Shown: positions 1 through 64,000 of the stretch, piece by piece
Layout: each line of letters starts with the position of its first letter
Numbering within the stretch: position 1 is the first letter of the stretch
Assembly: GCA_963849955.1 (NCBI GenBank)
Contig: CAWKJU010000022.1
Coordinates: 2,406 to 66,405 of the forward strand
Source of the DNA: an uncultured Cytophagales bacterium
GTDB lineage: Bacteria > Bacteroidota > Bacteroidia > Cytophagales > JAAEPT01
DNA length: 64,000 bases
Reading direction: 5' to 3'
Translations under genes and position numbers: made by a program
Notes under the pieces: model-generated
What the model saw: only the letters and a program-made list of their open reading frames with translations
Databases searched by the model: none
Told to the model about the DNA's origin: nothing

Positions 1-927
1 TGTTTCCGTATTTTCTGCTAATAATAATTTTACTGCACCATGCGCATGATCTATTCGACCTGCCGCATTAATCCGGGGACCAATACCGAAAACCACATTG
101 GTGACCGTTAAGTCTTTTTTAAAACCTGCTAATTCAATTAAGGCCTTTAGACCTGGTCTTGGGTTGGTGTTTAACTGTTTTAAGCCGGCACTCACTAACA
201 CCCTATTTTCACCCGTGATAGGCACAATATCCGAACAAGTGGCTACAGCTACTAAATCCAAAAATTCAAAGGCTTCTGACTCATCAATCCCATTTTGTTG
301 GCAAAAGCCTTGAATCAATTTGAATGCTACACCACAGCCACACAATTCATCGTAGGGATAACTACAGGTCTCTTGCTTAGGATCCAGTATAGCAAATGCT
401 GGCGGTAACTCAATTCCTGGACGGTGATGGTCGCAAATGATAACATCAATCCCATATTCTTTCGCTTTGGCAATTTTTCCGATTGCTTTAATTCCACAGT
501 CGATGGTGACAATCACGGATATGTCGTTGTCTTTGGCATATTCAATGCCTTGCTCACTGACGCCATATCCTTCTGTGTATCTATCAGGAATATAATAATC
601 TAAGTTTGCTGTATAGTTTCTAAAAAAACCATAAAACAAAGCCACAGAAGTTGATCCATCGACATCATAATCACCATAAACCAATATTTTTTCTTCTTTT
701 TGAATGGCTTCAGAAATACGATTAACAGCTTCTGCAAGTCCTTTCATTAAAAATGGATCGTGCAAATTGGTTAACTCTGGTCGAAAATAAGTTTTGGCTT
801 GATCAAAAGTTTGCACCCCACGCTGTACCAATATTCCAGCTAATAAAGGTGAAATATTAATAGCCTCTGAAAGTGAGGTTACAGCTTCTTCTGAAGGTGA
901 TGGCAGAAAATCCCAGCGATAAGTCAT
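1..927 (-). CDS. recJ: Single-stranded-DNA-specific exonuclease RecJ (N-terminal part; runs off the window start)
   Basis: Manual minus-strand translation from ATG at 927: MTYRWDF...ILVYGDYDVDG...YIPDRYTEGYG...VTIDCGI...ICDHH...PRINAAGRI, the DHH-family RecJ motifs. Absent from the ORF track because the stop lies outside the window. Confidence 0.95.
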   Translation of the reverse strand, partial: MTYRWDFLPSPSEEAVTSLSEAINISPLLAGILVQRGVQTFDQAKTYFRPELTNLHDPFLMKGLAEAVNRISEAIQKEEKILVYGDYDVDGSTSVALFYGFFRNYTANLDYYIPDRYTEGYGVSEQGIEYAKDNDISVIVTIDCGIKAIGKIAKAKEYGIDVIICDHHRPGIELPPAFAILDPKQETCSYPYDELCGCGVAFKLIQGFCQQNGIDESEAFEFLDLVAVATCSDIVPITGENRVLVSAGLKQLNTNPRPGLKALIELAGFKKDLTVTNVVFGIGPRINAAGRIDHAHGAVKLLLAENTET

Positions 928-1032
928 AAGAGAAAAATAATCATTTAACTTTATAATATGAGTGAAGAAGAAGACAAAAAAAACTTAAAACCCTATTATA
1001 AAGTAGATTTACTTTTATACGGAATAATGGTA

Positions 1033-2394
1033 TTATTCATTATAATCCTGTTTGTCTTCTTTACTTAAAAATTGATTCTCCGATCGCTCTATGAGCGTTT
1101 CGTCTATATCTTTAGTTGCTTTTGCTCCCAACAATTTAATTTTTTCAGCACGCGTAATCAAATTACCAGTTCCTGTTGAGAGTTTGTTCATCGCGTCATC
1201 GTAGGACTTTTGAGAAACCAACAGCCCTTTATTTATTTTTTCCATATCAGCCAAAAACCCCACAAACTTATCATACAACGCTCCACTCTGTCGAGCAATT
1301 TCTATGGCGTTTTTAGTTTGCCGTTCTTGATTCCAGATGGAAGAAATGGTTCGTAATGTTGCCAATAAGGTAGAGGGCGAAACAATAACCACCTTATTGT
1401 CCCAGGCAAAGTTGAATAGATCAATATCTGCTTGAATGGCTAAACTAAAAGATGATTCGATTGGGATAAATAACAACACAAAATCGGGTGTGTTTAAACC
1501 TGCCGAAGTTTGATAGGCTTTCTCACTCAATTTTTTTACATGGCTTTTAACAGAAATTACGTGGCCTTTGAGAGCTATTACCCGTTCCTCTTCACTTTCA
1601 GCATTAATTACCTGTTCATACGCTACGAGTGAAACTTTAGCATCGATAATCAAGTGTTTGTTTTCAGGCAACCGCACGATAACATCTGGTTGAATTAATT
1701 TTCCTTCTAGATTTTGTGTGGAATACTGCGTGTCATATTCTTGTCCTTTCACCAACCCTGAGCGTTCTAATACGCGCTCTAGAATCACCTCTCCCCAATT
1801 TCCTTGTTTTTTTGTATCTCCTTTGAGGGCTTTAGTCAAATTGTGTGCTTCATCTGCCATACGCTTATTCAGTTCGTGTAGCAGTTTAATTTGTTCTTTG
1901 AGTCCTTCTTGATCTTTACCGCTTCGCTCAATTTTGTCTTCAAATGATTTGATGCGTTCACCCAGTGGTTTTAATGTCAGCGTTAATTTTTCATTGCTTA
2001 ACTGATTAATCTGCTCACTGTTTTGACGAAGCACTTTAGAGGCAATATTTTCAAATTCTTTTTGAAATTTCTCATTCAAACGCTCTATTTCTTCGCGTTG
2101 CTCCACCATTCGGGTTTCTTGACCTTGAAATACAGCAATGGATTTTTCTAACCTGCGCGAAAGATCTACATTTTCTTCTCTAGCCTGTTGAAGTTCAGAT
2201 TTGAAATCCAATATGTCTTTTGCTGCTAAATTGGCTCGCTCTTCAATTCGTGCTTTTTCCTGAGCTAACAACTGATAGTCGAGCTGCGAAACACCTTGTT
2301 CTTTGGTGTCTTGGGAATCAATTTTGGCTTTCATTACAAACCACATCGCTCCTGCGCCTATCACTAATCCTATAATTAAAAAAAGAATGTCCAT
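1033..2394 (-). CDS. rmuC: DNA recombination protein RmuC
   Basis: N-terminal TM helix, long coiled coil, then QGNWGEVILERVLE, PDVIVRLP, IIDAKVSL and PDFVLLFIPIE motifs of RmuC. Confidence 0.93.
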   Translation of the reverse strand: MDILFLIIGLVIGAGAMWFVMKAKIDSQDTKEQGVSQLDYQLLAQEKARIEERANLAAKDILDFKSELQQAREENVDLSRRLEKSIAVFQGQETRMVEQREEIERLNEKFQKEFENIASKVLRQNSEQINQLSNEKLTLTLKPLGERIKSFEDKIERSGKDQEGLKEQIKLLHELNKRMADEAHNLTKALKGDTKKQGNWGEVILERVLERSGLVKGQEYDTQYSTQNLEGKLIQPDVIVRLPENKHLIIDAKVSLVAYEQVINAESEEERVIALKGHVISVKSHVKKLSEKAYQTSAGLNTPDFVLLFIPIESSFSLAIQADIDLFNFAWDNKVVIVSPSTLLATLRTISSIWNQERQTKNAIEIARQSGALYDKFVGFLADMEKINKGLLVSQKSYDDAMNKLSTGTGNLITRAEKIKLLGAKATKDIDETLIERSENQFLSKEDKQDYNE

Positions 2395-2403
2395 GTTTGA
2401 GTA

Positions 2404-2594
2404 ATGAGATTGTTAGATGTGAGTATTGAGATTTTAAGAAGCGATATTATTAGCTGTGAGAAATTCTCTTTTTTCAAAACTAGAAGTTTCATCTTTAGTC
2501 TTAATACTTTGTATTATGTACTAAATACAGTTCTTGACTTGACTCTTGTCTCTTGGTACTTTCGTCTTTCTACTTTATACATTAATCTTAGTTC
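2404..2594. repeat. Degenerate heptamer tandem-repeat tract in the intergenic region
   Basis: 7-nt periodicity: gttagat/gtgagta/ttgagat (2412-2432); tttagtc/ttaatac/tttgtat/tatgtac/taaatac (2494-2528); ttgactc/ttgtctc/ttggtac/tttcgtc/tttctac/tttatac (2539-2580). Confidence 0.6.
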
Positions 2595-2609
2595 TAATTT
2601 GATTTAGAT

Positions 2610-2645
2610 AAAAAAAGCATCCCGATGTGTATCGAGATGCTTTTT
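2610..2645 (-). terminator. Intrinsic terminator downstream of the 2668-3258 gene (possibly bidirectional)
   Basis: aaaaaaagcatcccgat-gtgt-atcgagatgcttttt: near-perfect hairpin flanked by A and T runs. Confidence 0.8.
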
Positions 2646-2667
2646 AACTATTTGTTTAGTTAACTGA

Positions 2668-3258
2668 TTAGATCGATCCTTCTAAAACTTCTTTGATGTT
2701 GACTCTTTTACCGTCTTTATAAGATACAATCCAAGCGCCTTTTACGCCCATCTCTCTCATATATTTTTTGAATTTATCTGCTTCCCAATAGTCGCTGAAG
2801 ATACCCAAGGTATATTTCATAGTTCCGTCTGCATCAACTTCACCGCTAAAGTTTTGGTGACGATCAAAGTATTTTGTTAAATCAAAGTTTTTAAAAGCAC
2901 CTACTTGAACTTTAAACACAACACCTGGAGCTGCAGTTGTAGTGCCACCACTTGCCGCTACTGGTGCTGAAGCTGCTTGTTGCGCTTTTTCTTCTGCTGC
3001 CGCTGCCGCTGCTTTATAATCTTCTATTTCAGAACTAATTTGCTCGTTTTCAGACTCTAATTCATCTACACGAGTTTGTAAATTGATAACATCCTCTTTG
3101 TACTTGTCTTTATTTTCTACCAAAGCTTTGAAAGTCGCTGGACTCATTGACTTCAGTTTTTTCTTCCATTCTTTTTCTTCTTCCTTGGTCAACGTTTGGG
3201 CGAAACTCATAGAACCAAAAGTGATGACTAGCGCTAAGGCAAAAACGACTTTATTCAT
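2668..3258 (-). CDS. Exported coiled-coil protein with C-terminal SPOR-like domain
   Basis: Signal peptide MNKVVFALALVITFGSMSFAQ (ATG 3258 preferred to the track start at 3282), coiled coil, Ala-rich linker, FKVQVGAF...KYTLGIF...GVKGAWIV SPOR-like pattern. Confidence 0.7.
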   Translation of the reverse strand: MNKVVFALALVITFGSMSFAQTLTKEEEKEWKKKLKSMSPATFKALVENKDKYKEDVINLQTRVDELESENEQISSEIEDYKAAAAAAEEKAQQAASAPVAASGGTTTAAPGVVFKVQVGAFKNFDLTKYFDRHQNFSGEVDADGTMKYTLGIFSDYWEADKFKKYMREMGVKGAWIVSYKDGKRVNIKEVLEGSI

Positions 3259-3344
3259 AATTATATAATTAGAGTAGCCCAATTTCGATAATTTTTTTAG
3301 AATGACAAAAAAAAGGCTTTAAAGCTTAAAATTTAAAATGATTA

Positions 3345-4736
3345 TTAATCATTTCCTATCATTTTTAAGGGATCAACCCAACGATCAAACTCCTCAGCAC
3401 TAACATAACCTAGCCTAATTGCTTCTTCTTTCAGCGTTGTGTCATTTTCATGTGCTGCATTCGCTATTTCAGCTGCTTTGTAATAGCCAATCTTTGTGTT
3501 CAATGCTGTCACCAGCATCAACGAATTATTTAACAGTTCTTTAATACGTTTTTTGTTGGGTTCGATTCCTGCCACACAATGTTTCTCAAAGGAAACACAA
3601 GCATCGCCTAACAATTGAGCAGAGTGTAGTAAGTTGGCAATCATCATTGGTTTAAAAACGTTTAACTCAAACTGTCCACTCATGCCACCTACTGAAATCG
3701 CTACATCATTACCCATTACTTGAGCACAGACCATCGTTAATGCTTCACACTGTGTGGGATTTACTTTTCCCGGCATAATGGAGGAACCCGGCTCATTGGC
3801 AGGGATGTTGATTTCGCCAATTCCCGAACGCGGACCAGAACTTAACATTCTGATGTCATTGGCTATTTTCATTAAACTCACTGCCAATTGTTTTAAGGCT
3901 CCATGCGTTTCCACTAAAGCATCATGGGCAGCTAATGATTCAAATTTATTTTCTGCTGTTTTGAAAGGCAAATCAGAAATTTCAGCAATGTTTTTTGCCA
4001 CCAATTCAGCATATCCATTTGGTGTATTTAAACCTGTGCCTACCGCTGTTCCACCCAATGCCAGCTCGGATAAATGAGTCAAAGTGTTTTTTAATGCCTT
4101 TAATCCATGTGTTAATTGCGCGGCATAACCACTGAACTCTTGTCCGAGTGTTAATGGAGTAGCGTCCATAAAATGGGTACGGCCAATTTTAACCACCGCC
4201 TTCATTTCCTCACTTTTTTGCATGATGGTATTTCTTAGCCTTTCAACCGAAGGAATAGTGTTTTCAATCAATGACTTATAAGCAGCAATGTGCATGGCCG
4301 TAGGAAACGTATCGTTAGATGATTGCGATTTATTGACATCGTCATTGGCTAAAATGAATTTTTCGCCTTCTCCTAGCTTATTTCCTCGCAGCACATGAGA
4401 GCGGTTGGCGATGACTTCATTCACATTCATGTTGGTTTGGGTGCCTGAACCGGTTTGCCAAATCACCAAAGGAAATTGATCATCCCATTTTCCATTGGTG
4501 ATTTCATCACAGACCTGCGCAATCAAATCTGATTTTTCTTTATCCAAAACACCGAGCTCTACGTTGGTTTTTGCGGCAGCTTTTTTTAGCGAGGCAAAAG
4601 CATATATCACTTCGATAGGCATTTTTTGGTTACCAATCTTGAAATTTTCCAAAGAGCGTTGGGTTTGAGCACCCCAATATTTGTCTTCAGGAACTTGTAC
4701 TTCTCCAAGTGTATCTTTTTCTATTCTATAGTTCAT
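3345..4736 (-). CDS. fumC: Class II fumarate hydratase
   Basis: [31 protein letters not shown] and the [11 protein letters not shown] signature. Confidence 0.97.
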
Positions 4737-4840
4737 ATCTTCTCTTTTTTGAATTAAAAACTGTTGTCACATCATCAAGTTATTAATAATACTTGCGATG
4801 AACCAATAGAACTTACTACTTTGTAGTTTACTCCAAAGTC

Positions 4841-6214
4841 ATGGCAAAAATCAAATCGACATATTTCTGTCAATCGTGTGGTTACAACTCTCCTAAATGG
4901 TTAGGCAAATGCCCTTCCTGCAATGAATGGAATACATTCGTAGAGGAAGTCGTACAAAAAGAAACACCTCAAAAAGGTTCATGGAAAACGGGCTCTGAAA
5001 AAAACATCGCTAATCGACCTCTTCGTGTGGCCGATATTGCCATTGACACAACTGCTCGAATTGTAACTCAAGATGCGGAACTCAATCGGGTATTGGGTGG
5101 TGGAATTGTACCCGGCTCCTTGGTTTTGTTAGGAGGTGAACCAGGAATAGGAAAGTCAACCTTATTGCTTCAGTTGTCTATCTCTCTTGCGGGGAAAAAG
5201 GTGCTTTACGTTTCGGGAGAAGAAAGTGAATCACAAATTAAAATGCGAGCGGAACGCATAAGTAAAGACAATCAGGAATGCTATATTTTAGCAGAGACAA
5301 ATACCCAGAACATCTTTAAACAAATTGAGCAACTCGCTCCTGATGTGGTCATTATTGATTCCATTCAAACCTTGCATTCTACCTACATTGAATCTGTGGC
5401 TGGTAGCGTCTCCCAAGTACGAGAATGTGCTGCTGAGATGTTGAAGTTTGCCAAGGAAACTTCAGTACCTGTGTTTTTAGTAGGACATATTACCAAAGAC
5501 GGTTCTATTGCTGGACCAAAAGTACTGGAACACATGGTGGACACCGTACTACAATTTGAAGGCGATCGCCATTTGAGTTACCGCATTTTGCGCACCATTA
5601 AAAACCGGTTTGGCTCTACTTCCGAATTAGGAATATATGAAATGCTGGGCGATGGTTTACGGGAAGTTAGCAATCCTTCCGAAATTTTAATTTCCCAACG
5701 GGACGAAGCTTTAAGTGGTGTCGCTATCGCAGCTTCTCAGGAAGGCAACCGCCCTTTATTAATAGAAATACAATCGCTCGTAAGTCCCGCCAACTACGGA
5801 ACACCTCAACGGTCGTGCACGGGGTATGACAGCAAACGTTTGAATATGTTGTTAGCTGTTCTCGAAAAACGTGGGGGTTTTCGCTTAGGGGTACAGGATG
5901 TGTTCTTAAATATTGCCGGAGGTTTAAAGGTAGATGACCCAGCGATCGACTTAGCCATATGCGTAGCTATTGTTTCCAGTTTTGAAGAGATGACCATTTC
6001 TCCAACGTGTTGTTTTGCTGGTGAAATTGGTTTAGGTGGTGAATTGCGAGCGGTAAACCGTATCGAAGGACGAATTCAGGAAGCCGAGAAACTAGGGTTT
6101 CAAGAAATCTATATCTCGAAATTCAATAAACTAACCCTCGACAAATCGAAAATGAAAATTAAGATTTTTGAATTTTCGAAGTTAAGTCAGGTGTTTGAGG
6201 AGTTGTTTGGGTAG
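4841..6214 (+). CDS. radA: DNA repair protein RadA/Sms
   Basis: N-terminal C4 zinc finger, Walker A GEPGIGKST, KNRFG motif, Lon-like C-terminal domain. Confidence 0.97.
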   Translation: MAKIKSTYFCQSCGYNSPKWLGKCPSCNEWNTFVEEVVQKETPQKGSWKTGSEKNIANRPLRVADIAIDTTARIVTQDAELNRVLGGGIVPGSLVLLGGEPGIGKSTLLLQLSISLAGKKVLYVSGEESESQIKMRAERISKDNQECYILAETNTQNIFKQIEQLAPDVVIIDSIQTLHSTYIESVAGSVSQVRECAAEMLKFAKETSVPVFLVGHITKDGSIAGPKVLEHMVDTVLQFEGDRHLSYRILRTIKNRFGSTSELGIYEMLGDGLREVSNPSEILISQRDEALSGVAIAASQEGNRPLLIEIQSLVSPANYGTPQRSCTGYDSKRLNMLLAVLEKRGGFRLGVQDVFLNIAGGLKVDDPAIDLAICVAIVSSFEEMTISPTCCFAGEIGLGGELRAVNRIEGRIQEAEKLGFQEIYISKFNKLTLDKSKMKIKIFEFSKLSQVFEELFG

Positions 6215-6242
6215 AATTATTCGTTTGCAAAGATACCAAACA

Positions 6243-6494
6243 GTGGTTTGTGAGGACACAAACCACGGCATCAATTTTATCCTTACGTCATTCCCACGTA
6301 GGTGGGAATCTGCCAATCGACAGCCTAAAAACCATATACAAACCTTCATCCCACAACTTTGTTTTTCATAGATTAACAGCGTTCTCACTCCCAAAACTTG
6401 CACGTCACCCCAGAATTAATATCAGGGGTCTCCCAATCGAAGCCTTTAGGCTCGTCTCCACCTCAGAGAGATTCCCGCCTACGCGGGAATGACG
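6243..6494. repeat. Composite cluster of REP-like palindromes
   Basis: Perfect 10-bp hairpin gtggtttgtg-agga-cacaaaccac (6243-6266); inverted pair cgtcattcccacgtaggtgggaatct (6286-6311) / agattcccgcctacgcgggaatgacg (6469-6494); internal degenerate cgtcacccc...ggggtct (6403-6431). Confidence 0.8.
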
Positions 6495-6598
6495 GATTGT
6501 AAAAAGAATTCGCTTATATTAATGGTACCGTTTACTTTCGCCTCATCTTTTGTATACATCAGCACAAATCGTTTTAACCACCTATAACTTATTTTATC

Positions 6599-8866
6599 AT
6601 GAAAAAACTTTTATTACCATTACTGCTTTTTACTTGCCTAGTGGCAAATGCCGCTATTCCAGGTATCACTAATTATTTCAGTACTTTTGGTGGAATGCAG
6701 CCATGGGATGATGGTGAAAAAACCATCTACTGGGGAGTAATTACCTGTCAACCTAATCAGCTCCAAATTGATTTTGAAATAGCAGATAATTACACATTAT
6801 CAAACAATAGTATTGCTCAGCTTATAAACAGTTCCCCTACGTCTATAACTATTGATGTATTTGATGCTTTTGACGGAGTTATCGACATCATGAATTCCTC
6901 GAATGTTCTTATTTGTACAATTCAACTACAACCACTTCCAAATGATTTATTCGGTATATCGTTAGATCCGTATTATAATAATATTAAAGATGATACACTT
7001 TATCTCTGTTCCGCGTTTGGAACTAACCCATTAGAGATAACTTATGAAATCAACGCCCCTTTTAACCCTCAAAATTACTGTTTTCAACAAGATCAAGATG
7101 CAAAAATCTATATCAACAATGTAGCACAAGACAGCAAACTTTGGGAAGACATAACCTTAAAAACTGGTGATACATTATTTGTAAAACGACCTAGCGGTTT
7201 TGTTCCTTGTGATTGTGGTTTTGAACAATTTCAATCTGAACTAAAGACAGACTCTTACATCATTAAATTGGTCGACAATGAAGTGAAGCCTGTAGCTAGT
7301 GTTGTTTCTGGCAACACTACCATTTGCCCAGGCGATACAGCCATATTAGGACAAACAACCGTTACGAGTTTAGATTATAGATGGCATAAAAATAACTCAA
7401 CTAGTTACTATTTTTCTAAAGATACTGTGCCCATTAACCAACCTGGAAAATATAGAATGGCACAATACAACACACCAAAAGGTGAATGTCCTGCTGTTTC
7501 TCCCGTGATAGATGTGATGAAAGGTATTGGCTGCAAAGGATTTATTAATGGTTTCGTCTATAAAGATGGAAGCTACAATAGCACTACCAAAAAATATACT
7601 GCTTATGAAGGCGTAACTGTAAAAACCAACAACGGTATGGTAACTGTAAGTGACAAAAACGGTTATTTCGAATTTTATTACGATAGTATTGTAGACAGTC
7701 AAATCAATCGGGTTTATGTGGCTGACCCAGAATATTATGCTGCTAACGCATCAATCTATACTGACAACAATTTTATGTTGGATGTGAACAACAACCTTTA
7801 TACTTATTTATTAGAAACAAACGATTTAGCAGCTCATTTAAACAGTACCCGAAACCGACCAGGTTTTACCATGCCTTATTATGTATCAGTTGAAAACAGA
7901 GGTAAAAACCCGTTAACAACACAAGTAACAGTAACACTTGACAATAATTTAACTTACACCTCTCTTGAAAGTGAAAACAAACCAACTACTGCAACAGGTC
8001 AAACACTCACTTGGGAAAATGTAACAGTAGAAAGTGGGGTCACAAAACGCCTAACTTTATATGCTGTTTTAGATAGAAAAACAGCGTTAGGAACTGAGTT
8101 AATAAGTACTGCAAAGTTGACTATGGCATCCGCAGATGATGTACCTGCAAATGACAATACCACTTTCAAAACTACGGTAAGCGGATCGTTTGATCCAAAT
8201 GATAAATTAGTGACTTACGTAGGTGCGTTTACTGAAGGATATATCTATGATACTACGAATTTCGAATACACCATCCGTTTCCAAAACACAGGAACTGATA
8301 CAGCTTTCACAGTACGTGTTGAAGATGTAATTTCTAAGAGTTTGGATTTGACTACAATCAATTTTATAGATGCCAGTCATGAATTTACTCCAATCATTTC
8401 AGGAGATACTGTAAAGTGGCTTTTCAAAAACATACTATTAGCTGATAGTAATGTAAACGAACCAGCTAGTCATGGATTCATCCGTTTTTCAATTAAGCAA
8501 AAAGTAGGTAATGCTCCTGGTACAGTGATTAAAAACAAAGCCTCTATTTTCTTTGACTTTAACGAGCCAGTCATCACCAATGAGGTAGTGAGTATCATTA
8601 ACAATGATATAGTTACTGATATTGAGCAAGAAAAACAAGCTCAAGCATTAAAGTTAGTTTCCGCTTATCCTAATCCCGCATGTAATTCTATTTCTATAAA
8701 TGCTGAAGGAACAGGTACACTAGAATTATATAGCAGCATTGGTTCTTTGGTTTTAAAAACTGATAGTAAAGAAAATATTAACATAGATACCTTAAAAAGT
8801 GGAGTGTATTATTACCAGTTTATTACTGATTCGAAGGTATTCTCCGGGAGTTTTGTGAAGGAGTAA
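6599..8866 (+). CDS. T9SS type A sorting domain-containing protein with DUF11/DUF7619-like Ig domains
   Basis: Signal peptide; GSFDPNDK...YTIRFQNTGT...GFIRFSI...IFFDFNEPVITN module; C-terminal YPNP...SGVYYY...FVKE CTD. Confidence 0.85.
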   Translation: MKKLLLPLLLFTCLVANAAIPGITNYFSTFGGMQPWDDGEKTIYWGVITCQPNQLQIDFEIADNYTLSNNSIAQLINSSPTSITIDVFDAFDGVIDIMNSSNVLICTIQLQPLPNDLFGISLDPYYNNIKDDTLYLCSAFGTNPLEITYEINAPFNPQNYCFQQDQDAKIYINNVAQDSKLWEDITLKTGDTLFVKRPSGFVPCDCGFEQFQSELKTDSYIIKLVDNEVKPVASVVSGNTTICPGDTAILGQTTVTSLDYRWHKNNSTSYYFSKDTVPINQPGKYRMAQYNTPKGECPAVSPVIDVMKGIGCKGFINGFVYKDGSYNSTTKKYTAYEGVTVKTNNGMVTVSDKNGYFEFYYDSIVDSQINRVYVADPEYYAANASIYTDNNFMLDVNNNLYTYLLETNDLAAHLNSTRNRPGFTMPYYVSVENRGKNPLTTQVTVTLDNNLTYTSLESENKPTTATGQTLTWENVTVESGVTKRLTLYAVLDRKTALGTELISTAKLTMASADDVPANDNTTFKTTVSGSFDPNDKLVTYVGAFTEGYIYDTTNFEYTIRFQNTGTDTAFTVRVEDVISKSLDLTTINFIDASHEFTPIISGDTVKWLFKNILLADSNVNEPASHGFIRFSIKQKVGNAPGTVIKNKASIFFDFNEPVITNEVVSIINNDIVTDIEQEKQAQALKLVSAYPNPACNSISINAEGTGTLELYSSIGSLVLKTDSKENINIDTLKSGVYYYQFITDSKVFSGSFVKE

Positions 8867-8895
8867 CTAAGTAATAGTATGTGATGAAAACTGTT

Positions 8896-8933
8896 AAGGA
8901 AGACGAACTTTAAAAGGTCGTCTTCCTTTTTTT
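8896..8933 (+). terminator. Intrinsic terminator of the T9SS cargo gene
   Basis: aaggaagacga-actttaaaagg-tcgtcttcctt followed by a T run. Confidence 0.85.
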
Positions 8934-9255
8934 ATTGCTGTTCTACTAGCGTTTTTATAACTATGAAAAGAACATAACTCATTCCAAAACACAAAAACAT
9001 TATTTTACTCCTTTTCCGGTTTTTAATAACATTTAAAAAGATCTGTTTATCTTTTTCATTTTCTGCATTTTCAATTAAATATACGAGCTCTTTTTTCGTT
9101 GCTGCGTTCTTATATTTATCTTGTGACTTTCTTTTGAACCTTCCATTTCTAACATATCCATAAGATTTATCTTTTAAAGCGAAAAAAAATCCAAGCAGAA
9201 AAAAAACATATGTTAAGTACTCGACACCATTTAAAAAAAAACTAATTGGCTCCAT
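8932..9255 (-). CDS. Small hypothetical membrane protein (2 predicted TM helices)
   Basis: 107-aa ORF with hydrophobic ends and a basic central loop; its start overlaps the end of dsbD by 14 nt. Confidence 0.6.
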   Translation of the reverse strand: MEPISFFLNGVEYLTYVFFLLGFFFALKDKSYGYVRNGRFKRKSQDKYKNAATKKELVYLIENAENEKDKQIFLNVIKNRKRSKIMFLCFGMSYVLFIVIKTLVEQQ

Positions 9256-11443
9256 TGCTTAGATTTTTATAATTCGCCTTCCCCTTGTCCAAAAACTCAA
9301 TATACTCATCAATATTGGTATTAAAATCATGCGCAGCATTCAACTCTTTTAATACTATTTTTCCGTCTTGTGTTTGTTCTTCGTCTACTCCAAGAAGGAT
9401 ATAAAATGGTTGACCTTGTCTGTTAAATTTGCTTAACAGCAAGTCAGAGTTTGCCTTGCCAATGGTTATTATTTCTTTTCCTTTTTCTGTGGTATACCAT
9501 TCTTCTTCTGGTAATTTTATTTTGTTGTAGTCACCGTATAAAGCCACTACCACAAAATCTTCCTGCAAGCGTTTCATTACTGCCGGGTCGCTCCAAACTT
9601 TTTGTTCCATCTCACGACAGTTCGCGCAGGCTTTTCCTGTGTAGTCTAAGAAAATTGGTTTGCCTTGTTCACGCGCACAACAAATAGCTTGTCGTAAATC
9701 GAAATAACCCTCAATACCTTTCGGCAAGTGTAAATCAGAGGAGTACATTGGTTTATCACATAAAGTGCTCTTTGATCCGTGGCAACAATCTTGATTGGTC
9801 AGATAAAAATCCTGCGTACTGGGTGGGGGCAACATTCCTGATAAAAACTTCAACGGTGCTCCCCAAAGTCCGGGAACCATGTATGTAGTAAACGAGAACG
9901 TAGCTACCACTAACAAAATCCGAAATACCCCAATCGTAGCAATTGGACTATCACTTTTCATTCTAAACTTACCCAATAGATAGATTCCTATTAGAAAGAA
10001 AATAGCGATCCATATCGACAAAAACACTTCACGATCTAAAATTCTCCAGTTTTCTACCTGATCGACCTGGCTTAAGAATTTTAAGGCAAAGGCTAACTCC
10101 AAAAAGCCTAAGGTCACTTTCACTTCGTTCAACCATCCACCCGATTTTGGCAAACTGTTTAACCAACCTGGAAAGGCGGCAAACAAACCAAAAGGTAAAG
10201 CAAAAGCCAACGAATAAGCGAACATACCCACAATAGGTTTAATCCACTGTCCGTCCGCAGAGAGGGTTAAAACAGTACTGGCAATTGGTCCTGTACAAGA
10301 GAAAGAAACTAATACAATGGTAAAGGCCATGAAGAAAATACCTACAAGTCCACCACGATCACTTTGGCTGTCCATCTTGTTGATGAAACTACTAGGCAAT
10401 GTGATTTCAAATAACCCCAAAAACGACAACGCAAATAGAATGAAGATAATAAAGAAAATACTGTTCGGCAGCCAATGGGTCGCCATGGTAGTCGCAAAAC
10501 TTGGTCCTGCAATTTTACTCACCAAAACACCAATGATGGTGTAAATTGCGATAATGAAAAAGCTATAAATCAAGGCATTTTTAATGCCTTGTGCTCGTGT
10601 TTTTGATGATTTAGTGAAGAATGTAACTGTCATTGGAATCATTGGAAAAACACAAGGAGTCATGAGTGCGGCTAAACCGGAAGCAAAAGCCAACAACATA
10701 AATAACACTAAATCTTTCCAATCTGAGCCTTGCTTTTCATCTCCTTCGAAGCGATGTATTATGATATCATCCCAGCCTGCTTTTCGTTGTTCTTTACACG
10801 TTTGGGTATTTTTTTCTTTTATAACTTGAGCAAGCGAATCTGTAGCTGCCAACGTAGAGTCTTCTTTAGCTACCACATCGCCCATTTCTACCACTGCTTT
10901 TTCTACCTTTTCAATCGCCTTCTTTATGGGTTCTGTCTCTGCCGTTGTAGGTTTATCAACAGGCTTTTCAGTTATAATTTTTGCTTTGAAACTATATTCT
11001 AACGGACCATCAAAGGGGATACACATCCCATCGTCCTGACACAGCTGGCATTCATAGGTGGCTTTAAAAGAAACGTTTTCTTCTGTAACTTTTATTTTGT
11101 GAGTAAACCGCGCATTTTTATCAAAATAAGTGATATCGCAACCAAATATATCATCATATTTTTTCTTTGCTTTAGGCGATTCTAATATTCCGATTAACTC
11201 GAATCCTTGAGTAGATTCAAACGTCATGGTGGTCACAATCGGTCCACAGTTGGGGTCAAAATTAGCGCCATATAAATGCCATCCTGATTGAAATGTTGCT
11301 TCAAAAAATAACTCAACCGTTTCACCAACTTTAGCTTCTTTGGGCGAATGAGAAATTTTCCAAACCGGTGGTTTTACTAAGTCTTGTGCCTGTAAAGCAA
11401 AAGTTAAGCAACTTATTAAAAGCAGAACTATCGATTTTTTCAT
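9242..11443 (-). CDS. dsbD: Thiol:disulfide interchange protein DsbD (DsbD_N, CcdA-like TM domain, thioredoxin-like domain)
   Basis: Signal peptide MKKSIVLLLISCLTFALQAQ (ATG 11443); GWHLY; TM domain TPCVFPMIP...FSCTGP...LPKSGGW; C-terminal DYTGKACANC. Confidence 0.9.
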   Translation of the reverse strand: MKKSIVLLLISCLTFALQAQDLVKPPVWKISHSPKEAKVGETVELFFEATFQSGWHLYGANFDPNCGPIVTTMTFESTQGFELIGILESPKAKKKYDDIFGCDITYFDKNARFTHKIKVTEENVSFKATYECQLCQDDGMCIPFDGPLEYSFKAKIITEKPVDKPTTAETEPIKKAIEKVEKAVVEMGDVVAKEDSTLAATDSLAQVIKEKNTQTCKEQRKAGWDDIIIHRFEGDEKQGSDWKDLVLFMLLAFASGLAALMTPCVFPMIPMTVTFFTKSSKTRAQGIKNALIYSFFIIAIYTIIGVLVSKIAGPSFATTMATHWLPNSIFFIIFILFALSFLGLFEITLPSSFINKMDSQSDRGGLVGIFFMAFTIVLVSFSCTGPIASTVLTLSADGQWIKPIVGMFAYSLAFALPFGLFAAFPGWLNSLPKSGGWLNEVKVTLGFLELAFALKFLSQVDQVENWRILDREVFLSIWIAIFFLIGIYLLGKFRMKSDSPIATIGVFRILLVVATFSFTTYMVPGLWGAPLKFLSGMLPPPSTQDFYLTNQDCCHGSKSTLCDKPMYSSDLHLPKGIEGYFDLRQAICCAREQGKPIFLDYTGKACANCREMEQKVWSDPAVMKRLQEDFVVVALYGDYNKIKLPEEEWYTTEKGKEIITIGKANSDLLLSKFNRQGQPFYILLGVDEEQTQDGKIVLKELNAAHDFNTNIDEYIEFLDKGKANYKNLSNGAN

Positions 11444-11527
11444 GTTTAGTTTTTTCATTCTTTGTGCTAACGCCCAACTAACGTATTTAATTCGTTTTGA
11501 TTGTATTAACGACATCTTGACCCAAAA

Positions 11528-11553
11528 GAGCTCATTCGATACCTCAGGATGAC
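11528..11553 (-). repeat. Single degenerate GTCA-tagged REP-like unit
   Basis: Minus strand reads gtcatcctgaggtatcgaatgagctc, resembling the gtcattctgagc... unit at 33066. Confidence 0.4.
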
Positions 11554-11567
11554 TACAGTGGTAGCAA

Positions 11568-12929
11568 CTATTTGCTCAACTCCGCAAAGTTTTGGTGGAA
11601 ATGGCAGATTGTTTCAATGCCCTTCAAATAATTGAATATACCATAACTTTCATTGGGTGAGTGAATAGCGTCTTCATCTAAACCAAACCCCATTAATATC
11701 ACTGATGTCTTTAATTGATTTTCAAATAAAGCAACTATTGGAATACTTCCCCCTTCGCGCATCGGAATGGGTTTTTTGCCCCAGACTTGCTCAAAGGAAC
11801 GACTTGCCGCTTTATATCCGATAGAATCGATTGGGGTAACCACTGGTTCGCCTCCATGATGGGGTTTTACTTTCACCTTCACCGACTGGGGTGCTATACT
11901 TTCAAAGTGTTTGGTAAATAAATCGGTAATTTCTTTTGATGTTTGGTTAGGGACCAACCTCATCGATATTTTAGCATAAGCTTTGGAAGCAATGACTGTT
12001 TTTGCTCCTTCACCAATATAACCTCCCCATATCCCATTCACATCTAAGGTCGGTCGAATCGAGTTTCTTTCCAAGGTGGAAAATCCTTTTTCTCCATGCA
12101 CAGCATTAATGCCTAACGCTTTTTTAAAGTCCTCCTCTACAAATGGTGCTTTCGCCATTTCCGCTCGTTCGACAGCACTTATTTCCTGCACCTTATCATA
12201 AAACCCGGGAATGGTGATGTGATTATTTTCATCGTGTAACGAAGCAATCATTTCACATAAAATATTGATGGGGTTGGCGATTTGACCACCATACATTCCC
12301 GAATGCAAATCCCGGTTAGGACCCGTTACTTCGACTTCCAGATAACTTAACCCACGCAGCCCAGTGCAAAGTGAGGGCACTTCATTTGAAAAAATACCCG
12401 TATCAGAAATCAACACAACATCACAAGCGAGTTTTTCTCTGTTTTCTTTCACGAAAATCTCCAAGTTGTTGGAGCCGATTTCTTCCTCCCCTTCAATCAT
12501 AAACTTGACATTGCAAGGAAGTGATCCGTGTTTTAAAAGTGTTTCCAAGGCTTTCACATGCATATACATTTGACCTTTATCATCACAAGCTCCGCGAGCA
12601 ACTATTTTATTGTTTTTGATGACTGGTTCAAAAGGAGGCGAATCCCACAGTTCATACGGATCTGCTGGTTGCACATCGTAGTGTCCGTATACTAAAATAG
12701 TTGGCAAAGAAATGTCTACTATCTTCTCGCCATATACAATTGGATTACCTGCTGTTGAACAGATTTCTGCTTTATCTAAGCCTGCTGCTTCTAATTTTTG
12801 TTTGATGAAATCAGCCGCTGCGAGTATATCATTTTTGAATTTGCTATCGGCACTCACGCTTGGTATGCGCAGTAAGTCAAAAAGTTCTTCGAGAAATCGG
12901 TCTTTGTTTTCTTCTATATATGCTTTCAT
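11568..12929 (-). CDS. M20 family dipeptidase (CNDP/DapE-like)
   Basis: YGHYDVQP, ARGACDDKGQ, EGEEEIGS, DLHSG, IHSPNE motifs. Confidence 0.92.
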   Translation of the reverse strand: MKAYIEENKDRFLEELFDLLRIPSVSADSKFKNDILAAADFIKQKLEAAGLDKAEICSTAGNPIVYGEKIVDISLPTILVYGHYDVQPADPYELWDSPPFEPVIKNNKIVARGACDDKGQMYMHVKALETLLKHGSLPCNVKFMIEGEEEIGSNNLEIFVKENREKLACDVVLISDTGIFSNEVPSLCTGLRGLSYLEVEVTGPNRDLHSGMYGGQIANPINILCEMIASLHDENNHITIPGFYDKVQEISAVERAEMAKAPFVEEDFKKALGINAVHGEKGFSTLERNSIRPTLDVNGIWGGYIGEGAKTVIASKAYAKISMRLVPNQTSKEITDLFTKHFESIAPQSVKVKVKPHHGGEPVVTPIDSIGYKAASRSFEQVWGKKPIPMREGGSIPIVALFENQLKTSVILMGFGLDEDAIHSPNESYGIFNYLKGIETICHFHQNFAELSK

Positions 12930-12980
12930 AGTTCTAATCTATTCTATAAAACTAAGAAAAGCCCCAAAAATGTAGAAGTC

Positions 12981-13646
12981 TTACTCGGTTTGTTTCTTTT
13001 TCTTGAGGTCTATTTTGTTTTCTTCTCCTGCTATCAAGCGTTTGATATTCTTTTTATGTGTCAACACCAATAAAAGAAACACCACGATTCCAAACCCAAT
13101 CATTACCTCACTCGGTTTCTCAAAATTATTAAACGCTGGAAGACTTACCAAGATGGGAAAAGCTAAACCGCTAATCATGGATCCTAATGAAACGTACTTA
13201 GTCAATAAAAACACAATAAGAAACACTAATATACAAGCTAATGCAGCACCTAAGTTTAAGGCTAGACCAATACCTAAAAGTGAAGCAACACCTTTACCAC
13301 CTTTAAAACGGGCATAAACAGGAAAAATATGACCAATAACTGCGGCCATTCCTAAAGCTATTTGCAGTGCCACATAGTTGTTATCACTTATTTCAAACCC
13401 AAAATTATAAATGTATTGTGCTAAGGTCGCTGCTGTGTAGCCTTTGAAAACATCAATCGCCATCACCGTAATGCCAGGCCGAGTCCCTAACACCCGAAAG
13501 GTGTTGGTAGCTCCCGCATTACCACTTCCATAGTCACGAATATCAATTCCCATTTTTATCTTTCCGATGACTACTGCCGTTGGAAAAGATCCTATTAAAT
13601 AGGCTAATAATATTCCTGAAAGTATTACTATCCAAAACAAACTCAT
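12981..13646 (-). CDS. plsY: Glycerol-3-phosphate acyltransferase PlsY
   Basis: DIRDYGSGNAGATNTFR, GHIFPVYARFKGGKGVA, HKKNIKRL motifs. Confidence 0.96.
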   Translation of the reverse strand: MSLFWIVILSGILLAYLIGSFPTAVVIGKIKMGIDIRDYGSGNAGATNTFRVLGTRPGITVMAIDVFKGYTAATLAQYIYNFGFEISDNNYVALQIALGMAAVIGHIFPVYARFKGGKGVASLLGIGLALNLGAALACILVFLIVFLLTKYVSLGSMISGLAFPILVSLPAFNNFEKPSEVMIGFGIVVFLLLVLTHKKNIKRLIAGEENKIDLKKKKQTE

Positions 13647-13680
13647 ATCCTTCTACTTGTGTGACGTAATAGCGTCACAA

Positions 13681-16600
13681 TTAATTTTCATCCTCATCGG
13701 ATGAATCTTTTTCCTTTTTACCTTTCTTCTTTTTCTTGTTGTCCGAATCTTCTTCCTCGCTGTCCTCTTCTACCTCTTCCTCAACAAAAAATTCCTCTTC
13801 ATCCGTTGACTCCTCTTCAGAAGATTCAGTTTCTACAGGTTCTGACAATTGCTCTAACCCTTCTAGCAACTCCTCTTCTTCGCTTTTTTTATCCACCTTA
13901 TTATTGGTAGGTTCAGACAACTGTTCAAGACCTTCTAGCACTTCATCTTCCTCATCTTTATTCTTATTTTCTTCTTGTTTATCTAATTCCTCAGCGGGTT
14001 CATCATCCTCAATTACTTCTTCTTCCAGTTCCTCCTCTAAAACTTGGTCTAAGAATCCCGATTCACTTTTCTTTCGTTTCTTTTTAGATTCCTCAACCTC
14101 ATCACTTTCAAATAGTTCTTCGTCACTAAATTGATCTTCGATTTCTTCTTCTTCCTCTTGAATTATAGGATAAGACGTTTTAACCTCCATTTGTTCCGCC
14201 CCATAGTCAGTAGCAAATCGTTTTGTGAAACGGTTTAAATCTGAGTCATCTGCTAAAGCAAAATAATACAGACCTCTGGACGCATTTTTAGCTGATTCAC
14301 TTTTGCTGGCTATTTCATCATCAAACTCCTTATAAGAAGACATAGCTAACAACGAGCTTTGACTGTATGAAAAATAACACCACATGCTCTCTGTCAACGC
14401 TATGTAAATGTTTACATCCGGACCATTATTGGTGTTTTTTATTTCTACAATTCCGTCTAAATAGGTAGAAATATCATTTTTACCAATGTTAGAGACACCT
14501 AATTTTCCAACACTATGCCAAGCATTTTTATCAGAATTCCACTTTAAGTTCAAGTCATAAAAACCAATTGCAGCATCCATACCCTTAATTTGCTTGTAAA
14601 GTGGGTCATAGGATTTTTCTAATGTATTCTTATAGTTAACTGCTGCTTTGTTCTCTTGTAAATTTGCCACAGCAACATATAAGCTATCATTTTTTCGAAT
14701 TTTCTTAGGTAAGCTCAATAAACGGACACCCTCTGCAATGTGTTTTCCCAATTTATCGATAGATGGAACATTAAAGTAAACGATGGCTACCCCACGAATT
14801 TTGTATAATGAATCTAAAATTCGAGTTTCACCAAAACCTCCAAAACGAACGTCTACATTTCCAACATCAATGTCTTCCTTGTCTAGCAAATCAAACTTAC
14901 CACTGTATCTGTATTTCTTTTTACCCTCGTGATAAGCAAAAAAGTTGCCTGCATATTCTTCATTATGAAGCCTCTTTTCTGTACTCACCTCAAATTCTTG
15001 TGTAGAAAAATCATAAGTCAACATATTCTCCGCATGAAAAATAACAAAATCTCCATCGGACTTTTTCTTCCCTACAAACACGGGATATAGTTTTTTATGA
15101 CCTGTAGAATATACAATTCCAGTGAAACTGTTATCATTACCTTCACTATCTTGACTAATTGGAATTCGAACTTCATCTAGTGTATCATGCCGCTCATATT
15201 TAATCCATTCGGAGGATTCTTCCATACCTTCAAGATTCAGTTTGACATAACCATCTAGATCGAGATTTTTCTTATCCGACTCCATGGTGGCTTCCCCTTG
15301 GTATTGAATTTTTGGCGCTAAGAAAAAAGTATCTTCAGGAGAAACATTGCCCTTGGCTTTGGTATAAAGTTCTGTTTTCTTCTTCGAAATTGTTCTTTCT
15401 ATCAGCTCAAACTTATCAAACTCAATAGCCAACGTATCCTTTTCAAAATTGACAAATTGATACTTCGCATTTCCAGCAAAATTGTTTTTTGAATTGATTT
15501 TAATATTTGCATCAAAAAGTCTGTGGAACTTATTGGTAGTATCCATTACGATTACGGCATTGTGTAAGGAGTCAATGTTCGCTTTTTCTCCAATGACAAG
15601 AATTCCTTTATCCGGAATTATGCTTGCATCCACAACTCTAACTTCGGGTACCCCAGAAACAACCATTTTTAATGAATCCATATAATAAATAGCTCCTTCT
15701 GCATTAAATACTAATGAATCTTGACTCTTTTTAGTTGAATAAAAATAGGACTTAGAAATATCTTCGCCTTCAGGCATTCGCATAGTTACCGTTCGGGCAT
15801 TCATATCCCAAACACCATTATCAATAGAGGTCTTGTATTGTAAATAAGGGAACTCGTTACTCGCAAAACCCTTTTCCTCAGGGTTGAAATTGGCTATTCC
15901 CTTCTTGATATTCATATCCACCCGTACCAAATCAGAACGAAGAGCTGGCTTACCTTCTACATCAGATAAGATCTCAAACTGTGAATTCCTTCCTACATAA
16001 TTTTCTTTCTTAAAACTAAAATCTTGTGAGATAACTAAAGAACCTTCGGTCTCTAAGATGCCTTGTCCTGACATTCCTTTTGAGGCAGACATTACTACCG
16101 TTCCATTTAATTTGGCTAAACTATCATATAAATAAATCGGTGAGGAATAACTTGATAGTGCGAGACGATCCTTACTTACATTCCATTTTAACTCATAATC
16201 ATCAACGGTCATATTCGGAGCTGTGTTAGGCCCTTCATTTATCGCTTTGGCATACGCATGTTCACCAATCGCTTCCATAGAATCAGGATAGAATACAAAG
16301 TCTTTTGACTCGATGACTGCACTTCCCATTTCTATTCGTCCTTTTCCTCTCAAGCCCCGGCTATCCATCGAAATTGATCCAAAAAAGCGACCTTTTCCAC
16401 CATATATCGGATACCCCTCCTCAGGTGCATCTCGCTTAAAACCAAAAGACAAATCTTTTTGAATTTCCATCTTTTGCTCAATATCCGGAAAAACTCCTCC
16501 TGAAATAAACGTACCATCAAAGGTGATAGAAGAAAGGTCTCCGCTCATACTATCTACATCAAAAGGAGGGATTTTATAATATATAGAAGAGTCATAAGCA

Positions 16601-18846
16601 CCATTTAACACTTCTTTACCAGTAAAATAAATAGAAGCTCCTTTATTCGCATCAAAATGTGGGTAGCGTGGGTCGCGTTTTTTTCCCGATTTATTTCCTG
16701 GTTCGTCAAGGGTAAGTGTCCCCGAAGAATAGGTTAATTTATTATCAAGAATTTTCTTATCAATGACTTTGCCTGTAATGCTGTCTCTCACTTCCACATA
16801 AAACTCAATAGAATCAATATCGACTAATTGAATATCGTAAGCTGAATGACTGTAGTTAAAATTTTTCCCGATGAACCGATAGTTATTCGTTGTAATCATC
16901 CCATCAGCTATAAAATCCCTGTTTTCCTTTATTGTAATCTTTCTATCGGTAGGGTACAATACAACATTCAATGAATCACTTATAATAAACTCATCCACCC
17001 CATAAACTGTCAAATCGCTATTTTGAAGGTTTAAAACACCATTAGCTCCACCTGGATCTACCGAGCGAATAGAATAATAATCATAATCTGTTTTGTTTCT
17101 TCTTGCTAAAAGATAGTGTTGTGCTTTTTCCTTTATGATAATCAGACCTGCTTTTGGCTCATAGTCAATATAACCTGCTTGCATTAAACCAGACATGGCT
17201 GACTTCACTTGATTTAAATCTTGTTTATACGCTTTTGCAAGTTCTTCTGCATAGAATGAAAATTTATTCTTTTGATAAGCATAATTGGTTGCCATTTGTA
17301 AAGGATGAAAAGGATATAGGCCTTGCAATTGCGCATATCGCTTCAATTGAAAATTGTCAAAGGAATCAAAATAAGCAGCCACTTCATTTTTTGCACTGAT
17401 GTTGGTAAACCGAAGAACAGTATCTGCTAGATTCCAATATATGGCATCCGCTAATATTTCGATTTGATGATAACTATCCTTAAAAGGAGTGGCTTTAAAC
17501 TTACTTTTGTTTTTATAAAGTTTTAAATCTTGCGTTTTTTGGTCATAATCTAAACGAATTCCAGGGTGATATATCGAATCTCCATGTTCATAAATTGTGA
17601 CCGCGACAGGGTAACCAACTATAGAAGAATCTCCCATTTCAAAATCTTTTGCTTGGGCACGAAATTTTAGGGTATCTTGAAATGAAACTTCTATTTTACA
17701 TTTTCCACCACTTAACGAAGAACTGTGTATTGATTTTCCTTTAAGAGAAAAACCACCCTTATAGTTAATGTTTTCACCTAAATCTTTAATAACTACATTG
17801 CTCTTATAGGACATAAATCTTGGGTAAGATTTGTCGTTCACATTTTTAACTGATTCAACTTGGTATTCAAATATACCTTCAACTTCACCGTCAAATTTTT
17901 GTGGATAGGTTAATGATACGCCTTCGGCTTCTATTTTTGAGCTATTGATAAAAAAGGTGTATTTATCAAACGCTACTTTAACCTCTTCCGAAAGTCCAGC
18001 GCTTGTCCAATTAAACGTGCCTCCTTCGCCTATCATCTGGCTTTTGTCCAATAGTAAACTCGCATTCGTTCCCTTAATAGTAACGGCAGAGTCTCCACCA
18101 GAAAGCATGGTGATATCTACATTCTCGAATTGTATCACTGCCCCTTTTGCAGGAGGAATATAAGTTTCTGCTTCAAAAACTAAATCTAAAGCTGAGGAAG
18201 TAGTTTCTGTTGAAGATTCTTCTTCAAAATCGTCCATTGTACCCCATGAGTCCTCTGTAGCTTCTTCATCCCAAGAATCCCACGCATTATCATTTCCCCA
18301 TCCTTCATCGGCAGTTTCTTCTTTTACTTCTTCTTCAAAAACCTCCTCTTCAACTAATACCGGCTGTTCAACAAAATGGATCTTGAAGCTCCCTCCAGAA
18401 ACCACATATGTATGCTTATTATCAGAATAAATGGTGTCAGATTTTAAAAACTGGATTAAATTATCGTACGTTTGACTCATTGCCTTTCCTTTCGGAACAG
18501 TCTCAATAATTTTCTTTTGCATAATTATCAACGAATCAATAGCTGAACCAGTTAATCCTTTCTTATTAATTGCAAAGTTGATGATGTCTAAATTTTGTAT
18601 GTATGTTGGGATGATGGGCAAACCACCCCTTTTCAAGGCTACAATCAGTTCAACAAATCGCTTTTTCTGTTCATCATTCAACTGACCTCCTTCCCACAGA
18701 GTTTTAAACTCGGTACTGGATTGTATGCCGCTCGGGTTTTTCTTTGCTTTTACTTCTTCATGGATTTCATCAAAAAATTTACCCTGACTATAAACCAAGG
18801 AACTAGATAAAAAAATCAGGAAAATAGCTAAAAGCTTATTTGTCAT
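13681..18846 (-). CDS. Very large exported beta-rich hypothetical protein with acidic low-complexity C-terminal tail
   Basis: 1721-aa ORF; signal peptide MTNKLLAIFLIFLSSSLVYSQ; internal beta-strand repeats; E/D-rich last ~160 aa; tightly packed between prmA and plsY. Confidence 0.8.
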   Translation of the reverse strand: MTNKLLAIFLIFLSSSLVYSQGKFFDEIHEEVKAKKNPSGIQSSTEFKTLWEGGQLNDEQKKRFVELIVALKRGGLPIIPTYIQNLDIINFAINKKGLTGSAIDSLIIMQKKIIETVPKGKAMSQTYDNLIQFLKSDTIYSDNKHTYVVSGGSFKIHFVEQPVLVEEEVFEEEVKEETADEGWGNDNAWDSWDEEATEDSWGTMDDFEEESSTETTSSALDLVFEAETYIPPAKGAVIQFENVDITMLSGGDSAVTIKGTNASLLLDKSQMIGEGGTFNWTSAGLSEEVKVAFDKYTFFINSSKIEAEGVSLTYPQKFDGEVEGIFEYQVESVKNVNDKSYPRFMSYKSNVVIKDLGENINYKGGFSLKGKSIHSSSLSGGKCKIEVSFQDTLKFRAQAKDFEMGDSSIVGYPVAVTIYEHGDSIYHPGIRLDYDQKTQDLKLYKNKSKFKATPFKDSYHQIEILADAIYWNLADTVLRFTNISAKNEVAAYFDSFDNFQLKRYAQLQGLYPFHPLQMATNYAYQKNKFSFYAEELAKAYKQDLNQVKSAMSGLMQAGYIDYEPKAGLIIIKEKAQHYLLARRNKTDYDYYSIRSVDPGGANGVLNLQNSDLTVYGVDEFIISDSLNVVLYPTDRKITIKENRDFIADGMITTNNYRFIGKNFNYSHSAYDIQLVDIDSIEFYVEVRDSITGKVIDKKILDNKLTYSSGTLTLDEPGNKSGKKRDPRYPHFDANKGASIYFTGKEVLNGAYDSSIYYKIPPFDVDSMSGDLSSITFDGTFISGGVFPDIEQKMEIQKDLSFGFKRDAPEEGYPIYGGKGRFFGSISMDSRGLRGKGRIEMGSAVIESKDFVFYPDSMEAIGEHAYAKAINEGPNTAPNMTVDDYELKWNVSKDRLALSSYSSPIYLYDSLAKLNGTVVMSASKGMSGQGILETEGSLVISQDFSFKKENYVGRNSQFEILSDVEGKPALRSDLVRVDMNIKKGIANFNPEEKGFASNEFPYLQYKTSIDNGVWDMNARTVTMRMPEGEDISKSYFYSTKKSQDSLVFNAEGAIYYMDSLKMVVSGVPEVRVVDASIIPDKGILVIGEKANIDSLHNAVIVMDTTNKFHRLFDANIKINSKNNFAGNAKYQFVNFEKDTLAIEFDKFELIERTISKKKTELYTKAKGNVSPEDTFFLAPKIQYQGEATMESDKKNLDLDGYVKLNLEGMEESSEWIKYERHDTLDEVRIPISQDSEGNDNSFTGIVYSTGHKKLYPVFVGKKKSDGDFVIFHAENMLTYDFSTQEFEVSTEKRLHNEEYAGNFFAYHEGKKKYRYSGKFDLLDKEDIDVGNVDVRFGGFGETRILDSLYKIRGVAIVYFNVPSIDKLGKHIAEGVRLLSLPKKIRKNDSLYVAVANLQENKAAVNYKNTLEKSYDPLYKQIKGMDAAIGFYDLNLKWNSDKNAWHSVGKLGVSNIGKNDISTYLDGIVEIKNTNNGPDVNIYIALTESMWCYFSYSQSSLLAMSSYKEFDDEIASKSESAKNASRGLYYFALADDSDLNRFTKRFATDYGAEQMEVKTSYPIIQEEEEEIEDQFSDEELFESDEVEESKKKRKKSESGFLDQVLEEELEEEVIEDDEPAEELDKQEENKNKDEEDEVLEGLEQLSEPTNNKVDKKSEEEELLEGLEQLSEPVETESSEEESTDEEEFFVEEEVEEDSEEEDSDNKKKKKGKKEKDSSDEDEN

Positions 18847-18849
18847 ATC

Positions 18850-19689
18850 CTATTTATTCTTTTTCAATCGCAGCGAAACCCAACCGTCTTTTTCTTTCTG
18901 ATTTTCAAGGGACAGATCATGTTTTTTCGCTTCATACATCAAGTCTTCAATGTCTTTTTCATAGAAGCCACTTAAGACAAGATAGCCATTTTCTTGAAGA
19001 ATATTAGCAAAGTGCTGAATATCTTGAAGCAAAACATTTTTATTGATGTTCGCTAAAATTACCTCATAAGGACGATTTGGAATGGCTACATCTACTTCTC
19101 CTACACTAATATTAACAGTTTCTGTATTGTTTAACGAAAAATTATCTACTGCATTATTATAAGACCAATCATCAATGTCATAGGCAAAAACTTCGCTAGC
19201 ACCCAGCTTAGCTGCCATGATTGCCAATACGCCTGTTCCACAGCCAGCGTCTAACACTTTTTTACCTTGAATGTCCATGTCCAGTTCATGAAGCAACATC
19301 ATGCTTGTGGTGGCGTGATGTCCTGTTCCAAAAGACATTCGGGGGTTAATCACTATATCGTATTTATATTCCTTATCAGGAACGTGAAATGAAGCCCTAA
19401 CGATGCATTCATCACTGATGATGCTTTGTTCAAAGTTTTTCTCCCACTCTTCGTTCCAGTTTTTGTTTTCTAACTCTGAAACAGAATAGTTAAATTCCAC
19501 GACATCTTCATATTGCTGCTGCAAGTCTTTGATGACTTCTTCATCAAACTCATCAATTAAAATATAAGCTTGTACACCTGTCTCTGTTTCCTGAAAGGAA
19601 TCATAACCGTGCTGATCTAATTCAGCTATGATTAAATCTGAAAATTCAGCTGAAATTTCAAAGTTGACTTCTAAATATAATGCTGCCAT
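18850..19689 (-). CDS. prmA: 50S ribosomal protein L11 methyltransferase
   Basis: NWNEEW, INPRMSFGTGHHATT, VLDAGCGTGVLAI, LANINKN, LVLSGF. Confidence 0.96.
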   Translation of the reverse strand: MAALYLEVNFEISAEFSDLIIAELDQHGYDSFQETETGVQAYILIDEFDEEVIKDLQQQYEDVVEFNYSVSELENKNWNEEWEKNFEQSIISDECIVRASFHVPDKEYKYDIVINPRMSFGTGHHATTSMMLLHELDMDIQGKKVLDAGCGTGVLAIMAAKLGASEVFAYDIDDWSYNNAVDNFSLNNTETVNISVGEVDVAIPNRPYEVILANINKNVLLQDIQHFANILQENGYLVLSGFYEKDIEDLMYEAKKHDLSLENQKEKDGWVSLRLKKNK

Positions 19690-20034
19690 TTAATTACAGG
19701 TTGCGAAGGCTTGAACATCCGTATAAAAAATGCTGAAATCAGCCAAACCCTGTTCCTTTTCTAGGTATAAAATATAATCAGCAAAACCCCGCTCTTCTGT
19801 AATATACCACAAACCACTATCGTCTGCCATCATGTGATTTTCTTCTTCAAAAACCACGACATCAGCAAAACCCTCTGTGGTAGTGACGTATACTGAGTAG
19901 TCAGCTAACTCTTTATTTTTTTCAAAATAAATAGCTCCAAACACTCGACAGTAATCAACCTGAGGTTTAACATTGATGCCTGACTTTACAGGCATCAATA
20001 TTAGTAATAGTCCTATTGAAATAAGGAATCTCAA
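19690..20034 (-). CDS. Small exported repeat protein, DUF6150-like
   Basis: Signal peptide followed by ~13-aa repeats ADYSVYV / ADVVVFE / ADYILYL / ADFSIFY, a GLWY motif and terminal Cys residues. Confidence 0.65.
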   Translation of the reverse strand: MRFLISIGLLLILMPVKSGINVKPQVDYCRVFGAIYFEKNKELADYSVYVTTTEGFADVVVFEEENHMMADDSGLWYITEERGFADYILYLEKEQGLADFSIFYTDVQAFATCN

Positions 20035-20793
20035 TTAGAATGATTTAATTATTTCCACAAAATCAGCAGCTTTCAATGAAGCACCACCAATCAAACCACC
20101 ATCAACGTCTGGGCAAGCAAACAATTCTTGTGCATTGGATGGTTTACAGCTTCCTCCGTACAATAATGAAGTTGCTTTTGCAGAACCTTCACCGTATTTA
20201 GAAGCGATATGATCACGTAACACTTTATGCATTTCTTGTGCTTGTTCTGTGCTTGCAGTTACGCCTGTTCCTATTGCCCAGATTGGTTCATATGCAATTA
20301 CTACTTTAGAAAATTGCTCTTCGCTTAAGTCAAATAAACCATCTGTTAATTGTTGTTTAACAAAATCAAAGTGAATACCTGCTTCTCTTTGAGACAAAGT
20401 CTCACCACAACAAAAAATTGGTGTTAGCCCACTTGCTAATACAGCTTTTACTTTTTCAGCTAGAAACTCATCGGATTCGTTAAAGTATTCTCTTCGTTCA
20501 CTATGACCCAATATCACATATTCGATACCAGCAGACTTCAGCATAGATGGTGAAACTTCACCAGTGTACGCGCCAGAATCTTTAGAATAACAGTTTTGCG
20601 CTCCAACTTTTATGTCAGACTTAGCTACTTTCTGTTGCACAGGAATTAAGTTGATCATCGTTGGGCAAACCACTACAGTTACGTTGTTTACTTTTTCTTT
20701 TGTTAATAAATCAACTAACTCACCAGCTAGTTCTATAGAGGCTTCTACATTATTATTCAACTTCCAATTTCCTGCTACAATTTTCTTTCCCAT
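20035..20793 (-). CDS. tpiA: Triosephosphate isomerase
   Basis: AGNWK, ILGHSERR, AYEPIWAIGTG, YGGS, DGGLIGGASL. Confidence 0.98.
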   Translation of the reverse strand: MGKKIVAGNWKLNNNVEASIELAGELVDLLTKEKVNNVTVVVCPTMINLIPVQQKVAKSDIKVGAQNCYSKDSGAYTGEVSPSMLKSAGIEYVILGHSERREYFNESDEFLAEKVKAVLASGLTPIFCCGETLSQREAGIHFDFVKQQLTDGLFDLSEEQFSKVVIAYEPIWAIGTGVTASTEQAQEMHKVLRDHIASKYGEGSAKATSLLYGGSCKPSNAQELFACPDVDGGLIGGASLKAADFVEIIKSF

Positions 20794-20828
20794 GATATTA
20801 TTTTTCTTTTATAGAATTCAAAGATAAT

Positions 20829-23642
20829 TTATTCAACAAAAACGGACTTACTTTTCTCTAATTTTTCTGCCAAGTATTTAGCAGTATATCCTTTTCCATT
20901 TTTCACTAATTCCTCTGGCGTCCCTACACCCATAATCGTACCACCATTTTCTCCTCCTTCGGGACCTAAGTCAATTAACCAATCAGCACACTTCACTACT
21001 TCTTGGTTGTGCTCAATTACTATCAACGAATGTCCAATGTCTACTAGTGCATTGAAAGCCGTTAATAATTTTTTAATGTCGTGAAAATGTAAACCTGTAG
21101 TGGGTTCATCAAAGATAAAAAGAGTGGGATCTTCAGACACGCCCTTACTTAAGAAATAAGCTAACTTCACACGTTGTGCCTCACCTCCTGACAAAGAGGA
21201 AGAAGATTGGCCTAAGGTGATGTAACCTAAACCCACCCGTTGAAGTGGCATTAATTTTTCTATCAACTTAGGTTGTTTTTGAAAAAAAATGATTGCCTCG
21301 TCAACTGTCAATTTCAATACTTCTGAAATACTTTTTCCTTCATACTCAACTTCGACAACTTCTTGTTTAAATCGCTTTCCTTTGCAACTCTCACAGGTCA
21401 ATCGAATGTCTGCCATAAACTGCATTTCTATAGTGACTTCTCCTTCGCCTTGACATAAATCACAACGGCCACCATCTACATTAAACGAAAAGTGTGCAGG
21501 CTTATATCCTCGTTGTTTTGCCAAGGGCTGGTCAGCATATAAGGCTCTAATTTGATCATAGGCTTTGATATAAGTCACAGGGTTAGAGCGTGACGATTTA
21601 CCAATGGGGTTTTGATCCACAAACTCAACTTTTTGAATTCTATCTAGACTTCCTTCTAACAACCTGTATTTAGATTTAACATCTATAAATTCCCCAAACC
21701 GTTTTTTTAAAGCAGGATATAAAATTTGTTTTATCAAAGTCGATTTCCCTGAGCCTGACACACCAGTTATTACGGTAAGTGTGTTGAGCGGAAAGTCCAC
21801 ATCTACATTTTTAAGATTATTTTCCTGGGCTCCTTTAATAGAAATTTTTTCTAACCATTTTCTTCGTTTAGAAGGTACCTCAATGGTTAAGCTGCCGGAA
21901 AGATATTGTGCGGTGTATGACTCTGAACCAGGCATCTGGTCGAGGGTGCCTTCAAATATTAACTCCCCTCCGTGACTACCAGCATCTGGACCAATATCTA
22001 AAATTTGATCTGCTGCGCGCATCACCTCCTCCTCATGTTCTACCACAATAACCGTGTTACCCATGTCGCGCAATTCAAGTAACACATCAATGAGTTGAGT
22101 AGTATCTCTAGGATGCAAACCAATACTTGGTTCATCTAAAATATACATGGATCCTACTAAAGCACTACCTAAAGAAGTGGCAAGTTTTATACGCTGAAAC
22201 TCTCCACCAGAAAGTGTTTGTGTTAATCTATTTAAAGTCAAATAACCTAATCCGACTTGGTTAATGTATTTAAGTCGATTCTTAATTTCATTTAAGATGC
22301 GCTTAGCTATTTTTTCTTCGTGTGCAGTTAGTTTTATTTCATCAAAATGAATCGCTAAACGATTAATAGGAAGCAACACCAACTCCGTTAAATGTTTCTT
22401 GTCAATTTTGACGTATTGGGTATCTGCTCGCAGACGAGTCCCTTTACAGTCGGGACATACAGTTCTTCCGCGATAGCGTGAAAGCATGACACGGTATTGA
22501 ATTTTGTGGGTTTGTGACTCTAAAAATTTAAAGAACTTATGAAGCCCATCAAAGTATTTATTGCCTTTCCAAATCAGTGCTTTATGCTCTTCGTCTAATT
22601 CATTGAATGGTCGATGAATAGGAAAATCGAATTCAATACCTTTCTTAATTAAAGGAACTAACCACTGACCCATTTTTTCGCCTTTCCAGGGAGCTATCGC
22701 ACCTTCATACACTGATAGCGATTTATCTGGAATTACTAAATCTTCATCTATTCCCAAGACATGCCCAAAACCGTCACAGGTTTTGCAAGCACCATATGGA
22801 TTATTAAAGCTAAAAAAATTAGTCGTTGGCTCTTCGAACTTAATTCCATCTAACTCAAAGCGATCTGAAAATTGACGTTGCAATCCCCCTAATACCTGAA
22901 TGCTACACGTACCCTCCCCTTCAAAAAAAGCGGTTTGAACGGAGTCTGCTATACGAAATTGATTCGCCTCATCCCCCCCAGCAACTACTCGGTCTATAAT
23001 TATTTGTACTTCGTTGAAATTTTTTGCCTCGGCAAGAATTTCTTCAATGAGTTGTACTTCATCATCTCTCCACACACGAGAAAATCCTTTTTGAAGAAGA
23101 ATTTCCAACTCTTGTTTTATTTTTCTTCCCCTGTCCACTAAGGGGGCAAGTACCATTAACTTTGTACCTTCCTGATGAGAATTTACAAACTCTACTACAT
23201 CTGTAACGTCATCTTTTTTTACCACTTCACCAGAAATTGGTGAATACGTCACGCCAATTCTAGCATATAAAAGTTTGAGGTAGTCATAAATCTCAGTGGT
23301 GGTACCAACAGTCGATCGTGGGTTTTTTGAAGAAACTTTTTGCTCAATGGCAATGGCAGGTGAAACCCCCTTAATATAATCCACATCGGGTTTTTCCATT
23401 CTACCTAAAAACTGGCGTGCATAGGAACTTAAACTTTCCACATACATCCGTTGGCCTTCGGCAAACAAAGTATCGAAGGCAAGGGAGGATTTACCTGACC
23501 CTGAGACTCCTGTCACCACTGTCAGTTTGTTTCTAGGAATAGCAACAGATAGGTTTTTAAGGTTATTTACCCTTGCCCCCTTAATGATGATATACTCCTT
23601 GGGGTCCAACTGCTCCAACTCTTTCTCTGTGAATAAGCCCAT
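20829..23642 (-). CDS. uvrA: Excinuclease ABC subunit A
   Basis: Two ABC cassettes (GVSGSGKSS; GVSGSGKST), LSGGE signatures, zinc fingers, FSFN motifs. Confidence 0.97.
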
Positions 23643-23749
23643 GTGGCAATCTACTCTTTTTTTGTGATTTGAAAGTTACCTCTTATGCTGATTTTGTATA
23701 AACCGAAACAATTACAGAATGGTTTCTGTTTTGTGAAATGAAAATCTAT

Positions 23750-23757
23750 TATCTTTG
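23750..23757 (+). promoter_or_regulatory. Bacteroidota -7 promoter element upstream of the ECF sigma gene
   Basis: TATCTTTG matches the TAnnTTTG consensus, ~70 nt before the start. Confidence 0.55.
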
Positions 23758-23826
23758 AGTAGATCGTAAATTAATTATTCACTCTAACCCATACAATATC
23801 GATATAGAACTCTACGTTACCAATTT

Positions 23827-24441
23827 GTGAATACAGAAATGATAGAAAACGTATTGAGTGATGCACAACTAGTGTCGCAGTATAAAAATGGACAGGAGTC
23901 TGCTTTTGCTGAGCTTTTAAATAGACACAAGCGTAAAGTTTACACAACTATAGTGCTTATCGTTAAAGACCGCTACATCGCGGAAGATCTACTTCAGGAA
24001 AGTTTTATTAAAGCGATTGATCGCATCAAGCGAGGAAAGTACAATGAAGAAGGGAAGTTTGCGCCTTGGATCGCCCGAATTGCATACAACTTAGCCATTG
24101 ATCACTTCCGAAGACAAAAACGTTACCCCACTATTTTAACTGAAGATGGTTCCAATGTATTTAATACCATGGAATTTTGCGAATCTTCTTTTGAAGACCA
24201 ACAAATAAAAGAAGATACCCATAAACGTGTCCGTGCATTGATAGAAACCTTACCAGAGTCTCAAAAAGAAGTGTTGGTTATGCGGCATTATGCCGAAATG
24301 AGTTTTCAAGAAATTGCGGAAGCTACGGGAGTAAGTATTAACACTGCTTTAGGCAGAATGCGCTATGCGCTTATTAACCTTAGAAAAAAAATGAATCAAA
24401 CAAATACTTTAGCGTATGATAAAAACAACTACCCAACATGA
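23827..24441 (+). CDS. ECF-type RNA polymerase sigma-70 factor
   Basis: Region 2 (AEDLLQESFIKA...FAPWIARIAYNLAIDHFR) and region 4 (LPESQKEV...SFQEIAEATGVSINTALGRMRYA). Start is GTG 23827 or ATG 23839. Confidence 0.95.
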   Translation: MNTEMIENVLSDAQLVSQYKNGQESAFAELLNRHKRKVYTTIVLIVKDRYIAEDLLQESFIKAIDRIKRGKYNEEGKFAPWIARIAYNLAIDHFRRQKRYPTILTEDGSNVFNTMEFCESSFEDQQIKEDTHKRVRALIETLPESQKEVLVMRHYAEMSFQEIAEATGVSINTALGRMRYALINLRKKMNQTNTLAYDKNNYPT

Positions 24442-24655
24442 CGTATTGCGATACGTGTACAACGAAACTTCGAAAAAGGAAAATTCCGAAATCGAACAAC
24501 AAATAATTTGTGATGACGAAAAATCCCAAGCATTCTTCGAATTCACTGACACTAAAAGAAAACTAGAAGAAACATTTTTCGAACCTTCAAAAAAATCGAT
24601 AGATGCAATTTTAGCTTTCTCGAAACTGTATGACAAATTAGAAACCGCTCGCTGA
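24416..24655 (+). CDS. Small protein coupled to the ECF sigma; candidate soluble anti-sigma
   Basis: 79-aa ORF overlapping the sigma 3' end by 26 nt; LRYVYNETSKKENSEIEQQIICD resembles a degenerate anti-sigma helix pair. Confidence 0.6.
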   Translation: MIKTTTQHDVLRYVYNETSKKENSEIEQQIICDDEKSQAFFEFTDTKRKLEETFFEPSKKSIDAILAFSKLYDKLETAR

Positions 24656-24667
24656 GCGGTTTTTTTA
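24642..24667 (+). terminator. Intrinsic terminator of the sigma operon
   Basis: aaaccgctc-gct-gagcggttt plus T run, overlapping the stop codon. Confidence 0.85.
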
Positions 24668-24766
24668 TGCTTTATAATTAACCACCATGTAAGGCGTTAC
24701 CATTTTAGTATTTAAAGTATTAACACATGGAAAAGCAATTCGATTGTTGTAACTTTTCAATTCACC

Positions 24767-27700
24767 ATGAATAGGAATACTTTCTTTTTAGTCATTACAC
24801 TTTTATCAACTTGGCTGTCGGTTCAAGCGCAGTTCAATCAATTCGATCATTTCCGATTTATCGAAAACAAAGGTCAGCACCCTTCTGATGGACTTTTCAT
24901 CTCGCCATTTCCTGGCGGAGAAATAATTATTCGAGAGACTTCGTTGTTCTATCATTTTCACGATGCAAATAAAGAAAAGGAAATATTAGAAAAAGCTCAT
25001 GAAGGTGTTATCGACACTGCACTAATAGACCATCACAGCTTTATGGTTGGCTTTTTAGACGCAAATAAAGCAACCATAGTGGGTAAAGACAGCCTGATAG
25101 AAGTTCGCAATTACCTCAAAGGAAACGATCCCTCAAAATGGATTCAAAAAGTGCATGCCTACCAACAAATTGATTACTTAAACATTTACCCTAATACTGA
25201 TTTAAGCATCTTTCAAAAAAATGGCAAAACAAAATATGAATTTGTAGCCAAGCCTGGATCCAAACCCCAAAAAATTAGACTTCAATATTCTGGTGCAAGT
25301 AAAATCTATTTGAATGGTGAGCAGTTAGTCATACAAACAACACTAGGCAATGTGATTGAAGATGCACCATTTGCCTACCAAACCATTGGGGACAAACGTG
25401 TTCAAGTGGAATGTCGTTATGTGTTAAAAGACTCAACATTACGGTATAAACTAGGGAAATACGATAAAGATTATCCTTTAGTTATTGATCCAAAACTCAT
25501 CTTCTCCACTTCCTCAGGATCCTTGGCTGATAATTGGGGAAACACAGCTTGTTATGATCGTAGAGGTAACTTATACACTGGCGGAACGGTGTTTGCAACT
25601 TCTAGTGGAACCTTTGGAACCCGTTTACCAAACGGATTTCCAACTACTTTAGGAGCCTTTCAAGACACTATTCAAGGTGGTGACACCGATATGGGAATTA
25701 TGAAATTTGATTCGTCTGGTACTTTTCTTCATTATTCGACTATTATTGGCGGATCTGATGCGGAGATTCCAACTAGTACTGTTGTGAATGAAAATAATGA
25801 GTTATACATTTTAGGAACTACATCTTCTCCTGATTTTCCAGTAACAACAGGAGCTTTTGATACCAGCTTTGATGGTAATTTTCCTACCTATACATGGTAT
25901 GTGAATGGTGTAGAGACTGCTACTGGTCCAACCTTTAACTCTAGCACTTTAACCCCTGGTGATGAGGTGTCTGCGCAACTAATAAACAGTTATACCTGCG
26001 CAGGAACTTTAATCAACAACTCGAATATTATTACTTTAAAACAAGCCCCTAGCCCAACAGTAACTATTACTTCAAATGCTACAGGTTTTTGTCCTGGTAA
26101 TGCTGTTGATTTTACAGCCACTGTTACAAATGGTAGGTTACCATCCTATGAATGGTTTTTAAACGGTATTTCCGTAGGAACAAACTCCCCTACGTTTAGT
26201 CTTCCAACTCCGTCAGCTGGGGATAGTGTGAATGTTGTCGTTACAGATGCTAGTTGTTCTCCATCATCGGTTACAGACACCTCTGAATATATCGTGTTAG
26301 TTTCGGCTGCAGATAGCACACTTCAAGTTTCAATTTCAGACACTCTACCTTTGTGTTCATCTAGTGTACACACCTTTACTTCTTTAACTAATTATTCTAC
26401 TCCAAATATGAGTTATCGATGGCTGGTCAACGGATTACAAAGAGGAACACTAGCAGATTTTAACACTTCAAACTTAGTAAATGGCTCTACCATTCAGCTT
26501 GTTGTAACAACTGGCGCGGGCTGTGGTAGTTCAGCAACTGACAGTTCTAATATACTTACTATTAATAATGCAAAAACAGTTACTCCAGAAATATCCATAA
26601 CTCCGCGAGAATATTCAGATTGTGATGATGTCGTGATTTTGGATGCTGAGTTTACAAACGGAGGTACTAATCCTCGTATTAATTGGTATTTAGACGATAG
26701 TGTTTTAGTTGCCGTTAACAGAACAGCAATCAGTTATTCTCGTAAATTCTTTGAAAATGTATCTGTCAGAGCAGAATTTATTTCCTCTATTGGATGCAAT
26801 AGTATACCAACGGGAACAACATCCACCACTTTTAATCTTCCTAAGAACCCGCTATCCCTTATTGATTTCACAATTAGCACAAACAACGATACACTTTGTG
26901 GTAGTGAACCAGCATTTTTTCAAGCGCAAGCAAACAAGGCTTCTCGAAGAACGGTTACAACCGTAGGTGGTTATCAGTTTAATAACGGAACGGATATCGT
27001 TGTTATTCGGCTAAACCAAGACGGAAGTGCAATTATGAATGCAACCTATGTTGGTGGGCGTGGAAATGATGGGGTCATCGAAACAAACTCACAACTCACT
27101 AACAATTATGGTGACCAATTGCGTGGTGATATAAATCTGGATAGTTTGGGGAATGTATATGTAGCTTCTACTACTTCTTCTATTGATTTTCCAACAGTAA
27201 ATGCCGCTCAACCTACCTATGGTGGAGGACAAACTGATGGAGTAGTATTTAAATTGAATCCCTCACTCAGTACCATGATATTTAGTACCTATTTAGGTGG
27301 TGCTGCAAGTGATGGAGCTTTTTCTATTCAAACAAATCAAGCACGAGAAGTATATGCTGGTGGCGGTACAACTAGTCCAAATTTTCCAATTACACCAGGG
27401 ACGTTAATTAATACTCATCAAGGGGATGTCGATGGGTTCATTAGTCACTTCTCAACCACCGGTAACACATTAATTAATTCTACTTTCTTAGGCACAAAAG
27501 CCTTTGATCAAACTTATTTTATTCAAGTTGACACAAATAGTAATGTTTATGGTCTAGGACAAACCAAAGGGAGGTACCCCGTTTTTAAATCAAAGTATTC
27601 CAATCCTAATTCAGGTATATTTATACAAAAACTATCTCCTGACTTAAGTACTTCTATTTTTTCAACAGTTATTGGCGACTTAGACGAATCTACCCCGATT

Positions 27701-29668
27701 CTTCCTAACATTTCCCCTACAGCTTTTCTAGTCAACGAATGTGAGAATATATTTATTTCGGGATGGGGAGGTGCCGTCAATAATCGCGCTGTTCAATTTA
27801 ACTCAGGAGATAGCTTATATAGTTACCCACTATATAATGGTGGAAACACCCTAAATATGCCCATAACTCCTAATGCCTACCAAAGCAATACTGATGGGAG
27901 TGATTTTTATTTAGCTGTGCTCTCAAAAAATGCTGATTCGCTTATATATTCTACGTATTTCGGTGGTCCGCAATCGGAAGAACATGTGGATGGTGGGACC
28001 AGCAGGTTTGATTTTAGAGGTATAGTTTACCAATCCGTTTGTAGTGGCTGTAGAGGTCTCAGAGATTTTCCTACTGAACCAGATGACGGTAGTGATGCCA
28101 CCTATCCCAAAAGGAATTTGAGTCAAAATTGCAACAATGGTGTATTTAAATTTGACTTAGCGACCTTAATTGCAGACTTTGAAATACCAGACAGCTGTCT
28201 TTCTAGAGCGGTCGTATTTAAAAATACAAGTTCTGGTGGAATTGACTTTACCTGGGATTTTGGTGATGGAAAAAGCGCTTTTAATCCTATTCTTGAAGAT
28301 CAAACTCACACTTATGAATTTCCAGGATTTTATGAAGTTAAGTTAATAGCAACAGATTTGACCACCTGCATAGGAAAAGATACTGCCCAAAAAACTATTT
28401 ACATACCAGAATTACTTATACCTTATCATTATTATGATACAATTTGTGAAGGCTCAACAACGCCTTTAGATTTGATTACCACTGGTGCTGAGGATAGTAT
28501 TCAATGGTCTCCTCCAACTGATTTAGATAATGTAACTATACCTAACCCGATATTTTCTGGTAGTACTTCTGCACAATACCTGATTACTGTTAAAGACACC
28601 TCACAATGTGAAAAGGTGGATACCTTTGATATAGCAGTATTACCTATTTTAGAAGCCAATTTCACCACCAACACCGATTGTAATTTTGGGAAAATAATTC
28701 TCACTAACGAATCTGTTAATGGTAAATTATTCGAGTGGGATTTTGGTGATGGAAGCATAGACACCACCTACACGTTAGAACCATTTAGTCATATATATAA
28801 ATCCAGTGGATTTTACTCTATCAGCTTAAAAGCTATAAATGACTCTACTTGTAACCAGGCAGATTACGTATCAAATATAATCGTACAAATTCGTGACTCT
28901 TTGGCTGTAGAAAAAGACACCACTATATGTAAATTTAGTTCGGTTCAACTCCAAGTGACACAAGGAAGAGACCCAGTTTGGGAAAGTTCACCAACATTAA
29001 GCTGTACAGACTGCTCAAACCCAGTCGCTTCGCCATTAGAAACTACTACTTATTATGTAAGTATAACTGAAGATACCTGTGTTGACAGAGATAGTATCAC
29101 TGTTACCATTTACCCTGATAACAACCTCTTAGCAGCTATTGATGCTGAAGTTCCCCGATGTTATACAGATACGGTATATTTTAGAGGAAATATTGAAAAC
29201 AATGATTGTATTTGCTGTAGCCAGCCACAAAAATGGTTGTGGGATTTTGGTGATGGAGACACCTCTGAGCAGAAAAATCCAACTCATAAATATAATGCCG
29301 AAGGTCCGTATACTGTTAGCTTAACCATCTTTACAAATACAGATACCGCTTGGGTTTCTTATCCTCTTTCTATATATCACCCAGATTCGTGTTTAAAAAA
29401 TATTTTTATTCCTAATGCATTTTCTCCCAATGATGATTTGTCCAATGACATTTTATATGTGAGAGCCATCAACATTTCAGAACTCGAGTTTCGCTTATTT
29501 AACCGATGGGGTGAAGAAGTTTTTTACACTAACAATAAAAATAAAGGTTGGGATGGTAATTATAAAGGAACAAAAATGTCGCCCCAAGTTTTTACTTATA
29601 CTTGTAGAGCGACATTTTGGGATGGAGAAGAGTTTTATCAAGAAGGGAATGTAACCCTTCTTGAGTGA
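24767..29668 (+). CDS. T9SS type B (gliding-motility-associated CTD) surface protein with SBBP-like propeller repeats, Ig-like and PKD domains
   Basis: Signal peptide; FIENKGQ...LVIDP N-domain; FPTT/FPVT-GA repeats; HVDGGTSRFD; three WDFGDG PKD motifs; C-terminal IPNAFSPNDD...FNRWGEEVF...GWDG...GNVTLL. Confidence 0.9.
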   Translation: MNRNTFFLVITLLSTWLSVQAQFNQFDHFRFIENKGQHPSDGLFISPFPGGEIIIRETSLFYHFHDANKEKEILEKAHEGVIDTALIDHHSFMVGFLDANKATIVGKDSLIEVRNYLKGNDPSKWIQKVHAYQQIDYLNIYPNTDLSIFQKNGKTKYEFVAKPGSKPQKIRLQYSGASKIYLNGEQLVIQTTLGNVIEDAPFAYQTIGDKRVQVECRYVLKDSTLRYKLGKYDKDYPLVIDPKLIFSTSSGSLADNWGNTACYDRRGNLYTGGTVFATSSGTFGTRLPNGFPTTLGAFQDTIQGGDTDMGIMKFDSSGTFLHYSTIIGGSDAEIPTSTVVNENNELYILGTTSSPDFPVTTGAFDTSFDGNFPTYTWYVNGVETATGPTFNSSTLTPGDEVSAQLINSYTCAGTLINNSNIITLKQAPSPTVTITSNATGFCPGNAVDFTATVTNGRLPSYEWFLNGISVGTNSPTFSLPTPSAGDSVNVVVTDASCSPSSVTDTSEYIVLVSAADSTLQVSISDTLPLCSSSVHTFTSLTNYSTPNMSYRWLVNGLQRGTLADFNTSNLVNGSTIQLVVTTGAGCGSSATDSSNILTINNAKTVTPEISITPREYSDCDDVVILDAEFTNGGTNPRINWYLDDSVLVAVNRTAISYSRKFFENVSVRAEFISSIGCNSIPTGTTSTTFNLPKNPLSLIDFTISTNNDTLCGSEPAFFQAQANKASRRTVTTVGGYQFNNGTDIVVIRLNQDGSAIMNATYVGGRGNDGVIETNSQLTNNYGDQLRGDINLDSLGNVYVASTTSSIDFPTVNAAQPTYGGGQTDGVVFKLNPSLSTMIFSTYLGGAASDGAFSIQTNQAREVYAGGGTTSPNFPITPGTLINTHQGDVDGFISHFSTTGNTLINSTFLGTKAFDQTYFIQVDTNSNVYGLGQTKGRYPVFKSKYSNPNSGIFIQKLSPDLSTSIFSTVIGDLDESTPILPNISPTAFLVNECENIFISGWGGAVNNRAVQFNSGDSLYSYPLYNGGNTLNMPITPNAYQSNTDGSDFYLAVLSKNADSLIYSTYFGGPQSEEHVDGGTSRFDFRGIVYQSVCSGCRGLRDFPTEPDDGSDATYPKRNLSQNCNNGVFKFDLATLIADFEIPDSCLSRAVVFKNTSSGGIDFTWDFGDGKSAFNPILEDQTHTYEFPGFYEVKLIATDLTTCIGKDTAQKTIYIPELLIPYHYYDTICEGSTTPLDLITTGAEDSIQWSPPTDLDNVTIPNPIFSGSTSAQYLITVKDTSQCEKVDTFDIAVLPILEANFTTNTDCNFGKIILTNESVNGKLFEWDFGDGSIDTTYTLEPFSHIYKSSGFYSISLKAINDSTCNQADYVSNIIVQIRDSLAVEKDTTICKFSSVQLQVTQGRDPVWESSPTLSCTDCSNPVASPLETTTYYVSITEDTCVDRDSITVTIYPDNNLLAAIDAEVPRCYTDTVYFRGNIENNDCICCSQPQKWLWDFGDGDTSEQKNPTHKYNAEGPYTVSLTIFTNTDTAWVSYPLSIYHPDSCLKNIFIPNAFSPNDDLSNDILYVRAINISELEFRLFNRWGEEVFYTNNKNKGWDGNYKGTKMSPQVFTYTCRATFWDGEEFYQEGNVTLLE

Positions 29669-30502
29669 TTATCTTTTAACGTATTTGAGGTTGAAATTAT
29701 AAACATCCGAATCAGCCCCTTCGTTATCAGTTACGCTATTAATTAAAATAACAACATAGCCAAACTCAGTATCAGACTTCTTATATTTTATTAAAATTTT
29801 ATCATTCGCTTGAATATTTCCAATTTGATTAGTCGTAACATTAATATCCATCGCTTGTTTTACACTTTCCAGTGTGGCGTCTTCATATTTAAAAGTTGAA
29901 CTTTTTAGAAACTCTGTACCGTCTAATCCAATCCACTTTTTTGATAGTGTTTTTGTGGGGTTTCCTGTCGTATCAGTGGCATCTATAAAAGCAATACCAT
30001 CCAAAATAGAGTCTGCCTCGACAACTTTTCTTTCTTTTAAGTTATAACCACCTTGTCCATCGGTCGAAATGCTAGAGTATAACAAGATCCCTTCAAGCGG
30101 TGTTAATTGAGTAGATGAAATGTAAACACGTGAAAACAATGGTGATCGCCTTCCTTCTACGTCAAGAACTATAAAATTATATTGGTAATAATTACTTCCA
30201 GCAGGAGGATACTGTACTAAAAACTCATATTCTTTGTAATATTTTTTAGTACCTGGTTTTTCTAGAACTAAAGTGTCTACTTTTAATTCGTTTTGAGCTT
30301 GTCGAGTAATAAGAAAAGTTTGAATTTCATACTCTGAATTAACTTGACAGGTATATTTCATTTTTTCATTTACCTTTTTTTCAACACCCGTTGAAGGCGA
30401 GAGGACAAATAAGATATCTTCTACATCACCATCCTCTTTATCAGAACATGAGGTAGATAATAATACAATTGAAATAAAAAGTAGAGATAATAGCTTGTTC
30501 AT
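29669..30502 (-). CDS. Uncharacterised, probably surface-exposed lipoprotein
   Basis: Lipobox LSTSC followed by acidic SDKEDGDVED, resembling the Bacteroidota lipoprotein export signal. Confidence 0.8.
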   Translation of the reverse strand: MNKLLSLLFISIVLLSTSCSDKEDGDVEDILFVLSPSTGVEKKVNEKMKYTCQVNSEYEIQTFLITRQAQNELKVDTLVLEKPGTKKYYKEYEFLVQYPPAGSNYYQYNFIVLDVEGRRSPLFSRVYISSTQLTPLEGILLYSSISTDGQGGYNLKERKVVEADSILDGIAFIDATDTTGNPTKTLSKKWIGLDGTEFLKSSTFKYEDATLESVKQAMDINVTTNQIGNIQANDKILIKYKKSDTEFGYVVILINSVTDNEGADSDVYNFNLKYVKR

Positions 30503-30527
30503 TTCTTCAAATAATTATTTAGACCTG

Positions 30528-30535
30528 CAAAGGTA
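30528..30535 (-). promoter_or_regulatory. Bacteroidota -7 promoter element for the 29669-30502 lipoprotein gene
   Basis: Minus strand TACCTTTG, 25 nt upstream of the ATG. Confidence 0.6.
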
Positions 30536-30631
30536 TCGATTTTTTTAAAGAACCTGCTTTGCATAAGACAATTATCACTTACTATTAATTCTTGCTAGTA
30601 ACCTTTATCTTTAAAAAGGTATTAATAAATT

Positions 30632-31732
30632 ATGCGACTAATTCATCTGTTTTTGATCACTCTTATTGTTCCTTTTGTTGGAATAGGTCAAGACCTGCAC
30701 TTTAGTCAACACTATGCTTCGCCCTTACACTTAAATCCAGCCATGACTGGTGTTTTTGATTTTGACTTCAAAAATAAAGATTTACGACTGAGCAGCATTT
30801 ACCGACAACAATGGCGAACAATTCGAGGTCCATATATTAATAAAGCTACACCATTTAATACAAGCATATTTTCTGCTGATGGCTTAATAAAAAGGCAAAA
30901 AGATTTAATCGGTAGCTATTTTGGCATTGGTGCTATTTTTTATCACGATGTAGCTGGAGATCTCAACTATGAATCACAATATAGTGGGTTATCATTTTCT
31001 TATGGTCAAAAACTTAACCGTGAATCAACCACTTATTTGAGCATCGGCTTAATGACTGCCTTTGGAAGAAACTCTGTAGATTTTTCTAAGGGGGTTTTTG
31101 ACAACCAGTGGAATGGGTTAGCCTATGACCCCAATTTACCAACAGGAGAAGTCTTCCCTGCTAACAATACGACCTATACAGACATCTCGACTGGAATTGC
31201 GTTTAGCACCTTTCCCTCAGAACGAGCAAAACATACCTTCGGAATTGGTTTATTTCACTTAAATACTCCTCAACAAAATTTATATGAGAATAACGAATCC
31301 ATGCTCCCTCGCAAACTTGTGATTCATTATCAAGGACAAATTCCTATCAGTCACCATAGAGAAATAGTTCCTCTCGGATTTTATCATACACAAGCCAATG
31401 CATATGAGCTGAATGTGGGCGGAATGATGAAATTCAACTTCTTAGATGCTGAATTTAAGGATTTTAAAAACTTACAATTCGGTGGTTCTTATCGATTGGT
31501 AGGGAATAGAGACGTGCTAACAAAAAGTGATGCTTTTATTATTTTGATTAGAACTCAATACCGTAATTTTCTTTTAGGTGCTTCTTACGATTCTAATTTA
31601 TCGGGTTTAACACCAGCCACACGTACTGTTGGTGCTTTTGAAGTAAGTTTAGTTTACTACTTGGATTTATATAAAAAGAATAGACAACCAAGCCGCAAAG
31701 CAAAAAACTACAGGCCTGTTTGTCCAGACTAA
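30632..31732 (+). CDS. PorP/SprF family T9SS membrane protein
   Basis: QDLHFSQHYASPLHLNPAMTG...YRQQW...HLNTP...GASYD...GAFEVSL. Confidence 0.9.
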   Translation: MRLIHLFLITLIVPFVGIGQDLHFSQHYASPLHLNPAMTGVFDFDFKNKDLRLSSIYRQQWRTIRGPYINKATPFNTSIFSADGLIKRQKDLIGSYFGIGAIFYHDVAGDLNYESQYSGLSFSYGQKLNRESTTYLSIGLMTAFGRNSVDFSKGVFDNQWNGLAYDPNLPTGEVFPANNTTYTDISTGIAFSTFPSERAKHTFGIGLFHLNTPQQNLYENNESMLPRKLVIHYQGQIPISHHREIVPLGFYHTQANAYELNVGGMMKFNFLDAEFKDFKNLQFGGSYRLVGNRDVLTKSDAFIILIRTQYRNFLLGASYDSNLSGLTPATRTVGAFEVSLVYYLDLYKKNRQPSRKAKNYRPVCPD

Positions 31733-31735
31733 TTT

Positions 31736-32167
31736 TTAGCAAATAGCTATCTTATCTCTTCGCTTTTCGTGTCTTCCTCCCTCGAATTCTGTTGAAAAAA
31801 ATGCTTCAACTATTTCCTTTGCTTTTTCTAATGAAATAAAGCGTGCTGGAAGCGCAACAATATTTGCATCATTGTGCGATCGGGCTAAAACCGCCAACTC
31901 CTCTTCCCAGGCCATTGCGGAACGAACATTAGCATATTTGTTAGCGACCATATTTACACCATTGGCACTGCCACAAATTAAGATTCCTAAAGGATATTTA
32001 CCTTCGTGAATTGATTTCGCTAAAGGATGTGCAAAGTCTGGATAATCGCACGAAGCTTCTGAATCGGGACCAAAGTCAATGACCTCGTGTCCTGCTTCTA
32101 CTAAAAATTGTTTGATTGCCTCTTTGTATTGATACCCTGCGTGATCGCCACCTATTGGAATTTTCAT
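31736..32167 (-). CDS. rpiB: Ribose 5-phosphate isomerase B
   Basis: DHAG, DYPD, ICGSANG, HNDAN, FEGGRH. Confidence 0.96.
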   Translation of the reverse strand: MKIPIGGDHAGYQYKEAIKQFLVEAGHEVIDFGPDSEASCDYPDFAHPLAKSIHEGKYPLGILICGSANGVNMVANKYANVRSAMAWEEELAVLARSHNDANIVALPARFISLEKAKEIVEAFFSTEFEGGRHEKRRDKIAIC

Positions 32168-33048
32168 TATGCTTTATTTATTTGTTCTTGATATTTCTTT
32201 GCTACTCGAGCAGAAATTTTAATACTCAACTCATATAACCCATATACTGGAACAGATACCAAAATCTGACTTAACACATCTGGTGGTGTTATAATCGCTG
32301 ATATCACTAATATAGAAACAAATGCGTGTTTTCTATAATTCCGCATAAATTCTGGTGTTAACACTCCTATTTTAGAAAAGAAATAAGCAAACACAGGTAG
32401 TTGAAACATGATACCACAGGCCAACACCAACATAATTAAAGTGTTCACATAAGAGGTCAAATCAAACTCATTAATGATGGAATCATCTACCTGATAACTT
32501 CCTAAAAAGTTAATGGAAAGTGGGGCAATAATAAAATAACCAAACGAGATTCCTAAGAAAAATAAGCTGGAGACAAAAAAAGTAGTTCCACGAGCTACTT
32601 TTTGCTCAGCACTATACATTGCGGGTTTAATAAATCGCCACATTTCCCAAAATAAATATGGAAAAGCAACCACTAAACCCAAGACAAATGAAGACGTTAG
32701 GTGCATTACAAACTGACCTGTCATTTGCCTACTTTGTATTGTAAACGGCATTTCATTTAAACACAAGGCATCAATTTTTACTAATTCAGAAAGCTGACAC
32801 AGCCACTGAAAAGTAATAAAATCAACCCGAGATGGACCGAGTATAATAATTCCGAAAACGATTTTTTTACTAACAAAAGCAACAATGGCTAACACCAACA
32901 CGGCAATCACTGATCGCATTAAGTGCCAACGCAGTTCTTCCAGATGCTCTAAAAAAGTCATTTCCACTTGAGCCGGCTCCACGCTTTTTCCTGCTTGACG
33001 TTTTGCCAAGATTTTATTTAACCCTTTATCATCAACTTGATCAAGCAT
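32167..33048 (-). CDS. tatC: Twin-arginine translocase subunit TatC
   Basis: EMTFLEHLEELRW, WRFIKPA, FQLP, ITPPD, LYE motifs. Confidence 0.96.
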   Translation of the reverse strand: MLDQVDDKGLNKILAKRQAGKSVEPAQVEMTFLEHLEELRWHLMRSVIAVLVLAIVAFVSKKIVFGIIILGPSRVDFITFQWLCQLSELVKIDALCLNEMPFTIQSRQMTGQFVMHLTSSFVLGLVVAFPYLFWEMWRFIKPAMYSAEQKVARGTTFFVSSLFFLGISFGYFIIAPLSINFLGSYQVDDSIINEFDLTSYVNTLIMLVLACGIMFQLPVFAYFFSKIGVLTPEFMRNYRKHAFVSILVISAIITPPDVLSQILVSVPVYGLYELSIKISARVAKKYQEQINKA

Positions 33049-33064
33049 AGGGATTTGTCATAAC

Positions 33065-33151
33065 CGTCATTCTGAGCGCAGCGAAGAATCTCAACATAGT
33101 GAAAACGATTTACTCTCAATTGAGAGATTCATCATTTCAGTCAGAATGACG
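33065..33151. repeat. Inverted pair of GTCA-tagged REP-like units (REPIN/MITE-like)
   Basis: cgtcattctgagcgcagcgaagaatctc ... gagattc...tcagaatgacg: 11-bp terminal inverted repeat plus gaatctc/gagattc inner stem, between glyA and tatC. Confidence 0.75.
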
Positions 33152-33159
33152 AGCTAGAA

Positions 33160-34431
33160 TTATTTATAAAGTGGGAAATTTTTCATCCATGCATTTACTT
33201 CTGTTCTTACCTCAGAAATCGCTGATTCATCTTCATGATTAGTCAACACACGATCAATCAATTGAGCGATTTTTTTCATGTCGTCTTCTTTCATATTTCG
33301 AGTTGTAACAGCAGCCGTTCCTAAGCGCATACCTGAAGTCACAAATGGAGAACGTTCATCAAACGGAACCATGTTTTTGTTCACGGTAATGTCAGCTTTA
33401 ACCAAGGCATTCTCAGCTTGCTTTCCTGTCACTCCTTTTGAAGTTAAATCAATTAACATACAGTGATTATCTGTGCCTCCGGATATGATTTTATACCCTA
33501 AATCCACCATCGATTGAGCTAACACAGCTGCATTAGCTTTCACCTGCTTCGCATAGGCTTTATATTCATCTGTCAACGCTTCACCAAAAGCTACTGCTTT
33601 AGCAGCAATCACATGCTCTAACGGACCGCCTTGCGTTCCTGGGAATACAGCACCATCCAACACTTGAGATAATTTTTTTACTTCTCCCTTAAGTGTTTTA
33701 AAACCCCAAGGATTTTCTATGTCTTTACCAATCATAATTAAACCACCTCGAGGACCGCGAAGGGTTTTATGAGTAGTTGTAGTGACAATATGGCAATGAG
33801 GAATAGGGTCATTCATAATACCCGCAGCTATTAAACCTGCTGGGTGAGAAACATCTCCTAATAATACAGCTCCCACTGCGTCAGCTATTTCACGGAAACG
33901 TGCATAGTCTAAATCTCTTGAGTAGGCAGAAGCTCCACAAATAATCAATTTTGGTTTTACTTCTTTAGCAATGCGTTCTACATTGTCCATGTCAACGCGA
34001 CCAGTTTCCTTTTCTACGCCATAGAAATGAGCGTCAAAATATTTACCTGAGAAGTTGACAGGCGAACCGTGTGAAAGGTGACCACCATGAGATAAATCAA
34101 AACCTAAAATGCTATCACCAGGGTTTAAAAAAGCCAACATCACCGCAGTATTGGCCTGCGCACCTGAGTGTGGTTGTACGTTAGCCCATTCAGCACCAAA
34201 CAATTTTTTAGCACGTTCGATAGCAATTGTTTCAACTTCGTCTACTACTTCACAACCTCCATAATATCGTTTGCCTGGCAGTCCTTCAGCGTATTTGTTC
34301 GTTAAAACACTTCCCATTGCCTCCATTACTTGCTTTGAAGTAAAGTTTTCTGAAGCAATTAGTTCAATACCGTGTTCTTGTCTTTCAGCTTCTTGGCTGA
34401 TTAGGTTAAATATTTCTTGGTCTCTTTGCAT
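33160..34431 (-). CDS. glyA: Serine hydroxymethyltransferase
   Basis: [42 protein letters not shown]. Confidence 0.98.
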
Positions 34432-34454
34432 GATCTAAATATATAAACGAGGTG

Positions 34455-34485
34455 CAAAAATAGGGTTATGAAATGAGAATGCAAA
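34455..34485 (-). promoter_or_regulatory. Bacteroidota sigma70-type promoter of glyA
   Basis: Minus strand TTTG (34482-34485), 19-nt spacer, TATTTTTG (34455-34462). Confidence 0.7.
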
Positions 34486-34542
34486 GGAGTGTTTATGAAC
34501 ATGTTTTGCTTGGCTGGCATTTAAAATGTTTTAAGGTTTAAA

Positions 34543-37500
34543 TCACTTTACAACCATCAGTTTTTCTGACTGAATAATATTTCCCTCAAGATCTTTAAGC
34601 ATCACTAAATAAAGTCCTGAATTGACGGATTCTAAGTGCCATTCAAACAAATGTGTTGTAATCTCTTCTGAAAACACCACCTCTCCCACTGTGCTAATTA
34701 ATTCTAACCGACCTTTTACATTAAGGTCTTTCATCTGAAGCGACACAGAACTTTGTGTTGGGTTAGGGTACGTGATAAAGAAAGTCGATTCATCAACACT
34801 CAAATTATTGACCCCTTGTCGTTGTAAAGCGTTACAACCTTCTCCTCCTAAGTAAAACAAATTGTAAATCACATTATTCGACATGTAATACGCATGTGGA
34901 TAACGATATGCTATACAACCGTAGGCGTGACTGCTTCCACTATAATTAGAATGCACCGATTCCCACTCACCACTTGGTCGTTGATACAATTGATAAACAT
35001 TTTGGTCACTTCCAACATAATAGAACACATCGGATTGTTTATTAATATCGAAATATCCGGTACATGATTTCCATGCTGTACTTGGAACTTGTTTATAGGA
35101 AAGCGCTTTTCCCGGATTATAATTGGTTCCATTGAAAGGTATTTGTTGAAAATCACCGTTCGTATCTAAATAATAGACATTTTTCTTGGTATCAGCACGT
35201 AACATCGTTTCGTTTTTTGCATTGCTTCCAAGTGCATTTACCACCTGATTTGTGTTCATCTCTAAATAATACACAAGACCATTAGCTTGGGTAAAAAACA
35301 GTTTTTGATCCACTTGCAGAAGGTTTGCTCCAGCTACATTGCTAGCCACTACCAACTTTGAATTATTGGGAAGAATTCTTACCAGTTGGTTGGAGGTACT
35401 TCGATAAAATAGTTGCTTTTGACTGTTAACATACAAGTGACTTTGTATATCATTTGCCGTTGGGTGGGTAACAGCTTGCCCCCAGGTTTTGGAAATTCGG
35501 TCATAGCGAACGGATTGAACGGTGTTGGAGGTCGATTTAAAATAAACCACCACTTCGCTCTGGTTTTCAACCAAGGCCACCGAACCCGCTGAATTTTCTG
35601 CTAACACCTCCGAATCAACCCACCGTGAAAGGTCATTATCAAAGGTCACATACCGAAGGTTGTTCGCATGATCGGTAAAATAGATGTGTTCGCTGATTTT
35701 GCTTAGTGCGAAGTTGTTGTTTATTCTTCCCACGGAAGTAAGGGTAGCTTTATTTGCTGACTCGGGGTAGTTCAAAGGGCGAGGTATCCAAGCATCGTTG
35801 CTGGAAGGTGTCACGCTAACTTCAATGGTATTGGTCACACAGCCTTTACTATCTTTAGCGTTCACCTGAAACGTCTGCAGGTCAAACACCCATTGTTCCG
35901 GGTTTAGGGTTAATCGGGACCTGAAGTTTTGATTATATAATCCATAATTCAAGTTCCAATGATTCTGCCAATCAAAATGGTAGGGTGGTGTAGTACCACT
36001 GGCTTCTACCACCAACTTATTGATAGTACATAAATCCAATGTACCGTTAAAATCGGTAGGTTCAATTAACGTAAGTTTGGGTGCTACTGATGAAGGCACT
36101 ACATCTATTAGCTCCTGAATTTTGCCATTGGCTTTGACTATTACGCTTACTTCCCCTCCCTGATAATTACCCTGCTGCCAGTTGTTGACTGTGCCTGTAG
36201 CATTAGTTATGTAGGATTTACAGTTTTGGGATGTAACCCAGCTGTTCCACGTACTTGGAAAGTACCAGCAGATTTGGGCATCTGCAGGCAGTTGAGGACC
36301 TGTGATTTGGTAGCCAAAGTTGGTGTTGTTGCAGGACAATTGGTTGGTTCTAATCAATTGAAGACCCAAGTTGGAAGCTAAGGCATAGGTAAGTTTCCAA
36401 CATCCCACATTGCCAAACTGATTTTGCCAATCGGGGTGTACGCCTAAGTGATAGGTAGTAAACTCCAACTGTTCCGCCATTGATTTTGAAAAAGACATGT
36501 GTGTCTCATCATTCACACATACATATGCGCCTGGGTGGATGATTATTTTCCCATTTCCTCTAACATTAATACCTGCATTATGCCCATCAATAGACAAAGT
36601 ACCTCCCGGATATATATGAAGCTCTCCTTCTAAGTTAAGTCGTGCACCACCTCCATTTAATCGTAAGATGCCCTTATCATAAATTACCAATTGCGTGTTT
36701 TCCCTAACTATTATTTCAGCGAAAGTATCATTTGCTTCTAAAATAGCGTTTTGAGAAATGATAAACTGTCCTTGGTTTTGAAGGTCTAAGATGCCCCTAT
36801 TTACTGTAATGCTTAAGTTATTGCACAGTTCATAGTCCACCGCGCCTGTAAAAGTGAGGGTACGTGTAAAAGTGTCATTATCTTCTCTATCAATTAATAA
36901 GGGTTGAGTTATGCGTTCATAACGCTCATTTACGGTTAAAAAATCGCCTGGTTCAATCGTGTTTTGTTCTCCCCAGTTGTAATTAGCGGTTTTATAAACA
37001 AACTGCATGTTTTTTTCAAAGTGAGACCCTACTATCCATAATTTATTTATGTTAGGAACATATCCATATACAAGGGTATCAGAAATTTGAGTAAAACGAT
37101 TGTTATAGTAGGACATTTGAGTACCTAGACCAGCTCGATAAGCTTCAATATCACCTACTACCCAGTTGTTGCGAAACACTTTTTCTATTTTTTGTAAGTC
37201 GGTATTACAACCTTCCCCCGCAAAACCGTTTCTGTTAATAACATTTACAAAAAAATGAAAGATGTTTAAAGGATTACCTTCAAGCGCTTTTATTATTTGA
37301 CCAAATCCTAAACTCACATCATCTTCATTGCCTGGCGACCAGCTACTCTCAGGAACTGTATTAGTTGTACCCGCAGGAGAAAATATATCCACATCATTAA
37401 AACCAGGGTATTGTCGTGTAGGGATTAGTGGTAAACCTTTATCTTCCCCATCCCACAAATCATAAATGGCTGCTCCTATCAGGTATTCAGATTGGATACC

Positions 37501-39033
37501 TTTTGTATACAAGTATTTCGATCCTCCCACAAGATAATTAGTCGTAATCACTTCGTGTTCTGGCCAACGCCCCTCTTCATATCCACATTCTTTATCTTCC
37601 AACCTGGGATGGGCATCCATCATAAAATAAAAAGCGTGTGCCCAGCCCTCGTTAAAAGCTCCATAAGGATGATCACTTTTAAAGTAAGAGTGACTGCCTT
37701 CATTATCCAGATAAAGGGGTAATTCTCTGTAATTAGTGACCATATAAAACACATGGTGTCCGTATTCATGGTAGATGGTCTCTTCAGTAATTTCATCTCC
37801 ATCTTGTAAAAATATTTTTGGCGTTAACGTAGATGCAATTAATCTATCGGGAAGGTAAAAACTATTTCCATATTCTTGATACATTAAGATGTCTAACGAA
37901 CTATTTCTAGTTAAATGAGGCTGACTGAAAATTTTACATTGAAACGCGCGATGTACCGTCATAAAGCTTTCATCTCCTAAATATAAATTTCCCATGTCTC
38001 TGTGAAAATCATTACCAGCAGATCCTACCGTAACCTTTTCCTGTACTTGATTGCCATCAAGATTAAAGATATTGACATTGATGGGTGTGGTAAGTGCCTG
38101 AATGTTTTCCCCTTGGTATGAACGTGTTTTGGCTACAAACTCTAAAAAAAGTTCCAGGTTTCCTTCATTAAATTGACACGTTTCGTACTTTATTTCAAAG
38201 TTACCATTAGCATCCGTATATGTACTGCCTAGTTCATCATCTAACAAGGGGTCGTTGTCTCGTAAACGCACGTAGATATGTTGCAAAGGAAATTCGACCT
38301 CTATATCTAGGTCGTTGATATATCTTTGCATCAATCTACCTTTCACTACACCATCCTTTTCAGTACAAAAAAGCCCACTAACTCGGGCATTTGCAGGTTG
38401 TAGTTGATCATCTCCGCTATAGTTGATATAATTGGCAGCCTTTTCACTAGACATTAAAATCTCATAAGCTAATCCGGGAATACTTACCCACTGTACGTTG
38501 GTCTTATGATCAGTAGCTAGTTCTATATCTGAAGTTGGGATTTGACTTTTTAACAAACTAATGCGTGTGGAATCGCTGGTGGCTTGAGTGCCCAACCATC
38601 GCTGTGTTGGGTTGCCATAAAAATCGGGGTGATTCCAACTTTGCACAGTTGCCCAGGGAGTAAAATAGATTTTTCCATTGGTTTTAAATTGGTTTCCTGA
38701 TTCACTTTCTACTATCAACCCAATAGTTTGGGCAAAAAATGACACCTTACTTTCAGTAAATTTCAAATGAGCTGGAAACACGATGGAGTCACCTGCTGAT
38801 AAACTAAGAGGTAGGTCAAGTGAAGAAAGAAATACGCCTGGGGGCAACTTAAACCGATAATTAATCAACTCTAAATCAACTGAAGTTTTAAGTACATAGT
38901 GAAGTATGAAGGAAGAGCCCTCTGGGGAAATTTCCTCAGAAATTAATTGTAAATGAACCGTTTTTGCTGTTTCTGCACTAGAGACTCTTGTTAATGCACA
39001 CAGTATTATCAAAGAGAAAAAGAAATTTTTCAT
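34543..39033 (-). CDS. T9SS type A secreted multidomain protein with gluzincin-type metallopeptidase motif
   Basis: Signal peptide; transthyretin-like RLRDNDPLLDDELGSTYTDANGNFEI; HEYGH followed by AFNEGWA; Gly/Ile-rich beta-helix-like stretch; ~40-aa propeller-like repeats (IYFTDHANNLRY, VYFKSTSNTVQS, LFYRSTSNQLVR, VYYLDTNGDFQQ, FYYVGSDQNVYQ); CTD YPNP...SGLYLV...EKLMVVK. Confidence 0.85.
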   Translation of the reverse strand: MKNFFFSLIILCALTRVSSAETAKTVHLQLISEEISPEGSSFILHYVLKTSVDLELINYRFKLPPGVFLSSLDLPLSLSAGDSIVFPAHLKFTESKVSFFAQTIGLIVESESGNQFKTNGKIYFTPWATVQSWNHPDFYGNPTQRWLGTQATSDSTRISLLKSQIPTSDIELATDHKTNVQWVSIPGLAYEILMSSEKAANYINYSGDDQLQPANARVSGLFCTEKDGVVKGRLMQRYINDLDIEVEFPLQHIYVRLRDNDPLLDDELGSTYTDANGNFEIKYETCQFNEGNLELFLEFVAKTRSYQGENIQALTTPINVNIFNLDGNQVQEKVTVGSAGNDFHRDMGNLYLGDESFMTVHRAFQCKIFSQPHLTRNSSLDILMYQEYGNSFYLPDRLIASTLTPKIFLQDGDEITEETIYHEYGHHVFYMVTNYRELPLYLDNEGSHSYFKSDHPYGAFNEGWAHAFYFMMDAHPRLEDKECGYEEGRWPEHEVITTNYLVGGSKYLYTKGIQSEYLIGAAIYDLWDGEDKGLPLIPTRQYPGFNDVDIFSPAGTTNTVPESSWSPGNEDDVSLGFGQIIKALEGNPLNIFHFFVNVINRNGFAGEGCNTDLQKIEKVFRNNWVVGDIEAYRAGLGTQMSYYNNRFTQISDTLVYGYVPNINKLWIVGSHFEKNMQFVYKTANYNWGEQNTIEPGDFLTVNERYERITQPLLIDREDNDTFTRTLTFTGAVDYELCNNLSITVNRGILDLQNQGQFIISQNAILEANDTFAEIIVRENTQLVIYDKGILRLNGGGARLNLEGELHIYPGGTLSIDGHNAGINVRGNGKIIIHPGAYVCVNDETHMSFSKSMAEQLEFTTYHLGVHPDWQNQFGNVGCWKLTYALASNLGLQLIRTNQLSCNNTNFGYQITGPQLPADAQICWYFPSTWNSWVTSQNCKSYITNATGTVNNWQQGNYQGGEVSVIVKANGKIQELIDVVPSSVAPKLTLIEPTDFNGTLDLCTINKLVVEASGTTPPYHFDWQNHWNLNYGLYNQNFRSRLTLNPEQWVFDLQTFQVNAKDSKGCVTNTIEVSVTPSSNDAWIPRPLNYPESANKATLTSVGRINNNFALSKISEHIYFTDHANNLRYVTFDNDLSRWVDSEVLAENSAGSVALVENQSEVVVYFKSTSNTVQSVRYDRISKTWGQAVTHPTANDIQSHLYVNSQKQLFYRSTSNQLVRILPNNSKLVVASNVAGANLLQVDQKLFFTQANGLVYYLEMNTNQVVNALGSNAKNETMLRADTKKNVYYLDTNGDFQQIPFNGTNYNPGKALSYKQVPSTAWKSCTGYFDINKQSDVFYYVGSDQNVYQLYQRPSGEWESVHSNYSGSSHAYGCIAYRYPHAYYMSNNVIYNLFYLGGEGCNALQRQGVNNLSVDESTFFITYPNPTQSSVSLQMKDLNVKGRLELISTVGEVVFSEEITTHLFEWHLESVNSGLYLVMLKDLEGNIIQSEKLMVVK

Positions 39034-39060
39034 AAAAATTGATTTAAAAGATGAAAAGTA

Positions 39061-39675
39061 TTATTGATTAATAAAATAGGTTTTTAGGTTCCAAACCGTA
39101 GCATTAAAGAGTTGTTTGCGAATTAAACCCACATGAGGGGCGTAATAGGTAAACTCTGGTACTAAATTGTGCTGAAACTTTGTGGTGGTAAATTTTAAGA
39201 CCTCATTATATGCAGAATCTTTTATTTGTAAATTATTTAATTTTTCTCTTATTAAATAACCGCTATATAACAATAGAGAGTCTCCCTCTGGATATGAGAA
39301 AAACATTATGGTCGGTTTAAATGTTGGTGGGGGTGATTCATCATACGTATAATTCATCCCCCCCCTCGCCCCTGCAAGAATTTCTGTTTTATAATATGAG
39401 CTATTGTAGTTTATTAGTTGGTATTCGTAGATAATATCTAAATTACTCCTATCTACCATCTTATTATTAGAATACGTAACCGTAATCGTATCTAAAACAC
39501 CTGAAGCTGAGTCTTCATACACCCACCAGCTACCAACAGGAAAGATGACATAGTCCTTCATCATCTGGTTGAGGTAATACGTTGGCTTTTCTTCGCTTTT
39601 GTCTTTTTTTGATGGACAGGCAGTAAATAACACTGCTGTGCTGAGTAATAAAAAGGTGCTGATTGTTTTTTTCAT
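39061..39675 (-). CDS. Lipoprotein paralog 1 of tandem array
   Basis: Lipobox LFTAC; FPVGSWWVYEDSASG and YYAPHVGLIRKQLFNATVWNL shared with the neighbours; in-frame G8 tract at 39358-39365. Confidence 0.88.
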   Translation of the reverse strand: MKKTISTFLLLSTAVLFTACPSKKDKSEEKPTYYLNQMMKDYVIFPVGSWWVYEDSASGVLDTITVTYSNNKMVDRSNLDIIYEYQLINYNSSYYKTEILAGARGGMNYTYDESPPPTFKPTIMFFSYPEGDSLLLYSGYLIREKLNNLQIKDSAYNEVLKFTTTKFQHNLVPEFTYYAPHVGLIRKQLFNATVWNLKTYFINQ

Positions 39676-39840
39676 AGCGTTAAAGAATCTTAAAGAGTGG
39701 TGTAAATATAAAATTTATTTTCTCATTGTGTGTTTTCAAATGAAATTTTTTACTCTAGGGTTTGAAAAGAGGAAAAGTATTATTGATTAATAAAATATTC
39801 TTTTAGGTTCCAAACATCGCCATTAAAAAGCTCTTTGCGG
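39676..39840. repeat. Direct repeat copy A (leader + promoter + spacer + upstream gene 3' end)
   Basis: Closely matches 41857-42022, e.g. cttaaagagtg(g/a)tgtaaatataaaatttatttt...ttttcaaatgaaattttt...aaaagtattattgattaataaaata. Confidence 0.85.
39683..39710 (-). promoter_or_regulatory. Repeated promoter/leader of paralog 1
   Basis: Minus strand TATATTTA (variant -7 element) then cacCACTCTTTAAGATTCTT. Confidence 0.55.
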
Positions 39841-40379
39841 ATCAAGCCAACATTAGGAGCATAGTAGGTGATTTCTGGAATTAGGTTATAGGTATGTTGG
39901 GTTTTTGAAAACTTCTTTACGTGTCTAAAAATTTTGCCTTTAATAGTTAAACTATCTAGGCGCTGTGCAATTAATTCTCCTTTTAAAAGAATGATTGTAT
40001 CTTTTTTTGCTGCATAAAAATTTACTACTGTTGAGAAATTCATATATAAATAAGAATCCTGATAAATGTTATTCCCAGCATCTGCACCTCCCCAAATTTC
40101 GCCTTTATTAAACGATGAATGAAAAACCATATTTCTTATTTCATAATCATCTATTTCATCACGAGTAAATCGGCTTTCACTAGAATTCAGAGTTACAGTG
40201 TCTAAATTTCCAGATGCAGAATCCTCGTACACCCACCAACTACCCACAGGCATAAACACATAGGTTTTAATTTCCTCATTAAAATAGTGGGTTATTTTTC
40301 CGCTATCATCTTTTGAAGGGCAGGCGGTAAATAATACGGTGGTGCTGAGTAATAGAAAGAGCTTAAGTGTTTTTTTCAT
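39780..40379 (-). CDS. Lipoprotein paralog 2 of tandem array
   Basis: Lipobox LFTAC-PSKDD; MPVGSWWVYEDSASG; YYAPNVGLIRKELFNGDVWNLKEYFINQ. Confidence 0.88.
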   Translation of the reverse strand: MKKTLKLFLLLSTTVLFTACPSKDDSGKITHYFNEEIKTYVFMPVGSWWVYEDSASGNLDTVTLNSSESRFTRDEIDDYEIRNMVFHSSFNKGEIWGGADAGNNIYQDSYLYMNFSTVVNFYAAKKDTIILLKGELIAQRLDSLTIKGKIFRHVKKFSKTQHTYNLIPEITYYAPNVGLIRKELFNGDVWNLKEYFINQ

Positions 40380-40385
40380 GAGCTA

Positions 40386-40413
40386 AAGAATCTTAAAGAG
40401 TGGTACAAAAGTA
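40386..40413 (-). promoter_or_regulatory. Repeated promoter/leader of paralog 2
   Basis: Minus strand TACTTTTG (consensus -7) then tacCACTCTTTAAGATTCTT. Confidence 0.65.
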
Positions 40414-40452
40414 AAGCATGTTTGTTAACTAGGTGTTATTTATTGAAAGTTT

Positions 40453-41051
40453 TTAATTATTGATAAAATATTCTTTTAGGTTCCAGACATCACCATTAAA
40501 AAGCTCTTTGCGAATTAAACCCACATGTGGTGCATAATAAGTGACTTTGGGTAGAAGGTTGTAGGTATGTTTTGTTTTTGTGAACCTCTTAACCTGCGTA
40601 TAAACATTGTCTTCAATCGTTAGACTATCTATTCGGTCTGCTATTAACTCACCTTTTAAAAGAATGATGGTGTCATTCTTATAAGAATGAAAATTTGTAG
40701 ATGTTGTAAAGCCAAAATATAAATATGAATCTTTATATGTGTTACCACCTGCATCTGCCCCCCCCAAATTTCGCCTTTATTCAACGATGAATAAAAAACC
40801 ATATTTCTGATTTCATAATCATCTATTTCATCACGAGTAAAATTCTTTTCACTAAAATTTAGAGTTACAGTGTCTAAATCAAGGGTTGCAGAATCCTCAT
40901 ACACCCACCAACTGCCCACAGGCATAAATACATAGGTTTTAATTTCTTCGTTGAAGTAATAGGTTATTTTTCCGCTCTCGTCTGATGAAGGACAAGCGGT
41001 AAATAATACCGAAGTGCTCAGGAGTAAGAATAGGTTTAGTGTATTTTTCAT
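40453..41051 (-). pseudogene. Lipoprotein paralog 3, frameshifted in a G8 homopolymer (phase-OFF allele, pseudogene or sequencing error)
   Basis: ORFs 40656-41051 and 40453-40767 together match paralog 2. Span is 599 nt versus 600 nt for paralog 2. C8 at 40758-40765 needs a ninth base to read EIWGGADAG. Confidence 0.88.
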
Positions 41052-41059
41052 AGTATTAA

Positions 41060-41087
41060 AAGAGTCTTAAAGAGTGACACAAATATA
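41060..41087 (-). promoter_or_regulatory. Repeated promoter/leader of paralog 3
   Basis: Minus strand TATATTTG (consensus -7) then tgtCACTCTTTAAGACTCTT. Confidence 0.65.
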
Positions 41088-41184
41088 AGAAGGATTTATT
41101 GTCATGTGATAATTTTACATGGAAAAGTTGAGAATTGCATTTTTCATAAAAAAGAGATTTAAAACTTAAAACAAAAATTAAAAA

Positions 41185-41856
41185 CTAGTTGGCAATGTGG
41201 TAGTTGACTAAGTTCCACACTTCACCATTAAACATTTCTTTGCGTATTTGACCTACTCCGCTCGCGAAGTAATTTATTTTTGGTATATATGCTGATTTTT
41301 CAAAAGGATAAGTCACTACATAGACACTTTTAAACCCATTAATCTGGTTTATCCACTTTCTCTTCATAATACCATAGGTATTGATTGAATTTCCATAAAC
41401 ATGTAAGGAATCAACATCCCATGAAAAAAAGATTATACCACCTCCAATAGGTGACGGTGAATCCACAACTGTTTCTCTATAAATATTTAGTTCCGTACCT
41501 AGTTCAGAGGTATCCCCAGTATTTGCACAACCGATACTTATGGGATAAGTGAAAGAAGAAGATTCTAGAATCATTCTACAAGATTCAAAATTAAAATCAG
41601 TTTTGTTTGACACCCTAATTTCTATGTTGGATGATTGAACAGAAATAGTATCATATCCCCCAGAAGCTGAATCCTGATACACCCACCAACTACCTACTGG
41701 AAAAACAGTAAATTTTTTTATGGTATCATCCAAATAGTAAGTCGGTTTTCCGTTGTCCCACGGATCTTTCTTTTTTCTTTCTTCGCCATCAAAAAGGCAG
41801 GAGCTTAAAGAAAACACAACCACTAAAAACAGAAAGAGATGTTGTAGTTTTTTCAT
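41185..41856 (-). CDS. Lipoprotein paralog 4 of tandem array (most divergent)
   Basis: Lipobox LSSC; KPTYYL...FPVGSWWVYQDSASG; YFASGVGQIRKEMFNGEVWNL. Confidence 0.85.
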   Translation of the reverse strand: MKKLQHLFLFLVVVFSLSSCLFDGEERKKKDPWDNGKPTYYLDDTIKKFTVFPVGSWWVYQDSASGGYDTISVQSSNIEIRVSNKTDFNFESCRMILESSSFTYPISIGCANTGDTSELGTELNIYRETVVDSPSPIGGGIIFFSWDVDSLHVYGNSINTYGIMKRKWINQINGFKSVYVVTYPFEKSAYIPKINYFASGVGQIRKEMFNGEVWNLVNYHIAN

Positions 41857-42022
41857 TTTTAAAAGAGTCTTAAAGAGTGATGTAAATATAAAATTTATTT
41901 TTTATCATGTATTTTCAAATGAAATTTTTTTACTCTAAGGTTTAAAAAGGTGAAAAGTATTATTGATTAATAAAATAAGTTTTTAGGTGCCAGACCGTAC
42001 CTTTAAAAAGCTTCTGGCGCAC
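41857..42022. repeat. Direct repeat copy B (includes promoter/leader of paralog 4)
   Basis: Matches 39676-39840; contains TATATTTA (41883-41890) and CACTCTTTAAGACTCTT (41863-41879) on the minus strand. Confidence 0.85.
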
Positions 42023-42025
42023 TAT
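41960..42025 (-). pseudogene. 3' remnant of a fifth lipoprotein paralog
   Basis: Minus-strand translation IVRQKLFKGTVWHLKTYFINQ* versus paralog 1 LIRKQLFNATVWNLKTYFINQ*; no room for the rest of the gene before the metK terminator. Confidence 0.8.
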
Positions 42026-42055
42026 GCATATTGCCAGTCTTATGTTTATTAATGC

Positions 42056-42087
42056 AAAAAAAAAGGATAGTGCATAGCACTATCCCT
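42056..42087 (-). terminator. Intrinsic terminator of metK
   Basis: A run followed by ggatagtgc-ata-gcactatcc (hairpin then U tract on the minus strand). Confidence 0.88.
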
Positions 42088-42110
42088 TCAACTTTAGTTT
42101 TTTAAGTCGC

Positions 42111-43316
42111 TTAAATTCCAAAAGCTGCTTTTACTTTATTTACATAATCCAACTTCTCCCAAGTGAAGAACTCTAAACCTTTTTCTGTGTAGGGCTCACG
42201 ACCCATGTGACCATAGGCTGCTGTCGGTAAATAAATTGGGTTTTTCAATTTCAAGCGATTAATTAATCCCTTCGGAGTCATGTCAAAAATCTCCTGAATT
42301 TTTAAGGCAATCTCACCATTAGTCATTTTAACCTTTGATGTTCCGTAGGTATCAACCGTTAAAGAAACTGGTTTAGAAACTCCAATCGCATAAGCTACTT
42401 GAACTAATATTTCATCGCATATTCCAGCGGCAACCACATTTTTAGCAATATGTCGTGCTGCATATGCTGCTGAACGGTCAACCTTTGAAGGGTCTTTTCC
42501 TGAAAATGCACCACCACCGTGGGCACCACGACCTCCGTAGGTGTCTACAATAATTTTTCTTCCCGTTAATCCAGCATCACCATGAGGACCACCAATTACA
42601 AAAATTCCTGTAGGGTTAATGTGGAACTTGGTGTCTTTATCAATAAGCTTAGCGGGAATTACGCGTGGAATTACAATTTCTACTAAGTCTTTACGAATCT
42701 TCTCTAACATCTTGTCAGGTGTATCAAAATCATCGTGCTGAGTAGAAATTACAATGGCATCTATTCGTTCGGGCACATGATCATCAGAATACTGAATCGT
42801 TACCTGAGCTTTAGAATCTGGTCTTAAATAACCGATTACTTCTGGCTCATTTTTTCGAATGTCCGCTAATTCTTTCATGATGCGATGAGATAGCGCCAAT
42901 GCCATAGGCATATATTCTTTGGTTTCTCTATTGGCGTAACCAAACATCATCCCTTGGTCACCAGCACCTTGTTCTTTATCGGTACCAGCACCTTCATCCA
43001 CTCCTTGAGCGATGTCTGGAGATTGTGAATGTAATGAAACCAATACGCCACAAGATTCGGCTTCAAATTTATAATCGGCAGAATTGTAACCAATTTTCTT
43101 AATGGTTTCTCTTGCTACAGTTTGCACATCCACGTATGCTTTTGTGGTGATTTCACCTGCTAACACTACTTGACCAGTAGTAACAAGTGTTTCACAAGCA
43201 ACACGCGAATTCACGTCTTGCGAAAGCATGGCGTCTAAAATAGCGTCTGATATTTGATCGGAAATTTTATCAGGATGACCCTCTGATACCGACTCTGAAG
43301 TAAATAAGTATGACAT
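42111..43316 (-). CDS. metK: S-adenosylmethionine synthetase
   Basis: [48 protein letters not shown]. Confidence 0.98.
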
Positions 43317-43339
43317 TAACTATAAAATTTTTACGGATT

Positions 43340-43347
43340 CAAAATTA
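43340..43347 (-). promoter_or_regulatory. Bacteroidota -7 promoter element of metK
   Basis: Minus strand TAATTTTG, 23 nt upstream of the ATG. Confidence 0.55.
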
Positions 43348-43361
43348 TAAATTTTTATATA

Positions 43362-44072
43362 CTATCGAACAGTTTGTGCAAGTAATAAAAAAACAGTAGG
43401 CTGTTTATGTAAATCAATGGTCTGTTTCTTCCAAGCATGTATTGGCATTGTTTTAATATACGCCTTTTCGTCAGTTACATTTGATGCTACACAGAGCAAG
43501 GTATCTGCACTACATTGTTTGATCAAATCCTCCAACATATGATTGTTGCGGAAGGGGGTTTCAATAAAAATCTGTGTCTGTCGGTTTGACGCACTTAAAG
43601 CCTCCACCACCTTTATTTGTGCAATCCGTTTTGGACGGTCAATAGGTAAATAACCGTGAAAAGTAAACGATTGTCCGTTTAAGCCTGAGCCCATGAGCGC
43701 CATTATAATAGAGGAAGGGCCCACTAATGGTTCCACCTTCCATTTTTTCTCATGTGCTATTTGCACGGCCAAGGCTCCCGGGTCAGCCACTCCGGGACAA
43801 CCTGCTTCGGACATAACGCCTATGGTTTTGATTTTTGGGTTGGTGAAAAAGTGAAGAATCTGTTCTTTTTTAGTTTTTTTATCTAATGTCTCAAATCGTA
43901 AGTCTTCAATTGTAAGTCCCAATCGCAAACTACTCACATACCTGCGAGCAGTACGGACTTCTTCCACTAAGAACATATCGCAAGCCAATACGGCTTCTTT
44001 TACTTGTTCAGGTATTACTTTTTCAACAGTATTTTCAGCGAGGGGTAGTGGTATTAGTAGTAGTTTACTCAT
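43362..44072 (-). CDS. RsmI-like / tetrapyrrole methylase family SAM-dependent methyltransferase
   Basis: SEAGCPGVADPG, PLVGPSS, SGLNGQSFTFHGYLP, QIFIETPFRN. Confidence 0.88.
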   Translation of the reverse strand: MSKLLLIPLPLAENTVEKVIPEQVKEAVLACDMFLVEEVRTARRYVSSLRLGLTIEDLRFETLDKKTKKEQILHFFTNPKIKTIGVMSEAGCPGVADPGALAVQIAHEKKWKVEPLVGPSSIIMALMGSGLNGQSFTFHGYLPIDRPKRIAQIKVVEALSASNRQTQIFIETPFRNNHMLEDLIKQCSADTLLCVASNVTDEKAYIKTMPIHAWKKQTIDLHKQPTVFLLLAQTVR

Positions 44073-44832
44073 TTAACATTGCGTATAAAACGTCCATAAA
44101 TTCATTGGGTTTCTCTGCATGTACCCAATGTCCTGCTCCTTTTATTGAAGCTATTTTTGCTTGAGGAAAATGTTGCATTATTACTTGTCGATCTCCTCGT
44201 TGTATATAATCTGATGCCGCTCCACCTATGAAATAGGTTGGTCCATCAAACACTTGATTTTTCTCCAATGGCTGACCTATTTCATTGATGTTCTTTTCAA
44301 TTACCGACAAGTTATGTTTCCATTGAAAGTTGGATCCATCTATGCGATCTAAATTTTTTAATAAAAACTGGCGCACTCCTGCATTATCAACCAAAGGCAT
44401 CATACGCTCTTCAGCTTCTTTTCTGCTGGTCACTGTTTGTACTTTTACACTATGAAAAGCATTCATTATAGTTTCGTGATGCGGTGGGTAATATTTAGGA
44501 GCGATATCTACAATAATTAATTTATCAACCATTTCAGGATACTTAGTCGCAAACAGCATCGCATTTTTCCCACCCATTGAATGCCCCATAATAATGGCAG
44601 AAGCTAGATGTTGTTGCTCTATAAATTCCTTCAAATCCTCCGACATCACGTCATAGTTAAATTCATCGCTATGTGGTGATTTACCATGATTACGTTGATC
44701 CACTAAATAAACTTCGTATCCGTTTTCAGACAACATTTTTCCAGCAGTAATCCAATTATCCAAGGTGCCAAATAATCCATGAAGGATAACAAGCGGCTTT
44801 CCTTCACCCAGTTTTTTAAAGTTCAGTTTCAT
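44065..44832 (-). CDS. Alpha/beta hydrolase (YbfF/ABHD11-like esterase)
   Basis: [33 protein letters not shown]. Confidence 0.9.
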
Positions 44833-45542
44833 TTCAGTTGTCTTAAATACAATTGAATCGTGTTTTCTAATCCTAAATATAACGCATCACAAATCAATGC
44901 GTGACCGATGGATACTTCTTTTAATCCTTCAATGTTTTGATGAAAATAAGCTAAGTTATCCAGATCCAAATCATGTCCAGCATTAATTTCTAACCCCGCA
45001 CTTGTAGCAACTTTAGCCGTTTCGGAATAATGCTCAATCGCCTGTTCCGGGTTTTTATGATATGCTAGTGCATAGCTTTCAGTATATAACTCTATTCGAT
45101 CGGTGCCTGTTTGCAATGCCGACTCAATTAAACTTGGATTCGGATCTAAGAAAATTGAAGTCCGTATTCCTAACGCTTTAAACTCAGCTACCAAATCAGT
45201 CAAATAAGCCTGGTGCTTAATAGTATCCCAACCTGCATTCGAAGTAATAGCATCAGGAGCATCAGGAACCAACGTCACTTGGTGTGGCACTGTTTCACGA
45301 ACCAATTGCATAAATCGTTGGTCAGGATTGCCTTCAATATTTAATTCGGTAGTCACAACTTTTTTAAGCGCTACTACATCCGTATATCGAATGTGTCGCT
45401 CATCGGGCCGTGGGTGCACGGTGATTCCTTCTGCACCAAACTTTTCGCAATTCATTGCCGTCTTAATGACATCAGGATTATTACCTCCTCGCGAATTTCT
45501 GATCACCGCTATCTTATTGATATTTACACTAAGCTTAGTCAT
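44829..45542 (-). CDS. pdxJ: Pyridoxine 5'-phosphate synthase
   Basis: [41 protein letters not shown]. Confidence 0.96.
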
Positions 45543-45596
45543 GCTACTGAATTTGTATTAAATTTGAACAAATTAACAGAAAATAAGCTACACGAA

Positions 45597-46046
45597 ATGG
45601 GTTTAAAGGAACAAATTGATGCAGACATCAAAAAAGCGATGTTGGCAAAAGATAAAGACGGTTTGAGAGCACTTCGCGCATTGAAGTCATCAATATTACT
45701 GGCAGAAACTGAAAAAGGCAATGAGGGACAGTTATCTCCTGAAAAAGAATTGAACCTATTAATGAAATCAGCAAAACAACGAAAAGAGTCTGCGGAGATT
45801 TATAAACAACAAAACCGTGAAGACTTAATGGAAACTGAGTTGATTGAGTTAGAAATCATTGAAAGATACCTTCCTAAACAACTTTCTGATGATGAGTTAA
45901 AAGCTAAACTTGCTGAAATTATAGCTAAAGTTGGTGCCTCGGGTCCTGCTGACATGGGAAAAGTGATGGGTGTGGCTTCAAAAGAACTTTCTGGCGGTGC
46001 CGATGGACGAAGAATTTCAACAACTGTAAAAGAATTGTTAGGCTAA
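45597..46046 (+). CDS. GatB/YqeY domain-containing protein
   Basis: Start taken at ATG 45597 (MGLKEQIDADIKKAM); KQRKES...YLPKQLS...DMGKVMG...ADG. TAAATTTG at 45559-45566 is a plausible promoter. Confidence 0.93.
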   Translation: MGLKEQIDADIKKAMLAKDKDGLRALRALKSSILLAETEKGNEGQLSPEKELNLLMKSAKQRKESAEIYKQQNREDLMETELIELEIIERYLPKQLSDDELKAKLAEIIAKVGASGPADMGKVMGVASKELSGGADGRRISTTVKELLG

Positions 46047-46049
46047 GTC

Positions 46050-46577
46050 TTGAAATTACTCGATATCATCATATTAGTTCCTCTTTTATGGGGTGCTTAT
46101 AAAGGTTTTACAAAAGGGTTTGTGATGGAGGTTGTAAGTCTGCTCGCTTTTGTTTTAGCGATTCTTATTGCTTTCAAAACCTTACATCTTGGCATCGAGT
46201 TAATACGACCCTACATCAGTGCGGAAAGTTTTCTGCCTTTAATTTCTTTTGTACTTATCTTTATCGCTGTCGTTTTACTTATTAATCTGGCAGGGAAACT
46301 CATCAAAAAATTCCTTGACATTACCTTATTAGGTAAAGTAGACGATATTGCTGGTGCGGTTTTAGGTGCTTTAAAATGGGCATTTGGTTTAAGTACCATA
46401 TTATGGTTGATGAACCAAGCTCAAATTGTTGTACCAAATGATGTTGTAGAAGACTCCATCTTATTTCCTTATTTGGTTAAATATGGCCCCTCACTGATAA
46501 ATACGGTTTCTGAAATTGTGCCTTATGGACGTGGTATAGTTGACGCTATTAATGAACTGTTAGTTCCGCTCCAATGA
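46050..46577 (+). CDS. CvpA family membrane protein
   Basis: TTG start; DIIIL...GAYKGFTKGFVME...DDIAGAVLG pattern, 4 TM helices. Confidence 0.88.
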   Translation: MKLLDIIILVPLLWGAYKGFTKGFVMEVVSLLAFVLAILIAFKTLHLGIELIRPYISAESFLPLISFVLIFIAVVLLINLAGKLIKKFLDITLLGKVDDIAGAVLGALKWAFGLSTILWLMNQAQIVVPNDVVEDSILFPYLVKYGPSLINTVSEIVPYGRGIVDAINELLVPLQ

Positions 46578-47143
46578 TTTTAATCATCGACAACTACGAC
46601 TCTTTTACGCTTAACCTGGCGGAATATTTTCATCGACTCGGCAAAGAAACTCATGTGTTAAGAAATGATTTGCCCCTTGAAAAGTATTGTGAAATGGAGT
46701 ATGAAGGTGTCATTCTCTCTCCAGGACCACAACTCCCTACAAATGCGAATCAACTTTTATCAATCATCGAATATTATGAAAAAAGTCACCCTATACTAGG
46801 TATTTGCCTAGGTCATCAAGCACTAAACGAATTTTATGGCGGGTCGTTAAGGAAATTGCCCCAACCAAAACATGGTAAAGTTTCTGAAGTCAGTCACACA
46901 CAATCGGCTGTTTTTGAACATCTTTCCAGTCCTTTATCCGTTGTTCGCTATCACTCTTGGGAAATAAATAAACTTGCAACCCCACTCAAGCCGCTGGCTC
47001 ATGCTATGGATGACAATAGCATTATGGCTTTTAGCCATTTAACTAAACCGATTACTGGAATTCAGTTTCATCCTGAATCAATTTTAACGACCTTTGGGAT
47101 GGATATTTTAAAAAATTGGTTAATTGTAAACACTATTTCTTAA
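46574..47143 (+). CDS. Anthranilate/aminodeoxychorismate synthase component II (glutamine amidotransferase)
   Basis: IDNYDSFT, LSPGP, LGICLGHQ, RYHS, GIQFHPES; pabA versus trpG cannot be resolved from sequence alone. Confidence 0.92.
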   Translation: MILIIDNYDSFTLNLAEYFHRLGKETHVLRNDLPLEKYCEMEYEGVILSPGPQLPTNANQLLSIIEYYEKSHPILGICLGHQALNEFYGGSLRKLPQPKHGKVSEVSHTQSAVFEHLSSPLSVVRYHSWEINKLATPLKPLAHAMDDNSIMAFSHLTKPITGIQFHPESILTTFGMDILKNWLIVNTIS

Positions 47144-47168
47144 TTTGTAACCCATAAATTGTTGAAAT

Positions 47169-47924
47169 ATGTCATTCACACTAAAACAAGAAGGTAAATT
47201 TAAATTCATAGACGAAGGTGAGGGGGAACCTTTGCTTCTGCTACATGGGTTGTTTGGTGCTTTAAGCAATTGGGATGGCGTAATCAAACACTTTAGCAAA
47301 AACTATCGGGTCATTATTCCAATGATTCCTATTTATACCATCAATATTACCCAAGCCACCATAAAAGGACTTACCAGATACGTTGAACGTTTTATCCAGT
47401 TTAAAGAACTAAAAAACTTTACGCTCATCGGAAATTCTTTAGGAGGCCATCTTGGGCTTGTGTATACTTTAAAAAATCAAAACAACGTCAAACGACTTGT
47501 GTTAACAGGTAGTTCTGGCTTATTTGAAGACACTATGGGAGGCAGTTTCCCTAGAAGAGGCAATTACGATTTTGTTGCAGACCGTGTGGCTTATACTTTT
47601 TACGACCCAAAAATAGCTACTAAAGAATTAGTTGATGATGTGTTTGAAGTCACTAAAAGCACACCAAAGTGCCTTCGTATGATTTCAATTGCTCGTTCAG
47701 CTCAACGCCATAATCTGTCGGACGATTTACCTACGTTGAAACTCCCTACATTGCTTATTTGGGGATTAAATGATACCATAACACCACCAATGGTCGGTCA
47801 TGAATTCAATCGGCTTATTCCCAACTCCACATTAAAATTTGTTGATAAGTGCGGACACGCTCCTATGATGGAGCGTCCAGAAAAGTTTAACGAGTTATTT
47901 GAGGATTTTCTGAAGCAACTATGA
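47169..47924 (+). CDS. Alpha/beta fold hydrolase
   Basis: HGLFG, GNSLGG nucleophile elbow, D in WGLND, CGHAPMME. Confidence 0.9.
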   Translation: MSFTLKQEGKFKFIDEGEGEPLLLLHGLFGALSNWDGVIKHFSKNYRVIIPMIPIYTINITQATIKGLTRYVERFIQFKELKNFTLIGNSLGGHLGLVYTLKNQNNVKRLVLTGSSGLFEDTMGGSFPRRGNYDFVADRVAYTFYDPKIATKELVDDVFEVTKSTPKCLRMISIARSAQRHNLSDDLPTLKLPTLLIWGLNDTITPPMVGHEFNRLIPNSTLKFVDKCGHAPMMERPEKFNELFEDFLKQL

Positions 47925-48586
47925 TAGCTAGCAATTTCATCAACCCAAATATTCCCTCCCTAAAACCTACTGATAGCTCTCAAAGAGCGTTAGACTTTAT
48001 GGAGGAATTTAAATTATACCATCTACCAGTGGTGTATAAAGAACAGTATTTAGGGATAATCTCTGAAACTGTATTGCTGAATGACTACGATACTTCCGGA
48101 TCTGTTTCTAACTACAAACTCGACTTTCAGAACGTATCCCTATCACCAATGCACTATATCTATGATATTACGCACGTGTTAGTTCATAATAAACTATCGA
48201 TAGTACCAATCATCAATTCTCAAGAATCGTTTGAAGGTGTAGTAACTTTTGAAGACGTCTTAAAAGGTTACGGTACATGGAGTGCTAGCCGAAGTCCCGG
48301 TAGTGTCTTTGAAATTTTACTTAAATCCAATGATTATTCGTTAGGCGAAATATCCCGTATTATTGAATCTAATGGTGCTCGTTTGTTGAGTAGCTTTATT
48401 CGAACTTATAATGATGATCCCACCCAATTATTATTAAGTATTAAATTAGATAAAGAAAATGTACCAAGTGTTTTTGCGGCACTTGAACGACATGAATATA
48501 ACATAGTAGGAAAATATGGAAAAACAGACGAGCGTGATGATGATATCGATCGTCTACAACACCTTTTTAAGTATTTGAATACTTAA
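47921..48586 (+). CDS. CBS domain-containing protein (AcuB-like, C-terminal ACT-like domain)
   Basis: HLPVV...YLGIISE and IVPII...FEGVVT CBS pair; DYSLGEISRIIESN. Confidence 0.85.
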   Translation: MIASNFINPNIPSLKPTDSSQRALDFMEEFKLYHLPVVYKEQYLGIISETVLLNDYDTSGSVSNYKLDFQNVSLSPMHYIYDITHVLVHNKLSIVPIINSQESFEGVVTFEDVLKGYGTWSASRSPGSVFEILLKSNDYSLGEISRIIESNGARLLSSFIRTYNDDPTQLLLSIKLDKENVPSVFAALERHEYNIVGKYGKTDERDDDIDRLQHLFKYLNT

Positions 48587-48625
48587 TTTCTTAGATTTAG
48601 CCCATCACTAAATTATCAAGCATTT

Positions 48626-49498
48626 ATGCGAATCGCTATTTTTGGACGTACATTCAATAAAAGTTGTATCCCTTACATCCAACAAATATTTGATATTTTA
48701 AAGGAGAAAGAAGTAACGTATTTTGTGATTGATCCGCTCTATCAATTTTTGAGCAAGAACGATGTGGTAATGGATACTACAGTCTTTGAAGGAAAAGCAG
48801 ATCTTCCAGAAATTGATTTTGCCTTCAGCATAGGCGGAGATGGTACATTATTAGAAACTGTTACTTACATCGAAAGTCGACAAACCCCTATCTTAGCTAT
48901 TAATGCGGGAAGACTGGGCTTTATGGCCACTGTCCAAATTGAAAAAATTAGCTCATCGTTAGAAAAATTCTTCAATAAAGAGTACACAGTTAGTGAAAGA
49001 ATATTGGTTCAGATGAATACTGAAGACAAGTTGTTTGGAGAAGATAACTTTGCCTTAAATGAATTTGCTATTCTAAAAAGGGATTCTTCCTCTATGATTG
49101 TGATTCAAGCTTACATCAATGGGGAGTTTCTAAATACTTACTGGGCTGATGGTTTAATCGTCTCAACCCCTACAGGCTCAACTGGATATTCCTTAAGTTG
49201 TGGGGGACCACTCGTAATGCCCACCACCAACAACTTCATCATTGCTCCTATAAACCCTCATAATTTAAACGTGAGACCACTTATTGTTCCAGATGACTGC
49301 ACTTTGAGTTTTAAAATTGAAGGTAGAAGCAAAAGCTTTTTGGTTTCGCTTGACTATCGTTCAAAAAAAATAGGGGCAAATAAAGAAATAATAGTTTCTA
49401 AGGCAGATTTTAAAACCAAACTCATTGAAATCGAGGAATCTAACTACTTTAATGTACTTAGAAACAAACTTAATTGGGGGCTAGATGCTAGAAACTAG
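48626..49498 (+). CDS. nadK: NAD kinase
   Basis: GGDGT, GRLGF, ALNE, ADGLIVSTPTGSTGYSLSCGGP. Confidence 0.96.
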   Translation: MRIAIFGRTFNKSCIPYIQQIFDILKEKEVTYFVIDPLYQFLSKNDVVMDTTVFEGKADLPEIDFAFSIGGDGTLLETVTYIESRQTPILAINAGRLGFMATVQIEKISSSLEKFFNKEYTVSERILVQMNTEDKLFGEDNFALNEFAILKRDSSSMIVIQAYINGEFLNTYWADGLIVSTPTGSTGYSLSCGGPLVMPTTNNFIIAPINPHNLNVRPLIVPDDCTLSFKIEGRSKSFLVSLDYRSKKIGANKEIIVSKADFKTKLIEIEESNYFNVLRNKLNWGLDARN

Positions 49499-49504
49499 AT
49501 ATAT

Positions 49505-50485
49505 GTGGGAAAAAGATATTTTGAAAACATGGAAAAGTTATCCACATTTGTGGCGTTGAATAACATATCAAAAATAGCACTCACCACTATAGTTTTAATT
49601 TCAATAACTCTTGCTGTAGACGCACAGAAGTTTAAAAAGAAATCAAAATATATGAGCATTGGACCAACTATCAATGCTATAAATTATTTTGGTGAATTAG
49701 ATGCGGGACAAAGTTTTGCAGCGACTTCGTTAAAGTTTACCCGCTGGAATTTAGGTTGCGTTTTAGAAAAAAGAGTACACCCACGTGTTACCGCCAGAAC
49801 AGCCATTAGTTGGGGAAGAATTCAAGGTAACGATGCAAAGAGTAGCAATACTGAAGGATGGGACCTATATAGAAATGCCCGAAATCTTACTTTTAGAAAT
49901 GATTTGTTCGAATTTAAAGTCGATGGGATTGTCGATTTGTTTCAGAACAGAAAAGGGGTAGAAAAAAGAATTAAATTGACTCCGTATGGTTTTCTAGGAA
50001 TTGGTTTATTATACCACAATCCGAAAGGATACTTTGCGCCAAATGATGAATGGGTAGCATTACAGCCTCTGGGAACCGAAGGGCAAAATTTAAAAGGAAG
50101 CAGCCTTGAACCCTACTCTCGCCTACAAGTGGTAGTACCTTTTGGTATAGGTATCCGCTATAAAGTCAGTGTACTTTGGGATGTAGCATTTGAGGTAGGG
50201 TGGAGAAAAACATTTACTGATTATTTAGATGATGTAGGTGGCTCTTTTACTGACAAAGCTAATTTTGCTCCGCTTACTCCTGAATATTACCTTTCTGACC
50301 CGTCAATTTATGCAGATAATAATCCTTTAGGCACTTATAGAAGTCCAGAAGGGCACCGATATACCAAAGGTTTTGAAGAAGGGCAAAAGCGGGGTGGTGA
50401 TGGTAATGACTGGTATGTTGTAACAGGCTTTCACATCACCTATATATTCCACCCTAAGCTAGCATCACCTAAATTTAAAGGGTAA
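49505..50485 (+). CDS. DUF6089 / PorG-like outer membrane beta-barrel protein
   Basis: NYFGEL, RNLTFRND, LQPLGTEGQ, PFGIG, RKTFTDYLDDV, DWY; exact start codon uncertain. Confidence 0.8.
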   Translation: MGKRYFENMEKLSTFVALNNISKIALTTIVLISITLAVDAQKFKKKSKYMSIGPTINAINYFGELDAGQSFAATSLKFTRWNLGCVLEKRVHPRVTARTAISWGRIQGNDAKSSNTEGWDLYRNARNLTFRNDLFEFKVDGIVDLFQNRKGVEKRIKLTPYGFLGIGLLYHNPKGYFAPNDEWVALQPLGTEGQNLKGSSLEPYSRLQVVVPFGIGIRYKVSVLWDVAFEVGWRKTFTDYLDDVGGSFTDKANFAPLTPEYYLSDPSIYADNNPLGTYRSPEGHRYTKGFEEGQKRGGDGNDWYVVTGFHITYIFHPKLASPKFKG

Positions 50486-50534
50486 AGACTTATTATCATT
50501 ACAATAACTACAAACCACTTACGTTCTAAGCTGG

Positions 50535-51212
50535 ATGATGAATCGAATATATTTTCTCATAATACTATTAATTACTACAACAACCTCATTTGCACAATCT
50601 GCTTATGAGCTTGACCATCATATAGAAATAGGGTTTGGTGTCGGTGCATTAAACTATACGGGCGATTTAGCTCCAAAACTCACTTATAAAAACGCTTCTC
50701 CTGGTTTTCAAGCTTTTTATCGACACAACCATAAAAAAGAAGTTTCGGTATTCCGCTTTAATCTTTTAATTGGCGAAGTTAAAGGTTCACACACAATTCC
50801 AATACCGAATTTTGGCATAATAGATTCTAGCTTTTCAAGAACAGTAATGGAGTTAGCCGCCATATATGAATATAATTTTTTCAACTACCGAGACATCAAA
50901 GAAAACTTTTTTATGAGTCCTTATCTTTTTGGTGGAATAGCAGCGACAGTTCTTTTTGGTGATGAAAGCCACGCAACTTTTACCATTCCTTTTGGAGTAG
51001 GGGTAAAATACAAACTATCTTCAAACTGGAACCTTGGTCTTGAATACGGGGTGAGAAAAACATTTTATGATCGAATTGATATGATCAATGAAGATAAATC
51101 ATTATCTCGCTCAACCCCAGCAGATTGGTATTACTTTCTAGGTCTTAACTTAAGTTATACATTCTATCAGCAAAAATGCCCCGAGTGTTCACCCAAAGAT
51201 GTTCGCAGATAA
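50535..51212 (+). CDS. DUF6089 / PorG-like outer membrane beta-barrel protein
   Basis: EIGFGVGALNYTGDL, EYNFF, SPYLFGG, IPFGVGVKY, DWYYFLG, SYTF..CP; located just upstream of uppS-bamA. Confidence 0.82.
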   Translation: MMNRIYFLIILLITTTTSFAQSAYELDHHIEIGFGVGALNYTGDLAPKLTYKNASPGFQAFYRHNHKKEVSVFRFNLLIGEVKGSHTIPIPNFGIIDSSFSRTVMELAAIYEYNFFNYRDIKENFFMSPYLFGGIAATVLFGDESHATFTIPFGVGVKYKLSSNWNLGLEYGVRKTFYDRIDMINEDKSLSRSTPADWYYFLGLNLSYTFYQQKCPECSPKDVRR

Positions 51213-51279
51213 ATATGCCTTAATAAAAACTTCTTAAAGAAGCTTTTTTTTGTACCTTGCAGCCCAATTTCTAGGGATT

Positions 51280-52038
51280 ATGAACCAGAAGATCAAAATT
51301 GATATACACAAAATTCCACAGCACATTGCCGTTATCATGGATGGGAATGGTCGTTGGGCTCAAAAAGCGGGAAAAGAACGTGTTTTTGGTCATCAAAATG
51401 GCGTTAATGCAGTTAAAGATACCGTTGAAGGTTGCCGTGAATTAGGTGTAAAATTTCTAACACTTTATGCTTTTTCAACGGAAAATTGGAATCGTCCCGT
51501 TGATGAAGTAAATGCTTTAATGGAGTTATTAGTACAAAGTATTGTGAACGAAACGGACAATCTTCAAAAAAATGATATACGCCTAAACTTTATTGGAGAC
51601 ATCACACGACTGCCTGAAAATTGTAAAAAAACCCTGTTTGAAGTGATTAATCAAACAGCTAATAATAAATCCATGACCCTTACTTTAGCACTTAGCTATA
51701 GTGGTAGGTGGGATATCGTAAATGCCTTCAAAAGCATTGCACAAGGATTAATAAATGGTGAATTGACACCAGATAAAATAAACGAACAACTGATTCAAGA
51801 CCATTTATCAACCGCGAAAATGCCTGATCCTGAGCTAATAATTCGTACAAGTGGCGAATTTAGGATTAGTAATTTTCTGCTTTGGCAAATCGCATATTCG
51901 GAAATATACATTACCGAAACTTTGTGGCCAGAATTCAGAAAAGAACATTTGGAAGAAGCTCTTCGTGACTACCAATCAAGAGAGCGAAGATTTGGGAAGA
52001 CGGGAGATCAGTTAAAGACAGAGACTGTTAGTAGATGA
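51280..52038 (+). CDS. uppS: Undecaprenyl diphosphate synthase (isoprenyl transferase)
   Basis: HIAVIMDGNGRWA, YAFSTENWNRP, IRTSGEFRISNFLLWQ, ERRFG; start taken at ATG 51280. Confidence 0.97.
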   Translation: MNQKIKIDIHKIPQHIAVIMDGNGRWAQKAGKERVFGHQNGVNAVKDTVEGCRELGVKFLTLYAFSTENWNRPVDEVNALMELLVQSIVNETDNLQKNDIRLNFIGDITRLPENCKKTLFEVINQTANNKSMTLTLALSYSGRWDIVNAFKSIAQGLINGELTPDKINEQLIQDHLSTAKMPDPELIIRTSGEFRISNFLLWQIAYSEIYITETLWPEFRKEHLEEALRDYQSRERRFGKTGDQLKTETVSR

Positions 52039-54563
52039 GAAGTAAGCTTTTTGTAATTGGAATATTCATTTTTGGCCTATTTTCTAACCTACGTGCTCAA
52101 GAGCAGGATTTGATTAGAATTAGTTATGCCAATCCTCAAAAGTACATTATTAAGGAGATTACCGTAAGTGGTATTGAATACTTAGATAAAAACACCATCA
52201 TCTCTTTAAGTGGTTTAAAAGAAGGTGATGAAGTCACCATTCCTGGGGATGCAATCACCAACGCTTTAAAAAAACTTTGGAAACAACAACTGGTGGGTGA
52301 TATTCAAATCTATATCACCAAGGTGGAAGGCAAAAACATCTCGCTCGAAATCTATTTAAAAGAACGTCCTCGTCTTTCCAAATTTTATCTTGAAGGTATT
52401 AAAAAAGGTCATTCAAAAGATTTAAGAGAGCAATTTGGTTTTATTACAGGTCAAAAAATTTCTGACGCTTTAATAAAAAACACTACTAATAAAGTCTATG
52501 ATTTTTACGAAGAAAAAGGCTATTACGGAACTGAAGTAGACGTAACGCAATTTCAAGACACTGCGCTAGACAACCACATCATCTTAAAATATGATGTAGA
52601 CAAAGGTGAAAAGTTAAAAATTAAAAAAATCAATTTTATTGGTGTCGAAAAAGTAGATCCTAAAAAGCTTAGGAAAAAAATGAAAGAGACCAAACAAAAG
52701 AAGTTTATTAGAATTTTTAAGCGATCTAAATATGTCAAGGATGACTACAAACTAGATAAACAAAAATTGATTGCCTATTACAACAACTTGGGAATGCGGG
52801 ATGCTAAAATTGTTGCCGACTCGGTTTATAAGGTGGACGATAAATATCTCAATATTGATATTCACATTGAAGAAGGTAGAAAATATTACTTCAGAGATAT
52901 TACATGGACAGGAAACTATAAATATAGCTCAGACACATTAAGTAGAGTTTTATCCATTAAAAAAGGAGACGTATATAACAAACAACTATTAGATACCCGA
53001 TTAAATTTTAATCCACAAGGGTTAGATATCAGTTCATTATATATGGATTACGGATATCTTTTTTTTAATGTTAACCCAGTTGAAATTGCCATAGATGGTG
53101 ATAGTATTGATATTGAAATGCGAATTTTCGAAGGTCAACAAGCCACTATCAACCGTGTATCCGTTAGTGGTAACACAAAAACGAATGACCATGTGATTAT
53201 TCGAGAACTCCGGACTATTCCTGGTGAAAAATTCAGACGATCGGATCTTATTAGAACCCAAAGAGAACTATCAACCCTTGGGTATTTTGATCCACAATCC
53301 ATTGGTATTAATCCTAAACCAAACCCTCAAGATGGAACCGTAGATGTAGAATATACCTTAGTCGAAAAACCAAGTGACCAACTGCAGCTTTCTGGCGGTT
53401 GGGGTGGTGCCGTTGGTTTTGTCGGTTCACTAGGTCTATCCTTTAACAATTTCTCGATTAGAAATATCCCTAAACCTAAATCATGGAGTCCGCTACCAAC
53501 GGGTGATGGTCAACAACTTTCAATACGATTTCAGGCAAACTTTGGATTCAGAGCTTACTCTTTGGGCTTTACAGAACCTTGGTTAGGTGGTAAAAAACCA
53601 ATCTCTTTTTCTGTCAACCTAAGTAGAAACGAACAAAGGAGATTTAATAACGAAGGAACCAAAACAGGACAATTTTCTGTCAACGCTATTTCTGTAAGTA
53701 TAGGAAAACGTCTAAAATGGCCCGATGATAACTTCACATTAAGACACACGCTTTCACTGCTTAACTATGATGTAAATAATTTTCAAATCAATCAAGACTG
53801 TATAAACTGTAGTGCTAATAACTTGGCTTATACCGCAACGATTTCTAGAAATGATTTGGATCAACCATTATATCCTACCACGGGTTCTACGATCTCCTTA
53901 AGCGGAGCATTTACTCCTCCTTACTCCCTTTTCGATAAATCAAAAATTGACAAACCATTACATGAAGGATTTATCGAGTACCATAAATGGATGTTTGACA
54001 ATAGCTGGTTCTTTAGATTGACACACAATAGAAAAACTGGCACAGGGTTTGACTTAGGAGACCAGAAAAAACAACACCCGCTTGTTCTTAATCTTCGTTC
54101 ACATTTCGGGTTTATTGGCTCATATAATAGTCAACTTGGAGTTGGACCTTTTGAACGATTCAAAGTTGGTGGTGATGGTCTTTCAGGAGCAGGATCAAGC
54201 TTCTATTTCGGAACGGATATTATTGGTCTCAGGGGTTATGGAAATAACACTATCGTAGGTAGTGATGGAAGTGATGGGGTGCTTTATAATAAATTTGTAA
54301 TGGAATTACGTTATCCTATTGTAATGGGCAATGCTGCAACTATATATGCTTTAACCTTTTTGGAAGGTGGTAATAACTGGAGTCAGTACAGCAATGTAAA
54401 CCCTTTTGACATTAAACGGTCTTATGGTATGGGTGTTCGAATATTTATGCCCGCATTCGGTTTGATTGGGTTTGATTGGGGTAATGGTATAGATGAAATT
54501 GAAGGCAAGCCTGGAGTTAATGGCGGTCAATTCCACTTCACAATTGGTCAAATGTTACGTTAA
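52035..54563 (+). CDS. bamA: Outer membrane protein assembly factor BamA
   Basis: POTRA domains (GNTKTNDHVIIRE), IGLRGY loop-6 motif, ELRYP, C-terminal FHFTIG beta-signal. Confidence 0.95.
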   Translation: MRSKLFVIGIFIFGLFSNLRAQEQDLIRISYANPQKYIIKEITVSGIEYLDKNTIISLSGLKEGDEVTIPGDAITNALKKLWKQQLVGDIQIYITKVEGKNISLEIYLKERPRLSKFYLEGIKKGHSKDLREQFGFITGQKISDALIKNTTNKVYDFYEEKGYYGTEVDVTQFQDTALDNHIILKYDVDKGEKLKIKKINFIGVEKVDPKKLRKKMKETKQKKFIRIFKRSKYVKDDYKLDKQKLIAYYNNLGMRDAKIVADSVYKVDDKYLNIDIHIEEGRKYYFRDITWTGNYKYSSDTLSRVLSIKKGDVYNKQLLDTRLNFNPQGLDISSLYMDYGYLFFNVNPVEIAIDGDSIDIEMRIFEGQQATINRVSVSGNTKTNDHVIIRELRTIPGEKFRRSDLIRTQRELSTLGYFDPQSIGINPKPNPQDGTVDVEYTLVEKPSDQLQLSGGWGGAVGFVGSLGLSFNNFSIRNIPKPKSWSPLPTGDGQQLSIRFQANFGFRAYSLGFTEPWLGGKKPISFSVNLSRNEQRRFNNEGTKTGQFSVNAISVSIGKRLKWPDDNFTLRHTLSLLNYDVNNFQINQDCINCSANNLAYTATISRNDLDQPLYPTTGSTISLSGAFTPPYSLFDKSKIDKPLHEGFIEYHKWMFDNSWFFRLTHNRKTGTGFDLGDQKKQHPLVLNLRSHFGFIGSYNSQLGVGPFERFKVGGDGLSGAGSSFYFGTDIIGLRGYGNNTIVGSDGSDGVLYNKFVMELRYPIVMGNAATIYALTFLEGGNNWSQYSNVNPFDIKRSYGMGVRIFMPAFGLIGFDWGNGIDEIEGKPGVNGGQFHFTIGQMLR

Positions 54564-54577
54564 AAACAGCTTTAATC

Positions 54578-55114
54578 ATGAAAAAACTAATCTTTGTATT
54601 ACTTTCGGTTTGGGCATTTCAAGTAAGCGCTCAAAAATTTGGATATGTTGACACTGAGTATGTACTCAAAAAAGTGCCAGAATATGCAGAAGCTCAAAAA
54701 GAGATTGATAAAATATCAATAATATACCAAAAAGAGATTGAAGGAAAATATGCTTCTCTTGATTCGATGTTTAATGCTTTTAGAAAAGAAGAAATTCTTC
54801 TCACCGAAGAAATGAAACAAAAGCGGCAAGATCAAATCATGCAAAAGGAAAAAGAGATTAAAGAATATCAAAAGAAAATCTTTGGTTTTGAAGGTCTTGT
54901 ATTCTTAAAACGTCAAGAATTAATAAAACCAGTACAAGACAAAGTGTTTGCTGCCGTTAAAAAAGTAGCACAGGGTCATCATTTACAAGTCGTATTTGAC
55001 AAAGCTTCAGATTTAGTCATGATTTACACCAACCCAACACACGACTATACAGATTATGTATTAGAAGAATTAGGATTAGGAGATAAAACAGACACCATAG
55101 ATAATAAAAGATAA
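54578..55114 (+). CDS. skp: OmpH/Skp family periplasmic chaperone
   Basis: AQKFGYVDTEYVL...KRQELIKPVQDKV...VFDK...DYTDYVL; follows bamA. Confidence 0.92.
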   Translation: MKKLIFVLLSVWAFQVSAQKFGYVDTEYVLKKVPEYAEAQKEIDKISIIYQKEIEGKYASLDSMFNAFRKEEILLTEEMKQKRQDQIMQKEKEIKEYQKKIFGFEGLVFLKRQELIKPVQDKVFAAVKKVAQGHHLQVVFDKASDLVMIYTNPTHDYTDYVLEELGLGDKTDTIDNKR

Positions 55115-55125
55115 ATAACACAGAT

Positions 55126-55680
55126 ATGAAAAAGATATTAGTAACAGCAGTATTAGCTATCGCATCATTAAGTATTCAAGCACAAAGCTTAAAATTGGCT
55201 TACACCAATGTGGAGTTCATTTTGGAATCACATCCTAAAATGAAAGAAATTCAATCAGAGATTGAAACGTTAACTAATCAGTATAGAAAAGACATCCAAA
55301 CACAAACACAGGAATTTCAAGCAAGAGTCGCTCAATATCAAAAAGGGGAAGCGATGATGTCTGATATTGTAAAAGCTGATAAGCAAAAAGAACTTCAAGA
55401 TGCTCAAAATAGAATTGAGGATATGCAAAACAATGCACAAATGAAGTTAATGCAAAAGCAAGAAACGTTATTAGCACCTGTCTTAGACGAAATTGAAGCA
55501 GCTATCGAAGCTGTAGCTAAAGAAAATGGGTACGACTATGTATTCAATGGTTCAACAAGTAATGGTACTTCCATCGTTTTGTATGCTAAATCCAAAGGAG
55601 ATAATTTAACCCTAAAAATATTTCAAAAGCTAGGCATTCCAGTTTCAGAAGAACTGAAAAAAGAACTAGAGCAAAACTAA
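55126..55680 (+). CDS. skp: OmpH/Skp family periplasmic chaperone (second paralog)
   Basis: KLAYTNVEFIL...KQETLLAPVL...VAKENGYDYVF. Confidence 0.9.
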   Translation: MKKILVTAVLAIASLSIQAQSLKLAYTNVEFILESHPKMKEIQSEIETLTNQYRKDIQTQTQEFQARVAQYQKGEAMMSDIVKADKQKELQDAQNRIEDMQNNAQMKLMQKQETLLAPVLDEIEAAIEAVAKENGYDYVFNGSTSNGTSIVLYAKSKGDNLTLKIFQKLGIPVSEELKKELEQN

Positions 55681-55685
55681 AAATT

Positions 55686-55711
55686 AAAAGCGGCCAATGG
55701 CCGCTTTTTTT
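55686..55711 (+). terminator. Intrinsic terminator after skp
   Basis: aaaagcggcc-aat-ggccgctttt plus T run. Confidence 0.9.
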
Positions 55712-55758
55712 CTTTCTAGCCCTTTCCGCTTGTATTTTTTCTTCTATCAAAATAGGCA

Positions 55759-55766
55759 TATATTTG
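55759..55766 (+). promoter_or_regulatory. Bacteroidota -7 promoter element of holB (very short leader)
   Basis: TATATTTG ending 7 nt before the ATG. Confidence 0.55.
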
Positions 55767-55773
55767 AGCGTTT

Positions 55774-56895
55774 ATGCAATTTTCACAAATCGTAGGTCTG
55801 TCTCATGTTAAACAATCACTGATTCAATCAGTCGCTGATTCGCATGTTGCTCACGCACAAATGTTCTTGGGTACCACGGGATCAGCCAACATGGCTATTG
55901 CCTTGGCATATGCCTCGTACATCAACTGTGAAAATAGAAACGATAATGATTCTTGTGGTTTATGCTCTTCTTGTATAAAAATGCAAAAGCACATTCATCC
56001 TGATGTACAATATGTCTTTCCAACTTACTCATTAGGTTCAGGAGATAAAGATAAACAACGCGCGGAAATTATTGCTAACTGGCGTTCTTTTTTGAGTCAA
56101 AACCCATATAGTTCTTTACCAGACTGGGCAAACTTTATTCAGGCCGAAAATAAGCAGTGTATTATTTCGGTAGATGAAAGCAGGAATATTGTCAAAAACA
56201 TTTCTTTAAAAGCATTTGAAGGTGAATATAAAATGGTCTTCATTTGGCTTCCAGAAATGATGAACCAGGCAGCAGCTAACTCCATCTTAAAAATTTTAGA
56301 AGAGCCTCCAGAAAAAACACTTTTCCTGCTCATTTCTAATAGCTTGGAAAGCAACTTGGCTACCATCATATCGAGAACACAAATAGTAACTATCCCCACT
56401 TACCAAGCTAATGAAGTTTCTGAAACACTTCAAAAGGCATTTGGAATCACCGAAGAGCAAGCCTCACATGCTTCCCAACTGGAACAAAATAATGTTAATG
56501 AGGCACTAAAGCTTTGTTTTGGGGAAGAAAGTGATAGCAACGAACTTTTTCAAACATGGATGCGACTGTGTTTTACACGGAACTTAACCGAACTAGTTAC
56601 CTTATCTGAAGATTTTCAAAAACTCAGTAAGACGAATCAAAAAGCTTTGTTACAGTTTGGAATCAACATGACGCGGAACCTGCTTTTATTTCAAAGCGAC
56701 TCTAACCAGCTTCTTCGATTAAAAGAGTCTGAAAAAACATTTGTCACTAACTTCTCTAAAGTAATTACGATGGATAAAATGATGGCTTTTAGCTCTAGTT
56801 TAAATACTGCCTTTTTCCACTTGGAAAGAAATGCAAACCCTAAGATTACTTTCTTAGATTTATCATTAAACTTATCATCCTTGCTGAAAGCCTAA
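55774..56895 (+). CDS. holB: DNA polymerase III subunit delta'
   Basis: HAQMFLG, C..DSCGLCSSC zinc module, HPDV, AANSILKILEEPP, TIISRTQ. Confidence 0.93.
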   Translation: MQFSQIVGLSHVKQSLIQSVADSHVAHAQMFLGTTGSANMAIALAYASYINCENRNDNDSCGLCSSCIKMQKHIHPDVQYVFPTYSLGSGDKDKQRAEIIANWRSFLSQNPYSSLPDWANFIQAENKQCIISVDESRNIVKNISLKAFEGEYKMVFIWLPEMMNQAAANSILKILEEPPEKTLFLLISNSLESNLATIISRTQIVTIPTYQANEVSETLQKAFGITEEQASHASQLEQNNVNEALKLCFGEESDSNELFQTWMRLCFTRNLTELVTLSEDFQKLSKTNQKALLQFGINMTRNLLLFQSDSNQLLRLKESEKTFVTNFSKVITMDKMMAFSSSLNTAFFHLERNANPKITFLDLSLNLSSLLKA

Positions 56896-56899
56896 TTAT

Positions 56900-57817
56900 A
56901 TGAAAATTAGAATAGCGACACGTAAAAGCAAGTTAGCCCTTTGGCAAACCTATCACATTGAACATCTTCTTCAAAATATAGGGTTGGAAACAGAAATTGT
57001 TTCTTTTGATACAAAAGGAGACCAAATACTTGATCGCTCGTTATCAAAGATAGGCAGTAAAGGGGTTTTTACTGAAGAGCTTGAAAATGGTTTGTTAAGT
57101 GGCGAAGTAGATATTGCCGTACATTCAGCAAAAGATTTACAATCTGATTTGGGACCAGACCTAGAAATCATTGCCTTTACAAAGCGAGAAGAAGTAAATG
57201 ATGTATTAGTTGCACTGGATAAGAAAAAATCAATTGAAGGTGATATTGTGATTGGTACTTCATCCACGCGAAGAGTGGCATTTTTAAAGCATTTCTATCC
57301 CCAAGCAAAAATTGTGGATATGCGGGGTAATTTACAAACCCGGTTCCAAAAACTTCAAGACGGACATTGTGATGCCCTTATGTTAGCCTATGCCGGTGTA
57401 CATCGAATGGAAATGGACGAATATATCTCAGAGAAACTTCCTTTCACCAAGTTTATCCCTGCAGTAGGTCAAGGTACTATCGCCATTGAAGTTGCAACAT
57501 CCTTAAGTAAAGAAAAAAAAGAAGCAATACGCACAGCATGCAATGATTCACACACAGAATCATGTTTAAAAGCGGAGCGTGCTTATTTAAAATATTTAAA
57601 CGGTGGCTGTAGCATCCCCGTGTTTGCCAACTGCACTCACGAACACAAAACCTTGACTATTAATGGTGGCATTGTTAGTTTAGACGGACAAAAATTCTTA
57701 AAACTAACGTTAACAGCTCCTATTCAAGATGCTGAACTTCTAGGCACCTCTCTTGCTAAAGAAATAATGGCAATGGGTGGCGAGAAAGTACTAGAAGACA
57801 TACGAAAAACTTTATAA
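56900..57817 (+). CDS. hemC: Hydroxymethylbilane synthase (porphobilinogen deaminase)
   Basis: ATRKSKLALWQ, KGVFTEELE, AVHSAKD, GTSSTRR, RGNLQTR, PAVGQG, GGCSIP. Confidence 0.97.
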   Translation: MKIRIATRKSKLALWQTYHIEHLLQNIGLETEIVSFDTKGDQILDRSLSKIGSKGVFTEELENGLLSGEVDIAVHSAKDLQSDLGPDLEIIAFTKREEVNDVLVALDKKKSIEGDIVIGTSSTRRVAFLKHFYPQAKIVDMRGNLQTRFQKLQDGHCDALMLAYAGVHRMEMDEYISEKLPFTKFIPAVGQGTIAIEVATSLSKEKKEAIRTACNDSHTESCLKAERAYLKYLNGGCSIPVFANCTHEHKTLTINGGIVSLDGQKFLKLTLTAPIQDAELLGTSLAKEIMAMGGEKVLEDIRKTL

Positions 57818-57826
57818 ATCATAACA

Positions 57827-58450
57827 ATGAAAAAATTCACTTTTATATTATTGGCTTTTTTAATTGGCTTGGCTTCAGAAGCGAAAGGACCGAAAAAGAA
57901 AAAATATGACTCCGTAGTTACCATCTCTACAGCATATGGTGATATGGTTTTTATCTTATTTGACGAAACACCAAAACACAAAGCCAATTTCATCGAGTTA
58001 GTTAAAAAAGGGTTTTATGATAGCACTACCTTCCATCGCGTCATCAAAGATTTTATGATTCAAGGAGGTGATCCTAATTCTAAAAATGACAACCCCTCAG
58101 ATGACGGTCAGGGGGGGCCAGGGTACACCGTTCCAGCTGAATTTACCGATCACAAACATGTAAAGGGTGCACTTGCAGCAGCAAGAAAAGGTGACATGGT
58201 AAATCCAAAACAAGAATCCAGTGGTTCGCAATTTTACATCGTGCACAATTCAGAAGGTACTCCACATCTTGATGGACATTATACCGTGTTTGGGATCATC
58301 ATAAAAGGAATGGAGGTCATTGATAAAATTGCAAATGCTGAAACTGGTGCGATGAACAGACCTATGAAAGACATCCCAATGACAGTGACTGTGGAAGAGG
58401 TCAAGCGAAAAAAAATCACAAAAACTTACGGGTATACCTACGATAAATAA
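57827..58450 (+). CDS. Exported cyclophilin-type peptidyl-prolyl isomerase
   Basis: Signal peptide; FHRVIKDFMIQGGDP, SGSQFYI, HLDGHYTVFG. Confidence 0.95.
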   Translation: MKKFTFILLAFLIGLASEAKGPKKKKYDSVVTISTAYGDMVFILFDETPKHKANFIELVKKGFYDSTTFHRVIKDFMIQGGDPNSKNDNPSDDGQGGPGYTVPAEFTDHKHVKGALAAARKGDMVNPKQESSGSQFYIVHNSEGTPHLDGHYTVFGIIIKGMEVIDKIANAETGAMNRPMKDIPMTVTVEEVKRKKITKTYGYTYDK

Positions 58451-59361
58451 TGAAAAAGAAAATTTTAGTTACCGGCTCCAATGGCCTTTTAGGTCAAAAA
58501 CTTGTTCACTTAATTGCTACTAGTGACTATGATTTAATTGCTACTGCTCGTGGAGAAAACCGTATGATTTTTCAAGAAGGATATACCTATGCTCAAATGG
58601 ATATCACTGAAGAAAGTAATGTGAATGAAGTTTTAGAAAAATACCGACCTGACTATATCATCAACACTGCTGCAATGACAAATGTTGACCAGTGTGAAGA
58701 AGATAAACAAGGGTGTGATTTACTAAATGTAACTGCTGTTCAGTATCTCGTAAATGCCTGCAATAAGTACAATATTCACTTGATTCATCTTTCTACTGAC
58801 TTTATTTTTGATGGTGAGGCTGGTCCTTATACGGAAGAGGCGCAGGCTAATCCAGTAAGTTACTATGGAGAGAGCAAACTTAAAGCGGAAGAAATAGTTC
58901 AGACTTGCACTGCACCATGGGCTATTGCCAGAACCGTATTAGTTTATGGTATCTGCGAAGGTATGAGTCGTTCCAACATCATCCTTTGGGTAAAAAATTC
59001 TATTGAAAACAAAAAGCCAATCAACGTGGTTAATGACCAATGGCGAAGCCCTACGCTCGCAGAAGACCTGGCTCAAGGGTGTTTCTTAATCGCTAAAAAT
59101 AATGCCACGGGCATCTACAATATTTCAGGGGAAGATTTTTTAAACCCTTATCAAATGGCCATCTTCACAGCTGATTATTTCAATCTTGACAAATCATTTA
59201 TAACAGAAACTGATGGGAGCAAATTTTCTCAAACAGCTAAAAGGCCTCCTAAAACAGGGTTTAGAATCGAAAAAGCAAGAAAAGAATTGGGATATAAACC
59301 CCATAGTTTCACAGAAGGAATCCAAATTTTGGATGAACAAATGAAAAAACTAGAACTATAA
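58450..59361 (+). CDS. dTDP-4-dehydrorhamnose reductase family (RmlD/RfbD-like) SDR
   Basis: TGSNGLLG, AAMTNVD, STDFIFDG, YGESK, DQWRSPT. Confidence 0.9.
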   Translation: MKKKILVTGSNGLLGQKLVHLIATSDYDLIATARGENRMIFQEGYTYAQMDITEESNVNEVLEKYRPDYIINTAAMTNVDQCEEDKQGCDLLNVTAVQYLVNACNKYNIHLIHLSTDFIFDGEAGPYTEEAQANPVSYYGESKLKAEEIVQTCTAPWAIARTVLVYGICEGMSRSNIILWVKNSIENKKPINVVNDQWRSPTLAEDLAQGCFLIAKNNATGIYNISGEDFLNPYQMAIFTADYFNLDKSFITETDGSKFSQTAKRPPKTGFRIEKARKELGYKPHSFTEGIQILDEQMKKLEL

Positions 59362-59364
59362 ATT

Positions 59365-60864
59365 ATGAAGAGACTTACCAGCACAATCTTACTCGCTTTA
59401 ATTTCTATCACGTCTGTATTTGCAGAACAAGCCGTTAAAAAGAAAAACATGGTTACAGAGTTATTCGATGGCTTTGTGTATGGCTTTGTTGAACCAGTAG
59501 TGTTGGCCTACTTCGAAGTAGGAGGTGTTAAAATCCCTTTCATTATCCTTTGGCTTCTTTTAGGTGCATTAATTTTCACCATCTATTTTAAATTTATCAA
59601 TTTTAGATCGTTCATTTTGGCATTTCGCATCGTTAAAGGGACTTATAGTAGTGATGACGATGAAGGGGAAGTCACCCATTTCCAAGCCCTTACTGCAGCA
59701 TTATCTGGTACAGTAGGTTTGGGGAATATAGCTGGGGTGGCAGCAGCAATCTCTTTGGGAGGTCCAGGAGCTACTTTTTGGATGATTTTGACAGGTCTTT
59801 TGGGTATGTCTTCAAAATTTGTTGAATGCACTTTAGGTGTAAAATATAGAAAAATTGATGAAGACGGCACCGTTCATGGTGGGCCAATGTATTACCTCAG
59901 CAATGGCATAGCTGGTTTTAAACCGGGCATAGCTGGATTTGGGAAATTTCTAGCAGGAGCGTTTGCTGTTTTCTGTGTGTTTGGATCTTTTGGTGGTGGT
60001 AACATGTTCCAATCGAATCAGGCCTATAAGCAAATGGCTTCAATAGGTGTTTTTGAACACTCCACTACTGCGAGTTTTATCTTTGGATTACTTATGGCGG
60101 TTTTAGTTGGTGTGGTAATAATTGGAGGAATTAAAAGTATTGCCAAAGTAACCGACAAGATTGTACCTTTTATGGTAGTCATTTATGTAGCAGCAGCACT
60201 TTACATTCTTTTTGCCAAGTTTGATCAAATCCCTACAGCTTTCATGGCTATAATAGATGGTGCTTTTAATGCAGAAGCCGCATTTGGTGGTTTTATTGGG
60301 GTGATGATTGTGGGTATTCAACGTGCTGCCTTCTCAAATGAAGCTGGAATAGGGTCAGCATCCATTGCACACTCTGCTGTGAAAACTCGATTCCCAGCAA
60401 GTGAAGGAATTGTAGCCCTCTTAGAACCGTTTATCGATACCGTGGTAGTTTGTACGATGACAGCCGTAGTTCTTATTATCACAGGCTTTTATGATGCTGA
60501 AAGCAGCGTTGGTGGAATTGAAGTTACTTCTTCAGCTTTTGCTAGTGTAATTCCTGGAGCACAGTATATTATTATGGTAGCGGCTGTTTTGTTTGCATTC
60601 TCTACAATGATTTCGTGGTCATATTATGGATTACAGGCATGGGGATATTTATTTGGAGTATCAAAGCGTAATGAATTACTATACAAAGGTATCTTTTGCA
60701 TATTTGTAGTGGTAGGTGCTATGTCAAGTATGGGCGCAGTAATTACCTTTTCTGATTGTGCTATATTAGCGATGTGTTTCCCTAACATCATGGGGCTTTA
60801 TCTTTTACTTCCTATTGTAAAAGACGAGCTTCAGAAATTCTTAGCATACATTAAAGACAAATAA
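59365..60864 (+). CDS. Alanine/glycine:cation symporter (AGCS family)
   Basis: [63 protein letters not shown]. Confidence 0.95.
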
Positions 60865-60890
60865 ATTGACTACACATCCAGTGATTTTTT

Positions 60891-61784
60891 ATGTGGCAAA
60901 AGCTAATTAAAATTACTCGTGACTATTTTTATATTTCTCATAGAGAAGCTAGAGGAACATTAGTCTTGATCATTTTAATGCTGCTGATAATTTTCGGAAC
61001 TTTCTTCTACCGCAATATGGGTGATGAAAGTTCTTTTTTTTCATCGCTAACTATTACTAACCTTGATTCCTTAATCCAACAAGATCAACTTTCATCAACA
61101 CCCATTATATTACATGATTTTGATCCTAACACAGAAACAAATTTAGAGGCTTTAGGAGTGCCTAGCTATCTTGCTAAGCGCATCATCAACTATCGACAAG
61201 CAGGCGGTCAATTTAAGTTTAAAGAAGATTTGACAAAAATATATGGCTTCCCTGATTCGCTTTATCAAACTTTAGAAAAGTACATTAAACTTCCTGTAAG
61301 AAGTGCTCAAAAAGCAAATCAAAAAAAATATGTTTCATCAACTACAGAAAATCTTCACCCTCCTGATCTAAAACCTCGTCCATTAAACTTAACTTTTGAT
61401 CTATCAACTGTTGATAGTGTGGAACTTCAACGATTGCCTGGGATTGGAAAAGTTTTTGCTTCGCGAATTGTCAAATACAGAAATCGTTTGGGGGGATATT
61501 ATACGACAGACCAACTTTATGAAGTCTATGGTATACCTAAAGAAACCGTGGAAATATTGATTAAAAATACTTCTACTATTTCTGAAGATGTAGTCCAACT
61601 TGATTTAAACAAAGCTACTTTCAAAGAGTTATTAAAACACCCTTATTTAGAATATGAGTATGTTAAAAATATATTTAATTTTAAGCAAAAATTTGGTGGA
61701 TTCAATCAGGTAAAAGATTTACAAAAAAATCAATTAGTACCTGATAGTGTTTTTGTTAAAATTGCCCCATATCTTAAAATTTAG
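60891..61784 (+). CDS. ComEA-like helix-hairpin-helix domain protein with N-terminal TM anchor
   Basis: FDPN...IINYRQAGGQF...DLTKIYG; LQRLPGIGKVFASRIVKYRNRLGG; DLNKA...HPY. Confidence 0.88.
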   Translation: MWQKLIKITRDYFYISHREARGTLVLIILMLLIIFGTFFYRNMGDESSFFSSLTITNLDSLIQQDQLSSTPIILHDFDPNTETNLEALGVPSYLAKRIINYRQAGGQFKFKEDLTKIYGFPDSLYQTLEKYIKLPVRSAQKANQKKYVSSTTENLHPPDLKPRPLNLTFDLSTVDSVELQRLPGIGKVFASRIVKYRNRLGGYYTTDQLYEVYGIPKETVEILIKNTSTISEDVVQLDLNKATFKELLKHPYLEYEYVKNIFNFKQKFGGFNQVKDLQKNQLVPDSVFVKIAPYLKI

Positions 61785-61787
61785 CAC

Positions 61788-62741
61788 GTGTTATTAGAGG
61801 TAAAAAACATTAAAAAAACATTTCCTGAGAGAGATTCTCCAGCAGTAAATGGCGTTTCTTTGAGTGTAAAAGAAAATGAATTTGTCTCTATTTTAGGTGA
61901 AAGCGGATGTGGTAAATCTACGTTGTTAAAACTAATCAACGGCTATCAAGACTTGGATGAAGGACTAATAACCCTTGAAGGAGAACGAGTGAAAGGACCA
62001 AAAGATCTGCTTATTCTCGGCCATCCTTTGATTGAAAAAGTAGATCAAGATTATGACACTTTTCCTAATCACACTGTTCGTGAGACACTTGAATATAAAC
62101 TAAGAAGGTTCAACGACTCATATGTAAACAAGCGAATTAAATACCTTCTCAACTTATTTAAACTCACTGAAAGGGAAAACTCCATCCCACGACTGATGAG
62201 TGGTGGAGAGCAACAGCGAGTCGCTTTTGCTTCAGCGATAGCTAAAAGCCCCAAATTGCTTCTTATGGATGAGCCGTTGAGCCAATTGGACCCTGCCTTA
62301 AGAAGACGTTTAAAAAACGAAATCAAAACGATTGTCCAACAAGAAGGAATTTCTATCGTTTTTGTCACTCACGACACGCAAGATGCCCTTGCACTTTCAG
62401 ATCGAATCGTGGTCATGAAATCAGGAAAAATCGTACAAATTGGCACGCCTGATAAACTTTATTTCGAACCAAAATCTAAATATGTGGCTGAGTTTTTTGG
62501 TCCAGTAAGTGACTTAAGAACAGCAAGTGGTAATTCAGATTTACGTTTTGTTAGACCAGAAAAATTATCACTCTCGACAAAAAAATCGACAAATAGTTTT
62601 AAAGCCACCATCGTTAGAGTTGATTTCTGGGGTTTTCAGCATCTTGTAAAACTTACGAATGAAAACGGTGTTTTCTACGCTTATTCGGACAATAGAAGTC
62701 TTAATATTGATGATGAGGTTTATATTAGCTTAAAGAATTAA
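61788..62741 (+). CDS. ABC transporter ATP-binding protein (FbpC/PotA-like, TOBE-like tail)
   Basis: GESGCGKST, MSGGEQQR, LLMDEP, VTHD, VAEFFG, RPE. Confidence 0.92.
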   Translation: MLLEVKNIKKTFPERDSPAVNGVSLSVKENEFVSILGESGCGKSTLLKLINGYQDLDEGLITLEGERVKGPKDLLILGHPLIEKVDQDYDTFPNHTVRETLEYKLRRFNDSYVNKRIKYLLNLFKLTERENSIPRLMSGGEQQRVAFASAIAKSPKLLLMDEPLSQLDPALRRRLKNEIKTIVQQEGISIVFVTHDTQDALALSDRIVVMKSGKIVQIGTPDKLYFEPKSKYVAEFFGPVSDLRTASGNSDLRFVRPEKLSLSTKKSTNSFKATIVRVDFWGFQHLVKLTNENGVFYAYSDNRSLNIDDEVYISLKN

Positions 62742-63133
62742 AGTGCTAATAAATCTTTAATATTAAGAGGCTTCATCAAAAACTTATATAAACTGGCATT
62801 AGATCGTGCTTCGCGAATATCGTCCGTATTCATGGTAGCTGAAAGCATTACTACACGACAAGATTCTTTGATAAAATCATCCATTTTATCAAACTCTTCT
62901 AAAAACTGAATGCCATCCATTACAGGCATATCTAAATCGACAAAAATATAAGCAGGGAGTTTATTCTCTTTCTTAGTAGAAATGAGCGCTAAGTTCTTTA
63001 ACAAATCAAGTGCACTTTCAGCTGAATTGCTTTGATAAACTACACTTGCGAACTCCGCCTTTTTAATTTTGTCTGCATGTAAAATGTTGTCGACTTCTCT
63101 GTCGTCAACCAGCATAACTGCATTGTTTTTCAT
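62738..63133 (-). CDS. Single-domain response regulator
   Basis: LVDD, FVDLDMPVMDG, MLS, KPL receiver motifs; no output domain; start taken at ATG 63133. Confidence 0.9.
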   Translation of the reverse strand: MKNNAVMLVDDREVDNILHADKIKKAEFASVVYQSNSAESALDLLKNLALISTKKENKLPAYIFVDLDMPVMDGIQFLEEFDKMDDFIKESCRVVMLSATMNTDDIREARSNASLYKFLMKPLNIKDLLAL

Positions 63134-63169
63134 AGCCAAAAATAGTTTTGTTTATTTACTTCCCTAAAC

Positions 63170-64000
63170 TTAAATATTAAAATTGATACCTTGAGCAAGA
63201 GGCAAGGTTTTTCCATAATTAATTGTGTTGGTCTGTCTTCTCATATAGGCTTTCCAGGCATCTGAACCTGACTCTCTACCTCCACCTGTTTCCTTTTCAC
63301 CACCGAAAGCTCCACCAATTTCCGCGCCTGACGTTCCAATGTTCACGTTTGCAATACCACAATCACTTCCCAATGCAGATAAATAAAGCTCTGCTTCCTG
63401 CATGTCCTGTGTAAATATGGCAGACGAAAGACCTTGTTTCACATCGTTTTGAATAGCGATTGCATCTTCTACCTCACCAGTGTAATTAATGAGATATAAT
63501 ATAGGTGCAAAAGTTTCTTTTTGAACCGTTGCATACTCATTATTTGCTTCAATGATAGCAGGCGTTACATAAGTACCTGACTTATATTCTTCTCCTGATA
63601 ACACCTCACCACCAACTAACAACCTACCACCTTCATTCATTACGTTTTCTATGGCTTGTAGGTAATTCACAACCGCATCTTTATCGATAAGTGGACCAAC
63701 AATGTTATGTGGCTCTAGTGGGTTTCCTATGACTAAGTTACTATATGCTGCTACTAACCGATCTTTTACTTCATTGTAAATTGACGAATGGACAATCAAT
63801 CGTCTGGTAGTGGTACAACGTTGACCACAAGTTCCTACCGATCCAAATAAAACTGCTCGTATCGCTAAGTCTAAGTTGGCTTTTTCTGAAATTATGACTG
63901 CGTTATTTCCACCTAATTCTAAAATAGATTTCCCTAATCGTTTGGATACTGCTTCCGAAACTATTTTTCCCATTCTGGTTGAACCAGTAGCTGATACTAA
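63170..64000 (-). CDS. Aldehyde dehydrogenase (ALDH7/antiquitin-like), C-terminal part; 5' end is outside the window
   Basis: [23 protein letters not shown] catalytic Cys, [28 protein letters not shown]. Confidence 0.94.

Follow-up and report, generated by a model that had tools for sequence, protein, structure and literature searches.

The genetic linkage between the small lipoproteins (LPs) and the T9SS-secreted HExxH peptidase encoded side by side at this locus extends well beyond this genome, and viewed from the enzyme the pairing is close to obligatory. The locus lies in the window, meaning the whole 64-kb stretch of DNA that was analyzed. Our preferred reading, tentative and at a little under even chances, is that of a conserved module in which a secreted zinc peptidase is combined with a switchable LP that would act as a tethered inhibitor or guard. 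It would resemble the potempins of Tannerella forsythia, which inhibit KLIKK peptidases and serve several peptidase classes according to the excerpted text of PMC9890683.

On the minus strand of the metK–glyA interval, a 24-codon remnant is followed by LP4, LP3, LP2, LP1, and then a 1496-aa cargo gene, with SHMT/glyA (E 3e-171) and metK as the flanking genes. The locus comprises the following features:

34543 to 39033, minus strand: T9SS type-A cargo gene, 1496 aa (ORF)
34558 to 34770, minus strand: T9SS type-A C-terminal sorting domain, aa 1422-1492 (Por_Secre_tail, PF18962)
37156 to 38343, minus strand: thermolysin-fold catalytic domain, aa 231-626 (predicted structure)
37639 to 37653, minus strand: NEGWA, aa 461-465, with E462 36 residues after H426
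37756 to 37770, minus strand: HEYGH, aa 422-426 (H422, E423, H426), presumed zinc-binding and catalytic motif
39034 to 39060, minus strand: AT-rich spacer of 27 nt between the LP1 stop and the cargo ATG
39061 to 39675, minus strand: LP1, cargo-proximal, 204 aa, lipobox LFTAC (ORF)
39358 to 39365, minus strand: LP1 G8 run on the coding strand, codons R104-G105-G106, in frame
39703 to 39710, minus strand: LP1 box TATATTTA, one-off TAnnTTTG match, 35 nt 5' of the LP1 ATG
39780 to 40379, minus strand: LP2, 199 aa (ORF)
40406 to 40413, minus strand: LP2 box TACTTTTG, exact TAnnTTTG, 34 nt 5' of the LP2 ATG
40453 to 41051, minus strand: LP3, two overlapping frames, N part 40758-41051 and C part 40453-40764 (ORFs and profile)
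40758 to 40765, minus strand: LP3 G8 run at the frameshift site (sequence)
41080 to 41087, minus strand: LP3 box TATATTTG, exact TAnnTTTG, 36 nt 5' of the LP3 ATG
41139 to 41171, minus strand: relic candidate after the LP4 stop, 33 nt, repeat D9
41185 to 41856, minus strand: LP4, 223 aa, the most divergent paralog (ORF)
41883 to 41890, minus strand: LP4 box TATATTTA, 34 nt 5' of the LP4 ATG
41960 to 42034, minus strand: fifth-copy remnant, LP1-like last 24 codons plus stop (profile match, E 9.4e-4)

An earlier note on this DNA had described four co-oriented paralogs with a fifth remnant and, after a 27-nt gap, a 1496-aa T9SS cargo with HEYGH...NEGWA. The ORFs and a profile search of the 4.43-Mb genome agree with the former, although LP3 also proved to be frameshifted, and ORF and domain searches bore out the latter. 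All six matches of the paralog profile to the genome fell inside this locus. LP2 is 52% and LP4 39% identical to LP1, and the two LP3 pieces are 53% and 49% identical to it. The remnant adjoins the metK terminator (42061-42089), and the inter-LP spacer is repeated after it (families D1, D5, and D6). The 33-nt stretch after LP4 resembles the LP1-cargo junction and cargo start (73% identity) and may, weakly if taken alone, be the leftover of a duplicated LP-cargo unit. A clearer relic of such a unit was seen at 8604-8843 of locus L041.

The cargo begins with a signal peptide, an N-terminal beta-sandwich (aa 25-126), and a conserved linker (aa 127-230), and continues with the thermolysin-like catalytic domain, ~800 aa lacking a family match, and the sorting domain. 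The latter matched PF18962 (E 2.7e-7, 31.2 bits, cut-off 27), while TIGR04183 scored 20.8 bits, below its cut-off of 23; SprA was found in the window's own genome. Outside the sorting domain no further Pfam or NCBIfam family was detected at E ≤ 1, the HEYGH...NEGWA region had no peptidase match in Pfam, NCBIfam (E ≤ 1), or PDB sequences, and no FTP/PepSY propeptide was seen. The assignment of this cargo as a peptidase, made in the earlier note, is supported by the AF2 model (pLDDT 77.1, pTM 0.82), in which the predicted catalytic fold is thermolysin-like. VIA-align matched it to thermolysin 4m65 (Z 17.3, rmsd 3.5, 262 aligned, model residues 207-602), M36 7qp3 (Z 16.9), and LasB 8cr3 (Z 15.2), and Foldseek returned aureolysin (E 2.6e-6) and thermolysin (E 3.2e-6). 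In alignment A4, the H, E, G, and H of HEYGH are invariant or nearly so, E462 is invariant, and YFTPYNTVExWN and YDLWDG emerge as family-specific conserved motifs; E462 is the presumed third zinc ligand, given the gluzincin fold match. The HExxH domain is thereby predicted to be a peptidase of a previously unclassified thermolysin-fold family, which comprised 168 representative clusters at E ≤ 1e-3. The orthologue in a same-genus genome (G001) is 86% identical.

The LPs are ~185 aa when mature, and LP1 is 79% and 72% identical to the two G001 copies. The AF2 model of LP1 (pLDDT 74.2) is an up-and-down beta-barrel with low-confidence central segments (104-112 and 117-140), and its best fold matches were YmcC/LolA-like (3fzx, Z 9.2; 4fvs, Z 9.0). 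Homology to potempins by sequence was rejected; the LP profile had zero sequence matches among PDB chains. By hhalign, the LP also showed no relationship to the N-terminal region of the enzyme (probability 0.1). The central segment is hypervariable (dN 0.33 versus 0.06-0.07 in the flanking blocks), with pairwise dN/dS of 0.2-0.35 there and never above 1. After the lipobox Cys, K occurs at +3 in 43/108 LPs and D/E at +5 in 36/108, a pattern resembling the surface-export signal as excerpted from PMC6414381.

All four LPs have a TAnnTTTG-type box 34-36 nt 5' of the ATG, TAnnTTTG being the Bacteroidota -7 box quoted in the excerpted part of that paper, and zero such boxes were found in the 120 nt upstream of the cargo ATG. 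The 27-nt spacer likewise contains no terminator-like or promoter-like site, as the earlier note had claimed. The TATATTTA box at 39703-39710 is likely the promoter of an LP1-cargo transcript, and co-transcription of LP1 with the peptidase gene is probable.

LP genes are strongly enriched in G/C runs. We counted 18 runs of ≥8 in 129,580 nt of LP ORFs versus 3 in 1,204,149 nt of other (flanking) DNA, and only two in the 64-kb window, including that of LP1, located where the variable central segment begins. Of the runs of ≥7, 18/19 were in cargo-linked LPs and the 19th was at a contig end; distal array copies also carry G/C runs. Split LP copies break at G runs, and in L150 and L155 the run is the sole difference over 850 nt. 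At the homologous site in LP2 the run is interrupted (GGGGAGGTG). With a full-length dN/dS of 0.15 against LP2, LP3 shows no sign of decay. This enrichment, together with the breaks at runs, is a signature of phase variation, with copies presumably switching; both it and the G-run frameshift in LP3 are new relative to the earlier note.

It is quite possible, at somewhat below even chances, that the LP3 frameshift and some split copies elsewhere are homopolymer assembly errors and not OFF states, the G runs themselves being real. The same assembly carries indel errors, as seen in sprA, an essential T9SS gene that a 1-nt indel splits, but this indel lies outside a long homopolymer. The same-genus genome is a metagenome bin, the sole sequencing run containing this DNA gave zero cover over the tract, and the lack of decay in LP3 would also fit an error. 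The enrichment of runs in LP ORFs is, however, independent of any frameshift call, and splits at runs occur in short-read-style assemblies too (NODE_/Ga contigs; L059, L063, L144, and L155).

Linkage from the peptidase side was assessed in 47 peptidase-module loci (hmmsearch, E ≤ 1e-49) of named genomes other than the window's, spanning Cytophagales, Bacteroidales, Chitinophagales, Sphingobacteriales, and Flavobacteriales. An LP lay beside the module on the same strand in 34/47 (26 upstream, 6 downstream, and 2 on both sides) and was truly absent in 3; the other 10 modules are at contig ends with ≤468 nt of upstream sequence and cannot count for or against linkage. Gaps from LP stop to peptidase ATG in these loci were mostly 2-40 nt, and 14 loci had at least two LP copies. 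The pairing persists in genome G037, where gene order is reversed, 5-7 LP copies follow the enzyme, and the enzyme itself has a different architecture (LRR, module, and PKD). The LP-cargo arrangement is not chance, because it recurs in other genomes, and the earlier alternative of a family that is "simply adjacent" is therefore ruled out as regards the enzyme. The window's own genome contains at least 150 CTD cargo matches, yet the LP family occurs at this locus only.

The co-occurrence of LPs with HExxH T9SS cargo, which the earlier note had proposed as a check, is strong from the peptidase side and looser from the LP side. Among metagenome LP loci with ≥1.5 kb on both flanks, the module was present in 5/33 and missing from 28/33. 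Many LPs stand alone or in arrays without cargo, and 19/36 complete same-strand downstream neighbours had no CTD. LPs elsewhere are often directly upstream of other T9SS cargo, including a trypsin-like one (L147), most of which has no recognisable peptidase domain; partners include family B cargo (1421-1513 aa) and small CTD proteins (295-554 aa). A region immediately after the catalytic module (aa 734-853 of the window's enzyme, E about 1e-4) is common to that enzyme and family B. Orphan LPs were present in two genomes in which no module was found (G046 and G209), and the weakly supported LP tree showed 27 changes of module label, suggesting many partner switches.

Under the inhibitor or guard reading, one part would be a T9SS-secreted zinc endopeptidase of a thermolysin-fold family, and the other a family of small outer-membrane lipoproteins, each an up-and-down beta-barrel whose central segment is hypervariable. 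A shared transcript starting at the LP1 promoter box would encode both LP1 and the peptidase, and the LP would be a membrane-tethered, enzyme-specific partner. At the cell envelope this partner would inhibit the peptidase or guard against it, in the way that potempins act on KLIKK peptidases, with the variable segment as the contact element. The earlier note had likewise taken LP1 for a putative cognate inhibitor, chaperone, or anchor, and had supposed that the other paralogs would cover variant or foreign enzymes. The LP gene would have been duplicated repeatedly in tandem, with its own promoter per copy and fast copy turnover among close relatives; many copies carry poly-G where the variable segment begins, and slippage there could turn single copies on or off. 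Binding and inhibition of the enzyme appear the most likely LP role in light of the enzyme-side linkage, the short gaps, and the G037 pairing that survives reversed order. LPs upstream of trypsin-like and other CTD cargo parallel the multi-class potempins, and the hypervariable segment, orphan LPs, and G-run enrichment point the same way. Against this reading stand the loose LP-side link with frequent partner switches, dN/dS never exceeding 1, an LP larger than potempins, and folds of YmcC/LolA type, whose function is unknown or lipid related. A self-protective inhibitor that turns off is not obviously useful, and the enzyme's own conserved N-terminal 200 aa could give latency without a separate inhibitor.

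The same linkage evidence would serve a dedicated partner that does not inhibit, namely, a surface docking or retention site or a factor that helps particular T9SS cargo to fold, mature, or be handed over, in which case an LP copy turned off would release the enzyme or stop its display. LPs do precede T9SS cargo without recognisable peptidase domains, the region common to family B and the enzyme could be a shared contact, and the proteins known to have a YmcC/LolA-like fold are carriers, not inhibitors. We nevertheless consider this role rather unlikely: the at least 150 other CTD cargo matches have no such LP, which is therefore not a general secretion factor, orphan LPs occur in genomes in which no module was found, and chaperones do not usually have a hypervariable contact segment or come in tandem arrays. 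PotA, the only studied precedent, contributes neither to secretion nor to maturation of its peptidase (PMC9890683, excerpted text). It is unlikely, too, that LPs are phase-variable surface proteins with their own job (ligand binding; phage or grazer pressure), recruited only as a switchable upstream gene whose G-run slippage would modulate downstream cargo expression without protein-protein contact. That most LPs are not beside the module, that G runs concentrate in LP genes and chiefly in cargo-linked ones, and that K+3 and D/E+5 are frequent would all fit. The enzyme-side pairing, however, survives inverted gene order, LPs downstream of the enzyme in 6 loci cannot act as leaders there, and in arrays a single copy adjoins the cargo while distal copies also carry runs.

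The enzyme resembles thermolysin (M4), pseudolysin/LasB (M4), and fungalysin (M36) in its predicted two-lobed fold (Z 15-17 over 250-277 aligned residues) and in having HExxH with a downstream Glu in xEGWx, comparable to NExxSD of M4 and EGWSD of M36. It differs in lacking a Pfam M4/M36 match, in its His-to-Glu spacing of 36 residues, and in its family-specific N-terminal sandwich, YFTPYNTVExWN, and YDLWDG. Poly-G contingency genes are familiar from Campylobacter, Neisseria, and Haemophilus, whereas phase variation in Bacteroidota is known mainly from DNA inversion. As in contingency genes, the LP run of 8-12 G sits within an envelope-protein ORF, and paralogs and near-identical sequences differ in run length and reading frame. 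The LP hosts, however, are Bacteroidota from soil, sediment, and water, the run lies mid-gene at the edge of a hypervariable segment, and switching is a prediction from the sequences. Orphan immunity genes also form arrays beside polymorphic toxins, such as those linked to T6SS in Bacteroidales; here too, tandem diverged paralogs adjoin a secreted enzyme, copy number changes fast, and orphans occur in enzyme-free genomes. In contrast, the small genes here encode lipoproteins and are usually upstream, and the enzyme, a large peptidase that is surface-bound or secreted, has no toxin delivery domain and shows no sign of being an interbacterial toxin.

Potempins, as far as the excerpts describe them, share no sequence similarity with the LPs and are smaller (98-132 aa versus the mature LP), and zero potempin chains were among the listed fold matches of the LP. 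The LPs occur in tandem arrays of 2-7 with their own promoters, poly-G runs, and orphans, and the LP-peptidase pair, with its putative inhibition, spans several Bacteroidota orders, whereas the KLIKK system as excerpted is that of one species. In both systems, and especially for PotE and forsilysin, a lipoprotein gene lies directly 5' of a T9SS peptidase gene with a minimal spacer. In both, again on the excerpted description, the lipoprotein has a beta-barrel fold into which a loop is inserted, a single lipoprotein scaffold is paired with different peptidase classes, and forsilysin and, by prediction, the window's enzyme are thermolysin-like.

Every gene in the metK-to-glyA region lies on the minus strand. 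The earlier note had described four genes of a lipoprotein family (LP; LP1 is nearest the enzyme gene) and a remnant of a fifth in one orientation, followed after 27 nt by the gene of a large secreted enzyme, and both the array and the gap were found as claimed. The features, in the order of transcription, are:

42111-43316, minus strand: metK, with Pfam S-AdoMet synthetase domains
42061-42089: terminator-like hairpin of metK
about 41960-42034, minus strand: LP1-like C-terminal remnant of 24 codons (profile E 9.4e-4)
41185-41856, minus strand: LP4
40453-41051, minus strand: LP3, broken into two overlapping frames at a G8 run (40758-40765)
39780-40379, minus strand: LP2
39061-39675, minus strand: LP1
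39358-39365, minus strand: G run of LP1, in frame, codons R104-G105-G106
27 nt: spacer from LP1 to the enzyme gene
34543-39033, minus strand: enzyme gene, 1496 aa
111 nt past the enzyme gene, minus strand: glyA (SHMT, E 3e-171)

Searching the 4.43-Mb genome of this bacterium with the LP paralog profile gave six matches, all six in this locus. LP2 is 52% and LP4 39% identical to LP1, with 53% and 49% for the two halves of LP3, and the spacers between the LPs repeat each other (families D1 and D5-D8). G+C content is 0.31-0.35 in the LP array (window 39000-42000) and 0.37-0.45 in the metK, glyA and peptidase DNA.

The -7 box of Bacteroidota is TAnnTTTG (PMC6414381). An exact copy lies upstream of the ATG of LP2 (34 nt), LP3 (36 nt) and glyA (31 nt), and TATATTTA lies upstream of the ATG of LP1 (35 nt) and LP4 (34 nt). 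No box of this type occurs in the 120 nt upstream of the enzyme gene and no terminator-like site in the 27-nt spacer, as the earlier note had read them. As the gene has no such box and the spacer no terminator, we infer that transcription of the enzyme gene starts at the LP1 promoter or farther upstream. Across window 34000-42400, 14 terminator-like sites were counted vs 5.2 expected from shuffles, most of them within coding sequence.

[quoted passage not shown] The only NCBIfam match was TIGR04183, at 20.8 bits below the cut-off of 23. An N-terminal signal peptide was judged by eye, and SprA is encoded in the same genome (1360 + 819 bits, in two frames). With sorting domain, signal peptide and machinery in the genome, the enzyme is a predicted type-A cargo. 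The genome has at least 150 PF18962 matches (150 scored among 223 candidates), a very large cargo repertoire; another match within the window lies at about 8666-8836 on the plus strand, in a 762-aa frame.

Structural modeling placed the N-terminal peptidase part of the enzyme (the module) in the thermolysin fold. The AF2 model (pLDDT 77.1, pTM 0.82) begins with a beta-sandwich (model residues 1-102), and its residues 207-602 (protein aa 231-626) superimpose on thermolysin with Z 17.3 (rmsd 3.5, 262 aligned); the model reached Z 16.9 with an M36 peptidase and Z 15.2 with LasB, and Foldseek returned aureolysin (E 2.6e-6) and thermolysin (E 3.2e-6). A clean alignment of 15 module sequences shows little or no variation at H422, E423, H426, H448 and E462 or in the motifs YFTPYNTVExWN and YDLWDG. 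The enzyme thus has the HExxH and downstream Glu of a gluzincin on a predicted thermolysin fold, and is probably catalytic. One family member (P0039, 688 aa) has HHMGV in place of HExxH and may be an inactive variant. A phmmer search of aa 25-640 against 1.84 billion representatives returned 168 proteins at E<=1e-3, of which 107 reached E<=1e-10 and 31 reached E<=1e-30; most are 900-1700 aa long with the module near the N-terminus. The enzyme had no match at E<=1 to Peptidase_M4, M4_C or M36 of Pfam or to the T9SS-dependent M36 model of NCBIfam, and the module alignment profile (A4) found no peptidase among PDB sequences. On these grounds the enzyme family is a separate family within the thermolysin fold, outside current sequence models.

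The LPs matched nothing in Pfam or NCBIfam beyond signal-peptide look-alikes. Among 5.8 billion clusters, a word-indexed profile search returned 35 proteins, all unnamed or ‘hypothetical’, and the ESM Atlas neighbors were unnamed Bacteroidota clusters, all annotated ‘hypothetical protein’ and sharing no common Pfam family. The lipobox is LFTAC in LP1-3 and LSSC in LP4; its Cys is nearly invariant in the 32-sequence LP alignment (A2), and a crude lipobox pattern was found in 108 of 154 near-full-length family members. With a signal peptide that ends in a lipobox Cys, the LPs are predicted SPase II lipoproteins. Among the 108, K stands at +3 after the Cys in 43 and D/E at +5 in 36, a faint likeness to the surface-export signal that PMC6414381, a paper on an unrelated lipoprotein metalloprotease, cites. 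In alignment A2 a hypervariable center rich in gaps separates two conserved parts, the N-terminal one with the lipobox Cys and the block FPVGSWWVYED, the C-terminal one with the block YYAKxVGLIxKE...WxLxxYxI.

AF2 modeled LP1 (pLDDT 74.2) as an up-and-down barrel of ~9-10 strands and ~170 ordered residues, with low confidence in the center (aa 104-112 and 117-140). Its best structural matches were 3fzx (Z 9.2, 140 aligned, rmsd 3.7) and 4fvs (Z 9.0), two Bacteroidales proteins that have a YmcC-like fold and no assigned function; LolA (Z 5.5-6.8), RseB, nitrobindin and FABP-type barrels scored Z 5-8. Z 7-8 is common among unrelated barrels, and the LP1 values may mean a common arrangement only. 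We ruled out that the LP is a detached copy of the enzyme's N-terminal region (hhalign probability 0.1). PADLOC gave no credible match for the LPs, the enzyme or a second cargo family found beside LPs (family B, below).

Viewed from the enzyme, the pairing with an LP is nearly obligatory. A genome of the same genus (G001) has the order metK, LP, LP, enzyme (86% identical), glyA. In another family of the order, genome G037 encodes a 1563-aa LRR + module + PKD + CTD protein (30% identity over 626 columns, E 3e-52); 5-7 LP copies come after its gene, and the neighborhood differs. Among 401 genomes of the order, the LP profile matched 27 and an enzyme-module profile (A3) 36; in 10 of these 36 genomes the match includes the HExxH part, and in the rest it is confined to the transthyretin-like stretch or a post-module domain. 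An LP adjoins the module in 8 of these 10, the remaining two being too fragmented to judge (G222) or having 262 nt upstream only (G395).

A wider module scan, with one genome per species, yielded 52 loci, 47 of them with a module at E<=1e-49 by hmmsearch. In 34 of the 47, counted as species representatives rather than independent events and including seven repeat genomes of the order sample, an LP lies beside the module on the same strand: upstream only in 26, downstream only in 6 and on both sides in 2, with families in these other loci assigned by our own HMMs over stop-to-stop ORFs. Ten of the 47 have at most 468 nt of upstream sequence, and three (L067, L070, L080) have enough flanking room and no LP. 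Four loci from non-Bacteroidota records (L083, L084, L087, L089) gave weak or partial module matches and no LP, and in L088 hmmsearch found no module. Where starts were assignable, the LP stop and enzyme ATG are 2-40 nt apart in 19 loci and overlap by 23 nt in one; three loci with broken genes have longer gaps (78, 128 and 306 nt). At least two LP genes are present in 14 of the 34 linked loci. As the pairing is nearly obligatory from the enzyme side, the spacer is tiny and the association survives inversion of gene order, a functional and probably physical partnership of LP and enzyme is well supported by this genomic evidence. The module gene itself is split into two frames in 8 of the 47 loci (L046/L027, L063, L066, L069, L077, L078, L081, L085/L028), by decay or assembly error; only one of these breaks lies near a G7 run.

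Viewed from the LP, linkage is loose. Scanning metagenomes with the LP alignment found 80 loci, 10 of them with a module; these were not de-replicated, and L141/L142, L129/L130, L098/L120 and L150/L155 look like repeats. A module was present in 5 of the 33 loci with at least 1.5 kb on both flanks, so that the co-occurrence of lipoprotein and peptidase proposed earlier holds from the enzyme side but not strictly from the LP side. Orphan LPs with strong scores occur in G046 and G209, genomes in which no module was found. On a tree of LPs, partner labels changed 47 times vs a mean of 72.7 when shuffled (0 of 200 shuffles as low); we draw no inference from this, because the tree is weak and kin share labels.

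The other neighbors are often T9SS cargo themselves. Complete same-strand neighbors within 450 nt downstream of an LP numbered 36, of which 13 have a sorting domain by our own CTD model, 4 are broken or cut module genes and 19 lack a sorting domain; nine more neighbors are cut by contig ends. All eight of these sorting-domain neighbors that were compared with the curated models passed the cut-off of Pfam or TIGR04183, the L093 neighbor by TIGR04183 alone (38.7 bits; Pfam 26.2 against a cut-off of 27). We estimate that sorting domains are enriched several-fold beside LPs, because the at least 150 sorting-domain proteins are estimated at a few per cent of the genes in the window's own genome.

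These partners include a second predicted peptidase class: L147:2406-3980 (+) encodes a 524-aa trypsin-like T9SS cargo (Trypsin E 7.7e-6) whose gene overlaps the LP stop. Family B is a recurrent 1421-1513-aa cargo encoded directly downstream of LP blocks (L107, L121, L128, L144, L150; cut in L115 and L155), without HExxH or any Pfam domain besides the CTD. For its first 700 aa we ruled out a divergent module (hhalign probability 0.2; hmmsearch E>0.02); family B and the window enzyme have a common stretch at window-enzyme aa 734-853 (E about 1e-4), and ESM Atlas gave its N-terminal part a score of 0.82 only. Small sorting-domain partners span 295-520 aa, and a 554-aa neighbor in L141 also has a sorting domain. 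About 950 nt upstream of an LP-LP-module block, L110:1782-6041 (+) encodes a 1420-aa papain-family (C1) T9SS protein, making L110 a cluster of secreted peptidases.

The LP arrays turn over. The LP1 type is retained in G001 (79%, 72% identity), where the LP2-LP4 types are absent, and a further protein-database contig carries LP1-, LP2- and LP3-like proteins (P0007, P0003, P0008). Pairwise dN/dS (Nei-Gojobori) was 0.20 for LP1 vs its orthologue, 0.15 for LP2 vs LP3 and 0.14 for the enzyme. In the LP center, dN was fivefold higher than in the flanking blocks (0.33 vs 0.06-0.07), with a dN/dS ratio of only 0.3; pairwise dN/dS stayed below 1 for all regions and pairs and so gave no sign of positive selection. 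In L041, two LPs flank a fragment of the module's N-terminal part (8604-8843, plus strand; E 4.9e-7), and, as a weaker case, 33 nt after LP4 (window 41139-41171) resemble the start of the enzyme gene. Such remnants point to duplication of entire LP-enzyme units with later loss of the enzyme copy.

The 64-kb window contains only two G/C runs of 8 or more, one in LP1 and one in LP3. Across de-duplicated loci, 19 runs of at least 7 fell in 129,580 nt of LP ORFs vs 18 in 1,204,149 nt of other DNA (two of these in 148,233 nt of module ORFs), and runs of at least 8 numbered 18 vs 3. The LPs thus have the mark of contingency loci, a homopolymer run of at least 8 inside the ORF that is enriched over background. 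The runs come from about nine separate lineages, with module and family B partners alike, and 18 of the 19 runs of at least 7 are in cargo-linked LPs, the 19th being at a contig end. Intact LP genes have the run near mid-gene, and split LP genes pass from one frame to the other there: window LP3, L016 (13958), L030, L060 (7684 and 13010), L144 (6285) and L155, and, at contig starts, L059 and L063. The intact copy in L150 (T4G12) and the split copy in L155 (T6G9) are identical at 847 of 850 aligned positions, differing only at the run, and two L016 paralogs in the same context are intact with G9 and split with G8. This is the sequence pattern of slipped-strand phase variation, with the switching itself putative.

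The LP3 frameshift, and some split copies elsewhere, may be homopolymer errors of assembly. In the same assembly, sprA (G000:C31:132640-139625, outside the window) is split into two frames by a 1-nt indel, either an assembly error or a broken essential gene, which lowers trust in single frameshifts of this assembly; however, the sprA break lies in a short run, not a long homopolymer. The runs listed as containing this sequence were one DNA run (X1, 31% of words) and no RNA run, and contigs from X1 cover neither G run of the window.

What the LPs do for their partners admits several readings. Given the supported partnership and the precedent of the potempins (PotA-PotE, lipoprotein inhibitors of Tannerella forsythia KLIKK peptidases), we rank first that the LP is a tethered inhibitor or guard of the enzyme, at a little under even confidence. 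Ranked second, and rather unlikely, is a dedicated enzyme partner of another kind. A prediction of the complex of the module (616 aa) with mature LP1 scored 0.00, with controls not run, and is no evidence either way. Third, and quite unlikely, the LP would be an independent phase-variable surface protein serving as a switchable leader. The arrays, orphans and G runs allow a bolder form of the inhibitor reading, itself unlikely: the arrays would be a phase-variable shield of tethered inhibitors against the cell's own enzyme or the variant enzymes of neighboring Bacteroidota. Each copy's hypervariable loop would be tuned to its own enzyme or to a neighbor's variant, and poly-G slippage would let a clonal population hedge between armed, self-exposed cells and protected ones. 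T9SS-secreted peptidases would then be weapons between cells, and the LPs a new family of inhibitor folds that is widespread in environmental Bacteroidota and has stochastic control built in.

The LP and enzyme families are now unnamed ‘hypothetical proteins’, so that their description has annotation value, and the LP partner belongs to a thermolysin-fold peptidase family, so far unclassified, with 168 representative clusters. If the LP inhibits, thermolysin-like enzymes, and probably serine peptidases as well, would have a new inhibitor scaffold, and a general rule would emerge for how T9SS organisms cope with the proteases on their own surface. The poly-G runs may represent homopolymer phase variation in environmental Bacteroidota tied to secretion-system cargo; cultured carriers of the LP-enzyme pair include Hymenobacter sp. 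BT190, H. koreensis JCM 17924, H. antarcticus JCM 17217 and Hymenobacter sp. IS2118 (L076, L077, L082, L086), and in cultured Hymenobacter carriers switching is directly testable. Our literature search found the potempin work and nothing on the LP family, the enzyme family or T9SS-linked poly-G switching.

Experimentally documented pairs of lipoprotein inhibitor and T9SS peptidase so far come from one oral pathogen. Potempins are surface-exposed outer-membrane lipoproteins encoded at most 5 bp upstream of six T9SS peptidases of different classes and co-transcribed with them; each inhibits its own enzyme via barrel loops, PotE targeting the thermolysin-like forsilysin (PMC9890683). The LP gene likewise lies directly upstream of a T9SS peptidase, at 27 nt here and at 2-40 nt for the majority of the 26 upstream-only loci. 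Homology to PotA-E was not seen, as a search of all PDB chain sequences with the A2 profile produced nothing but two weak matches to unrelated chains (E 0.22 and 1.5); the potempins are presumably among these sequences, since solved structures are reported (PMC9890683). No potempin chain was among the LP1 fold matches listed, which is not evidence of differing folds. [quoted passage not shown] An unrelated lipoprotein family appears to follow the same genetic logic as the potempins across several orders of free-living Bacteroidota, and its arrays, orphans and G runs take it further than the potempin picture.
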